Shown here in pieces: positions 1 through 46,649 of a stretch of 46,649 nucleotides of DNA. A program made the translations under genes and the position numbers. How positions within the stretch are numbered: the stretch's first letter is position 1; each line of letters opens with the position of its first letter. The DNA is taken from sequence record SRR31156797_3200; one strand, 5' to 3'. The notes beneath the pieces are model-generated. The model saw only the letters and a program-made list of their open reading frames with translations. It did not search any database and was not told the DNA's origin.

Positions 1-30
1 GACGGAGTTCAGGCTCTTCCCCCGCTACTA
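1..30 (+). ncRNA. possible 3' end of a structured RNA (tRNA-Met-like end or relic, or SRP RNA); truncated by the window edge
   Basis: GC-rich GACGGAGTTCAGGCTCTTCCCCCGCTACTA ends like initiator tRNA-Met (CCCCGCTAC) and is followed directly by a terminator; the T-arm pairing is non-canonical. Confidence 0.3.
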
Positions 31-38
31 AAATTAAG

Positions 39-75
39 AGTGTGAGTTCTGAGTATAGAGTTCACACTTTTTTTA
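39..75. terminator. intrinsic terminator hairpin
   Basis: AGTGTGAGTTCT / AGAGTTCACACT stem with G-U pairs, followed by a T run. Confidence 0.7.
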
Positions 76-93
76 TGTTTGTAACTTGCCTAC

Positions 94-639
94 TTAATTG
101 TAAAACTTTATCCAATCCATAGTAATCTCAAAATCACCAGATTGCTTATCAGCGATCAAAATACCCATTTGAGCAATATTTTGCGATTCAAGTGCAGGCT
201 TACCTTTTAATGTATAACCTCGAAATGTAGCCTTGAAGTCACTGAAAGGAACTTTGAATTCCTTCCACTCATCTTTAACGGTTTTTATTTTTGCCTGGTA
301 GGCATAGCCATCAAAACTGTTGCTGGTGCGAAAGCGCAAGCTATAAATATTACCATCACCCTTAACTCTTACCATTACACCTTTATAATAGCTTTCCTGC
401 GGCAATTCTAATCGTGATCTCACTGAAGCAAAACCTCCGTTATTTTCGAGCCGCACTATACCTTTAAATGTAGCTGTTCCATCCTCATTAAGTGCCATTC
501 CACTTTCTGATATGCCACCCATTACACCATCATTCACAATGTACCACTGTCCGGATTTTTCGGCAGAAGTAAAATCATATATTGTATAATCGTTTGTATT
601 TATAACCATACTTAAAAGAATTATTATTAAAATTTTCAT
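94..639 (-). CDS. CIA30/NDUFAF1 family protein
   Basis: W..VNDGVMGG.S and LENNGGFASVR motifs; short hydrophobic N-terminus. Confidence 0.9.
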   Translation of the reverse strand: MKILIIILLSMVINTNDYTIYDFTSAEKSGQWYIVNDGVMGGISESGMALNEDGTATFKGIVRLENNGGFASVRSRLELPQESYYKGVMVRVKGDGNIYSLRFRTSNSFDGYAYQAKIKTVKDEWKEFKVPFSDFKATFRGYTLKGKPALESQNIAQMGILIADKQSGDFEITMDWIKFYN

Positions 640-661
640 TGTAATTTAGTTTTGTTTAACT

Positions 662-686
662 TTTTTGTTTAATTATTAAACAAAAA
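662..686. promoter_or_regulatory. candidate operator, perfect 12-1-12 inverted repeat
   Basis: TTTTTGTTTAAT-T-ATTAAACAAAAA in the divergent intergenic region. Confidence 0.4.
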
Positions 687-744
687 CTGCTCCAAAAGGT
701 TTGTTAAGTAGAATCTTTTATACAAACAACTGATATTTAATACA

Positions 745-1752
745 ATGGACTTAGTAACACAAACCGTATTAGGAGCTGCTGTAGGCGAAGTAGTTCTTGG
801 TAAAAAAGCAGGTAATAAAGCAATTATGTGGGGCGCCGTAGGAGGATTAATACCTGATCTGGATGTTCTAATTACTCCATTTTTTAGTGAAGTAGATGGC
901 CTCTTTGTTCATCGTGGATTTAGTCATTCATTGATCTTTGCATTTTTGCTAGCTCCGCCGCTAGGATGGCTTATACATCGTATTCATAAGAAAAAGATGA
1001 ATATCAGTTGGCGACAATGGTCCTTATTAATATCCTGGGCAGCCTTTACGCATCCATTTTTAGACTACCTTACTACCTATGGAACAGGTGCTTTTCTTCC
1101 ATTTTCCGATTATCGGGTTGAGTTTGGAACTGTTGGTATAGTCGATATTTTTTATACGCTTCCAATAATTTTGGTTTTACTGACTATTCTATTTATAAAA
1201 CGAACTTCAACATTTAGGCGAAAATTAATTCTTGGCATCGTATCCATCACATCTTTATATCTGGTTGGCACTATTGCAAATAAAATCCATGTAAATAAAG
1301 TGTTTAAGGATGCCATGACAAAACAAGAAATAGTTTATGACCGATATAAAACAACTCCTTTACCGCTTACCAATTTTCTGTGGATGAGTATCGCGGAAAC
1401 CGACGCGGGGTATTATATGGGATTATACTCAAATTTTGATAAAGAAATTCCTTCAAGTTTTGAATTCATTCCACGAAATGAAGCTAAACTTTCAGACATA
1501 AAAAATAACGAAGAACTTCAAAAACTCATTAAATTCTCAAAAGGCTACTATCATGTGAATGAAGATGAGAAAGGTTTATATTTAGCTGATCTCCGATTTG
1601 GCAAAATGGGAATAGGTGAAAACTCCGATTTCGTTTTTAAGTTTTATCTACTAAATGAATATGGAAAAGTTGATATAAAACAATCCAATGACTCCAGAGA
1701 GATTGAAGAAGGAGCATTTACAAATTTCATTAATCGCATAAAAGGAATTTAG
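745..1752 (+). CDS. membrane-bound metal-dependent hydrolase (YdjM/DUF457-like)
   Basis: MD..TQ..LGA, PDLD, HRGFSHS and H...D..TTYG motifs; several TM segments. Confidence 0.85.
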   Translation: MDLVTQTVLGAAVGEVVLGKKAGNKAIMWGAVGGLIPDLDVLITPFFSEVDGLFVHRGFSHSLIFAFLLAPPLGWLIHRIHKKKMNISWRQWSLLISWAAFTHPFLDYLTTYGTGAFLPFSDYRVEFGTVGIVDIFYTLPIILVLLTILFIKRTSTFRRKLILGIVSITSLYLVGTIANKIHVNKVFKDAMTKQEIVYDRYKTTPLPLTNFLWMSIAETDAGYYMGLYSNFDKEIPSSFEFIPRNEAKLSDIKNNEELQKLIKFSKGYYHVNEDEKGLYLADLRFGKMGIGENSDFVFKFYLLNEYGKVDIKQSNDSREIEEGAFTNFINRIKGI

Positions 1753-1794
1753 TTTAATGCAAATTTTTCAATGATTTTTCGCCAAATTCATCAT

Positions 1795-1810
1795 TAACGG
1801 AAAACCGTTA
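1795..1810. promoter_or_regulatory. candidate response-regulator box
   Basis: palindrome TAACGG-AAAA-CCGTTA about 60 bp upstream of the -7 box. Confidence 0.4.
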
Positions 1811-1867
1811 GTCAATTCTTTTGAGCGCCCACGTATAAATACCCTTGGAAAGACTGAATATTGTTTT

Positions 1868-1875
1868 TACATTTG
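1868..1875 (+). promoter_or_regulatory. Bacteroidota -7 promoter element
   Basis: TACATTTG matches TAnnTTTG; favours ATG 1891 over TTG 1861 as start. Confidence 0.55.
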
Positions 1876-1890
1876 AAAAGACATATAATC

Positions 1891-4011
1891 ATGAAATTCC
1901 ATTTTAAGAAATATCTTAATAAAACTACTGTTCAGTCTATAATACTGAGCATTCTTTTTATCATAATTTACTATTTATTAGTTCCGAGGTATACGAGCCA
2001 GGTTGTAGACGATTTTGCTACATATAAAAGTATCTATTATAAGGACCTTAACAATGACGGTGAGCCTGAAATGATTGAATACTTTGGCTACCCTCTATCA
2101 ACAGAATATGAAAGAGCTACAATTATTGTAAAAAGCTTACAAAACACATTTCTTGGTACATGGAACCATTCTGGAAGGCATATAAGAGTGTCAATTCCGG
2201 TTTTTTGCGACTATGATCATGATGGCGTTATTGATATTTTCACTTTTCACCGACATTTTGATTCAATATTTATCAACGGAATTAATCCTGATTCAAGTGA
2301 TACCTTTTTTGTTCAATCTAGGTTTGTAGACACCACACGATGGGTAAACAAAACAGTGCATATAAAAGTACTGGGAATTGGTCATGAAGATTATAATAAT
2401 GATAATTTCGAAGATATCATTTTTCATATTGATGCTGGTTTTTCGTTGCAACCAAGGAACACTTATATTTTTGATATTAAAAACGATACTATTTTAAAAA
2501 GTCCAGAGTCTTACGCTCATTTAACCTTTCCATACGCTCAATTATTTGATTTAACTAATAATGGAAAAAAAGAAATTATTTTAAGTACACATGCATCTGA
2601 AAATATTAAAGATTTCTCACTTCCCTTTCATGATTACAGCACATATGTAATGGTGCTGAATTCTAACTTGCAATTTTTAAATAAGCCATACGAAATTAAA
2701 GGATCTATGGCACATATCAGAGCATGTCCCATTAAACAGGATAAGGAAAATTACATTAATATACATTACCATAATTACGGAAAACGAGCTGGTGACAGCC
2801 TTTTTCTATTTGATCAAAAAGGAATCCTAGCAAAAGTTATTTGTATAGATTCACTCATTCAAAAGTATAACTCACCAGCAACACTACGCTATCATTTGCA
2901 TTTATCTGACTACAAACACCTTAAGGAGCCTATCATAGGCCTAAAAAATGGAATGATAATAAAATTTGATAACAAGCTTAGGATTAAAAAGCAAATATAT
3001 ACATCGATATCCCCACTGCATAATGCAATTCAGTTAGAATTAAATAATGACACTACAGACATAGAATATTTACTTTCAGCCGATAAAAAAATATACTTTA
3101 CTGACCAAGATTTTAACATTTTAACTTCACCTGAAATAGAAGTTCAAGGCATTCAAAACTTTGGTAGAATTTCTCAACAAGATGATAAGCAGCATTTTTT
3201 CATACAGGATAAAACAAATGTTTTTCATATTATTGTTAAACTAAATCCATGGTTCATTTATAGCTGGATTCTAATAATACTGGTTATAATAACCATTTGG
3301 CTTCTACTTTTATTTATCAAAGGGATTATTTCGCTGTTTAAAAAATATCAAATGATGGGTATTCTTAAAGCAAGAGATACGCATAAAACTCAATTAGCCA
3401 GAGAATTGCACGATGAGCTTGGCAGTAAAATTACGGGTCTTAGGCTGATGCTTGAGAATATTGATAAGCCTGAATCTATAAAAGAAATTGACGCAGTTTC
3501 AGACCATCTTCAAAAAACTCACCAGGAAATAAGAAATATTATTTATAACCTTGCTCCGCCTCATCTGAAACATAAATCATTCTCATTAACCATCACACAA
3601 CTTATAACATCATTTGACAGCATTTCTGATATTAATTTTCAACTTGAATTTATTCCTGAAAAGAATATTGTGGAAGATTTAGATGATATCATCAAAATGG
3701 AGTTGTTTAGAATTATTCAAGAGAGCCTAAATAATATTATCAAGCATGCAAAAGCCAGCAATGTAATTATCCAATTTATGCGACAGGAACATTACCTTGA
3801 GGTTTTTGTTGAAGATGATGGTATTGGTTTTGATAAAGATAGAATTAATTCAGGGCAGGGATTAATTAGTATGGAAGTAAGAGCAAAAATTATTAAAGGA
3901 TATTTAAGCTTATATTCAGAAAAAGGAAAAGGAACTTCCATTGCAATACAAGTACCTTTAAAATTTAAACAGAAAAAACGAAAAAATGGCTTACTCAATC
4001 CTTTTAATTGA
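1891..4011 (+). CDS. HisKA_3-type sensor histidine kinase with FG-GAP/VCBS-like extracytoplasmic repeats
   Basis: two TM segments flanking DLNNDG, DYDHDG, DYNND and DLTNNG motifs; ARELHDELG H-box; ESLNNIIKHA, DDGIGF. Confidence 0.85.
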   Translation: MKFHFKKYLNKTTVQSIILSILFIIIYYLLVPRYTSQVVDDFATYKSIYYKDLNNDGEPEMIEYFGYPLSTEYERATIIVKSLQNTFLGTWNHSGRHIRVSIPVFCDYDHDGVIDIFTFHRHFDSIFINGINPDSSDTFFVQSRFVDTTRWVNKTVHIKVLGIGHEDYNNDNFEDIIFHIDAGFSLQPRNTYIFDIKNDTILKSPESYAHLTFPYAQLFDLTNNGKKEIILSTHASENIKDFSLPFHDYSTYVMVLNSNLQFLNKPYEIKGSMAHIRACPIKQDKENYINIHYHNYGKRAGDSLFLFDQKGILAKVICIDSLIQKYNSPATLRYHLHLSDYKHLKEPIIGLKNGMIIKFDNKLRIKKQIYTSISPLHNAIQLELNNDTTDIEYLLSADKKIYFTDQDFNILTSPEIEVQGIQNFGRISQQDDKQHFFIQDKTNVFHIIVKLNPWFIYSWILIILVIITIWLLLLFIKGIISLFKKYQMMGILKARDTHKTQLARELHDELGSKITGLRLMLENIDKPESIKEIDAVSDHLQKTHQEIRNIIYNLAPPHLKHKSFSLTITQLITSFDSISDINFQLEFIPEKNIVEDLDDIIKMELFRIIQESLNNIIKHAKASNVIIQFMRQEHYLEVFVEDDGIGFDKDRINSGQGLISMEVRAKIIKGYLSLYSEKGKGTSIAIQVPLKFKQKKRKNGLLNPFN

Positions 4012-4618
4012 TGACCACCAGATAATTACAAGTGGTTTAAAAACACAACTGGAGAAAAACTTTCCAGGGTCTTCAATATTTGAGGCTAACACAACTACTG
4101 ATGCCTATGATGTTTTGCATAATGAAAACATTGAAATAGTTATTTCTGACCTTTCTGTAGATGAGTATTTAAGTGAACTTGATTTAATTACAAGAATAAA
4201 AGAAATTAATCCGGACATAAAACTAACTGTATTTAGCATGCATGCTAACGCCAGTATCATTCAAAATTTATTGAATAAAGGTGTAATGGGATATGTGGTT
4301 AAAACTTCTGATTCAAGTGAAATTATTAACGCCATCCATTCGATGCTAAAGGATGAAGTCTTTTTATGCAAGCATGCACAGCAAGCATTAAACGATGCTG
4401 AAGTCAGTGAACCCTCAAACCTAATTTTCACTCAAAGAGAAAAGCAAATTATAAAGCTTATTGTGGAAGGAAAAAAGACAGGTCAAATTGCCCGACAACT
4501 AAAAATTACAGTCAATACTGTTGAAAGCCACCGTAAGAATATTTATCAAAAAACCGGAACTAAGAACATGGCTGAGCTGGTAAAAATTGCACTTACACAA
4601 GGTATAGTGGAAAGTTAA
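3986..4618 (+). CDS. NarL/LuxR family response regulator
   Basis: REC domain (IDDH, ISD, VVK) plus LuxR HTH (TQREKQII...TVESHRKNI); overlaps the kinase stop. Confidence 0.92.
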   Translation: MAYSILLIDDHQIITSGLKTQLEKNFPGSSIFEANTTTDAYDVLHNENIEIVISDLSVDEYLSELDLITRIKEINPDIKLTVFSMHANASIIQNLLNKGVMGYVVKTSDSSEIINAIHSMLKDEVFLCKHAQQALNDAEVSEPSNLIFTQREKQIIKLIVEGKKTGQIARQLKITVNTVESHRKNIYQKTGTKNMAELVKIALTQGIVES

Positions 4619-4707
4619 TCCACATTATTAATGGCTTCATTTCCAAATCTTCAGAGATTTTTATAGTTTTATACCCTTAAATCCAATTTCAAACTAATTA
4701 ACTATTT

Positions 4708-5139
4708 ATGAAAAATCTGATCTTAAAAACAGCTTTAATTTTTACATTACTCTTCTCAGTATCATATGCTCAAGCACAATGTAGTTCAAGATGTGCTAAA
4801 TCTTGTAGCAAAGACACTGATATTATAAGCCAATTAAATGTAGAACTCAAAAAGTCACTTTATAAAACAGTCGTAACTGTTGACAAAGAAGGTAACTTAA
4901 AACGCAAAGATAGTAATGGAAACACTTTTGAATACAGCCTAAAAGATGTAAAAGAGGTTAGCTCTGAAAATGATGGTTTACGTAATATGATGATTCACCT
5001 TGAAAAAGGTAAAAAATCAAATGGAATAGTGGAAGGTAAAAAAGTAGAAAGTGAACTAAACGTTGTAGCCTTTGCCAATCCAAATGATTGTAAAAAAGCA
5101 ATTTCGCTTTTCAAAAAACTTGTAGAAAAATACAACTAA
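4708..5139 (+). CDS. secreted hypothetical protein with Cys-rich N-terminus
   Basis: Sec signal ending AQA-Q, then CSSRCAKSCS; terminator follows. Confidence 0.75.
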   Translation: MKNLILKTALIFTLLFSVSYAQAQCSSRCAKSCSKDTDIISQLNVELKKSLYKTVVTVDKEGNLKRKDSNGNTFEYSLKDVKEVSSENDGLRNMMIHLEKGKKSNGIVEGKKVESELNVVAFANPNDCKKAISLFKKLVEKYN

Positions 5140-5157
5140 CAAATATACATTTTGATT

Positions 5158-5187
5158 AAAAAAACGAGGGCTTGCTCTCGTTTTTTT
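5158..5187. terminator. bidirectional intrinsic terminator
   Basis: AAAAAAACGAGGGC-TT-GCTCTCGTTTTTTT between convergent genes. Confidence 0.85.
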
Positions 5188-5191
5188 GCTT

Positions 5192-6865
5192 CTAGCCCTT
5201 ATTTCCCGGACTAGCTTTCAACAACTTTTTAGTATAATCAGATTGAGGATTATCGAATAATTCTTCAGCGCTATTTTGCTCTTCGATTCGTCCATCTTTC
5301 ATTACAATAATACGGTCTGACATGTAATGCACTACTTCCAAATCGTGTGAAATAAAAATATAAGTAAGCCCGAATTTAATTTTAAGGTCGTTTAACAAAT
5401 TTAGAACCTTTGCTTGCACAGATACATCCAATGCAGCAACAGCTTCATCCAAAATAAGCAATTCTGGTTCCGTAGCCAAAGCACGAGCAATTGCTACTCT
5501 TTGTCTTTGACCGCCTGACAATTCATGTGGGTAACGGTATGCATGCTCGGCTAATAGCCCTACCTGTGAAAGTAATTCTAAAATCTTCTGATCACATTGT
5601 TTTCTGCTTTTGCAAATACCATGAACCCGTATAACCTCCATAATAGCATTACCAATTTTCAAATTTGGATTTAATGAAGAATAGGGATCCTGAAACACAA
5701 ACTGTACACTTTTCCTGAATTTCTTTTCTCCCTTTCGCCCCTGAATTACAATAGGATCTCCATTAAGGTATATGTTGCCCATAAAAGGTAGAAGCTGCAA
5801 AATGCTTTTACTTAATGTTGTTTTCCCACAACCACTTTCCCCAACAACTCCTAAAGTTTCACCATCTTTAACATGAAGCGAAACATCCTTTAAGGCTTGA
5901 AAAGCATTCTTTTGATGTGCATTATAGGTTACATTTAACTTATCAATATTTAATATTTCATCTGAAGAAATTTTCCACCATTGTCTATTTTCTAAATTTA
6001 TTTGGTCAGTCTCCATTACCTTTTCTAATTCTGGCATTAAATAGGGCCTGCTATCTTTTGAAGGTCTGCAAGTATTCAATGCTTTAGTATAGGATTCTTT
6101 CGGATTACTGGCAATCTCAACATATTTACCTTGCTCCACAATTTTACCATTCCGCATTACAATCAAATTGTCAGCAAAATCATTTAAAATTGATAAATCA
6201 TGTGTAATAAAAAGCACCGTGAGGTGCATCTCTTGTTGCAACCGTTTTATCAATTGGATAATCTCAAATTGAACGGTAACATCTAAAGCAGTAGTGGCCT
6301 CATCTGCAATTAATAACTCCGGGTTATTCATCAAAGCCATCGCAATCATAACGCGTTGCCGCTGCCCACCTGATAGTTGAAATGGATAAGATTTGTATAG
6401 TCTTTCAGGGTTAGGTAAGGTTACTTTTTGCATCATTTCAATGACCTTCTTTTTACCCAACCGTTTTGAAATTTGCTCATGTAGCTGCAACGCCTCCAGC
6501 AATTGATTTCCAATTCGTTTTGTGGGATTCAAACTAGACATTGGATCCTGAAATATCATTGAGACCTTTTTGCCACGAAAAGTACGTAGTGTTTGTTCTT
6601 TTAATTCAAGTATGTTAATGGCTTTTTCACTTTCGTGATATAATATTTCACCACTTGCAGAAAGTTGATGAGAAAGCAATTTCATTATGCTCAGTGCAGT
6701 TAAAGATTTTCCACTTCCGGATTCTCCAACCATACCTGTAATTGAGCCTTTAGGTAAAATAAAAGAAATATCATTTACAAGACATTTTGACTTTAGTTTA
6801 GTGGAAACATTTAAGTCTTTAACCTCAATTAAATTATGCGCTGTTGGATGTCCTGTATCTTGCAT
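5192..6865 (-). CDS. ABC transporter ATP-binding protein with duplicated ATPase domains (peptide/nickel type)
   Basis: two Walker A motifs (GESGSGKS, GESGCGKT), two LSGGQRQR signatures; start moved to ATG 6865 (MQDTG), since the longer ORF overlaps the divergent gene. Confidence 0.88.
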   Translation of the reverse strand: MQDTGHPTAHNLIEVKDLNVSTKLKSKCLVNDISFILPKGSITGMVGESGSGKSLTALSIMKLLSHQLSASGEILYHESEKAINILELKEQTLRTFRGKKVSMIFQDPMSSLNPTKRIGNQLLEALQLHEQISKRLGKKKVIEMMQKVTLPNPERLYKSYPFQLSGGQRQRVMIAMALMNNPELLIADEATTALDVTVQFEIIQLIKRLQQEMHLTVLFITHDLSILNDFADNLIVMRNGKIVEQGKYVEIASNPKESYTKALNTCRPSKDSRPYLMPELEKVMETDQINLENRQWWKISSDEILNIDKLNVTYNAHQKNAFQALKDVSLHVKDGETLGVVGESGCGKTTLSKSILQLLPFMGNIYLNGDPIVIQGRKGEKKFRKSVQFVFQDPYSSLNPNLKIGNAIMEVIRVHGICKSRKQCDQKILELLSQVGLLAEHAYRYPHELSGGQRQRVAIARALATEPELLILDEAVAALDVSVQAKVLNLLNDLKIKFGLTYIFISHDLEVVHYMSDRIIVMKDGRIEEQNSAEELFDNPQSDYTKKLLKASPGNKG

Positions 6866-6951
6866 AAAGCCTAAAAAATTACAATATTGTGATAGAGAAA
6901 TAAAAGTAAAGAATATTGCGAGATAAAAAAACTCAGAAAGCGGAATTATTA

Positions 6952-7152
6952 ATGATTGAATTAAAGAACGTCCTGCTTGAAACAATGTGGGGCGATCAAA
7001 GGTACCAATACAACAATCAAAAACTAACCATTCCGTGGCTGCATGAGGATTACCAATATCAAATCAAGAAACTGTACCTACATCCTGATAAAGAATCCTA
7101 TTACTTAGACAAGATTGAACAGATCATTGGTGAGTATGCTGAGTTTTATTAA
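6952..7152 (+). CDS. small hypothetical protein (66 aa)
   Basis: ATG start MIELKNVLLETMWGDQ, protein-like composition, followed by a terminator. Confidence 0.6.
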   Translation: MIELKNVLLETMWGDQRYQYNNQKLTIPWLHEDYQYQIKKLYLHPDKESYYLDKIEQIIGEYAEFY

Positions 7153-7215
7153 GGTTATTGTGTTGATTAGTTAATAAGTTAATTAAGTTTGGCAACTCAG
7201 AAAACCATATAATAA

Positions 7216-7250
7216 AAAAACGCTCTATCTGAATCGGATAGAGCGTTTTT
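7216..7250. terminator. bidirectional intrinsic terminator
   Basis: AAAAACGCTCTATCTG-AAT-CGGATAGAGCGTTTTT. Confidence 0.85.
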
Positions 7251-7270
7251 GAATTATTCTAATCTTTATT

Positions 7271-7987
7271 TTACTTCTTACGAATATTTTTCATTATAAT
7301 TTCCACACTCTCTTCAACTGTATGTTGTGAGGTATCAATTTTAATTTCAGGATTTAGAGGCTCTTCATAGGGGTCATCTATACCTGTAAATTGTGTGATT
7401 TCTCCGGCACGTGCTTTTGCATACAATCCTTTTACATCGCGTTGTTCACAAACCTCTAATGGAGTTGCAACATGAACTTCGATAAAATCTTTACACTGGC
7501 TACGTACAAAATCGCGAGATTCACGATATGGTGATATAAATGAGGCTATTACTGTTACGCCATTTTCTTCAAGTTTAGACGCTAAGAATCCTACTCGTCG
7601 TACGTGTCTGTTACGCTCTTCCTTGCTAAAACCAGTTTTCGGAAAAATATTACGGATGATATCACCATCTAGCTCTTCAACCTTTATATTTTGTGCTTTC
7701 ATCTTCTTAAATAAGGCTTCAGCTAAGGTCGATTTTCCACTACCCGACAATCCGGTGAACCAAATAACTTTAGGCTGATACTCTTTTCGCCCAAAATTGA
7801 TTCTATTCCAGATTCTCTCATGACCGTAGAAAAACAGCAGTTTCAATGTAGCTTCAAATCCTCCCACGTAGGCTGCAAAATCCCAACGTTTCGTAAATAT
7901 ATAAACTAAAGCAGCTGTTGTAATTGTGGCTACAAATCGCCACGAAAGTGCTTTTACAATTGAACGACTCCGCGATTCTTTTATCAT
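7271..7987 (-). CDS. cysC: adenylyl-sulfate kinase with N-terminal DUF2061-like membrane domain
   Basis: WFTGLSGSGKST P-loop, LDGDIIR, RDVKGLY, FTGIDDPYE; N-terminal RSIVKALSWR...YGHERIW. Confidence 0.9.
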   Translation of the reverse strand: MIKESRSRSIVKALSWRFVATITTAALVYIFTKRWDFAAYVGGFEATLKLLFFYGHERIWNRINFGRKEYQPKVIWFTGLSGSGKSTLAEALFKKMKAQNIKVEELDGDIIRNIFPKTGFSKEERNRHVRRVGFLASKLEENGVTVIASFISPYRESRDFVRSQCKDFIEVHVATPLEVCEQRDVKGLYAKARAGEITQFTGIDDPYEEPLNPEIKIDTSQHTVEESVEIIMKNIRKK

Positions 7988-8099
7988 TTGTTCTAACTTA
8001 AATGTTAACCCGGCAAAGCTAACAAAAACCTTACCGTCTATAAAATTTCTATAAAAAATACCGTCTGCTTTTGACCAATTTGTGCTTTAGGCAGACAAA

Positions 8100-10130
8100 T
8101 TAACTTACTGTACTTCCATTTTTTGTGGCTTCACCCGGTTCCATAAATTTTAATGACCCATCAGCATCCTGCGCCATTAAAATCATACCTTGCGACTCAA
8201 TACCACGAATCTTTCTAGGTGCCAGATTAACCAAAATGGACACTTGTTTACCAATAATCTTTTCAGGCTCAAAGTATTCAGCAATCCCTGAAACCACCGT
8301 ACGTTGATCAATTCCCGTATCAACTTTTAGTTTTAGAAGTTTTTTCGTTTTAGCCACTTTTTCTGCCTCCAAAATAGTTCCAATACGGATATCCATTTTT
8401 GTAAAATCTTCAAAATCAACTTCAGCTTTTGCAGGTTCTACAGAAGCATTTTCAGCTTCATTTGCTTTTTTAGTATCTTCGAGTTTCTGGCGCTGTGCCT
8501 CTACAAAACTATCTTCAATCTTTTCAAAAAGCAACTCTGCTTTATTAATCTGATGACCAGGTTTCAGTAAATCCATATTGCCTATGTCGTTCCAACCTAT
8601 AGCAGGGGCATTGACCATTTTAACCAATTTCGATGTAGTGAATGGAATAAATGGCTCCATAATCACACTCAAGGCAGCTGAAATTTGCAAACTGATGTAC
8701 ATGATCGTTTTTACGCGCTCAGGATCAGTTTTCACCACCTTCCATGGTTCAGTATCTGCTAAATATTTATTCCCTAAACGAGCTAAATTCATAGCCTCTT
8801 TTAAAGCTTCACGGAATTTAAACTGGTCTAATGCCTTCTCAACAGCTTGTTTTGATTGTTGATAAATCTCTATAGTTTCTTTATCAAAATCATTATACTC
8901 AATAGGCTGTGGAACCTCCCCTTTATAGTATTTATGAGTTAGTACCAATGCCCGATTTACAAAATTTCCTAAAACTGCCACTAATTCATTATTATTTCGT
9001 GCCTGAAAATCTGCCCAACTAAAGTCATTATCCTTAGTCTCAGGCATATTTGCTGTCAATGTGTAACGCAACACATCTTCCTTACCTGGCATTTCGTTTA
9101 AATACTCATGCAACCAAACAGCCCAGTTACGTGAAGTAGATATTTTATCGCCTTCAAGATTTAAAAATTCATTGGCAGGCACATTCTCCGGCAAAATATA
9201 TCCATCAGCCTTATCCAACATCGAAGGGAAAATAATACAGTGGAACACGATATTATCTTTCCCGATGAAATGAATCATGCGGGTTTCTTTGTCTTTCCAG
9301 TATTTTTCCCAATCAGGGGTTAATTCTTTAGTAGCTGATATATATCCAATAGGTGCATCGAACCACACATATAATACTTTTCCATCTCCTCCTTCAACCG
9401 GCACAGGCACACCCCAGTCTAAGTCGCGGGTTACCGCACGTGGACGTAGACCATCATCGAGCCACGATTTACATTGGCCATATACATTTGATTTCCATTC
9501 TTTATGATCTTCTAAAATCCATTTACGAAGGTGTCCTTCATACTTATCAAGTGGCAAATACCAGTGTGTAGTATCTTTCTTTACAGGTTTACTGCCTGAG
9601 ATAGTAGAATATGGATTAATCAATTCCATTGGGCTCAAAGAAGTACCACAAGATTCACATTGATCTCCATAGGCTTCTTCATAACTACATTTAGGACAAG
9701 TTCCTTTGATATAACGATCAGCCAAAAACTGACCTGCTTCCTCATCATAGTATTGCTCCGAGGTTTTCTCAACAAATTCCCCTTTATGGTATAACTCCTT
9801 GAAAAATTCAGAAGCCGTTTCATGATGTACTTTACTGCTGGTTCGGCTATATATATCGAAAGAAATTCCGAAACGTTCAAAAGAATCTTTATTCAAACTG
9901 TGATATCTGTCAACTACATCCTGTGGTGTAATTCCTTCTTTCTTGGCTTTGATTGTAATGGGCACACCATGCTCGTCTGAACCACAAATAAATTTTACGT
10001 CCTCACCTTTTTGACGCAAGTAACGCACATAAATATCAGATGGCACATACACTCCTGCTAAATGACCAATATGCACAGGTCCATTTGCATAAGGAAGCGC
10101 TGATGTAATTAAATGTCTTTTATACTCCAT
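8100..10130 (-). CDS. metG: methionine--tRNA ligase
   Basis: [13 protein letters not shown], zinc knuckles, KISTS, C-terminal tRNA-binding OB domain. Confidence 0.97.
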
Positions 10131-10221
10131 GTAAATCTGTATTAAGATCGATGATTTTTGATTCTATTAAAAAAGTGTAAATTCGCATATTCGCCTAAAA
10201 ATAGGCTGCAAAAACAGGCCA

Positions 10222-10229
10222 CAAATATA
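10222..10229 (-). promoter_or_regulatory. -7 promoter element of metG
   Basis: TATATTTG on the minus strand. Confidence 0.5.
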
Positions 10230-10260
10230 GCGAATCATTACAAGTTATAAAACTGAAAGT

Positions 10261-11178
10261 ATGACAATTACTAAATTTACCCGACCACAATCGCTGGAGG
10301 AGCATGATACCATTGGAATTTTATCTACAGCACGGGCTATTGATGCTGAAGAACTTAATTTTTCCAAATCATTTATTGAATCATTAGGATATAATGTAAT
10401 TTATGGTGCCACAATTGGTGCAAGAGACAATCAATTTGCCGGAGATGATGAATTGCGGTTGAATGATTTTCAAACTATGTTGGACAATCCAAATATCAAA
10501 GCAATTGTCTGTGCAAGAGGCGGGTACGGCACAGCAAGAATACTTTCAGAAATTGACTGGAGCCGATTCCAGGAAAATCCCAAATGGATTCTGGGCTATA
10601 GCGATATAACAGCAATTCACAATACGCTAAGTCAAATGCAGATCATGAGTTTGCATGGCATAATGCCCATTAATGTGAAAGATGATGTAAGCAAAAAAGC
10701 ACTATCGGATGCATTCCATATTATGTCAGGTAAAAGTAATTACCAAATCAACTTACCCAAACATGAATTAAACCATAGCTTAAATTGTAATGGAAAATTA
10801 ACCGGTGGAAATTTATCTATGATTTATAGTTTACGAGGTACGTCAAATGATATCGATCCGAAAGGAAAAATATTGTTTTTGGAAGATTTGGACGAATACC
10901 TGTACCATATTGACCGCATGATGTTGAATCTTAAATTGGGTAATGTATTGGAAGAAGTAGCCGGAATTGTTGTTGGTGGCATGTCGGACATGAATGACAA
11001 TCAGATCCCTTATGGTAAAACAGCAGAAGAAATCATAACAGAGCACGTACCGGAAGATAAACCATTGTTTTTCAATGCGTCATTTGGTCATTTCGCCAAT
11101 AACTTACCAATGGTTTGCGGTGCAGAAGCAACAATTAAAGAACAAGATGGGGAATGGATAATGGAATATAAGTTATGA
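10261..11178 (+). CDS. LD-carboxypeptidase (peptidase S66)
   Basis: ARGGYG, GYSDIT (Ser), GGNL, LEDL (Glu), FGH (His). Confidence 0.92.
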   Translation: MTITKFTRPQSLEEHDTIGILSTARAIDAEELNFSKSFIESLGYNVIYGATIGARDNQFAGDDELRLNDFQTMLDNPNIKAIVCARGGYGTARILSEIDWSRFQENPKWILGYSDITAIHNTLSQMQIMSLHGIMPINVKDDVSKKALSDAFHIMSGKSNYQINLPKHELNHSLNCNGKLTGGNLSMIYSLRGTSNDIDPKGKILFLEDLDEYLYHIDRMMLNLKLGNVLEEVAGIVVGGMSDMNDNQIPYGKTAEEIITEHVPEDKPLFFNASFGHFANNLPMVCGAEATIKEQDGEWIMEYKL

Positions 11179-11537
11179 GTAAACAGTTTGATTTAGGGAA
11201 ATGGGGAGAAACCATTGCGGTAAAATATTTCACTCAAAAAGGATACAGCCTTGAAAAAACCAATTGGCGTTGGCGACAAAGAGAAATTGACTTGATTTTG
11301 AGTAATGATCAGGAGATTATTTTTGTAGAGGTTAAAACGCGCACTGTTGGGGTTCTGTCCAAACCTGAAGATGCACTCACACGTCAAAAACAAAAATTTC
11401 TGATTAGTGCTGCCAATGCATATATTATTGAAAATGATATCAATAAAGAAGCCCGATTTGATGTATTCACCATTTGGGTAAATGGTAAGGAGCATAAAAT
11501 AAAACACATTCCTAACGCTTTTACACCCCAATGGTAG
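11175..11537 (+). CDS. YraN family protein
   Basis: G..GE..A, NWR....EIDLI, FVEVKTR, RFDV. Confidence 0.92.
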   Translation: MSKQFDLGKWGETIAVKYFTQKGYSLEKTNWRWRQREIDLILSNDQEIIFVEVKTRTVGVLSKPEDALTRQKQKFLISAANAYIIENDINKEARFDVFTIWVNGKEHKIKHIPNAFTPQW

Positions 11538-12247
11538 TTCGCAATTTGTTATACCAGGTAAAAGATGCTACAGACGATTTGATCAGTTTGGTTTGGCCAA
11601 ACTTGTGTGCCATTTGTAATGAAAGGCTTTTTAAGCACGAACAAAAAATCTGTACAAGATGCCTTACATCGCTACCACGCACTCATTTCCATTTATGGAA
11701 AGAAAATGACTTCCATAGGTTATTTTGGGGACGCGTGCCTATTAAATATGCTACTGCCTACTTTTTCTACATAAAAGATAGTCCGTACCGGAAGCTCATC
11801 CGCAAATTAAAATACAATAGCGAACCCGAAATCGGAACCATTTTGGGACGTGAATTTGGTTATGAAATCAACGAATCGGTGTTTGCAGAGATAGATTTAA
11901 TACTACCTGTTCCACTTCACCCCCGAAAGGAGCGCCACCGGGGTTATAACCAAAGCTGGAAGATTTGCGAAGGGCTAGCAGAATCATTAAACAAACCAAC
12001 CTTCGAAAGGCTTTTCATTCGAAAAAAGGACACTGAAACCCAGACCAAAAAAAGCAGGTATGAGCGTTGGGAAAATGTGAGTAATATTTTCTCAGTCACC
12101 GACCCGGAAGCAATCAAAGACAAACATATTTTACTGGTTGATGATGTTGTAACTACCGGTTCAACCATGGAAGCTTGTGTGGAAGCACTTCTCGAGGCTG
12201 GCGCCAAAGAAGTTTCTCTGGCTGCGTTGGGAATTGCTAAAAATTGA
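11531..12247 (+). CDS. ComF family phosphoribosyltransferase-like protein
   Basis: two N-terminal CxxC motifs, PVPLH, RGYNQ, LLVDDVVTTGST. Confidence 0.92.
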   Translation: MVVRNLLYQVKDATDDLISLVWPNLCAICNERLFKHEQKICTRCLTSLPRTHFHLWKENDFHRLFWGRVPIKYATAYFFYIKDSPYRKLIRKLKYNSEPEIGTILGREFGYEINESVFAEIDLILPVPLHPRKERHRGYNQSWKICEGLAESLNKPTFERLFIRKKDTETQTKKSRYERWENVSNIFSVTDPEAIKDKHILLVDDVVTTGSTMEACVEALLEAGAKEVSLAALGIAKN

Positions 12248-12253
12248 TTTTTT

Positions 12254-12455
12254 TAACATTAAGCACTTAGACTTCGCTCAGTAAACAATATTAAGAATAG
12301 TTAAGAAAAATTAGAATTAATTGAACCATTAAGAAGTTAAGAGGAAATAAGAAGAAGGAATAGAAATACCTGAACCATTGAGCACTTCGACAAGTTCAGT
12401 ATTAAAAGTTAAGCGTAGTGACGCAAAAAAATTAAGCTCTTAATCTATCTTAACT
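12254..12455. repeat. cluster of degenerate intergenic repeats (REP-like)
   Basis: two related units AGCACTTAGACTTCGCTCAGTA / AGCACTTCGACAAGTTCAGTA, repeated TGAACCATT, many TTAAG units. Confidence 0.55.
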
Positions 12456-12492
12456 TCACAATAATAAAGACTTACGTCAAGACTAATTGATA

Positions 12493-13386
12493 TTAAAAGT
12501 TTATTCTAATTTGTCCTGTCAGGTTCCAACCTTTTTCATTAGGATATTGGTACTCATATTTATTCGAATAAAGCACCATATAAAAAGTAACCTTTTTGTA
12601 TAATTTCACATATGCAAACGTTGATATACAATCCCCAAAAGAAAATCCTCCACCTACAATATCCTTATAATCTGTAAGCAGGCCTGCATAATAATATTTC
12701 CGTAGAGGTTCATTTCTGTATTTAGTGAAATCTAGAATTAGGTTTGGGCTTAAACTCCATGTATCAGTTAAATCGAATTTATACCTGGAATCAAAAGTAA
12801 ATTTTCTCTCTAATCTTAAAACATGAATATTTTCGATATCTGGTAATTCATCTTTAATCACTTCAGCATAGCTTAACCCAAAATGCAACTTCTTATATTG
12901 TAATCCCATTCCTATATTAAACCAATAATACTCTATATTATAATCAACAAAGTCTTCATTATTGCTATAATCACTAGCGATAGAGTTTACCTTAAAAGCT
13001 GCACCAAATGATAATTTAACAGGGTTTTCATCATATAAATAGGAATACCCTATTTCAACGTTATTTGAAACTTCTTTGATACTAGAAGTCAAAGATTGGG
13101 AATTAACAGATCCCCTTTCAAATAGTAATTGGACATTACTGTTTATTTTATCAAATGAAACAATTGAGTTCAATAATAAACTTCCGGAATTATAATCCGG
13201 TTTAATTTTGTTTGTTTGACCTATTACATCAAATTGTAATAGGCTATCTGCTTGAATCCATGCAGGATTATATAAATAGTTATTATAATATTCTAATCCA
13301 CTAAAATTAAAACTTCTTTGACTGAACCCCAAAGTAGTTGATAATAGAGTTATAACAATAAATAATTGAAATTTCTGGTTTTTCAT
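12493..13386 (-). CDS. PorP/SprF family T9SS outer-membrane beta-barrel (divergent)
   Basis: signal peptide ending S-Q, early YxxNPA motif, amphipathic beta strands, C-terminal Phe, ~300 aa. Confidence 0.7.
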   Translation of the reverse strand: MKNQKFQLFIVITLLSTTLGFSQRSFNFSGLEYYNNYLYNPAWIQADSLLQFDVIGQTNKIKPDYNSGSLLLNSIVSFDKINSNVQLLFERGSVNSQSLTSSIKEVSNNVEIGYSYLYDENPVKLSFGAAFKVNSIASDYSNNEDFVDYNIEYYWFNIGMGLQYKKLHFGLSYAEVIKDELPDIENIHVLRLERKFTFDSRYKFDLTDTWSLSPNLILDFTKYRNEPLRKYYYAGLLTDYKDIVGGGFSFGDCISTFAYVKLYKKVTFYMVLYSNKYEYQYPNEKGWNLTGQIRINF

Positions 13387-13511
13387 AAACTATCCTCATT
13401 TTTTAATTGACTATCATAGCTTTGCCTCAAAGATAAAAAAAAACTGAACTTAGCCCAAACCTGTAAATATCTTAGCAATTAAGGGATTGCGAAAAATTAA
13501 AACAAATGAAA

Positions 13512-13541
13512 AAAGGGGTTATACATTGATATAACCCCTTT
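13512..13541 (-). terminator. intrinsic terminator
   Basis: AAAGGGGTTATA-CATTGA-TATAACCCCTTT. Confidence 0.8.
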
Positions 13542-13563
13542 ATAAGATAATAATAAGCTTAAA

Positions 13564-13884
13564 TTATCGCTTTATTACTTTAACTCTTTTATAATTTACG
13601 ACTCCAAAAGTTACAACAGTCACTAAACCGCTTAGAAGATTATATTTAGTTTCAATAGTATAGGCATCAGCATTGATTTGTTTTGCCATTGCTTCAGTAT
13701 CTGTTTGAGTTACATTAATTCCCAAAACAAAAACATCACCGGCTTTTGCAACTACCTTATCTTTAGTAATTTCACCAAAAACATATCCGTTGTTTACATG
13801 GTTAGTATTCACATTAAACTTCTGCACCTGGCAACTCATCATAAAAATTGCCATTACTGTAATTAATAAAATGCTCTTTTTCAT
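13564..13884 (-). CDS. small lipoprotein (Bor-like)
   Basis: lipobox MMSC; C-terminal GLVTVVTFG hydrophobic hairpin resembles Bor/TRL-like lipoproteins. Confidence 0.65.
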   Translation of the reverse strand: MKKSILLITVMAIFMMSCQVQKFNVNTNHVNNGYVFGEITKDKVVAKAGDVFVLGINVTQTDTEAMAKQINADAYTIETKYNLLSGLVTVVTFGVVNYKRVKVIKR

Positions 13885-13952
13885 TTTGAATTTAATTATA
13901 AATTTTCCTACTCTTAAGCTTTTCGGAATCCGCTATTAACATTTATAGGGCG

Positions 13953-13960
13953 CAAATGTA
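13953..13960 (-). promoter_or_regulatory. -7 promoter element preceding a GC-enriched 5' leader
   Basis: TACATTTG on the minus strand; leader contains GCGGATTCCGAAAAGCTTAAGAGTAGGA. Confidence 0.55.
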
Positions 13961-14030
13961 CACAAGAATTATGGTTTTGATGTGAAAAATATGTGAACGG
14001 CTGTTGTTATTGTATAAACGGTAGATAAAA

Positions 14031-14426
14031 CTATTGTTTTAATTCTTCAAGTTTAAGCTCAAATGAATCAAGAATAGAAGAATCAATCAAAAAAGTTGTT
14101 TTGCCAATGTGTGCTATTTTTCTAAAAAGATATACTTGATCTCTTTGTCCCTGGAATAAGATTTTAGCATACTCTTTACTGGCCGGCTCTTTTACTTTTA
14201 AGGTTCGTCCATCAATTTCTCGAAACTCTACTTCTTTAAGAAATGAAATAATGGCGTCTACATCTTGCTTTTTCTTATAAACATGCACAGTTGCTTCATT
14301 ATCAGCTGAAATAAGTTCAATAGTTATGGCTGTAATTTTATCAGTTTCCCAACTGTGAATTCTGTTTTGTGCCAATCCAGATAGTACTGAACAACACATG
14401 ATTGAGATTAATACGAATGCTTTCAT
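14031..14426 (-). CDS. secreted hypothetical protein
   Basis: Sec signal ending GLA-Q. Confidence 0.7.
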   Translation of the reverse strand: MKAFVLISIMCCSVLSGLAQNRIHSWETDKITAITIELISADNEATVHVYKKKQDVDAIISFLKEVEFREIDGRTLKVKEPASKEYAKILFQGQRDQVYLFRKIAHIGKTTFLIDSSILDSFELKLEELKQ

Positions 14427-14526
14427 AATGGTATTTTTTAGTTAATAACTTAGGCCCTCATTATAAAGATGCAGTTGTAATTTAAATTCCATAAAAACCT
14501 GAAAAAGGTCAAAACTCATTTAAATT

Positions 14527-14562
14527 AAAAAAGGGTGCCCGGAATAATCCAGACACCCTTTT
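14527..14562 (-). terminator. intrinsic terminator
   Basis: AAAAGGGTG...CACCCTTTT stem. Confidence 0.75.
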
Positions 14563-14581
14563 ATTAGAAAATTTATATTCT

Positions 14582-14962
14582 CTACATTTCATTCAACTTA
14601 TTAATTCGGTCTTCGAGTTCAAGAATCCTATCTTCATATTTTTCATCATCAGCGCAGTCCACCAATCCATCCCATTTATTGGCCCATTCCATAAGTTGTT
14701 CACTGGCTTTTAGTATCTTTTGCAAGCTCTCAGTATCAGTTGGGTCAGCTTTTACTTTTTTGTATGTGTTTTCTATTTCAACGACCCATTTCTCGTAGTC
14801 GTCTAAAAATTTATCACATTCATTCTTTGTAGCATCATCAGCTTGTTCAACATTTTCTGTTTTCTCTTTTTCAGCATCTGCTTTTGCATCATCTTTTTTG
14901 GTAGCATCCGAACCGCAAGACATCATAAAAAGCATGCTAAGTATTAACATTAGATTTTTCAT
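14582..14962 (-). CDS. acidic helical lipoprotein, unknown function
   Basis: MKNLMLILSMLFMMS-C lipobox, K/D/E-rich linker, Cys pair; start set at ATG 14962. Confidence 0.75.
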   Translation of the reverse strand: MKNLMLILSMLFMMSCGSDATKKDDAKADAEKEKTENVEQADDATKNECDKFLDDYEKWVVEIENTYKKVKADPTDTESLQKILKASEQLMEWANKWDGLVDCADDEKYEDRILELEDRINKLNEM

Positions 14963-15068
14963 GTGCAATAATTTAAGTTAGTGATTCAGACAAATATACA
15001 AATAACATTGCATAAGTAGATATCTCTATCGTTTTCACGTTAAATTATATTAATTATGCTGCAAATAA

Positions 15069-15098
15069 TAGCCCCGAAAGATAAATCCCACGGGGCTA
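15069..15098 (-). terminator. probable terminator hairpin
   Basis: TAGCCCCG...CGGGGCTA just after the C25 peptidase stop. Confidence 0.6.
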
Positions 15099-15122
15099 AA
15101 ACTACACAATCCTGTAACTTAA

Positions 15123-18100
15123 TTAAAGTTTGACAATTTTTTGTACATAATGGTATTGCTCATTTTGAATAATGATCTGATAAATTCCATCACTTAATGA
15201 CTGGATATCTATAACATTTTTGAGTTGATCAGAGAATTGGGAAATAACAGTTTTTCCCTGCATATCTACAATGAGAATTTGATGTTTTCCAATTTCTTCA
15301 TTTAACTCCACATTTAATGTTCCTTCTGTTGGGTTTGGATAAATTTTCAGCTTGTTTTCTAAAATTGAATTTAGACCAACCATTGAAATATTAATAGTCA
15401 AATCTTGATCTATCACTTCAATTGAATCACTTATATTATCATATTGAGTATTTGAAATAGTGTAATTATATGTACCTGCCTCCATGATGTATGAAGCTTG
15501 ACCATTTTCATTTGTAACTGCATAATTGCCATCACAATCAACTAATGCACCATCTATCGGTTGGTCAAATGCTGTGACGACAAATGTAACATTGTATGTT
15601 GGCGTGGGATCAACACAACTAATTTCGGCAGTCCAACCTTGAGAATTGAACCAATTATCTGATTCAAAAACAAAAGTTAAAGCCCCTGTTGGATTTAAAG
15701 CTGTTAATGTTCCAAGGGGATCATAACCACAGTAATTACCCAAAAGATCAGACGAAGTAGATTCACCATTATATACTTTAAACTCGTCATAACAATCACC
15801 TGAGCCGCCCATTTCAACTCTAAATTCACTGAAATCGAACTGGATCATTTTTCCTTCCTCACCTGGAAAGAATGTCATTTGAATGTTGGAATTGTTAAAA
15901 TAAAAACCATCAGATCCTCCTTCATCATAGAACATACCACCACAGGTAGTAATTTCTCTATCGCTCATAAGATAATGTGGGAGTACCACAATAACGTCAT
16001 CTTTAATTAGTGGGTCGGAATCACCTAAAATATTAGAAGCAACTAATTGTATTGAATAAGATCCGGGATCATTAAACATTACAATTGGATTCTCAGCATA
16101 CATATCAGTACCATCAACAAAACTATAATCTAAACCTTCTGGTTCCGAAGCAATTACCCACTCCCAACCTGTAGGAGTATTTGTCGATAAATCTGTAATA
16201 TGAACTTTATCTCCAACATTTAATACGGTATAGTCGACGATAAAACCTGCTACCGGAACTGATGTAATTTCATTAATTGTAATAAAATCTGTTTTTGTAT
16301 TAATATTAGTTCCTTCTGCATTTGTAGCTTCTAACACAATTGTATATTGCCCGCTACTTTGAAATTTTACTTGTGGATTTTGACTTGATGATGTAGTTTC
16401 ATTTACAAAAACAAAATCAACACCTTCAGCACCTGGAGATACATTCCAATCCCATTCAGTTGGAGCATATTGACTTAAGTCTAAAAGCTCAACAACCTCT
16501 CCTTCTGTTGTTTCTGTCACTGATGCTTCAAATTCGGTAAGTGGAGCCTGTGGTTCAACAATAATTATTTTGTAATCTTCTACACCACCCGTACCAAATA
16601 ATAAACAAGGAACAATGTCAGAAGCCTCAGGTGCATTTCCTACTATAACCCGTAAATATTTCGGACCAGGTTCTACATCGGAAGGAATCGTAATGGTTCC
16701 GGCATCAGTAAAATTAATATCCTGTGCTTCAGTACCAAATACAATTTCACCTTCATCCTCAAAATCACCATCATAATTCCAATCAACGAAAACCCTGGCA
16801 CTTTTTATCATATTTTCACCACAAGTTCCTAATGACACACTAATATCATACGTTGACCCCAGCATATATTCATAAATTAAGTCTTCGTCGAGTGTAAAAT
16901 CATCGTATTTCCCACAATCTCCTTCTGTATTATTATGAAGTTGCCCAAGTGAAAACTCAACAAGATCACTTCCAAAACTGTAAATCGCACTAGATTCACA
17001 ATATTCAGGAACAAATCCCAAAAATAACCTTTTCTCTTCTTCAGCCCAATACATACTGTTTTCAATTCCAACAACCGATAACAAAACATCAACTGGTGTA
17101 CCTAGCAAAACAGAATCACTAACAGTTGCTTCAAAAATTGCTTCTACTGCTTCCCCAGCACTCAGTTCTCCAATAGAAAATTCAGTATTTGAAAATGTCA
17201 TATGTTCACCATTATTCAACATTCTAATGGATGAGTTTACATTTGAAATAGCTGCATGCCCTGTATTTGTTATTACAACTTTAATATTTGCTGTTTCTCC
17301 GGGATCAAGAAATCCATTTCCAGAATTATCATCAATATATAGATTTACAATACTCAATTCAGGTGCATTTAAATTCAATTCTACTAACGAGGTCCACATA
17401 TAACTATCCCTATCGTCTCCAGTAATTACTATCGAAAAATCAACAGTGTGTTGGTCAGGGATACTATCATCAATTGTGAATGAAAATGCATCCGATATAG
17501 TTAAAGAATCTCCGGCATTAATAGTGCCTATATTTGATACGCTATCATTTACTGTAATAAAACTATCTGAAGTGCGAAGCTTAGCTATAATATTTTGAGC
17601 ATCGAATCCACTATTACTTTGTGCAAAATTTTTAAATTTAACCTCCATGCCTATTGTCGAACCATAATCTGGAGAATCCGAGAAAGAATATTCTTTTACT
17701 CCAATGTATGGCGTATCATTCAACACGACAATTGTACCTTCATATTTGATTTTATTGTGACCCGTAATTGTAATAGTAATGGGATCAGTGTTGTTTATTG
17801 GTTCAAAAGTTTCTACTAACGCAACACCACTTTCATCAGTAACGGTTCGACCAATCATCTGAGAATTTTGAAGTAAAGCAACACGAGAACCTTCTAATCC
17901 AGTATTAACTTCAATAAAACTGCTCTCCATATTAACAGATTCAGGATAACTAACTGCAAAGGCTGTTGGTTGTGCAGTCCAGATATCCATACTTGGGTCA
18001 CCAAATAAAGTTAATTCATATGCACACCATCGAATGGCTCCTTCATGACTATTAATAAATGCTATATTGTCGCTTTTTGAATCCGCATTAGCTTCTCCAA

Positions 18101-19781
18101 TTATGGTTATATCTTCCCCGAAAATGGCATCGAAAAATTGACGGTCAAAATATTGAGAAGCCCCATCTGTACTTTCAGGCATACCCCAACCATAGCGAGA
18201 ATTGTGCACACATGCCACAGCTCCATTCTCAAAACTAGTAAACTCTTCAGCAAAGCAATCCAAATTCCAATATTCATTATCAAATGCTCCACAATAACAA
18301 CCTTGTGAATAATCAATTACAAATCCTCTATCAATTCCATTATTCTGAAAATTCTCAACAGTAATTTCATCAGTTGTCATGGTCAAATGATAAGTTACAT
18401 CGCAATGACCGAGATGATTTAAAAGATTTATACCTTGATTATTAAATTGATCAAAAATATCTTGATGACTCCAATCTCCATCCCGTTCATACATTCGTGT
18501 AGTTGTAAAATTATCTGATATACCTACAGTAGAATATCCATATGTGTCAGCGCCATCAGCTATTTCATCTTTGTAATCGCCTCCCCAGGTTGGATGATAC
18601 CATAAGAGTTCACCTAACATCAAAGACTTTTCAATATCTTCAACAACTGGCTGATCCTGATATAGAATAACCTTATTAATTAAATTTGAGAGTTCTTCCA
18701 AATTATCAACACACATGCGACCAACAAATACTTCGGCAAACATATCTTCTTCTCCAACTTCGCCAAAAACTCCATCTCCATTATTATCCCATGTTCCATC
18801 TAAGCAGGAATAATACATATCGGCAGGTATAAAATCGTCATAAACACTATAGGCGTTTCCGTACATACCCCGTGTTGGAACAATATTATTTCCACCCTCG
18901 TTACCATCAGCATCGCCACCTAAGACGACATATGTTAAGTTCTTATTTTGATAATAATCTATGATACAATTGCGTATCTTTTCCGGATCATCTTGTCCTT
19001 CGTATTCTGTGTAGATCTCATTTACATCTTTCAGTTCAACAATATACCCAGTTGAAGTTTTGAAATTAACATAATCATCAAAACCAGCCATAAGCTCCTG
19101 ACTAGTAATAATTAAAATATCAACTTCATCATTTGTCTTAGTATTATCTGGATAATTATAACGATCCATATATTCCGGATTATCAACTGCCTTTTCAACT
19201 CTTTTAAGAATTGATGGGCTATTCCTCAAATTATCAATCGATTGAATTCCTTTTTTCGATTCAGTGGTCTCAATTATTATAGTTATCGATTGAATTAATT
19301 CAACTTTTTTATCAGAAGGATGAAATATTAGCGGACAAATTGTAAAACCCCCAATAGCATGACCTGACATATATTGGGTAATCTTATTTTCAATCATATT
19401 TTCAGGATATTTGCTCTTTTGACTGTAGATGTCATGGTTAGGCTTTACAATGTATGGTTCTTTTAATTTTTGGGAAAGTGGAAATTGTCTGCCTGCGGGA
19501 GAAATAACAATATCCTCAAAAGTTTTTAAATAAGAAATATGCTCTACCTTAATGCTTGTGATTTCATGTCCGGCAGGAATAAGCACTTCTGCTGCAAAAT
19601 GTGGCATTGAAGGAGCACCCTCAGGTCCATAATTTCGACAATTTTCGTATTGAATGGTAGTGTATTGACCTTCCTTTACAAATTTTGGTTTTTCAAATGT
19701 GTACGTTATTTTTATATTGTCGGCAAATAAATGGATTGACAAAAAAAACAACAGTCCAAAAAATAAAAATTTTGATTTCAT
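15123..19781 (-). CDS. gingipain-like C25 cysteine peptidase with propeptide, Ig-like, GEVED, two PKD, CUB-like domains and T9SS type A C-terminal domain
   Basis: YVVLGGD, VGRM, NHLGH (His), SQGC (Cys), LFGDP; GGVEDY; PKD motifs; FYDEGG...GW.A CUB-like; KIYPNP...KIVKL tail. Confidence 0.9.
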   Translation of the reverse strand: MKSKFLFFGLLFFLSIHLFADNIKITYTFEKPKFVKEGQYTTIQYENCRNYGPEGAPSMPHFAAEVLIPAGHEITSIKVEHISYLKTFEDIVISPAGRQFPLSQKLKEPYIVKPNHDIYSQKSKYPENMIENKITQYMSGHAIGGFTICPLIFHPSDKKVELIQSITIIIETTESKKGIQSIDNLRNSPSILKRVEKAVDNPEYMDRYNYPDNTKTNDEVDILIITSQELMAGFDDYVNFKTSTGYIVELKDVNEIYTEYEGQDDPEKIRNCIIDYYQNKNLTYVVLGGDADGNEGGNNIVPTRGMYGNAYSVYDDFIPADMYYSCLDGTWDNNGDGVFGEVGEEDMFAEVFVGRMCVDNLEELSNLINKVILYQDQPVVEDIEKSLMLGELLWYHPTWGGDYKDEIADGADTYGYSTVGISDNFTTTRMYERDGDWSHQDIFDQFNNQGINLLNHLGHCDVTYHLTMTTDEITVENFQNNGIDRGFVIDYSQGCYCGAFDNEYWNLDCFAEEFTSFENGAVACVHNSRYGWGMPESTDGASQYFDRQFFDAIFGEDITIIGEANADSKSDNIAFINSHEGAIRWCAYELTLFGDPSMDIWTAQPTAFAVSYPESVNMESSFIEVNTGLEGSRVALLQNSQMIGRTVTDESGVALVETFEPINNTDPITITITGHNKIKYEGTIVVLNDTPYIGVKEYSFSDSPDYGSTIGMEVKFKNFAQSNSGFDAQNIIAKLRTSDSFITVNDSVSNIGTINAGDSLTISDAFSFTIDDSIPDQHTVDFSIVITGDDRDSYMWTSLVELNLNAPELSIVNLYIDDNSGNGFLDPGETANIKVVITNTGHAAISNVNSSIRMLNNGEHMTFSNTEFSIGELSAGEAVEAIFEATVSDSVLLGTPVDVLLSVVGIENSMYWAEEEKRLFLGFVPEYCESSAIYSFGSDLVEFSLGQLHNNTEGDCGKYDDFTLDEDLIYEYMLGSTYDISVSLGTCGENMIKSARVFVDWNYDGDFEDEGEIVFGTEAQDINFTDAGTITIPSDVEPGPKYLRVIVGNAPEASDIVPCLLFGTGGVEDYKIIIVEPQAPLTEFEASVTETTEGEVVELLDLSQYAPTEWDWNVSPGAEGVDFVFVNETTSSSQNPQVKFQSSGQYTIVLEATNAEGTNINTKTDFITINEITSVPVAGFIVDYTVLNVGDKVHITDLSTNTPTGWEWVIASEPEGLDYSFVDGTDMYAENPIVMFNDPGSYSIQLVASNILGDSDPLIKDDVIVVLPHYLMSDREITTCGGMFYDEGGSDGFYFNNSNIQMTFFPGEEGKMIQFDFSEFRVEMGGSGDCYDEFKVYNGESTSSDLLGNYCGYDPLGTLTALNPTGALTFVFESDNWFNSQGWTAEISCVDPTPTYNVTFVVTAFDQPIDGALVDCDGNYAVTNENGQASYIMEAGTYNYTISNTQYDNISDSIEVIDQDLTINISMVGLNSILENKLKIYPNPTEGTLNVELNEEIGKHQILIVDMQGKTVISQFSDQLKNVIDIQSLSDGIYQIIIQNEQYHYVQKIVKL

Positions 19782-19974
19782 AGCTGTAGTGTTAGTAATT
19801 AATAAAATGATTCAGAAATAAGTAGAGCAATTTCATTAATTCGAAAAGACTCTCATAGCTAGCTGCAATATATGAAAAAAAAGAAAGAAAAAAAAGAAAT
19901 ATATTTTTTGTTACAAGACTCTAAGCTTTTAAATCTTATGCATAAAAAAAGTTTTAGATCTCATGCGGATTGCG

Positions 19975-20748
19975 TTACTTTTTTACCTTATCATATTTAA
20001 TTCTAGCTTGATTTATCTTTTCTTGCATAAATCCCTCGATATACTTTTGTAGCTCCTCATTATCTGTAGTTTGCATGGGCTTCCCCACAACCACGGTAAC
20101 ATGTCGCCAAGGCATACCTGCCCTACGGATAAAATGTGGCACAAATAAATCATCACCCACCCACGCATCATCCTGGTTTTTGTATTCAATAGCAATGGGG
20201 TAGGTAGGAATATTATTTTGAGAGGCAATGCGGTAAGTACTGGATTTTATCTTACCAATTTCTGGTCCACGGTAGGTTGTTCCTTCAGGATAAACTATCA
20301 AAGAATGGCCCTCATTCAATACATTTTCCATTTTTCGAATATTATTAATTCTACTGGCCATACTTCCTCTGTCTAAAACCAGTGTATCAAACATTTTCAT
20401 CCCCATTCCAAAAAAAGGCCACTTTTTAACCTCTTTTTTCGCAATAATGCGAGAAGGATTTATAGCGAGGTTAATAAAAATGTCAATATAGGATCGATGG
20501 TTCGACAAAATTAATCCGGGCTTGTCAACCTTGCCTTCATATTTTACTGACATTTTCACACCCATAATAAACAAAACGCCTCTTGCCCAAACCCTTATCA
20601 ACAGCCACATAAACTTATTGGGTAAATATCTTAGGAACAATAAATAATAACTGACTGAAAACAAGTATAGAATAAATGTATAAACAAAAACTAATACAAG
20701 TTTTATAAAAGCCAGTGGTGACAATAGGAAAATTAATATTTTATGCAT
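19975..20748 (-). CDS. lysophospholipid acyltransferase (PlsC family)
   Basis: NHRSYID, AKKE, YPEGT motifs. Confidence 0.9.
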   Translation of the reverse strand: MHKILIFLLSPLAFIKLVLVFVYTFILYLFSVSYYLLFLRYLPNKFMWLLIRVWARGVLFIMGVKMSVKYEGKVDKPGLILSNHRSYIDIFINLAINPSRIIAKKEVKKWPFFGMGMKMFDTLVLDRGSMASRINNIRKMENVLNEGHSLIVYPEGTTYRGPEIGKIKSSTYRIASQNNIPTYPIAIEYKNQDDAWVGDDLFVPHFIRRAGMPWRHVTVVVGKPMQTTDNEELQKYIEGFMQEKINQARIKYDKVKK

Positions 20749-21613
20749 TTTTCAGGACTTTTTCAGTTTGCTCTTTACCATATGCAATTAATTCTTCGGC
20801 TTTATTAAACTCGAAGGTATCAGCTGATTCGCGCGATAATTCAATCAAAATTTCCGGCTTATACGTTTTGATCAACTCAATCGTATAAGATTCCTGCATC
20901 ATTTCAAATGAACGAAATAACACGCCATACATGCCTGGTTTTTTATCAGATTTATCCTTATTTATTTTTAATCGTTTCATAGCCTTATCACGCCATTTGT
21001 AAAAGTCTTCCAACAAACCCTCTCTCTCATTTTTATCCGGCAAATCTGTAGGCGTTTCATATTTAATCATGGCATTTAGGTTCACGGCTACCATTTGTTC
21101 TCCTTCAACTTTTTCAAATGCATTCATAGGTAACGGTGTGGCTATGGCACCGTCAACTAACATTCCACCATTATGTTTTACAGGAGTAATAACACCTGGT
21201 ATAGAAATAGAAGCACGTATAGCTTCAAGTAAACTCCCTTTAACAAACCAAACCGGCTCATGGGCAATAATATCAGATGAAACCGCTTTATATGCAATAG
21301 GCAAATCCTCAATCATAGGGTCGCCCAGTATTTTTTTCATTTCCTTCATTATACGGTTACCCTTAATAAATCCCCTGGAATTAAAGCGCACATCAAAATA
21401 ACGCATAATGTCAATACGATTCAGCTCTTTTACCCAATCTGTAAATCCATCCAGCTTGCCGGCTGCATAAAAACCGCCTATTAGTGCCCCAATACTACTT
21501 CCTGCCACCTTCTCAATTTGGTAACCATGTGACTCTAATGCTTGAATCACACCAATTTGAGCTAATCCTCGGGCGCCACCACTTGATAATATTAATTGCA
21601 CTTTCTTTTCCAT
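20741..21613 (-). CDS. patatin-like phospholipase (RssA/NTE family)
   Basis: GGARG, GSSIG, DGA motifs; ATG 21613 preferred over GTG 21619. Confidence 0.9.
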   Translation of the reverse strand: MEKKVQLILSSGGARGLAQIGVIQALESHGYQIEKVAGSSIGALIGGFYAAGKLDGFTDWVKELNRIDIMRYFDVRFNSRGFIKGNRIMKEMKKILGDPMIEDLPIAYKAVSSDIIAHEPVWFVKGSLLEAIRASISIPGVITPVKHNGGMLVDGAIATPLPMNAFEKVEGEQMVAVNLNAMIKYETPTDLPDKNEREGLLEDFYKWRDKAMKRLKINKDKSDKKPGMYGVLFRSFEMMQESYTIELIKTYKPEILIELSRESADTFEFNKAEELIAYGKEQTEKVLKNA

Positions 21614-21622
21614 TGACACAAA

Positions 21623-22657
21623 TTATTTATTGATATTACGGTTGGCTAGTTGTCCGCAAGCAGCTGCAATTTCTTTACCACGGCTCCTGCGAATATTAAC
21701 AATCATATTTTTACCTAACAAATGATTTTCAAATCTCTTTAATCGTTCAGCCGTAGATGGAAGAAAATCAAACTCAGGCACAGGATTATACTCTATAAGA
21801 TTAATCTTAACCGGGAAAGCTTTGCAATAATCAGCCAAAGCTTCAGCTTCTGTAACCGAATCGTTTACATTATTGAGCATTAAATACTCGAAAGTGATAC
21901 GCTCACCGGTTTTTTTGTAGAAATATTTGATAGCACCTGACAACTCCTTCAGGTTATATTTTTTATTGATCGGCATTAGCTCATCTCGGGTTTTATCTAT
22001 GGCAGAATGTAATGAGATGGCCAAATTAAAACGCACCTCATCATCAGCTAAACGCTTAATTCCCGGTACAATTCCAGCAGTGGACAGAGTTATACGCGCA
22101 GGTGACATCTCTAACCCGGGTTTACCGGTAATACGATTGATTGACTCCAATACATTTTCATAGTTCAGCAAAGGTTCGCCCATACCCATGTAAACAATAT
22201 TGGATAGGCTTTCTCCTTTTGCTTCGGCCATCTTCTTTATCTCAAAAACCTGATCATAGATTTCACCTGCTGATAAGTTTCTATTTTTATGCAAACGCCC
22301 GGTAGCGCAAAAAGCACAATTCAAGCTGCAACCGGTTTGTGCAGACACACAAGCTGTAACTCTGTTGCTTGAAGGAATATAAACACCCTCGGCAATTTTA
22401 CCATCAGAAAATCGGAAAACAGCTTTAGTAGTGCCGTCAACAGCTTCCTGCTGATCTTCTATCGTTGACCTGTTTAAGGTAAAATCTTTCTTCAAAGCAT
22501 CAATCAATGCAGCAGGTACATTTCTCATTTCGTCAAATGAAGAAACTCCTTTCTCCCAAATCCATTGCTCCACTTGCTTCTTCCTGAATTTAGGTTGCTT
22601 TATCTCTTTCAAAAAATCATCCCATGCTTCAACTGATAGTGCTCTAATATCCTTCAT
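21623..22657 (-). CDS. rlmN: 23S rRNA m2A2503 / tRNA methyltransferase RlmN
   Basis: CSLNCAFC radical SAM motif, MGMGEP, AACGQL. Confidence 0.95.
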   Translation of the reverse strand: MKDIRALSVEAWDDFLKEIKQPKFRKKQVEQWIWEKGVSSFDEMRNVPAALIDALKKDFTLNRSTIEDQQEAVDGTTKAVFRFSDGKIAEGVYIPSSNRVTACVSAQTGCSLNCAFCATGRLHKNRNLSAGEIYDQVFEIKKMAEAKGESLSNIVYMGMGEPLLNYENVLESINRITGKPGLEMSPARITLSTAGIVPGIKRLADDEVRFNLAISLHSAIDKTRDELMPINKKYNLKELSGAIKYFYKKTGERITFEYLMLNNVNDSVTEAEALADYCKAFPVKINLIEYNPVPEFDFLPSTAERLKRFENHLLGKNMIVNIRRSRGKEIAAACGQLANRNINK

Positions 22658-22864
22658 CTTTATTAAAAATTTAAGCTACAAAAATACTCAGAATAAGTGA
22701 CTTTATGGGTGTTTCAAATCCCAAAATTTCAAATTCCAATTTCCATATATGAATCATTGCACAAATCACGAATCGAAATTTGATTAAGCTTTTGATAACT
22801 ATTTGTCCGATAGATTGTTCATAGTGTACGTATTCGCACGCAAACGATTGTTTCTTGAACATTA

Positions 22865-22895
22865 TTTGCGACGCGCAAACATTGTATTAAATTTG
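22865..22895 (+). promoter_or_regulatory. canonical Bacteroidota promoter
   Basis: TTTG (22865-68), 19-nt spacer, TAAATTTG (22888-95). Confidence 0.65.
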
Positions 22896-22929
22896 CGAAA
22901 AATAAAAAATTAAACCTATTACATACATT

Positions 22930-25092
22930 ATGAAGAGAATTCTTGCAATTTTTATGGGACTTACCCTTATGATTCAAGTTGCTCAAGTTAGAGCAGACGA
23001 GGGTATGTGGCTACCATTGTTGATTGAAAAACTCAACATTGGTAAAATGACCGAAATGGGACTTAAACTTTCGGCTGAAGACATTTACAGTATAAACCAG
23101 GCATGTTTAAAAGATGCGATTATCGCACTCGATCGTGGTTCATGTACCGGAGAAATTATTTCTCAAAGTGGACTTATTTTAACAAACCACCATTGTGCTT
23201 ACGGTGAAATTCAAGAGCACAGTACTGTAGAGCATGATTACCTCACTGAAGGTTTTTGGGCAAAATCATATGAAGAAGAATTACCAAACCCGGGTAAAAC
23301 AGCTTCATTCTTAATTCGCGCTGAAGATGTTACAGATAGAATTTTATCAGAAGTTAAAAAAATTGAAGACGAGGAAGCTCGCCAAACAATTATTGACTCT
23401 CTAAGAAAAGTTATTTCTTCAGAAGCAACAAAAGATACACATTACCGCGGACGTGTTCAAGCTATGTTGAAAGGAAATCAGTTTATACTTTTTGTTTATG
23501 AAGATTTCTTAGATGTGCGCTTAGTAGGTGCTCCACCTGAGTCAATTGGTAAATTTGGTGCTGATACTGACAACTGGATGTGGCCTCGCCATACTGGTGA
23601 CTTCGCAATGTTCCGCGTATATTCAGGTCCGGATGGAAAACCAGCTCCTTTCTCGGAAGAAAACAAACCTTACGAACCAAAAAGTCACTTAAAAATTTCT
23701 CTTAATGGAGTGAAAGAAGGCGACTTTGCAATGATTATGGGTTACCCTGGATCAACCCAGCGTTATCTTTCTTCATGGGGAGTAAAAAATGCTATGGAAT
23801 TCACAAATGAATACCGCGCAACAATCCGTGGAAAGAAACAAGATATTTGGAAAGAAGCTATGGATCAAAGTGATGAGGTACGTATCAAATACGCATCTAA
23901 ATTCGCGCGTTCCTCTAACTATTGGAAATATTCAATTGGACAAAATAAAGGTTTAAAAGCGCTTGACGTAGTTGGTAAAAAACAAGCTCTTGAGGCTGAA
24001 TTTACAAACTGGGTAAACGAAAAGAAAAAACGCCAGAAAAAATATGGTGAAGCTCTTGATTTAATTAAAAACTATCAGGAGTCTACTGCACAAGCTCAAG
24101 GTGACCTAACTGTATTATACGAAACATTAATGGGTGGTACTGAATTACTATTTCAGGCATTCCGCTCAGGAGCCGGACTAGAGCGCGCATTGAAAACAAA
24201 TCCTGATAGCACAGAACTTATTGACAGTTACAAGAAAAGAATCACAAGCGCAGCAGAAGGTTTCTATAAAGATTATGAGCCAGAACTTGACCGCAAGGTG
24301 ATGAAAAAAATGATCGAAGTGTTCAAGGAAATGGTAGCTGCCGAAAAATATCCTGAATTTGTTAAAGCTTTAGAAACTGAAGAGCAAATTGTAGCTTTTG
24401 TAAACAATGTATTTGACAATTCAGTTTTCGCTTCAAAAGATAAGCTGATGTCTTACCTTGAGAATCCAACACTAGATGCATTGCAAAACGATCCTGCATT
24501 TGCTGCCGGGAACGAAATTTACCAGTCTTACAGAATGATGTCAGGTGCCATGTTTAGTGGTATGACAGAATACGAAAAAGGAGAGCGTTTATTTGTTGCT
24601 GGATTAATGGAAATGAAACCGGACAAAAGCTTTTACCCTAACGCAAACTCTACAATGCGATTAACATACGGTACTGTAGGTGGTTACAAACCAGCTGATG
24701 CAGTAACTTATAGCTACTACACTACACTGTCGGGTGTAATGGAGAAAGAAGACCCAGATGTACGTGAGTTTAACGTAATGCCTAAATTGAAAGAGCTTTA
24801 CGAAGCAAAAGATTATGGTCGTTACGCTGATGAGAATGGAGAAATGGTTGTTGGTTTCTTAACCAACAATGACATTACCGGAGGTAACTCAGGGAGTCCT
24901 GTAATGAATGCTAACGGAGAATTAATTGGTGTGGCTTTTGACGGAAACTGGGAAGCAATGAGTGGAGATATTGCATTTGAGCCGGACTTACAACGTACAA
25001 TATGTGTAGATATTCGTTACGTTTTATTCGTGATTGATAAATTTGCAGGTGCTTCAAACCTAATAGACGAAATGACAATTGTGAAAGACTAA
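22930..25092 (+). CDS. S46 dipeptidyl peptidase, DPP7-type
   Basis: DEGMW, TNHHC, TGGNSGSPV; FDGNWEAMSGD has Gly at the S1 position as in DPP7 (Arg in DPP11). Confidence 0.93.
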   Translation: MKRILAIFMGLTLMIQVAQVRADEGMWLPLLIEKLNIGKMTEMGLKLSAEDIYSINQACLKDAIIALDRGSCTGEIISQSGLILTNHHCAYGEIQEHSTVEHDYLTEGFWAKSYEEELPNPGKTASFLIRAEDVTDRILSEVKKIEDEEARQTIIDSLRKVISSEATKDTHYRGRVQAMLKGNQFILFVYEDFLDVRLVGAPPESIGKFGADTDNWMWPRHTGDFAMFRVYSGPDGKPAPFSEENKPYEPKSHLKISLNGVKEGDFAMIMGYPGSTQRYLSSWGVKNAMEFTNEYRATIRGKKQDIWKEAMDQSDEVRIKYASKFARSSNYWKYSIGQNKGLKALDVVGKKQALEAEFTNWVNEKKKRQKKYGEALDLIKNYQESTAQAQGDLTVLYETLMGGTELLFQAFRSGAGLERALKTNPDSTELIDSYKKRITSAAEGFYKDYEPELDRKVMKKMIEVFKEMVAAEKYPEFVKALETEEQIVAFVNNVFDNSVFASKDKLMSYLENPTLDALQNDPAFAAGNEIYQSYRMMSGAMFSGMTEYEKGERLFVAGLMEMKPDKSFYPNANSTMRLTYGTVGGYKPADAVTYSYYTTLSGVMEKEDPDVREFNVMPKLKELYEAKDYGRYADENGEMVVGFLTNNDITGGNSGSPVMNANGELIGVAFDGNWEAMSGDIAFEPDLQRTICVDIRYVLFVIDKFAGASNLIDEMTIVKD

Positions 25093-25113
25093 CTATTCAC
25101 AACGCAATAATAG

Positions 25114-25145
25114 AAAAGCAGAGCCAAGTGGTTCTGCTTTTTTTT
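25114..25145 (+). terminator. intrinsic terminator
   Basis: AAAAGCAGAGCCA-AG-TGGTTCTGCTTTT plus T run. Confidence 0.85.
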
Positions 25146-25232
25146 ATTTATAATTATTATCAATAACCTTATTCACAATTGATTAACAAAAGACATGTGA
25201 TTACAAAAATGATTTTTTTGTAAATTATTGAC

Positions 25233-26657
25233 ATGAAAAATCCTATCATCACTAACGTCAAAAGCAAAGAACGCGAGATTGAGCTGGCACAAACGCTTAT
25301 AGACATTACACAAAAAATTATTGGCACACTTGACTATGAAAAAGTGATGCAAATTATCAGCGATGGAATGTCAAAACTTTATGGAATTGAAACCGGCGCC
25401 ATTTATGTACTTGAAGATAATAATGAGTTAAAACTTGCTGTAGCCAGTCCCCCTCTGCCACCTGAAATGCCAGACTCAGTTAGAAGAGCTGCATTGAGAC
25501 ACCATCCAACAATTGAAAGTGCCATTTTAACAAAAAAACCACAAGTAATTGCTGACGCTACAACTGCTGTTTTATCCCCTGCTGAAAAAGAAATAGTAGA
25601 TATGCGTTCATTACGAAGTATTCTTTATTTTCCTCTTTTAGCAAAAGATAAAATACTTGGTATACTTATACTTAGTACTTGCAACGAAGACAGAACCTAC
25701 ACCGACGAAGAAATATATATGGGACAGGGAATAGCTGACCAACTTTCCGTTGCCATTGAAAACTCATTACTACATGAAGATTTAAAAAACCACAAAGAAA
25801 ATCTGGAAGAATTAGTTAAGCAGCGAACCGCTGAATTGCAAAATGCTAACGAAGAATTACTAGCCATCAATAATGATCTACAAGAGAAAAACGAAATCAT
25901 CAATCAACAAAAAGAAGAAATACAAGCAACCCTAAATAACCTCAAGCTAACACAATCACAACTTATTCATTCAGAAAAAATGGCATCAATTGGTGTATTA
26001 ACCTCGGGTGTTGCTCATGAAATTAACAACCCTCTAAATTTCATAAAAGGGGGATATATAGGAATTAAAAACTTGTTGAATAAATCTGAATTAAAAAACG
26101 AAGAAAAATTAAATCGCTTCTTAAATTCCATTCAAGAAGGAATAGACAGAGCAGTAAATATTGTAAAAGGACTAAATGAGTTTGGCAGAAATAACGAATC
26201 ATTTATAGAAGAGATTGATATAAATACAATCATCGATAATTGTTTAGCTATATTGCAAAACCAAACAAAAAACCATATTGAAATATTAAAATCATTTTCA
26301 GAAAATAATCCTGTAGTTCATGGCAATTCAGGCAACCTACATCATATTTTTTTAAATATTCTTACAAATGCTATTCAATCTATTGATGAAAAAGGCACTA
26401 TCAACATCAAAACCGAAATAAATACTAACGATATCATAATTGAAATTAGAGACACAGGAAGAGGTATACCTAAAAAGATACTACCAAAAGTATTAGATCC
26501 ATTTTTCACCACTAAAGACCCGGGAAAAGGCACAGGTTTGGGACTTTCCATTGCTCATAACTACATAAAAAAACACAAAGGAAACATCAGCATTGAGTCT
26601 GAAGAAAATAAAGGAACAAAAGTAATAGTTTGTTTACCTACAAAACAATCATTTTAA
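25233..26657 (+). CDS. cytoplasmic GAF-domain histidine kinase (orphan)
   Basis: GAF (AIEN end), coiled coil, SEKMAS.G...GVAHEINNP, PFFTTK, GTGLGL; no TM segment. Confidence 0.9.
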   Translation: MKNPIITNVKSKEREIELAQTLIDITQKIIGTLDYEKVMQIISDGMSKLYGIETGAIYVLEDNNELKLAVASPPLPPEMPDSVRRAALRHHPTIESAILTKKPQVIADATTAVLSPAEKEIVDMRSLRSILYFPLLAKDKILGILILSTCNEDRTYTDEEIYMGQGIADQLSVAIENSLLHEDLKNHKENLEELVKQRTAELQNANEELLAINNDLQEKNEIINQQKEEIQATLNNLKLTQSQLIHSEKMASIGVLTSGVAHEINNPLNFIKGGYIGIKNLLNKSELKNEEKLNRFLNSIQEGIDRAVNIVKGLNEFGRNNESFIEEIDINTIIDNCLAILQNQTKNHIEILKSFSENNPVVHGNSGNLHHIFLNILTNAIQSIDEKGTINIKTEINTNDIIIEIRDTGRGIPKKILPKVLDPFFTTKDPGKGTGLGLSIAHNYIKKHKGNISIESEENKGTKVIVCLPTKQSF

Positions 26658-27665
26658 CACCTCTTTACCGCCAGGGTAAAGTGCAAATCTCCCTTTCGAT
26701 CTTTCATGAACATTTTCAACACTTGGCCACGGCCATCCACCGAATTGTGTCTCCTGAAAATCTTTAAATATACCTTGTAGTTCTTCTCGGCTGCTAGCCA
26801 CAAAAGGACCGTGCTGTATTACTGGCTCATTAATGGGTCTACCTTGTAAAAACAAAAAATAACCATCGGATTCTCCATTTACAATAATTGTTTCTTTTGA
26901 GGCATCCAACTCAACCAAATTCCTGCTTTCAATAATATTTTCATCTATATTGAACAGATCACCCTGGTAAAAGAACAAAGTTCTGGTGACATCTTCTTCA
27001 GAAATTGGAATGGAGAATGATGCGCCCGGATCAAGTTTTAATGTCCAGATTTGCACCTGATTATTGGGATCAGCAGCCCAGGAATCAGGAGTTGGGGCAA
27101 GTGCCTTATGATCTCCATAATCACCTGCCACCAACTTGATTTCTGTCGTTTTTCCAGCATTGTCCTTTACTGTTATTACGGGAACATCTTCACTCCAAAG
27201 CATTTTATAATGTGGGTCTGCTTTTTTACTTTTTTGAGGTAAATTCAACCAAATCTGGAAAAGTTCAAATGGGTTTTCATCCTGATTTAATAAGGGGAAC
27301 ATTTCCGAATGTTGAACGCCTCTTCCGGCAGTAAGCCATTGCACATCACCATCACCAAATCGACCGGCAGCTCCAAGAGAATCTGAGTGGTCTACCATGC
27401 CTTTATTTACAATGGTTACCGTTTCGAAACCACTGTGCGGATGGCCAGGAAATCCTGGAACTTTGGAACCATTATACATATTCCATCCATCCTTACCGGC
27501 AAAATCACTTCCCAAATTCCTACCATCCAGAGCAACTGTAGGTTCCATACGCTCATTTCCTCCAGGGAAATTATCATTGTGATAAGCACAGAATATAAAC
27601 GGGTCCTGCGTTTTCCATGGCGAAGTTAAGGGCCGAATGTACTTGATTGGAGTGTTGTTATTCAT
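26649..27665 (-). CDS. pirin family protein
   Basis: HPHSGFET, HSDSLG, GVQHSE, GPFV. Confidence 0.93.
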   Translation of the reverse strand: MNNNTPIKYIRPLTSPWKTQDPFIFCAYHNDNFPGGNERMEPTVALDGRNLGSDFAGKDGWNMYNGSKVPGFPGHPHSGFETVTIVNKGMVDHSDSLGAAGRFGDGDVQWLTAGRGVQHSEMFPLLNQDENPFELFQIWLNLPQKSKKADPHYKMLWSEDVPVITVKDNAGKTTEIKLVAGDYGDHKALAPTPDSWAADPNNQVQIWTLKLDPGASFSIPISEEDVTRTLFFYQGDLFNIDENIIESRNLVELDASKETIIVNGESDGYFLFLQGRPINEPVIQHGPFVASSREELQGIFKDFQETQFGGWPWPSVENVHERSKGRFALYPGGKEVLK

Positions 27666-27673
27666 AGGGTTGT

Positions 27674-28264
27674 TTATTTCATTGTTGTGGTGTAACTACT
27701 ATCTAGCACTAACAAAACATTTAGTGTAAAAATATCATCAATAACATTATCACCTAATCCTTCAAAAAATGATTTTGAGCCGTAACGTACATCAAATTCT
27801 GACCGATCAATTTCGATTTTAGCAGTGTAATCGTTACCTGATTTCTCAACCGGGAATGAAATTGATTTCGTAATTCCCTTAATTGTAGCTAAGCCTTTCA
27901 CAGTTCCTTTACCATTTTTAACGTTAGCTTCTGTAATTTCAAATTTGGCTTCAGGAAATTTAGCAACTGAAAAGAAATCATCTGAATTAAGGTGACCAAC
28001 TAATTTTTGATTATACTCAGCGTTCTTCAAATCAGTGCAGCTAATTGTTGTCATATCGATGGTGAAACTTCCGGCAGTAATATCGCCATCCTTCATTTCA
28101 ACCTGACCATTTTTAATTTGAATGAAACCTTCATGGCCTCCACCAATTTTCTCACCGATCCATTTGATTTTTGAATCTTTGGCTATTACATCTGCCTTCT
28201 GAGCAAATGAAGCCATGCTTGTTAGCGCAAATACGAATGCTACTAAAATTGTTGTCGTTTTCAT
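27674..28264 (-). CDS. YceI family protein
   Basis: signal peptide, W.G.K, HLNSDDFF, IDRSEFDV.YGS. Confidence 0.92.
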   Translation of the reverse strand: MKTTTILVAFVFALTSMASFAQKADVIAKDSKIKWIGEKIGGGHEGFIQIKNGQVEMKDGDITAGSFTIDMTTISCTDLKNAEYNQKLVGHLNSDDFFSVAKFPEAKFEITEANVKNGKGTVKGLATIKGITKSISFPVEKSGNDYTAKIEIDRSEFDVRYGSKSFFEGLGDNVIDDIFTLNVLLVLDSSYTTTMK

Positions 28265-28292
28265 AGTTCTAAATTTGAGTTATTATCTTTTT

Positions 28293-28327
28293 ATGTTTAA
28301 AACAACGTTTGTTTGAAACAAATGTTT
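28293..28327. promoter_or_regulatory. candidate MarR operator array upstream of yceI
   Basis: TGTTT-A-AAACA and TTTGTTT-G-AAACAAA in tandem. Confidence 0.5.
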
Positions 28328-28339
28328 AAATAAAATTTT

Positions 28340-28771
28340 TTATGCTCTTATTTTATGTAAAATTCTCCTTAATTCTTTAGCTTCACTGTCGGATATTTTT
28401 TCTCTAAGAAAATCATGAACAGCTTCTTTGGCGGCTTTATGAGCCTCATTAAATAAAGCTTTTCCACTTTCAGTTAGTGACACATCTATTTTTCTACGAT
28501 TATCCTGACAAGTTTCTCTGTTGATGATATTTTTGTTTACAAGTCTATCCAATAAACGAGTAACATCCGGATTACTCACTAAAATTCTACCTTTAATATC
28601 GCTTGCAGAAACTGGAAAAGGATCATTTTCGTTTAACAAATAAAGCACATTTAATTGAGCATGTGTCAAGCCAAATGGTTTTAAGGCCTGCTTAATGCGT
28701 CCTTCGATCCAACTTCCTGTAAGCAGCAAATTAAAATAGGCTTTAGCGTGTATGTGATCAAATTCACCCAT
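28340..28771 (-). CDS. MarR family transcriptional regulator
   Basis: LT.AQLNVL, TRLLDRL, DNRR, LTESG winged-helix pattern. Confidence 0.92.
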   Translation of the reverse strand: MGEFDHIHAKAYFNLLLTGSWIEGRIKQALKPFGLTHAQLNVLYLLNENDPFPVSASDIKGRILVSNPDVTRLLDRLVNKNIINRETCQDNRRKIDVSLTESGKALFNEAHKAAKEAVHDFLREKISDSEAKELRRILHKIRA

Positions 28772-28781
28772 ATCTTTAAAT

Positions 28782-28812
28782 TAAACAACATTTGTTTACA
28801 ACAACAAATATA
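28782..28812 (-). promoter_or_regulatory. marR promoter with overlapping candidate operator
   Basis: TATATTTG at 28805-12 (minus) adjacent to TAAACAA-CAT-TTGTTTA. Confidence 0.55.
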
Positions 28813-28971
28813 TCATTATTTTTGTTCAACCGAAATATTTCAAGCATTTCATATATTACATCACATCTAAATTATTCCACTTAAAAACCTGGTGCCTAAA
28901 AATTTAATATTGTTGTGATTTCTGCTATTATTTTTTTTTGTATCTTGTTTATCCAACTATTTTTTAACCAG

Positions 28972-31900
28972 ATGAGTAAAGCGCTAATTTCAGTTTCTTT
29001 TCTTTTTGCGATTCTGTTGGGAATTTGCAACAATAGTATTGCGCAAATAAAAACTCACGGCCTTCCTTACATAAAAAACTATAGTATTGATGATTACGAA
29101 GGAAATGCATTTGGTGCCACCCAGAACTGGTACATTTATCAGGACAGTAAAGGAATGATGTATTTTGCCAACTCAGGCGGAATATTATATTTCGATGGTG
29201 TTCACTGGAGTTTCTTAAGAGTAAATGAAACATCTACATTTCGTTCGATAAAAGGAACAACTGAAGATCAAATATTTGCAGGAGGAAAAGGAGAATTTGG
29301 ATATCTCACTAACGATAGTTTAGGTAATATTAAATATCAATCCTTGCTTAACAAGGTCCCTGAAAAAAATCGAGATTTCACAGACATATGGAATATATAT
29401 ACTATTGATGACAAAGTCATTTTTGAAACAGCCAATAAGCTTTTTATTTACGAAAATGATTCAATTAGAATAATACATACTGGAGGAAGCTTAATAAATA
29501 CTTTCAAGATAAATGATGAACTATATTTGGTGGATTTAGATGATGGATTAAAAAAACTATCCAAAAGCAAGCTAACCTCTCTTTTTAACCATAAAATATT
29601 TGACTCATATCTTTTTAAAATAAATGGGTTTAACAATCCTTTGATTGTGTCAAGGAACCATGGGTTTTATGAAATTGATGATATGAAACTAACAAAATGG
29701 AATGTTGACTCTGAAAATATAATTATCAATAAAAGACCTTATTGCGGCATAAAAATAGACGAGGAACATATTGCCATTGGAACCCAACTTGGCGGAATCT
29801 TCATTATCAATAACAAAGGAAAAGTAAAACAAGTAATTAATAAAGAAAATGGCCTTCAGGCTAATACTGTATATAATCTATATGTTGACCAAAACAAAAA
29901 CTTATGGGCTGCACTTGGCAATGGCATTAGTTATATCAAAATCAACTCACCATTCACTTATTTTAATCCATTCTTAAAAATACCCAGAAAGAACTACGAT
30001 GTTCAAATAGCAAGTAATACTATATATTTTAGCAATGAGATAGGAATACATTACAAACCCATTAAATCTGTTGATAATAATCTTAAATCTATCAATTTTG
30101 AGTCTCTCGAAGGCATTTCAGGATTATCCTACAAACTAATAAAGCATAAGGATAAAATAATTTCAACAAATAGTAATGGTATATATCTGATTAAGAAAAA
30201 TAAGGTTTTGTCGCATGCATTTAATGGCATACACTTTTGGGATATACAAAAAATCCCAGGCTTCGAAAACAAGTATTTTGGACTGTCTAACAATGGTTTA
30301 TACAAGTTTGAGGTTACTGGAAATAAAATAACGAAACCTCGAAAAGTTGAAAACTATGACAAATCCATGAGGTTCTCTGTTATAGAAAATGACACATCTA
30401 TATGGACAACAGATGAAGTTGATGGATTGAAAAGACTAGTCCTCTCAAAAGACCTTGAAATAGTTGACACAGTCATTTCTATTAATTTTGGTGAAGAAAA
30501 CATGCTAGTTTATCCATTCATTTTGAACAATCAAATTTATTCTTCATCATTCAGCGACCTATATAAAATCAAATCAAATCAATATGTAAAAGCTGATGAG
30601 CTGAAAGAAAAATACAATCTGGAAGACGTGGTATATTATTTCACCGAAGATAATTGGAATAGACTATGGATCCAAAGTGATACTAAGGTGAAATGGATAT
30701 CATCTGACGATTTAGAAATTTCTAAACCCTTTAAACCCTTCGACGGTGAAAACATTTCCAGAATGAGTGTTATTTCCTTAAAAGACGTATATTTCCCAAC
30801 AGATAAATATGTTTTACATTACGATCCCACCTATCCATTTTATGAAGATTCCAATTTCAACATTGTTTTTCATTCCATAAAAAACATTAATAATGATTCT
30901 GTCATTGTCGGAATGTACACTCACCTCTTTCAAGATAGTCTAAATCTAAATTACTCAGATTCAATATTAATCTTACCATACGATAAAAACAATCTGAGAT
31001 TTTCATATGCGGCGACTTATTACGAAAAACCTGAAGAAACAAGATACCAAATATGGTTGGAAGGGTTTGAGAACAACAATATGAATTGGACCACAGAAAC
31101 CAAAAAGGACTATACTAATTTAAGACCAGGCAATTATGTTTTCCATGTAAAAGCCAAAAACATCTACGATAATATAAGTAAAGAAAAATCAATAGCTTTT
31201 AAAATCAGACCACCTTTTTATCTTTCTTTTTGGGCATACTTAATCTACAGTATAGTCGGAGCATATATGCTATATTTAATTCTCATTTTATATACCCGAC
31301 AATTAAAAGCGCGCAATACCAAATTAGAAGAAATGGTTAGGGAGCGCACAATGGAAATTGAAACCCAAAATGAAGAGATTCTTTCCCAATCTGAACAATT
31401 AATGGAATATAATGAAGAGCTTAGAAAACTTTCAGTTGTGGCCAGCGAAGTAAATAATGCTGTATTTATTACTGACCATATGGGAAACATTGAATGGGTG
31501 AATGAAGGATTTCAAAGGGTTTATGGACACTCGTTTTATGATGTAAAACAAAAAAACAGGGCTTCATTATTTAGTCATTCCAACCCAAAATATATAGCGA
31601 ATATGTTCAAAGAAGTTCGTGAAAGCAAGCAAGCTAATACATTTGAACAAGAAGTAATAACAAAAGATGGCAAAATAACCTATGTGAATACAACACTTAC
31701 CCCATTATTAAACCCGGAAAATGAAGTAGAAAAAATTGTAGCCATTGACTCCGATATTACCAAATTAAAACAAGCAGAAAATGAGATACTGCAGCAAAAA
31801 GAAGAAATACTCAACCAAAATGAGGAACTAGATAAGCACAGGCTACATTTGGAAGACCTTGTTGATGAAAGAACCAATGAACTTAAAAAAGCTCTTGCCA

Positions 31901-32604
31901 AATCAGAAGAAAGTGACAGATTAAAGTCATCTTTTCTCATGAATATGTCGCATGAAATTCGCACACCAATGAATGCCATTGTTGGATTTTGTGAAATACT
32001 TGAAACTGAAGAAAATCCCGAAAATTGCCAAGAGTACATCAAGCAAATTACATCAAATTCAAATACATTACTTCAACTAATAGATAACATTATTAACCTC
32101 TCAAGATTAGAAAGTGAAAGCTATGAACTAACGATATCAGAATTTGATTTGAATGAATTAGTCAAACAATTGTACAATGAACATATTGACGAGTTCAAAC
32201 AAAAGAACCTAAAATTAACAATGTCAAAATCGCAACTTGAACCAATGATTGTCATTACCGACCAACAATTGTTGTATCTTACATTTAATCAATTAATTCA
32301 AAACGCACTTAAATATACTCCGGAAGGAGAGGTTACATTTGGCTATGAAATGAAACTAATAAATGGCCAAATTCAATTGATATGCTACGTACAAGACACT
32401 GGAATCGGCATGAGTAAAGATGACCAAAACAATGTATTTAAACGCTTTACAAAAATCGAAGATAATAATCAAAAATTATATCGTGGAGCAGGTATAGGAT
32501 TAGCACTCTGCCAAAGAACAATAAAACTACTCTCGGGGGATATATGGATTGAATCAGAAATAGAAGTAGGGACCACTGTCAATTTCACTTTTTCAAGCTA
32601 CTAA
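28972..32604 (+). CDS. membrane histidine kinase with beta-propeller and Y_Y_Y periplasmic sensor, PAS, HisKA, HATPase
   Basis: signal ending SIA-Q, propeller repeats, YTNLRPGNYVFHVKA, TM, PAS (IEWVNEGF), SHEIRTPMN, GAGIGL; no REC or AraC domain. Confidence 0.9.
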   Translation: MSKALISVSFLFAILLGICNNSIAQIKTHGLPYIKNYSIDDYEGNAFGATQNWYIYQDSKGMMYFANSGGILYFDGVHWSFLRVNETSTFRSIKGTTEDQIFAGGKGEFGYLTNDSLGNIKYQSLLNKVPEKNRDFTDIWNIYTIDDKVIFETANKLFIYENDSIRIIHTGGSLINTFKINDELYLVDLDDGLKKLSKSKLTSLFNHKIFDSYLFKINGFNNPLIVSRNHGFYEIDDMKLTKWNVDSENIIINKRPYCGIKIDEEHIAIGTQLGGIFIINNKGKVKQVINKENGLQANTVYNLYVDQNKNLWAALGNGISYIKINSPFTYFNPFLKIPRKNYDVQIASNTIYFSNEIGIHYKPIKSVDNNLKSINFESLEGISGLSYKLIKHKDKIISTNSNGIYLIKKNKVLSHAFNGIHFWDIQKIPGFENKYFGLSNNGLYKFEVTGNKITKPRKVENYDKSMRFSVIENDTSIWTTDEVDGLKRLVLSKDLEIVDTVISINFGEENMLVYPFILNNQIYSSSFSDLYKIKSNQYVKADELKEKYNLEDVVYYFTEDNWNRLWIQSDTKVKWISSDDLEISKPFKPFDGENISRMSVISLKDVYFPTDKYVLHYDPTYPFYEDSNFNIVFHSIKNINNDSVIVGMYTHLFQDSLNLNYSDSILILPYDKNNLRFSYAATYYEKPEETRYQIWLEGFENNNMNWTTETKKDYTNLRPGNYVFHVKAKNIYDNISKEKSIAFKIRPPFYLSFWAYLIYSIVGAYMLYLILILYTRQLKARNTKLEEMVRERTMEIETQNEEILSQSEQLMEYNEELRKLSVVASEVNNAVFITDHMGNIEWVNEGFQRVYGHSFYDVKQKNRASLFSHSNPKYIANMFKEVRESKQANTFEQEVITKDGKITYVNTTLTPLLNPENEVEKIVAIDSDITKLKQAENEILQQKEEILNQNEELDKHRLHLEDLVDERTNELKKALAKSEESDRLKSSFLMNMSHEIRTPMNAIVGFCEILETEENPENCQEYIKQITSNSNTLLQLIDNIINLSRLESESYELTISEFDLNELVKQLYNEHIDEFKQKNLKLTMSKSQLEPMIVITDQQLLYLTFNQLIQNALKYTPEGEVTFGYEMKLINGQIQLICYVQDTGIGMSKDDQNNVFKRFTKIEDNNQKLYRGAGIGLALCQRTIKLLSGDIWIESEIEVGTTVNFTFSSY

Positions 32605-32707
32605 AATCTCCTAACAAAAAGGCTTTTACGGTTTAAAGTGAAAAAACACAAAGTATTGACTCCCATTTTTTAACTCAATTATTTCCATTTAGTTAACAAT
32701 ATAATAT

Positions 32708-32715
32708 TAACTTTG
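32708..32715 (+). promoter_or_regulatory. -7 promoter element of the four-gene cassette
   Basis: TAACTTTG 46 nt before ATG 32762. Confidence 0.55.
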
Positions 32716-32761
32716 AATAGCTTAGAACAAGCTAATTTTAACAACTTATAAAAACAACGTT

Positions 32762-33436
32762 ATGTCTGAAATTACTGAAATTAAAGATGCTGTAGATGCC
32801 TGGAATCAAAATCGCAGCAATGCCAATAAAGCAAAAGCATTACTTGGCAAGGGATCAATTTTTAATATCACTCGTAATGATTTTAAAAAATGGAGTGAAA
32901 TAAAAAACAAACCAAATTGGATTTATGCTTATGGTGGCGATTTTAAGGGCATATTTAAATTTATTTTAATCGATAGTGAATCAGCTCAAAAACCACTGGA
33001 TGAAAGTACGCTTCCTTACACATTTGTAAAAGAATTCAACCGTAATTACAATGTGGATGGTTTAGATTTCTTAGCTAATCCTAAATCCGGAAATATTGAA
33101 GTAAGTGATGCACTCAAAAGAGTAATGCGGTGGGATATTATGATGGATTCATGGATTGAAGAACAAACGTCAACAAACAATACTAAAACTGGTGTTCCTA
33201 AAGCCTATAAAATTCCTTTTGAAAGTATTAAAGACTGTTTTATCAATTCAAATGTTGATGAAGTTATTGTTGTATTAGCTTTAAAACCAAATGATGACCC
33301 ATCAATTCCAGAAACAAATTATCTTGCTGATTTAACACTGTGGTCAACATCCAAATCTAAAGATAGTGGTGATCTAAAAGTTCAAAATATTGTTGCCCCT
33401 TGTCCGCCTTATTGTGATTTGCCCACATGGCCTTAA
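32762..33436 (+). CDS. cytoplasmic hypothetical protein with C-terminal PCPPYC motif
   Basis: 224 aa, no signal peptide or TM; ends NIVAPCPPYCDLPTWP; first gene of a tight operon. Confidence 0.8.
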   Translation: MSEITEIKDAVDAWNQNRSNANKAKALLGKGSIFNITRNDFKKWSEIKNKPNWIYAYGGDFKGIFKFILIDSESAQKPLDESTLPYTFVKEFNRNYNVDGLDFLANPKSGNIEVSDALKRVMRWDIMMDSWIEEQTSTNNTKTGVPKAYKIPFESIKDCFINSNVDEVIVVLALKPNDDPSIPETNYLADLTLWSTSKSKDSGDLKVQNIVAPCPPYCDLPTWP

Positions 33437-33447
33437 AAAATTAGCTT

Positions 33448-34098
33448 ATGAGTTTTATTATGCTTGCCACCATTTATGCCATTTTATTTTTTCAGGTCTT
33501 AGGAATACTTTTTTTTGCTTTCAATCGTAAAAGACTTTCATTAGAATTTAAACTTCTCGGAATATTTATTCTGGGAAGTTTTATTTTCCAAATATTTAAC
33601 ATTTATCTTTCAGATTATAACCTTTTCCTTGTTCCATTGTATGGGTTATTTGAATTTATATTGTTTTCAATATTATATGCAAAACTCATTTCAGTTAAAA
33701 ACAAAGCATTATTGGGTATCATAGCATTTATCATTTCCATATTATTAATTATCGAAGGAATTAATTCATATGTGAACCAAAACCCAGTTTCCTTCTTCTC
33801 TTATGGGAAAATAACAAGTAACTTAGCTATAATTACTTATGGTGCATTTTACATTGTTAGCACATTGCGCGATAAATCTAAAAAAATTGAGCCATACAAA
33901 ATAAACCTTAGCTTTATTATAATTGCTTTTTATGTAACAACGCTTTTAAACTTCTTAGCTATTAATTTCCTGGTAAACAACAGTTTGCAAATCGTAGGTT
34001 ATTTTTGGCAATTTCATGCATTTATTAATGTATTATTTTATGGTATTTTAACATTTCTATTATGGAAACATGGCAAAAACCCGAAGCCTTTGCATTAG
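33448..34098 (+). CDS. polytopic (~7 TM) membrane protein, putative kinase co-sensor
   Basis: seven hydrophobic segments counted by eye; overlaps the kinase start by 37 nt. Confidence 0.8.
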   Translation: MSFIMLATIYAILFFQVLGILFFAFNRKRLSLEFKLLGIFILGSFIFQIFNIYLSDYNLFLVPLYGLFEFILFSILYAKLISVKNKALLGIIAFIISILLIIEGINSYVNQNPVSFFSYGKITSNLAIITYGAFYIVSTLRDKSKKIEPYKINLSFIIIAFYVTTLLNFLAINFLVNNSLQIVGYFWQFHAFINVLFYGILTFLLWKHGKNPKPLH

Positions 34099-34841
34099 GG
34101 CTTGCAATTGTTTTTATCGTTTTTATTGCACTAACTACGTTCATTGTAGTTTTTATGCGATTGTATTTTAAACGCTTGGCTCATGAGCAAAATCAGCAGA
34201 TGGAAATGAATGTAAAACATCAAAAAGAGCTGCTTGAAAAAAGCGTAATTACACAGGAACGTGAGCGCAAACGCATAGCTTCTGAGCTACATGATGGCCT
34301 AATCTCAAAACTCAACACCATAGTTTTAATGCTTTCTACAGGCATGCAGGAAAACATCCAATCTTCGTCAGAAATGCTATCCGAGAGTATTCAACTGGCG
34401 CGAAAAATATCCCATGACTTAACCCCACCAATGCTTGAAGAAACAGATTTACAAGAACTGATCTCAGGATTTCTATATCCACTTCAAAGTTCATTTAAAA
34501 TTGAATTCAATAAATCAATCCGCAAGTCCACTGAATTAAAAGTTGAACCTAAACTTCAAATATTCAGGATATTTCAAGAGTGTATCAACAATATTATGAA
34601 ACATGCTGAGGCTTCTCAAATAATTGTTGACCTTAAACTAACTTCGAATTATTTATTACTTAAAGTGACAGACAATGGTAAAGGATTCGATCTTGAAAAG
34701 CAGAAAAACGGATTGGGATTAAATAATATGTTAATTCGCACTCAATTTTTAAATGGTTCATACAAAACAAAAACTGCCATCAATAAAGGAACAACTTTAA
34801 TTTTTGGATTTAATTTAGCAAATTTACATAATGGAAAGTAA
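34062..34841 (+). CDS. single-TM HisKA_3 histidine kinase lacking a sensor domain
   Basis: one N-terminal TM, QERERKRIASELHD, ECINNIMKHA, DNGKGF, GLGL. Confidence 0.92.
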   Translation: METWQKPEAFALGLAIVFIVFIALTTFIVVFMRLYFKRLAHEQNQQMEMNVKHQKELLEKSVITQERERKRIASELHDGLISKLNTIVLMLSTGMQENIQSSSEMLSESIQLARKISHDLTPPMLEETDLQELISGFLYPLQSSFKIEFNKSIRKSTELKVEPKLQIFRIFQECINNIMKHAEASQIIVDLKLTSNYLLLKVTDNGKGFDLEKQKNGLGLNNMLIRTQFLNGSYKTKTAINKGTTLIFGFNLANLHNGK

Positions 34842-35520
34842 TGTGATTAAATTGGCCATTGTTGATGATGAGGAGCTGGTCGTTAGGCTTTTAGAACAAT
34901 TTCTATCCAATATAGAAAACTATAGGGTAGTTATTACTGCGTATGATGGCTCTGAATTTATTGAAAAAATAAAAACTGCTGAAGAAATTCCGGACATAGC
35001 GCTCATTGATTTGCGCATGAAAAATATGGATGGAATTGAAACTGTGACAGAGCTAAAAAAGGACTTTCCAGATGTAAAAGTCATTACCATCTCATCGCAT
35101 TACAAAACCTCATTCATGGGTTATATGATGAAGGTAGGTGTCAACGCTTTCATACCCAAAGGCATTGCGCCTCAATATGTTATAGAAGTTATAGAATCTG
35201 TAAACGATAAAGGATATTATTTCACCCGTGAACAAGTTGACATTATGCGAAATCAAATTTCAAGTACAGCACCTGTTCCAGATTTAGACGACAATCCTCT
35301 TTCAGAAAGAGAAATAGAGGTTTTAGAATTATTATGTCACCAACAAACTGCACCTGAAATAGCTAAAAACCTCAACATAACACGAAAAACGGTGGAAGGA
35401 CACAGAGCCAGATTATACGTTAAAACAGGTGTGAAAAATTTAGCCGGATTGGTAATTTATGCCATACAAAATAACCTTGTTGATGTTAAAAATATAAATA
35501 TTCACAATACAGGGAAATAA
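34831..35520 (+). CDS. NarL/LuxR family response regulator
   Basis: VDDE, LIDLRM, IPK; LSEREIEVL...TVEGHR HTH. Confidence 0.93.
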   Translation: MESNVIKLAIVDDEELVVRLLEQFLSNIENYRVVITAYDGSEFIEKIKTAEEIPDIALIDLRMKNMDGIETVTELKKDFPDVKVITISSHYKTSFMGYMMKVGVNAFIPKGIAPQYVIEVIESVNDKGYYFTREQVDIMRNQISSTAPVPDLDDNPLSEREIEVLELLCHQQTAPEIAKNLNITRKTVEGHRARLYVKTGVKNLAGLVIYAIQNNLVDVKNINIHNTGK

Positions 35521-35573
35521 ACAAAACAACCTCTTTACCCTGATTAACAAACACTTAAAACAGAAACTTCGTA

Positions 35574-35616
35574 TAGGGAAAAATACCTGTTAGGTCAAAA
35601 CAGGGATTTACCCTCT
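35574..35616. promoter_or_regulatory. candidate NarL/LuxR binding boxes
   Basis: TAGGGAAAAATACCTG and CAGGGATTTACCCTCT imperfect palindromes. Confidence 0.45.
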
Positions 35617-35680
35617 AAAATAATCCAAATAGTCTTCCGATCTTTACAATACCGTTAAATGCAAAGGAAATTTTATCAAA

Positions 35681-36106
35681 ATGGAAGAACTAATGATAAA
35701 GGAAAAAAACGATGTTTTGTTGGCTAATTATTTTATTGGTTTAAAACAGCCTTTACGCAATAAGTTTATTATTAGCCTTTCAGCAAACACCCCCAATGAG
35801 AGTCTAAATGGTGAAACAGAAATTATAGTAAAAACAACTCCACCAATCAATATAGCGAACAGCCTCAAAGGCAATTACAAATATGTTTGTATTGAGCCTG
35901 AAGCATGTCATATTTTAATAACAGCGAAAGGTTATCCCAAGTATAGCTATGTCCACGATTCGGGCATTGAAAGGCCTGCCGAACCAATTTTTCATTTTCG
36001 AATGATTTTATCTGAGGATTGGAAAAGTGGTATCGCCAACTATGACTATAAGGATAAACAGGGACAGTGGCACAGCATTACGGATGCCCCCGTAAAAAGA
36101 ATATAA
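35681..36106 (+). CDS. hypothetical protein
   Basis: 141 aa ORF with ATG start, beta-rich appearance, no signal peptide. Confidence 0.65.
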   Translation: MEELMIKEKNDVLLANYFIGLKQPLRNKFIISLSANTPNESLNGETEIIVKTTPPINIANSLKGNYKYVCIEPEACHILITAKGYPKYSYVHDSGIERPAEPIFHFRMILSEDWKSGIANYDYKDKQGQWHSITDAPVKRI

Positions 36107-36196
36107 TTAAATGCGCAAAATTAACGGTTAATAAATTCCTTAATCACCCCCGCATTTATTTTAACTTTGCATATGCATTAATTATATTCTTAAAAC

Positions 36197-36239
36197 AAGA
36201 GACTATCCATAACCCACATGGATAGTTCTCTTTTTTTTT
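36197..36239 (+). terminator. intrinsic terminator
   Basis: AAGAGACTATCCAT / ATGGATAGTTCTCTT stem plus T9. Confidence 0.85.
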
Positions 36240-36272
36240 GCCAAATTGTTTATGTTAGAATATTTTATCTTA

Positions 36273-36393
36273 TATCTTTGCAGCTTATGATTAAAACTCA
36301 CACATTCAGCCAACTGGCGTCGGTATAGCAGACAGGTTTATTTCACACAAACCTGTCGACAATCCTAATTGATAAAAAGACTTCCTTTTTATC
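36273..36393 (+). promoter_or_regulatory. promoter, 13-codon leader ORF and two hairpins: candidate attenuator
   Basis: TATCTTTG 36273-80; ORF 36287-36328 (MIKTHTFSQLASV); stems 36331-57 and 36371-93. Confidence 0.5.
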
Positions 36394-36499
36394 TATACTG
36401 ATTTATATATCATTTTGAGCTTTTAAGATATTGCACTAACTTGTTATGTTAGATAAGATGCATTTTTTTGAATTAGGCTCAACTCTAAAAAACAAAACA

Positions 36500-37594
36500 A
36501 TGACACTACAAGATTTAGGATTTAATACCGAATTAGAAAAATATATTCAAATAAATAACCTTTCAGATTTTATTATTGGACGTATATCTGCAGAGCACAA
36601 AGAACGGTATGAAGTACGCACCGAAAAACAAACCTATGAAGCAGAAATATTGGGTAACATCAGATTTGCAGCCAAAACTCGCGCTGATTTTCCTGCAGTT
36701 GGTGATTGGGTAGCCATGATGGAGTTTGATGCTGACAAAGCTTTGATTCACCAAATTTTACCTCGACAAACCATTTTGGAAAGACAATCGGTGAATAAGT
36801 TTGGGGAAAAACAAATTATAGCTACCAACATCGACTTTGCAATGATTGTACAGGCTGTTGATCGCGATTTCAGCATTAACAGATTACAACGTTATTTAAC
36901 AATTTGCTTCAATGCAAAAGTGCAACCCATCATAATACTCAACAAAATTGATCTCATTGATGATGATAAAGTAATGCAATTAAAGAATAGTGTTTTAAAA
37001 TTAGCTAATGATATTCCTGTAATTACTTTAAGTAATTTAACAAAACAAGGAATAGAAAAAGTTAATGAGCAAATTAAAAAAGGTAAAACCTATTGCTTAT
37101 TAGGTTCATCCGGTGTGGGGAAATCCACACTCATCAACTTGTTGGCAAACCAATCGTTAATGGATACAGGAGAAATCAGTGATAGTACTCAAAGAGGAAA
37201 GCATGTAACCACACACCGTGAGTTAATCGTACTGGACAATGGTGGCTTGCTCATTGACAATCCCGGGATGCGGGAAGTAGGAATCACAGATGTATCAGAA
37301 GGACTTGAGCAAACTTTCGAGAAAATAACGGAAGCAGCTACTGAATGTAAATACAGCGATTGCACTCACAGCAACGAAGATGGATGTGCTGTGCTTGCAT
37401 TGCTTGATCAAGGTGAAATTGATTTGGACTCTTATGAAAACTATATGAAGATGGAACGAGAGAAAGCACACTTTGAATCAACCGTAGCTGAAAAACGCAA
37501 AAAAGACAAAGCTTTTGGTAAAATGCTGAAAAATATCAAAAGTGATTTAGACCAGCTAAGCGAAAAGCATAAAGGAGCTTACAAGAAAAAATGA
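36500..37594 (+). CDS. rsgA: ribosome small subunit-dependent GTPase A family protein (probable paralogue)
   Basis: AVGDWV, NKID, GSSGVGKST, TTH, DNPG, CKYSDCTH...GC zinc finger; start set at MTLQDLG. Confidence 0.92.
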   Translation: MTLQDLGFNTELEKYIQINNLSDFIIGRISAEHKERYEVRTEKQTYEAEILGNIRFAAKTRADFPAVGDWVAMMEFDADKALIHQILPRQTILERQSVNKFGEKQIIATNIDFAMIVQAVDRDFSINRLQRYLTICFNAKVQPIIILNKIDLIDDDKVMQLKNSVLKLANDIPVITLSNLTKQGIEKVNEQIKKGKTYCLLGSSGVGKSTLINLLANQSLMDTGEISDSTQRGKHVTTHRELIVLDNGGLLIDNPGMREVGITDVSEGLEQTFEKITEAATECKYSDCTHSNEDGCAVLALLDQGEIDLDSYENYMKMEREKAHFESTVAEKRKKDKAFGKMLKNIKSDLDQLSEKHKGAYKKK

Positions 37595-37600
37595 ACCCTT

Positions 37601-37644
37601 TCTCCTTTCAGCGCTAAATTTTGTGCTGAAAGGAGATTCTTTAT
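37601..37644 (+). terminator. hairpin/terminator after rsgA
   Basis: TCTCCTTTCAGCGC / GTGCTGAAAGGAGA 14-bp stem, then TTCTTTAT. Confidence 0.65.
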
Positions 37645-37664
37645 ATCAATTAACAATAAAGGCC

Positions 37665-38219
37665 ATGCAAAATATCAAACAGCAAATCTTCGATTACAAA
37701 TACAATGGAAACTACCTAAACAATTACAAACAGCTAATTTCTATAATGGAAGAAGTTACTGAACACATAGCAAAGCCGGGCATGAAAACTATGGCTATCA
37801 ACATGATTCTGGAAAGTCGAAACCATAGAATGGGAATGCACTATTCCAAAGGTTATGAGATGGCAAATGAATTACAAAATCAAATTAAACAAACGACCTA
37901 TTCCCTCATCCAGGCACTTCCTGAAAAACTACAACCGGCATTGCATGTTTTAACTGAAAAATTGCTTATCAAGCAACAAGATATTGAGGAACAAAAATAT
38001 AAGGAATGGATCCGATTTGCTGAACCATGGCATTTTTTCATTATTGAAAAACAGCACAGCTCAAAACTTTTTCGTTTAGACTGGTTTCAAAACACCCTTA
38101 TTGAAATTCCAACAGATGAATATTTCAATAAGCGTTTAAAAAGCAATACACAGGGAATATATGAGACAATATATGCTTCAATAAATAGTTACCATATTAA
38201 AAACTGGTTAAACAAATGA
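37665..38219 (+). CDS. hypothetical protein
   Basis: ATG 37665 preferred because GTG 37623 lies inside the hairpin; ATGA overlap with the next gene. Confidence 0.65.
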   Translation: MQNIKQQIFDYKYNGNYLNNYKQLISIMEEVTEHIAKPGMKTMAINMILESRNHRMGMHYSKGYEMANELQNQIKQTTYSLIQALPEKLQPALHVLTEKLLIKQQDIEEQKYKEWIRFAEPWHFFIIEKQHSSKLFRLDWFQNTLIEIPTDEYFNKRLKSNTQGIYETIYASINSYHIKNWLNK

Positions 38220-38728
38220 AACAGATAATATTAATTGTACTTGCTTTATTATGCTTGCAATCTTTTGGTTGCAAATGTAAACATCAGGGTAATTTGGATA
38301 GTTTAAGAGCAAAAAGTTACAGATATGCTGATATAGTGTTTTACGGTAAACTAATTGAAATTGACACCATAAGCTTTACATTTAAATACAGAATTAAGGA
38401 GCTTTTTAAAGGAGATACGAAAGATAGCACAATAACAGGGAAGTACTTTAACAGCTGTTCCTCATTTCCCCAAAGACAAGGAAACTGGATTGTTTATGCA
38501 ACTTATGAGTCTAATGACACCATTAACATTAGTCAATGTAATGCATCAAGAAACGAAAACTTTCCTTATTGCCCTAATTGCCCATTTATTCCGCATCCAC
38601 CACCACCCGGAGCTACAAAACAGCAATTAAAAGAGATTGAAAATTATTACAATACTCTTGAATCCAGAGCGATTGAAGAATTCTTCAATGAACTAGACAT
38701 ACTGCGCAAATGGAGTACAATAAATTAG
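38216..38728 (+). CDS. secreted TIMP/NTR-like protein
   Basis: signal peptide followed by C-K-C, ADIVFYGK strand, further Cys residues, polyproline tract. Confidence 0.6.
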   Translation: MKQIILIVLALLCLQSFGCKCKHQGNLDSLRAKSYRYADIVFYGKLIEIDTISFTFKYRIKELFKGDTKDSTITGKYFNSCSSFPQRQGNWIVYATYESNDTINISQCNASRNENFPYCPNCPFIPHPPPPGATKQQLKEIENYYNTLESRAIEEFFNELDILRKWSTIN

Positions 38729-39058
38729 TCAATCTAATTTCCACGCCTCATTCAACCTCATACTCAACTTATCCTCTGCAGTGGCATGGTATCCATCAGC
38801 CGACATGATTTTATCAATCACCTTTTTACACTTTTTACGTGTAGTTTCATCTGATCCGGCGATGGTTTCAATGGCCTTATCCAGATCCTCGTCCTTATGA
38901 GCTAGAAGATCATCCTTTTTAATGCCAAATTTCTCTGCCCTATTTAATTCTTTACCAGACACCAATTTATCAGCATAAATCATAGCATAGGCTATACGTG
39001 CAATTGCCTTTTGCTCCTCCTCTTGTAATTTTGAAAAGTCGCTTTTGAAAAGTCCCAT
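38729..39058 (-). CDS. TerB-like protein
   Basis: duplicated M..AD......E motif (MIYADKLVSGKE, MSADGYHATAE). Confidence 0.7.
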   Translation of the reverse strand: MGLFKSDFSKLQEEEQKAIARIAYAMIYADKLVSGKELNRAEKFGIKKDDLLAHKDEDLDKAIETIAGSDETTRKKCKKVIDKIMSADGYHATAEDKLSMRLNEAWKLD

Positions 39059-39223
39059 GAGTTTTCAATTTTATTCTATAAAGGTAACTCAATATCAAAA
39101 ACATTACAATAATGTCATATTATTTTTGGGAATTTAGATGTTCTTCAGACTTAAAAATCAAGTCTTTTTACTTATTGATCAATGGAGAAAACACCTTAAA
39201 TTTACAAGTCAATAATACCAACA

Positions 39224-39595
39224 ATGATTTCTTATAGCGTTAATGAAAATACGGGAATAGTATATGCGAAATTTTCTGGAACCATTACATTCGAGGAGCT
39301 ATTTATGCATGTTTCAATAAACGAACAGAATAAAAATTTTCCAAGTAAGCTCAAACTTTTATCTGATGCGACTAATGCCCGTTTATCCATAAGACCTCCT
39401 GAATTAAAACAAATTAAAAATCAATTAGCCATTACGCTAGAGGAGCTTTATTACTTATATGATGCCTTTGTAGTGAGCAAACCAATGGAGACAGCTATAA
39501 CAACTTTATACATGGAAATTGCCAGGCTAAAAAAATACGAGTTTAAAGTATTTTCAAGCATGGAGGCTGCTGAGCACTGGTTATCAAGAAAATAG
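39224..39595 (+). CDS. STAS/SpoIIAA-like small protein
   Basis: FSGTIT, LSD, AFVV and C-terminal F...EAAEHWL pattern. Confidence 0.65.
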   Translation: MISYSVNENTGIVYAKFSGTITFEELFMHVSINEQNKNFPSKLKLLSDATNARLSIRPPELKQIKNQLAITLEELYYLYDAFVVSKPMETAITTLYMEIARLKKYEFKVFSSMEAAEHWLSRK

Positions 39596-39638
39596 TTTTA
39601 CTTTGAATTGTAGATTGGTCACTAGATATTAGTCCAAT

Positions 39639-40469
39639 TTAGTAACGCATCAAAAAACTCACAATATTATCAGCACTACCCAATTTCATTTTTTTGCGCA
39701 GCCTAAATCTGGCTGTTTTAACCGTTCCGACAGATGTATATGTTATAGCAGCTATTTCTTTTGATGCAAGATTCAGTCGTAAAAGTGCTGCCAATTTTAA
39801 TTCAGCAGGTGTTAAGTCGGGAAACTCACTGGAAATATTTCCGAAAAAATCAGGGTGGATTTTTTGAAAATAAGATTCAAAATGTTCCAAATCATTTTCC
39901 ATATCCTTTTTATCAATCATCTCCAACACTGAATAAATTTCTTCTTTTACTTTTTCTTTTGAATCCTCACTAATAGCCTTTTTAAGTTTTGCAGTAATGG
40001 TTGTGTTAATATTTTTCTTTTCAACCATATGCATCACACTATTTGCAATCTCTTTATCTTTAGCTACTATCAGATTGTAAAACTGTTCAGTATATTGCAA
40101 TAAAGCGTGAATTCGTGCTCTTAACTCCAAAGGATCAATAGGCTTACGAATAAAATCTATGGCCCCTGCAGATAAAGCCTCTTCAAGGTGCTTTGATTGG
40201 GTCATTTGTCCGGTAGTCATAATTACGGGAATTTGCTTCGTAAATGCATCTTTCTTTAATTGATATATCGTTTCAATTCCAGACATTCCCGGCATTTGCC
40301 AATCCATCAGAATTATGTTGGGTTTGTAGGTTTTAGCTACTTTTATTGCATCTACACCATTAACAGCATGTAGAAAATTATAATTCACAGATGTCTTATC
40401 AAGAATATCAATAATTATTTCGATATTATCAGGCTCATCGTCAACGATCAAAACAGTATAAACCTTCAT
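39639..40469 (-). CDS. response regulator, REC plus LuxR-like C-terminal HTH
   Basis: VDDE, MDWQMP, RKP; HPDF...LTPAELKL...KEIA...ARFRLRKK. Confidence 0.9.
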   Translation of the reverse strand: MKVYTVLIVDDEPDNIEIIIDILDKTSVNYNFLHAVNGVDAIKVAKTYKPNIILMDWQMPGMSGIETIYQLKKDAFTKQIPVIMTTGQMTQSKHLEEALSAGAIDFIRKPIDPLELRARIHALLQYTEQFYNLIVAKDKEIANSVMHMVEKKNINTTITAKLKKAISEDSKEKVKEEIYSVLEMIDKKDMENDLEHFESYFQKIHPDFFGNISSEFPDLTPAELKLAALLRLNLASKEIAAITYTSVGTVKTARFRLRKKMKLGSADNIVSFLMRY

Positions 40470-40473
40470 TAAT

Positions 40474-42837
40474 TTAGCCTTTTACAATTTTGTCAATTAA
40501 TTTAATATAGACACTCTTATCTGTTTGATAAAAAGACTTTTTAACTTGCTTTAACCAATCATTATTTGTAATTTCTAATGCCTCCAATTCAAGAAACAAT
40601 CTTCGAAATTTTGAAGTTTCGTTTAACCCAATGGTTCTCAGAGGTTCATAAAATGACAATAGTTTTTTCCGATCTTCTTTTGAAAGCCGAACTTCTTCAT
40701 TATCGGCATCCTGCTTCAAGCTGCCTCTTTGTAGTGGCATTTCAAACTTGACTGTAGTTCCAACTTTTTCTTTTGAATCGATACTAATATTGCCACCATG
40801 AGCTTCAACTGCTCTTTTACAAAATGCCAATCCAATTCCAGTTGAATATGCAACCTTATTATCAGCCTGTGCATACTGGTCAAAAATGGAAGAAAGTTTA
40901 TCACCAGGAATTCCCCGACCATTATCAATAATCTCAAAAACAATCTGTTTGTCTGACTCCTTTCTGCATTTAAATAAAACATTGCCATTCAGATTAGAAT
41001 GATTGATAGCATTGGATAATAGATTACTTAAAATTCTTTCGAATAAGCTTTTATCTGCAGTAATAGACAAAGTATCCTCAAAATGGGTCTCAATATTAAT
41101 ACTTCTTTCTCGACTTACATATTCATATTGATCTGATACTTTCTGCCATACGTGACCAATATTGAACTCTTCAAGCATTAAATTCAAATTAGCTTTCTCG
41201 TATTTATTAACATCTAAAATATTAATTACCAAATTATGCATTTTCTGTGAAGCATATTTAAGCATTTCTCTTTGTTCCCCAAACTCATCTTCTTCAGGAA
41301 GATTTATTAAAGCTGTTAATGGATTTTTAAGATCATGTACTAACATTTGAGTCATATCGTCTTTAAAATCAGACAATGTTTGGATCTCTTCTAAAGACTG
41401 TTCCAAAGCTGCGCTTTGCTGCAATATAAGAGCATTTCTTTGCTTCAATCTTCTTCGACTAATGAAAATTACAATTAGAAAAGCAATCATAACGATACTT
41501 ATTATGATGGCAGCATTAATTATAACATTTTGCTTACTTATTAGAATTTCTTTTGCTTCATTATTCTTTTTTAATAATTCATTTTCATGCGATCTTTCTT
41601 CTGTGCTATATTTAACATTTAACTCATTAATTCGATTTCTTACATTAATACTGCCAATACTGTCAATGTATTTCTGAGCACTGTCTTTATAGCGTAAAGC
41701 ATTCAAATAATTTCCTCTAGAGGAATCAATAAAAGTCTTTATTTGATAAGCATCGGTGAGAATTTTTATTTTGCCGGTTTGATGAGCCCATTGTATAGCA
41801 TTATTTACATTTTGCTCTGTATTAGTTAGGTTTCTTAATCCTTTATATGAATAGGCAAGTGTTAAATAAATATTAGGCATAAACTTTTCAGCACCAAATT
41901 CTTTCGCCTTTTCTATAACCGGTTCCAGTGTCTCAATGGCTTTATTATAGTTTTTGATATTATTATAAAGTACAGCAATGTTTACACCGTTTACAATGTA
42001 TTGAGTGGGGTTTTGAAATGTTTCATTAATTTCTTGAGATCTTCTATAGTAATAAAATGCTTTATCATATTCTTTAATAGTTGAATACAATAGTGCGAGA
42101 TTTCCGGTTGCACCTGCTTCATCAAACACATTTTCACTTTGCTCTGCATATTTAAGGGCTTTTAAATGATATTCTTCGGTTTTTTTATAGTCACCAATTT
42201 TAAAATAAGTAGCTCCCAGATTAGAATAAGCATAGTAGATTAATAACTCGTTTTTAGTTTCTTCAGCATTTCTAAGGCTTTCCAATCCTAATTCAATGGC
42301 TTTATCAAACTCTCCCATTTCTGTATAAATGGGGATTTGCAAACCTATAGCATTAAAATAGGTAGCAGTATCGCCATACTTTAATGATTCCACCTTTGCC
42401 TTATCTATATAATGAAAGACACTATCTTTTTTATTAATGGAATTAAATGCCAAAGCAATATTGAATAGTGACCCTCCTAATTTATGAAGATTTCCTCCCT
42501 TTTTGTAAAGTTTATAAGCTTTGCGAAAAAACTGAATGGCTTTATTCATATCTCCTTTAACCCAAAAATAAGAGCCATAAATATTTTGGGCTTTTGCAAT
42601 GTTAGAGTACAGCTTCAATTCTAAAGATAAACTTTCAGCTTGCCTGGCAAATTCATAAGCTGAGTCCGGATAAACAAATCTCAAATTAGAACCCAGCTCC
42701 AGCAATGCATTAATTTTTACCGTATCAACGTTTGAAGTTTTTATTACATTAATCAAACTATCATTATTTTGGGCTTTTATTTTAGGCAGTATTATAGAAA
42801 TCAAGAGGAGCAAAATGCAGACGATAAACTTTTTCAT
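40474..42837 (-). CDS. TPR-sensor histidine kinase
   Basis: signal ending IKA-Q, multiple TPRs, TM, VHDLKNP, NLLSNA, STGIGL. Confidence 0.92.
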   Translation of the reverse strand: MKKFIVCILLLLISIILPKIKAQNNDSLINVIKTSNVDTVKINALLELGSNLRFVYPDSAYEFARQAESLSLELKLYSNIAKAQNIYGSYFWVKGDMNKAIQFFRKAYKLYKKGGNLHKLGGSLFNIALAFNSINKKDSVFHYIDKAKVESLKYGDTATYFNAIGLQIPIYTEMGEFDKAIELGLESLRNAEETKNELLIYYAYSNLGATYFKIGDYKKTEEYHLKALKYAEQSENVFDEAGATGNLALLYSTIKEYDKAFYYYRRSQEINETFQNPTQYIVNGVNIAVLYNNIKNYNKAIETLEPVIEKAKEFGAEKFMPNIYLTLAYSYKGLRNLTNTEQNVNNAIQWAHQTGKIKILTDAYQIKTFIDSSRGNYLNALRYKDSAQKYIDSIGSINVRNRINELNVKYSTEERSHENELLKKNNEAKEILISKQNVIINAAIIISIVMIAFLIVIFISRRRLKQRNALILQQSAALEQSLEEIQTLSDFKDDMTQMLVHDLKNPLTALINLPEEDEFGEQREMLKYASQKMHNLVINILDVNKYEKANLNLMLEEFNIGHVWQKVSDQYEYVSRERSINIETHFEDTLSITADKSLFERILSNLLSNAINHSNLNGNVLFKCRKESDKQIVFEIIDNGRGIPGDKLSSIFDQYAQADNKVAYSTGIGLAFCKRAVEAHGGNISIDSKEKVGTTVKFEMPLQRGSLKQDADNEEVRLSKEDRKKLLSFYEPLRTIGLNETSKFRRLFLELEALEITNNDWLKQVKKSFYQTDKSVYIKLIDKIVKG

Positions 42838-43021
42838 ATCACAGTATTTCCAACAAATTTAGTCTAATAAATTTATATAACCTATACTTTTATAGCCACT
42901 AACACAATGAATCAATAGTATTCAGATTTACATTTTCGCTATTTGTTTTTCCCAATGCTGTAATCTTTTATAGACTAACCACATCAGTGGGTTAACAAAT
43001 CAATAACGCACAAAAACCTCC

Positions 43022-43043
43022 TTGCTAACCTATTGCTAACCTA
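43022..43043 (+). promoter_or_regulatory. tandem 11-bp direct repeat, candidate activator site
   Basis: TTGCTAACCTA x2, about 30 nt upstream of a non-canonical -7 box TATAATTG. Confidence 0.5.
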
Positions 43044-43116
43044 CTTATCGAAACTTAAGGTCTGTTGGGCAGTATAATTGCAAACAATCAAAGGAAATAA
43101 TTAATCAAAAAGACAT

Positions 43117-46100
43117 ATGGATTCTATATCTAAACGCATCATTCTAATAACAACACTGGTTTTCAGTACTTTAACCATATTTGGTCAAACACCCGGATTA
43201 ATCTATAAACCAGCAACAGGTGCTGGTGCTGCCATTCTTGATCCAAATGGCGATGGGTATACATCGTTAACCACTTTTGGGTTTGAAAATGATGATTGGA
43301 CTGAAAGTGAAATTCCTTTTGTTCCAATTCCTCAGCCAATGGTAGAGCCAACAAGCGATTTGGGTCCCGGACCCGATTGTAGATTTACTGATTTTGTAGA
43401 TACTGGAGATGAAGAAACCTGGTACAGCTTTCTGGATGCCTTTAGCAATTGGATATTTCGGATAAGACTTGGGGCTACAGCTCCTAACTCAAAAGGTTAC
43501 GCACTATTTATCGATACCGATCAAAAATTTGGTTTTGATGGCCCCAATGCAGATCCCAACGCTGTTTCAGGCAATCCCGGTTTCGAAATAGAAATAAACT
43601 TACAAACTAATTTTGGTGTGGCCATTTATGATATTGATGGAACTCTTGATGGCACTGAAATTGGTAATCGTGAAGTTGACAGACCATATGAGCAACATTG
43701 CCAGAAATCGATAGCTTTAACAGAGAATTGTGGAGACCCTGACTATTTTTATGATTTCTTTTTGAACTTTTCAGATATTACAGCCGCTTTTCCAACCATT
43801 ACTCCCTCCACTCCATTAAGAATGGTTTTCGTAACTGTTATGAATCCAAACATGGGAATTGGAAACAACGCACTATCTGATATTGGTGGAATTGACGATA
43901 ATGCATACGGATACAACCTTGACTTAATATTCGATGAAATAATTGGTAACCAAACACCTACCAGTCCATCTGATGCCAATTCCGGATTTGAAGACCGCAC
44001 GGAATGTCCCACGATCACTGAAGCAAATCCTAATACAGGAGTAGTTTCCGGAACATCAACAGAGGCTGACGGAACAGTAATCACAGTTTATGAAGATGGA
44101 GTCGATATAGGTTCAACAACCGTTACTGCAGGAACATGGGCACTTTCAGGACTTTTACTCACTGAAGGACTTGAAATAACAGCAACTGCTGATGCTGTTG
44201 ATAAAGGTGTTTCGATTGACAATTGTAGTTCAATGATTGTATCCGCAACATGTACGGATCCATTAGCAGCAGGAACCGTATCTTTATGCGGAAACGGGAA
44301 AGGATTTGTAGGTGATATAGGTTCAGGAACTGCTGGTGCAAGCATCATTGTAAGACTTGATGGATCAATAGCCGCGCCCGGAGCAGGAACACCTACAGTA
44401 ACCGTGGCAGCGGACGGAAGTTGGTTTTGGTCATGTAACAACAACTCTTCTTGTGGAACAGGTTCTCCATGTTTGGGAGGTTATAATGCAAGTGGAATAG
44501 GAACATTTGTAATTACCCAACAAGTTGCCGGTCAATGCGAGTCTGCACCCAGTTTTGTATGTTTCGGGACAACAACAACTTCGGCGGATGTTACGGGTGT
44601 AACAAATCCGATAACCACCACCACAAGTACTGTAAGCGGTAGCGGGGTTAGTGGCGCACAAATTTTCATGTATATTGATAATGTTTATTATGGAAGCACA
44701 ACTGTTTCAGGTACAACATGGAGTTTTAATGGCCTAAACCTTAATGAATGCGAAGAGCTTTCATTCATTCAATTGGAGCCAGACAAATGTCCTTCAAATA
44801 CCGTAATTGGAGGAACTGTTGAGGGTTCAGCATCATCAAATGCACCTACAATAACAAGTTCACACTGTATATCAAGTCCAACTACCGTAACAGTAACCGG
44901 TAGTGCAAATGAACAAGAAAATACAGTTATAGAAGTTTTCAAGGCCGGAGCAGTATCGCAAGGAACCACCACGTTGGATGCTTTTGGAAATTGGAGCATT
45001 GATGTTTCAGTAACTGCAGGAGATATTATTTTTGCCACGGCAGAAAACCTAAACTATTGCGAATCTGTAAGTGATTATGGTGACACAATTACCATTGGCA
45101 CAGCCTCTACTAATGCCGCCGCAATTACTGGAATATATACTGAAGGTGATGCTATTGTAACCGGAACAGGCGTTTCTGGAGATACCGTTAGATTATATAT
45201 CGACGGATCGTTGGTTTATTTTGATGCTCAGGAAACTATCCCGGCCAAAGCAAAAGTTGACGGTACTGGAGCATGGACTATTTCAGGTCTTCATAGTAAT
45301 GCTCTATATGCCGGCGGAATATTAACTGTTACCACTCAAACTGGCTCTAATTGTGAAAGTGCAGAATTTGATTCAAATGTAGTACAGTGTAATGCACCTT
45401 CAACAACTAATGATTTGGAAGCAATTGAAACTGAATATTGTGCAATTATTGAAAATGCTGAATTTACGCTAAAAAACTCAACACCATATGTAATCTACAC
45501 TCCGGTTCTTGCCAGCAACACGGACAGTATTATTGGTTACTCAACACTGGGAACCGGTGGAGATATTCAACTTACGACCATAGCCCTTACAGACAATCCG
45601 ACAGATGTTAGGGTAAAGGCAGTAAAAATATCAAGTTTAACATGTGAGTCAATCAATGATAGTACATTATCATTGAGCATTTATCCACTACCCGATCAAA
45701 CTTTAAATGTAACTGAATCAGCGGCAGCTATTTGTCCAAATGATTCAATAGTTATCACCATTGAATTGGCAGAACAAGATATTACCTATTATTTATTGAA
45801 TGAAGATAATGGAGACACCATTGGTGAAAGCGGAATAGGTGCCAATGCAAATCTTACATTAAATTCAGGTCCTGTTGCATCTACAATGACAATTCTTGTA
45901 AGAGCAGTAGATGAAACTAAAGTTACACAATGTGGAGCAGATCTGGATGACGAAGTTATTTTGACAGTTGCTGGTCCTTCAGTAGATCAAAATGTAACCA
46001 TTGACAATGCTACTATTTGCCCATCAAATAATGTTACCATAAGTGTATCAACCGTAAACGACGGATACTCATATCAAATATATCAATCCTCAGATAACTC

Positions 46101-46649
46101 GCCATTAGGAACAGCATTTATTGGTGATGGCACCATAATTTCCAGGATAGATAACAGCGTTACGGCTGATGAAAACTATTATGTGGAAATCACAGGAGCA
46201 AGTTGTACTTCAAGACTAACAAATGAAGTTTCAGTAACAGTTAATCCTTTGCCAACAGCAACAACCAGCGGAGGAGGAACAGTATGTGACGACGGCAGCA
46301 CAACAAGTGTTAACATCTCATTTACAGGAACATCACCCTGGAATTTCACTTATACAGATGGTGTCTCAAGTTACATCATCAATAACAATACAGACAACCC
46401 ATACGTCATCACCACATCTACTGCAGGCACCTATGAAGTTACAGCTATTACGGATGCAAACTGTACAGGAACAGATTTTGGATCAAGCGCAACGGTAACT
46501 GTAGAATCATGTGTTCCAGTGATAGTAGATGCCACCACTTCTATTGCTGAAAATGCATCCAACGGCGATGCAGTTTATGATGTGAATGATGATAATACAG
46601 GCAATGACACGGATGTTGGCGGAGAAGCAATAACTTATTCAATTACAGG
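43117..46649 (+). CDS. large secreted adhesin-like protein with Ig-like repeats and a cadherin-like domain; 3'-truncated by the window
   Basis: frame translated by hand with no stop to the window end (1177 codons); signal MDSISKRIILITTLVFSTLTIFG-Q; repeats such as VSGT..I.VY.DG..GSTTV..GTW; ends SIAENASNGDAVYDVND...DTD. Confidence 0.9.
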   Translation, partial: MDSISKRIILITTLVFSTLTIFGQTPGLIYKPATGAGAAILDPNGDGYTSLTTFGFENDDWTESEIPFVPIPQPMVEPTSDLGPGPDCRFTDFVDTGDEETWYSFLDAFSNWIFRIRLGATAPNSKGYALFIDTDQKFGFDGPNADPNAVSGNPGFEIEINLQTNFGVAIYDIDGTLDGTEIGNREVDRPYEQHCQKSIALTENCGDPDYFYDFFLNFSDITAAFPTITPSTPLRMVFVTVMNPNMGIGNNALSDIGGIDDNAYGYNLDLIFDEIIGNQTPTSPSDANSGFEDRTECPTITEANPNTGVVSGTSTEADGTVITVYEDGVDIGSTTVTAGTWALSGLLLTEGLEITATADAVDKGVSIDNCSSMIVSATCTDPLAAGTVSLCGNGKGFVGDIGSGTAGASIIVRLDGSIAAPGAGTPTVTVAADGSWFWSCNNNSSCGTGSPCLGGYNASGIGTFVITQQVAGQCESAPSFVCFGTTTTSADVTGVTNPITTTTSTVSGSGVSGAQIFMYIDNVYYGSTTVSGTTWSFNGLNLNECEELSFIQLEPDKCPSNTVIGGTVEGSASSNAPTITSSHCISSPTTVTVTGSANEQENTVIEVFKAGAVSQGTTTLDAFGNWSIDVSVTAGDIIFATAENLNYCESVSDYGDTITIGTASTNAAAITGIYTEGDAIVTGTGVSGDTVRLYIDGSLVYFDAQETIPAKAKVDGTGAWTISGLHSNALYAGGILTVTTQTGSNCESAEFDSNVVQCNAPSTTNDLEAIETEYCAIIENAEFTLKNSTPYVIYTPVLASNTDSIIGYSTLGTGGDIQLTTIALTDNPTDVRVKAVKISSLTCESINDSTLSLSIYPLPDQTLNVTESAAAICPNDSIVITIELAEQDITYYLLNEDNGDTIGESGIGANANLTLNSGPVASTMTILVRAVDETKVTQCGADLDDEVILTVAGPSVDQNVTIDNATICPSNNVTISVSTVNDGYSYQIYQSSDNSPLGTAFIGDGTIISRIDNSVTADENYYVEITGASCTSRLTNEVSVTVNPLPTATTSGGGTVCDDGSTTSVNISFTGTSPWNFTYTDGVSSYIINNNTDNPYVITTSTAGTYEVTAITDANCTGTDFGSSATVTVESCVPVIVDATTSIAENASNGDAVYDVNDDNTGNDTDVGGEAITYSIT

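Follow-up and report, generated by a model that had tools for sequence, protein, structure and literature searches.

A widespread, undescribed two-component cassette of Bacteroidota with a candidate split receptor

How does a histidine kinase that lacks an input domain receive its signal? The question is raised by a four-gene cassette within the 46,649-nt stretch of DNA analysed here (the window), for which the first-pass annotation had proposed a split receptor, with a membrane protein as sensor and a CPPxC protein as signal source, redox input or modulator. The open reading frame coordinates (Table 1) agree with its description of four tightly coupled genes, spaced by an 11-nt gap and then by overlaps of 37 nt and 11 nt. 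The promoter box that it placed ahead of them fared less well. The Bacteroidota -7 promoter consensus is TAnnTTTG, and a match does precede gene 1; because the window contains such matches about as often as chance would give (77 found vs. 74 expected) and a search for a -33 partner gave none matching there, the box is plausible by position only. The 1229-aa kinase gene at 28915-32604 was rejected as a cassette member, as the loci read have no such gene upstream.

Table 1. Coordinates of the cassette genes and neighboring features in the window
Feature	Position	Strand	Description
-7 promoter-like box TAACTTTG	32708..32715	+	Bacteroidota consensus match, 46 nt 5' of gene 1
Gene 1	32762..33436	+	224 aa; soluble, two alpha/beta repeats; two-repeat subfamily of an uncatalogued family
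Gene 2	33448..34098	+	216 aa; stand-alone seven-helix membrane protein (7TM), predicted N-out/C-in
Gene 3	34062..34841	+	259 aa; histidine kinase, single TM helix, no sensor domain
Gene 4	34831..35520	+	229 aa; NarL/LuxR-type response regulator (REC Asp60, GerE HTH)
Candidate regulator binding site TAGGGA-AAAA-TACCTG	35574-35589	+	Core score 14.1; region 35574..35616
DUF1842 gene	35681..36106	+	PF08896, E 1.2e-15; candidate target, outside the conserved cassette

Genes 3 and 4 matched, above the Pfam cutoffs, HisKA_3 (E 2.8e-7, His77) and HATPase_c (E 1.1e-9) in the kinase and Response_reg (E 9e-23; Asp60, Lys110) and GerE (E 4.6e-14) in the regulator; the kinase also carries a coiled coil. 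With an H-box, HATPase_c domain, receiver Asp and GerE helix-turn-helix in place, they are, on sequence criteria, a HisKA_3/NarL two-component pair. The earlier description of the kinase as sensor-less was correct: eight residues (METWQKPE) precede one hydrophobic helix, and there is no input domain. A single TM helix was found in 124 of the 126 cassette kinases with a parsable H-box (6 were dropped), with a median of 12 residues ahead of it. As judged from these features, the cassette fits the accessory-protein-dependent kind of kinase system (LiaFSR/SaePQRS), in which a sensor-less kinase is co-encoded with an extra membrane protein.

The cassette gene order is far beyond chance. A 7TM profile of 38 rows, used at E ≤ 1e-5 and with scoring limited to seven candidates in each genome, matched 133 of 401 Bacteroidia genomes, or 132 of 400 without the unpublished genome G458. 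There were 255 7TM matches, and the loci read were 30 plus 80 further stretches picked down the list; once 11 duplicates and 6 loci lacking a 7TM gene had been removed, 146 remained, the window included. The gene 1 family stood upstream in 136 of these, the kinase was present in 132, the regulator in 127, and all four genes in 117. Among the 101 loci outside the 7TM profile (L061-L162), a gene 1 homologue lay directly upstream in 93 (a partly circular count, as the gene 1 HMM was iterated on the counted loci at a loose cutoff) and a HisKA_3 kinase downstream in 95, which is the co-occurrence with single-TM HisKA_3 kinases proposed as a check on the split receptor. In the same 101 loci, a regulator was seen in 93 and all four genes in 84 within short flanks, the regulators being undercounted because only 1.5-2.5 kb was fetched.

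A search with the kinase gave 14 loci; nine, at 42-45% identity and from Kordia and other Bacteroidota, carry all four genes, and the remaining five (30-33% identity) are large sensor kinases with no 7TM gene. The same gene order was observed in four plasmid records, and Kordia algicida has four 7TM matches. These nine loci and four plasmid records, together with the profile loci, bear out the first-pass annotation's mention of similar gene orders in Bacteroidota. Atlas look-alikes were Bacteroidota clusters, the recognition score of gene 1 falling below threshold, and a metagenome scan with an alignment of close 7TM relatives yielded 540 candidates, of which none was confirmed. Neither gene 1 nor gene 2 matched a Pfam or NCBIfam family, the matches of their alignments being inconsistent (at most one member per family). 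No description of the cassette was found in the main text of open-licence papers. It is a real, widespread and undescribed variant of accessory-sensor two-component signalling: about one-third of the sampled Bacteroidia genomes carry it, often in multiple copies, and both of its input proteins are absent from Pfam and NCBIfam.

The AlphaFold model of the gene 2 protein consists of seven helices (pLDDT 93.4), as the ~7-TM reading had anticipated, and by the positive-inside rule (Lys/Arg on loops) 144 of 146 7TM members have their N-terminus on the outer side. In VIA, the model matched GPCR/rhodopsin-type bundles (Z 12-16, rmsd 3.4-4.5, about 200 residues), among them a designed GPCR-like fold (Z 16.4; 200 residues at rmsd 3.4) and, best of the natural structures, GPRC5D (Z 13.8; 199 residues at rmsd 4.0), where a Z near 13 is a borderline value for helical bundles. 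Foldseek also returned GPCRs and rhodopsins (best E 0.02). Identity in the structural alignments was 4-15%, and no relatives with solved structures were found by sequence. The predicted structure is, in shape only and not by homology, a GPCR/rhodopsin-like fold: seven-helix, N-out and superimposable. A microbial rhodopsin was ruled out because the retinal-binding lysine in mid helix 7 is absent, helix 180-210 having Lys only at its cytoplasmic end; nor does helix 7 of the 7TM alignment contain a conserved Lys column. The 146 aligned rows held no invariant catalytic residue set, no Cys column and a single His column at 50%, and the best-kept polar or aromatic positions were N58 (90%), Y161 (79%) and E69 (63%). 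The outer half was more variable than the inner in only 9 of 24 close pairs, that is, no difference. The closest named relative came from a Salinivirgaceae bacterium (73%), and a weak search among 8000 candidates of 409-2000 aa found no longer, fused form.

Gene 1 had been described as ending in PCPPYC. The motif is present at residues 213-218 (N209-x3-PCPPYC), but six more residues follow before the stop and the spacing is C-x3-C. The gene 1 model (pLDDT 89.5) shows the order helix-strand-helix-strand-strand-strand twice. An HMM of 46 small CPxxC proteins matched its C-terminal half (E 3e-8; hhalign 97%) and, weakly, its N-terminal half (E 1e-3; hhalign 35%); as hhalign gave 5.7% between the N and C repeats, the two-repeat reading comes mainly from the predicted helix/strand order. 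The two-repeat profile covers 629 clusters at 50% identity, and gene 1 lengths across the family range from 102 to 346 aa. Foldseek against PDB and BFVD yielded nothing at E ≤ 0.001. The best VIA match, to sliding-clamp-type domains (Z 5.1, rmsd 3.8 over 125 residues), was treated as a common arrangement. The gene 1 protein is thus a confidently predicted folded domain without a fold match.

The cysteines of the tail are exceptional in this subfamily. Among the best 150 two-repeat relatives, 145 have a Cys-free PxPP tail, two have one Cys and two have both (CPxxC), a count biased by a profile built mostly from Cys-free rows. The kinase tree, which is independent of that profile, places the window in a 12-row clade (support 99/90; six further Kordia-type loci left out as redundant), and the 11 other loci all have a two-repeat, Cys-free gene 1; in another tree, the window sits in an 18-row clade with support of 0.92. 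Family-wide, CPxxC occurs in 96 of 136 gene 1 proteins, and the constant feature in all members is D/N-x3-P-x-P followed by Pro or Cys. Comparison of the tails shows the cysteines to be apparently dispensable in the window's clade and the D/N-x3-PxPP tail to be the putative feature that matters.

Export-type or lipoprotein N-termini were identified in 36 of 136 gene 1 proteins (38 raw flags, 19 with a lipobox; 2 were dropped as over-long ORF artefacts), compared to 1 of 127 regulators used as a control, and in 15 of the 150 two-repeat relatives. No signal peptide was found in the window's gene 1, nor in 100 of 136 relatives. On the trees, the export label switches 14-16 times, of which starred branches force at least 7. 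Since export signals are carried by many gene 1 proteins, a good number of family members probably work outside the cytoplasm, which suggests that the domain meets the 7TM protein from its outer side. The chief difficulty is that the window's copy and most others are signal-less; no route to the outer face is known for such proteins.

By protein identity, the input genes diverge fastest. In eight Kordia-type loci, median identity was 39% for gene 1, 71% for the 7TM protein, 91% for the kinase N-terminus, 85% for the kinase core and 93% for the regulator; the corresponding values for 42 other close pairs were 46, 54, 60, 67 and 73.5%. Gene 1 was duplicated, with divergent copies, in three of nine Kordia-type loci. 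Between L026 and L028 both input genes were swapped (30 and 33% vs. 94% for the regulator). Alleles of the two do not always co-vary, however, and some pairs appear to have changed only one, as in L004/L006 (gene 1 39%, 7TM 83%) and L140/L153 (81% and 54%). Across 94 loci, the partial distance correlation of gene 1 was 0.20 with the 7TM protein vs. 0.07, 0.00 and 0.10 with the others and was largest with the 7TM protein in 292 of 300 subsamples, yet it is small and could stem from gene adjacency. The 7TM protein itself correlated better with the regulator (0.29) than with the kinase N-terminus (0.18).

Dyad counting revealed a palindrome, (C/A)GGTA-N4-TACCTG, enriched upstream of gene 1. A matrix trained on those same upstream regions, window excluded, matched 43 of 135 of them vs. 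0-2 in shuffles, the palindrome standing 80-300 nt ahead of gene 1 in roughly one locus in three; downstream of regulators, the dyad count gave no enriched motif and the matrix matched 8 of 82. In 80 wider loci, 38 of 40 strong sites fell outside ORFs, which cover 79% of the DNA, and all seven exact matches in K. algicida were intergenic. Genes beside sites encode Collar-domain proteins, a LodA-family oxidase and DUF1842. The window has no palindrome before gene 1. A site follows the regulator by 53 nt and precedes the DUF1842 gene by 107 nt, in a gap for which 3 of 2000 shuffles reach a score of 14, and a weaker second site follows 27 nt further on, as in L029. Two sites in the window score ≥14 (shuffle mean 0.34; 9 of 200 shuffles reach 2), and the strongest precedes a different HisKA_3/NarL pair. 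Genome-wide, the exact pattern had 23 hits in 18 genomes with a 7TM match (control 15) and 19 in 18 without (control 16), counts too alike to tell genomes that have the cassette from those that lack it. We infer that the palindrome is a candidate site for the cassette's regulator.

Because genes 1 and 2 travel with the kinase and regulator, are uncatalogued, and include a receptor-shaped 7TM protein, a split receptor is the best reading of the cassette. The conserved pairing, the receptor-like shape and the missing input domain all speak for that part of the original proposal; CPPxC as a defining or redox feature is not supported. In the form that we put forward, and hold to be about evenly balanced between right and wrong, the sensor has three parts on separate chains: the gene 1 partner, the 7TM protein and the kinase helix. 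In the inner membrane, the single kinase helix would pack against the seven helices of the 7TM protein. The gene 1 protein would be a folded co-receptor that uses its C-terminal D/N-x3-P-x-P-P segment to dock on this bundle, probably at the outer face, and that determines the specificity for a cue that is most likely extracytoplasmic. A change in the bundle would then switch autophosphorylation of His77, and the phosphorylated regulator would bind (C/A)GGTA-N4-TACCTG, in the window switching on the DUF1842 gene. The cysteine pair may serve as an optional clamp on the tail, not as sensing chemistry.

This three-part sensor is favored by the co-occurrence, the one-helix kinases, the GPCR-like bundle and the export signals, and by the gene 1-7TM correlation, the fast input divergence and the palindrome upstream of gene 1. 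Against it, most gene 1 proteins are signal-less, and 14-16 export switches are hard to square with a single compartment. Variability is no higher in the outer half of the 7TM protein than in the inner, the two input alleles sometimes change independently, the partial correlation is low, 7TM distances follow the regulator more closely than the kinase N-terminus, and the natural structural match is borderline at a Z near 13. Genome-wide motif counts were also undifferentiated, and the strongest site in the window stands before the other HisKA_3/NarL pair. If true, the cassette would provide a bacterial example of a histidine kinase driven in trans by a stand-alone GPCR-shaped protein, and the candidate operator would offer a ready reporter for its input.

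The rival that survives best, though we consider it unlikely at roughly half the weight of the three-part sensor, is that the gene 1 protein or a C-terminal piece of it is itself the ligand for the 7TM protein of the same or neighboring cells. It would arrive by lipoprotein display, secretion, or leakage and lysis, and induction would be density- or damage-dependent and allele-specific. Gene 1 varies more than any other cassette gene and is divergently duplicated in those three Kordia-type loci, exported forms exist, and a palindrome ahead of gene 1, as seen in roughly one-third of loci, is what positive feedback needs. The neighbors of the sites fit as well: DUF1842 genes are reported as quorum-induced in Chromobacterium (PMC12114271), and K. 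algicida, with its four 7TM matches, is described as releasing protease in a density-dependent manner with no AHL detected in that report (PMC3117869). However, the cassette contains no processing or export gene, the window has no site upstream of gene 1, and variation among gene 1 alleles is not always matched among those of the 7TM protein. A well-folded 224-aa domain pair such as gene 1 is also too large for porins. For the same reasons of size, fold and missing processing or export gene, a classical short-peptide precursor is a poor fit. The 13 proteins that flank the K. algicida and neighboring sites include no S8 protease like AlpA1, the class given for that enzyme in PMC10565126. The broader version is a shade less probable still: a phylum-wide system of cell-to-cell or self-recognition in Bacteroidota, with a new-fold protein ligand, a GPCR-shaped receptor, a one-helix kinase and allele-specific pairs, as the source of the non-AHL density signal of K. 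algicida. Were gene 1 the signal, it would bear on how Bacteroidota sense density without AHLs.

Somewhat more doubtful is a feedback brake, in which the kinase helix senses the membrane and the regulator-induced products of genes 1 and 2 favor phosphatase activity. The four-part layout resembles saePQRS, in which a lipoprotein and a membrane protein are reported to induce SaeS phosphatase activity (PMC5083920), LiaF is likewise described as a negative regulator (PMC3543457), and the candidate site before gene 1 would suit negative feedback too. A receptor-shaped bundle with conserved polar N58 and E69 near the outer end of helix 3, together with rapid allele turnover, is more in keeping with the recognition of a ligand than with a fixed brake; the Kordia kinase TM region (91%) has, moreover, diverged less than the proteins of genes 1 and 2.

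That gene 1 senses redox state or metals through its CPPxC cysteines is very improbable: CPxxC is common family-wide and present in the window's copy, where the near-invariant His55, Asp75 and Asp209 of the subfamily read Tyr, Ala and Asn, but the pair is kept in only 2 of 150 two-repeat relatives (145 Cys-free, from a profile biased that way) and in 1 of 12 clade loci, the 11 others being Cys-free, and the window's spacing is C-x3-C, all of which makes gene 1 an unlikely thiol-redox sensor of the CxxC type.

The three-part sensor can be set beside several known systems. SaePQRS of Staphylococcus aureus also has four genes, with an extra soluble or lipoprotein component, a membrane protein, a sensor-less kinase and a regulator, and its promoter is autoregulated, which we count as a likeness (PMC5083920). 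As described there, SaeP is a lipoprotein, SaeS is self-sensing with two TM helices and a short linker, and SaeQ has four TM helices, whereas the cassette kinase has one helix and its partner is seven-helix and GPCR-shaped (PMC5083920). The cassette further differs in its HisKA_3/NarL output and fast turnover of the input genes, and no sequence family is shared; membership was rejected on the one-TM kinase, the seven-helix partner and the window's gene 1 without signal peptide.

In LiaFSR and VraTSR, a HisKA_3 kinase and a NarL-type regulator depend on a separate membrane protein, as in the cassette, and gene 3 matched LiaS below the cutoff (E 1.1e-21). Genes 1 and 2 have no match to a LiaF/VraT-family accessory protein in Pfam or NCBIfam, which excludes membership, and the cassette has a fourth, variable protein and a Gram-negative host. 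Below-cutoff matches also linked the kinase to UhpB and the regulator to UhpA. In UhpABC, too, the HisKA_3 kinase is informed by a polytopic membrane receptor on another chain; UhpC, however, is homologous to MFS-type transporters and UhpB crosses the membrane several times, in contrast to the seven-helix bundle, single-helix kinase and soluble partner of the cassette. The agr system shares with it four genes, a hypervariable input beside a conserved output, and possible autoregulation. There, a short peptide precursor (about 45 aa) is paired with a membrane peptidase with invariant catalytic Cys/His, the receptor is fused to the kinase and the regulator is of LytTR type. The cassette has no short precursor and no AgrB-type peptidase signature, and its receptor is unfused; it was not classed as agr-type given its folded 224-aa gene 1, the lack of catalytic Cys/His columns and a GerE, not LytTR, regulator. 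Sensory rhodopsin-transducer pairs and GPCRs resemble gene 2 in fold only, as N-out seven-helix proteins with predicted sideways signalling to a separate helix; gene 2 differs in having no helix 7 retinal lysine, and at 4-15% structural-alignment identity the likeness is one of shape. The cassette works like SaePQRS, LiaFSR and UhpABC, varies like agr, and is a member of none of them; to this kind, the window's copy adds a two-repeat form of gene 1 and a candidate operator.

The highest-scoring window match to the palindrome (C/A)GGTA-N4-TACCTG, the candidate regulator site found upstream of 43 of 135 cassettes, has a core score of 17.2 (0.1 expected per shuffled window) and lies ahead of a second HisKA_3 kinase gene (716 aa) and its accompanying NarL-type regulator gene. 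This placement may reflect either cross-regulation or the use of one site common to related regulators. Exact motif matches in Kordia algicida OT-1 (L163-L169) were intergenic in seven of seven cases, with a single one for the reversed-pattern control. Among the genes neighboring the K. algicida motif were those for a LodA-family oxidase, a sulfatase, and a LamG/FAD protein, as well as for Collar-domain proteins, the last of which adjoined a cassette.

Window features discussed in the text, by position
Feature	Window position	Strand	Remarks
Palindrome match	1830-1845		Ahead of 1861-4618 (+)
Second HisKA_3 kinase and NarL-type regulator genes	1861-4618	+	
Adenylylsulphate kinase	7271-7987	-	N-terminal DUF2061 membrane segment
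C25 (gingipain-family) peptidase, 1552 aa	15123-19781	-	GEVED, PKD, CUB, type IX secretion tail
Kinase, 1229 aa	28915-32604	+	Propeller, Y_Y_Y, PAS, HisKA, HATPase; no receiver

Within the two-repeat subfamily of gene 1, the first gene of the cassette, His55, Asp75, and Asp209 were conserved in 96%, 98%, and 93% of members, respectively. The window copy, which carries the Cys pair, has Tyr, Ala, and Asn at these positions, and all of the same changes were present in P0005, one of the five closest relatives. The three polar residues might form a binding or catalytic site that is absent from the window copy. Gene 1 was also duplicated in tandem as divergent copies at three loci (L002, 2811-4375; L003, 2775-4365; L008, 2880-4375), with the second copy at L008 split over two ORFs.

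The organization of the cassette varied at other loci. Four (L040, L115, L119, and L148) had one gene-1 homologue followed by two to three divergent tandem 7TM genes, and at three (L045, L106, and L141) the 7TM gene had no gene-1 homologue or kinase next to it. At the 3' ends of L035, L039, L050, and L051, the 7TM gene preceded a gene for a longer protein that combines one TM with an inserted cytoplasmic domain; these genes were interrupted by the locus end and were left out of the kinase count.

Elsewhere in the window, runs of small-to-medium ORFs (12493-14968, minus strand, and 37623-39595) had no Pfam match at E<=1e-4, and the gene for the 1229-aa kinase ended 157 nt upstream of gene 1. 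Plasmid records from Fulvitalea, Persicobacter, and Aureibacter (L015, L016, L017, and L018) also carried the cassette, and at L016 a motif site was followed by DUF2589 genes.
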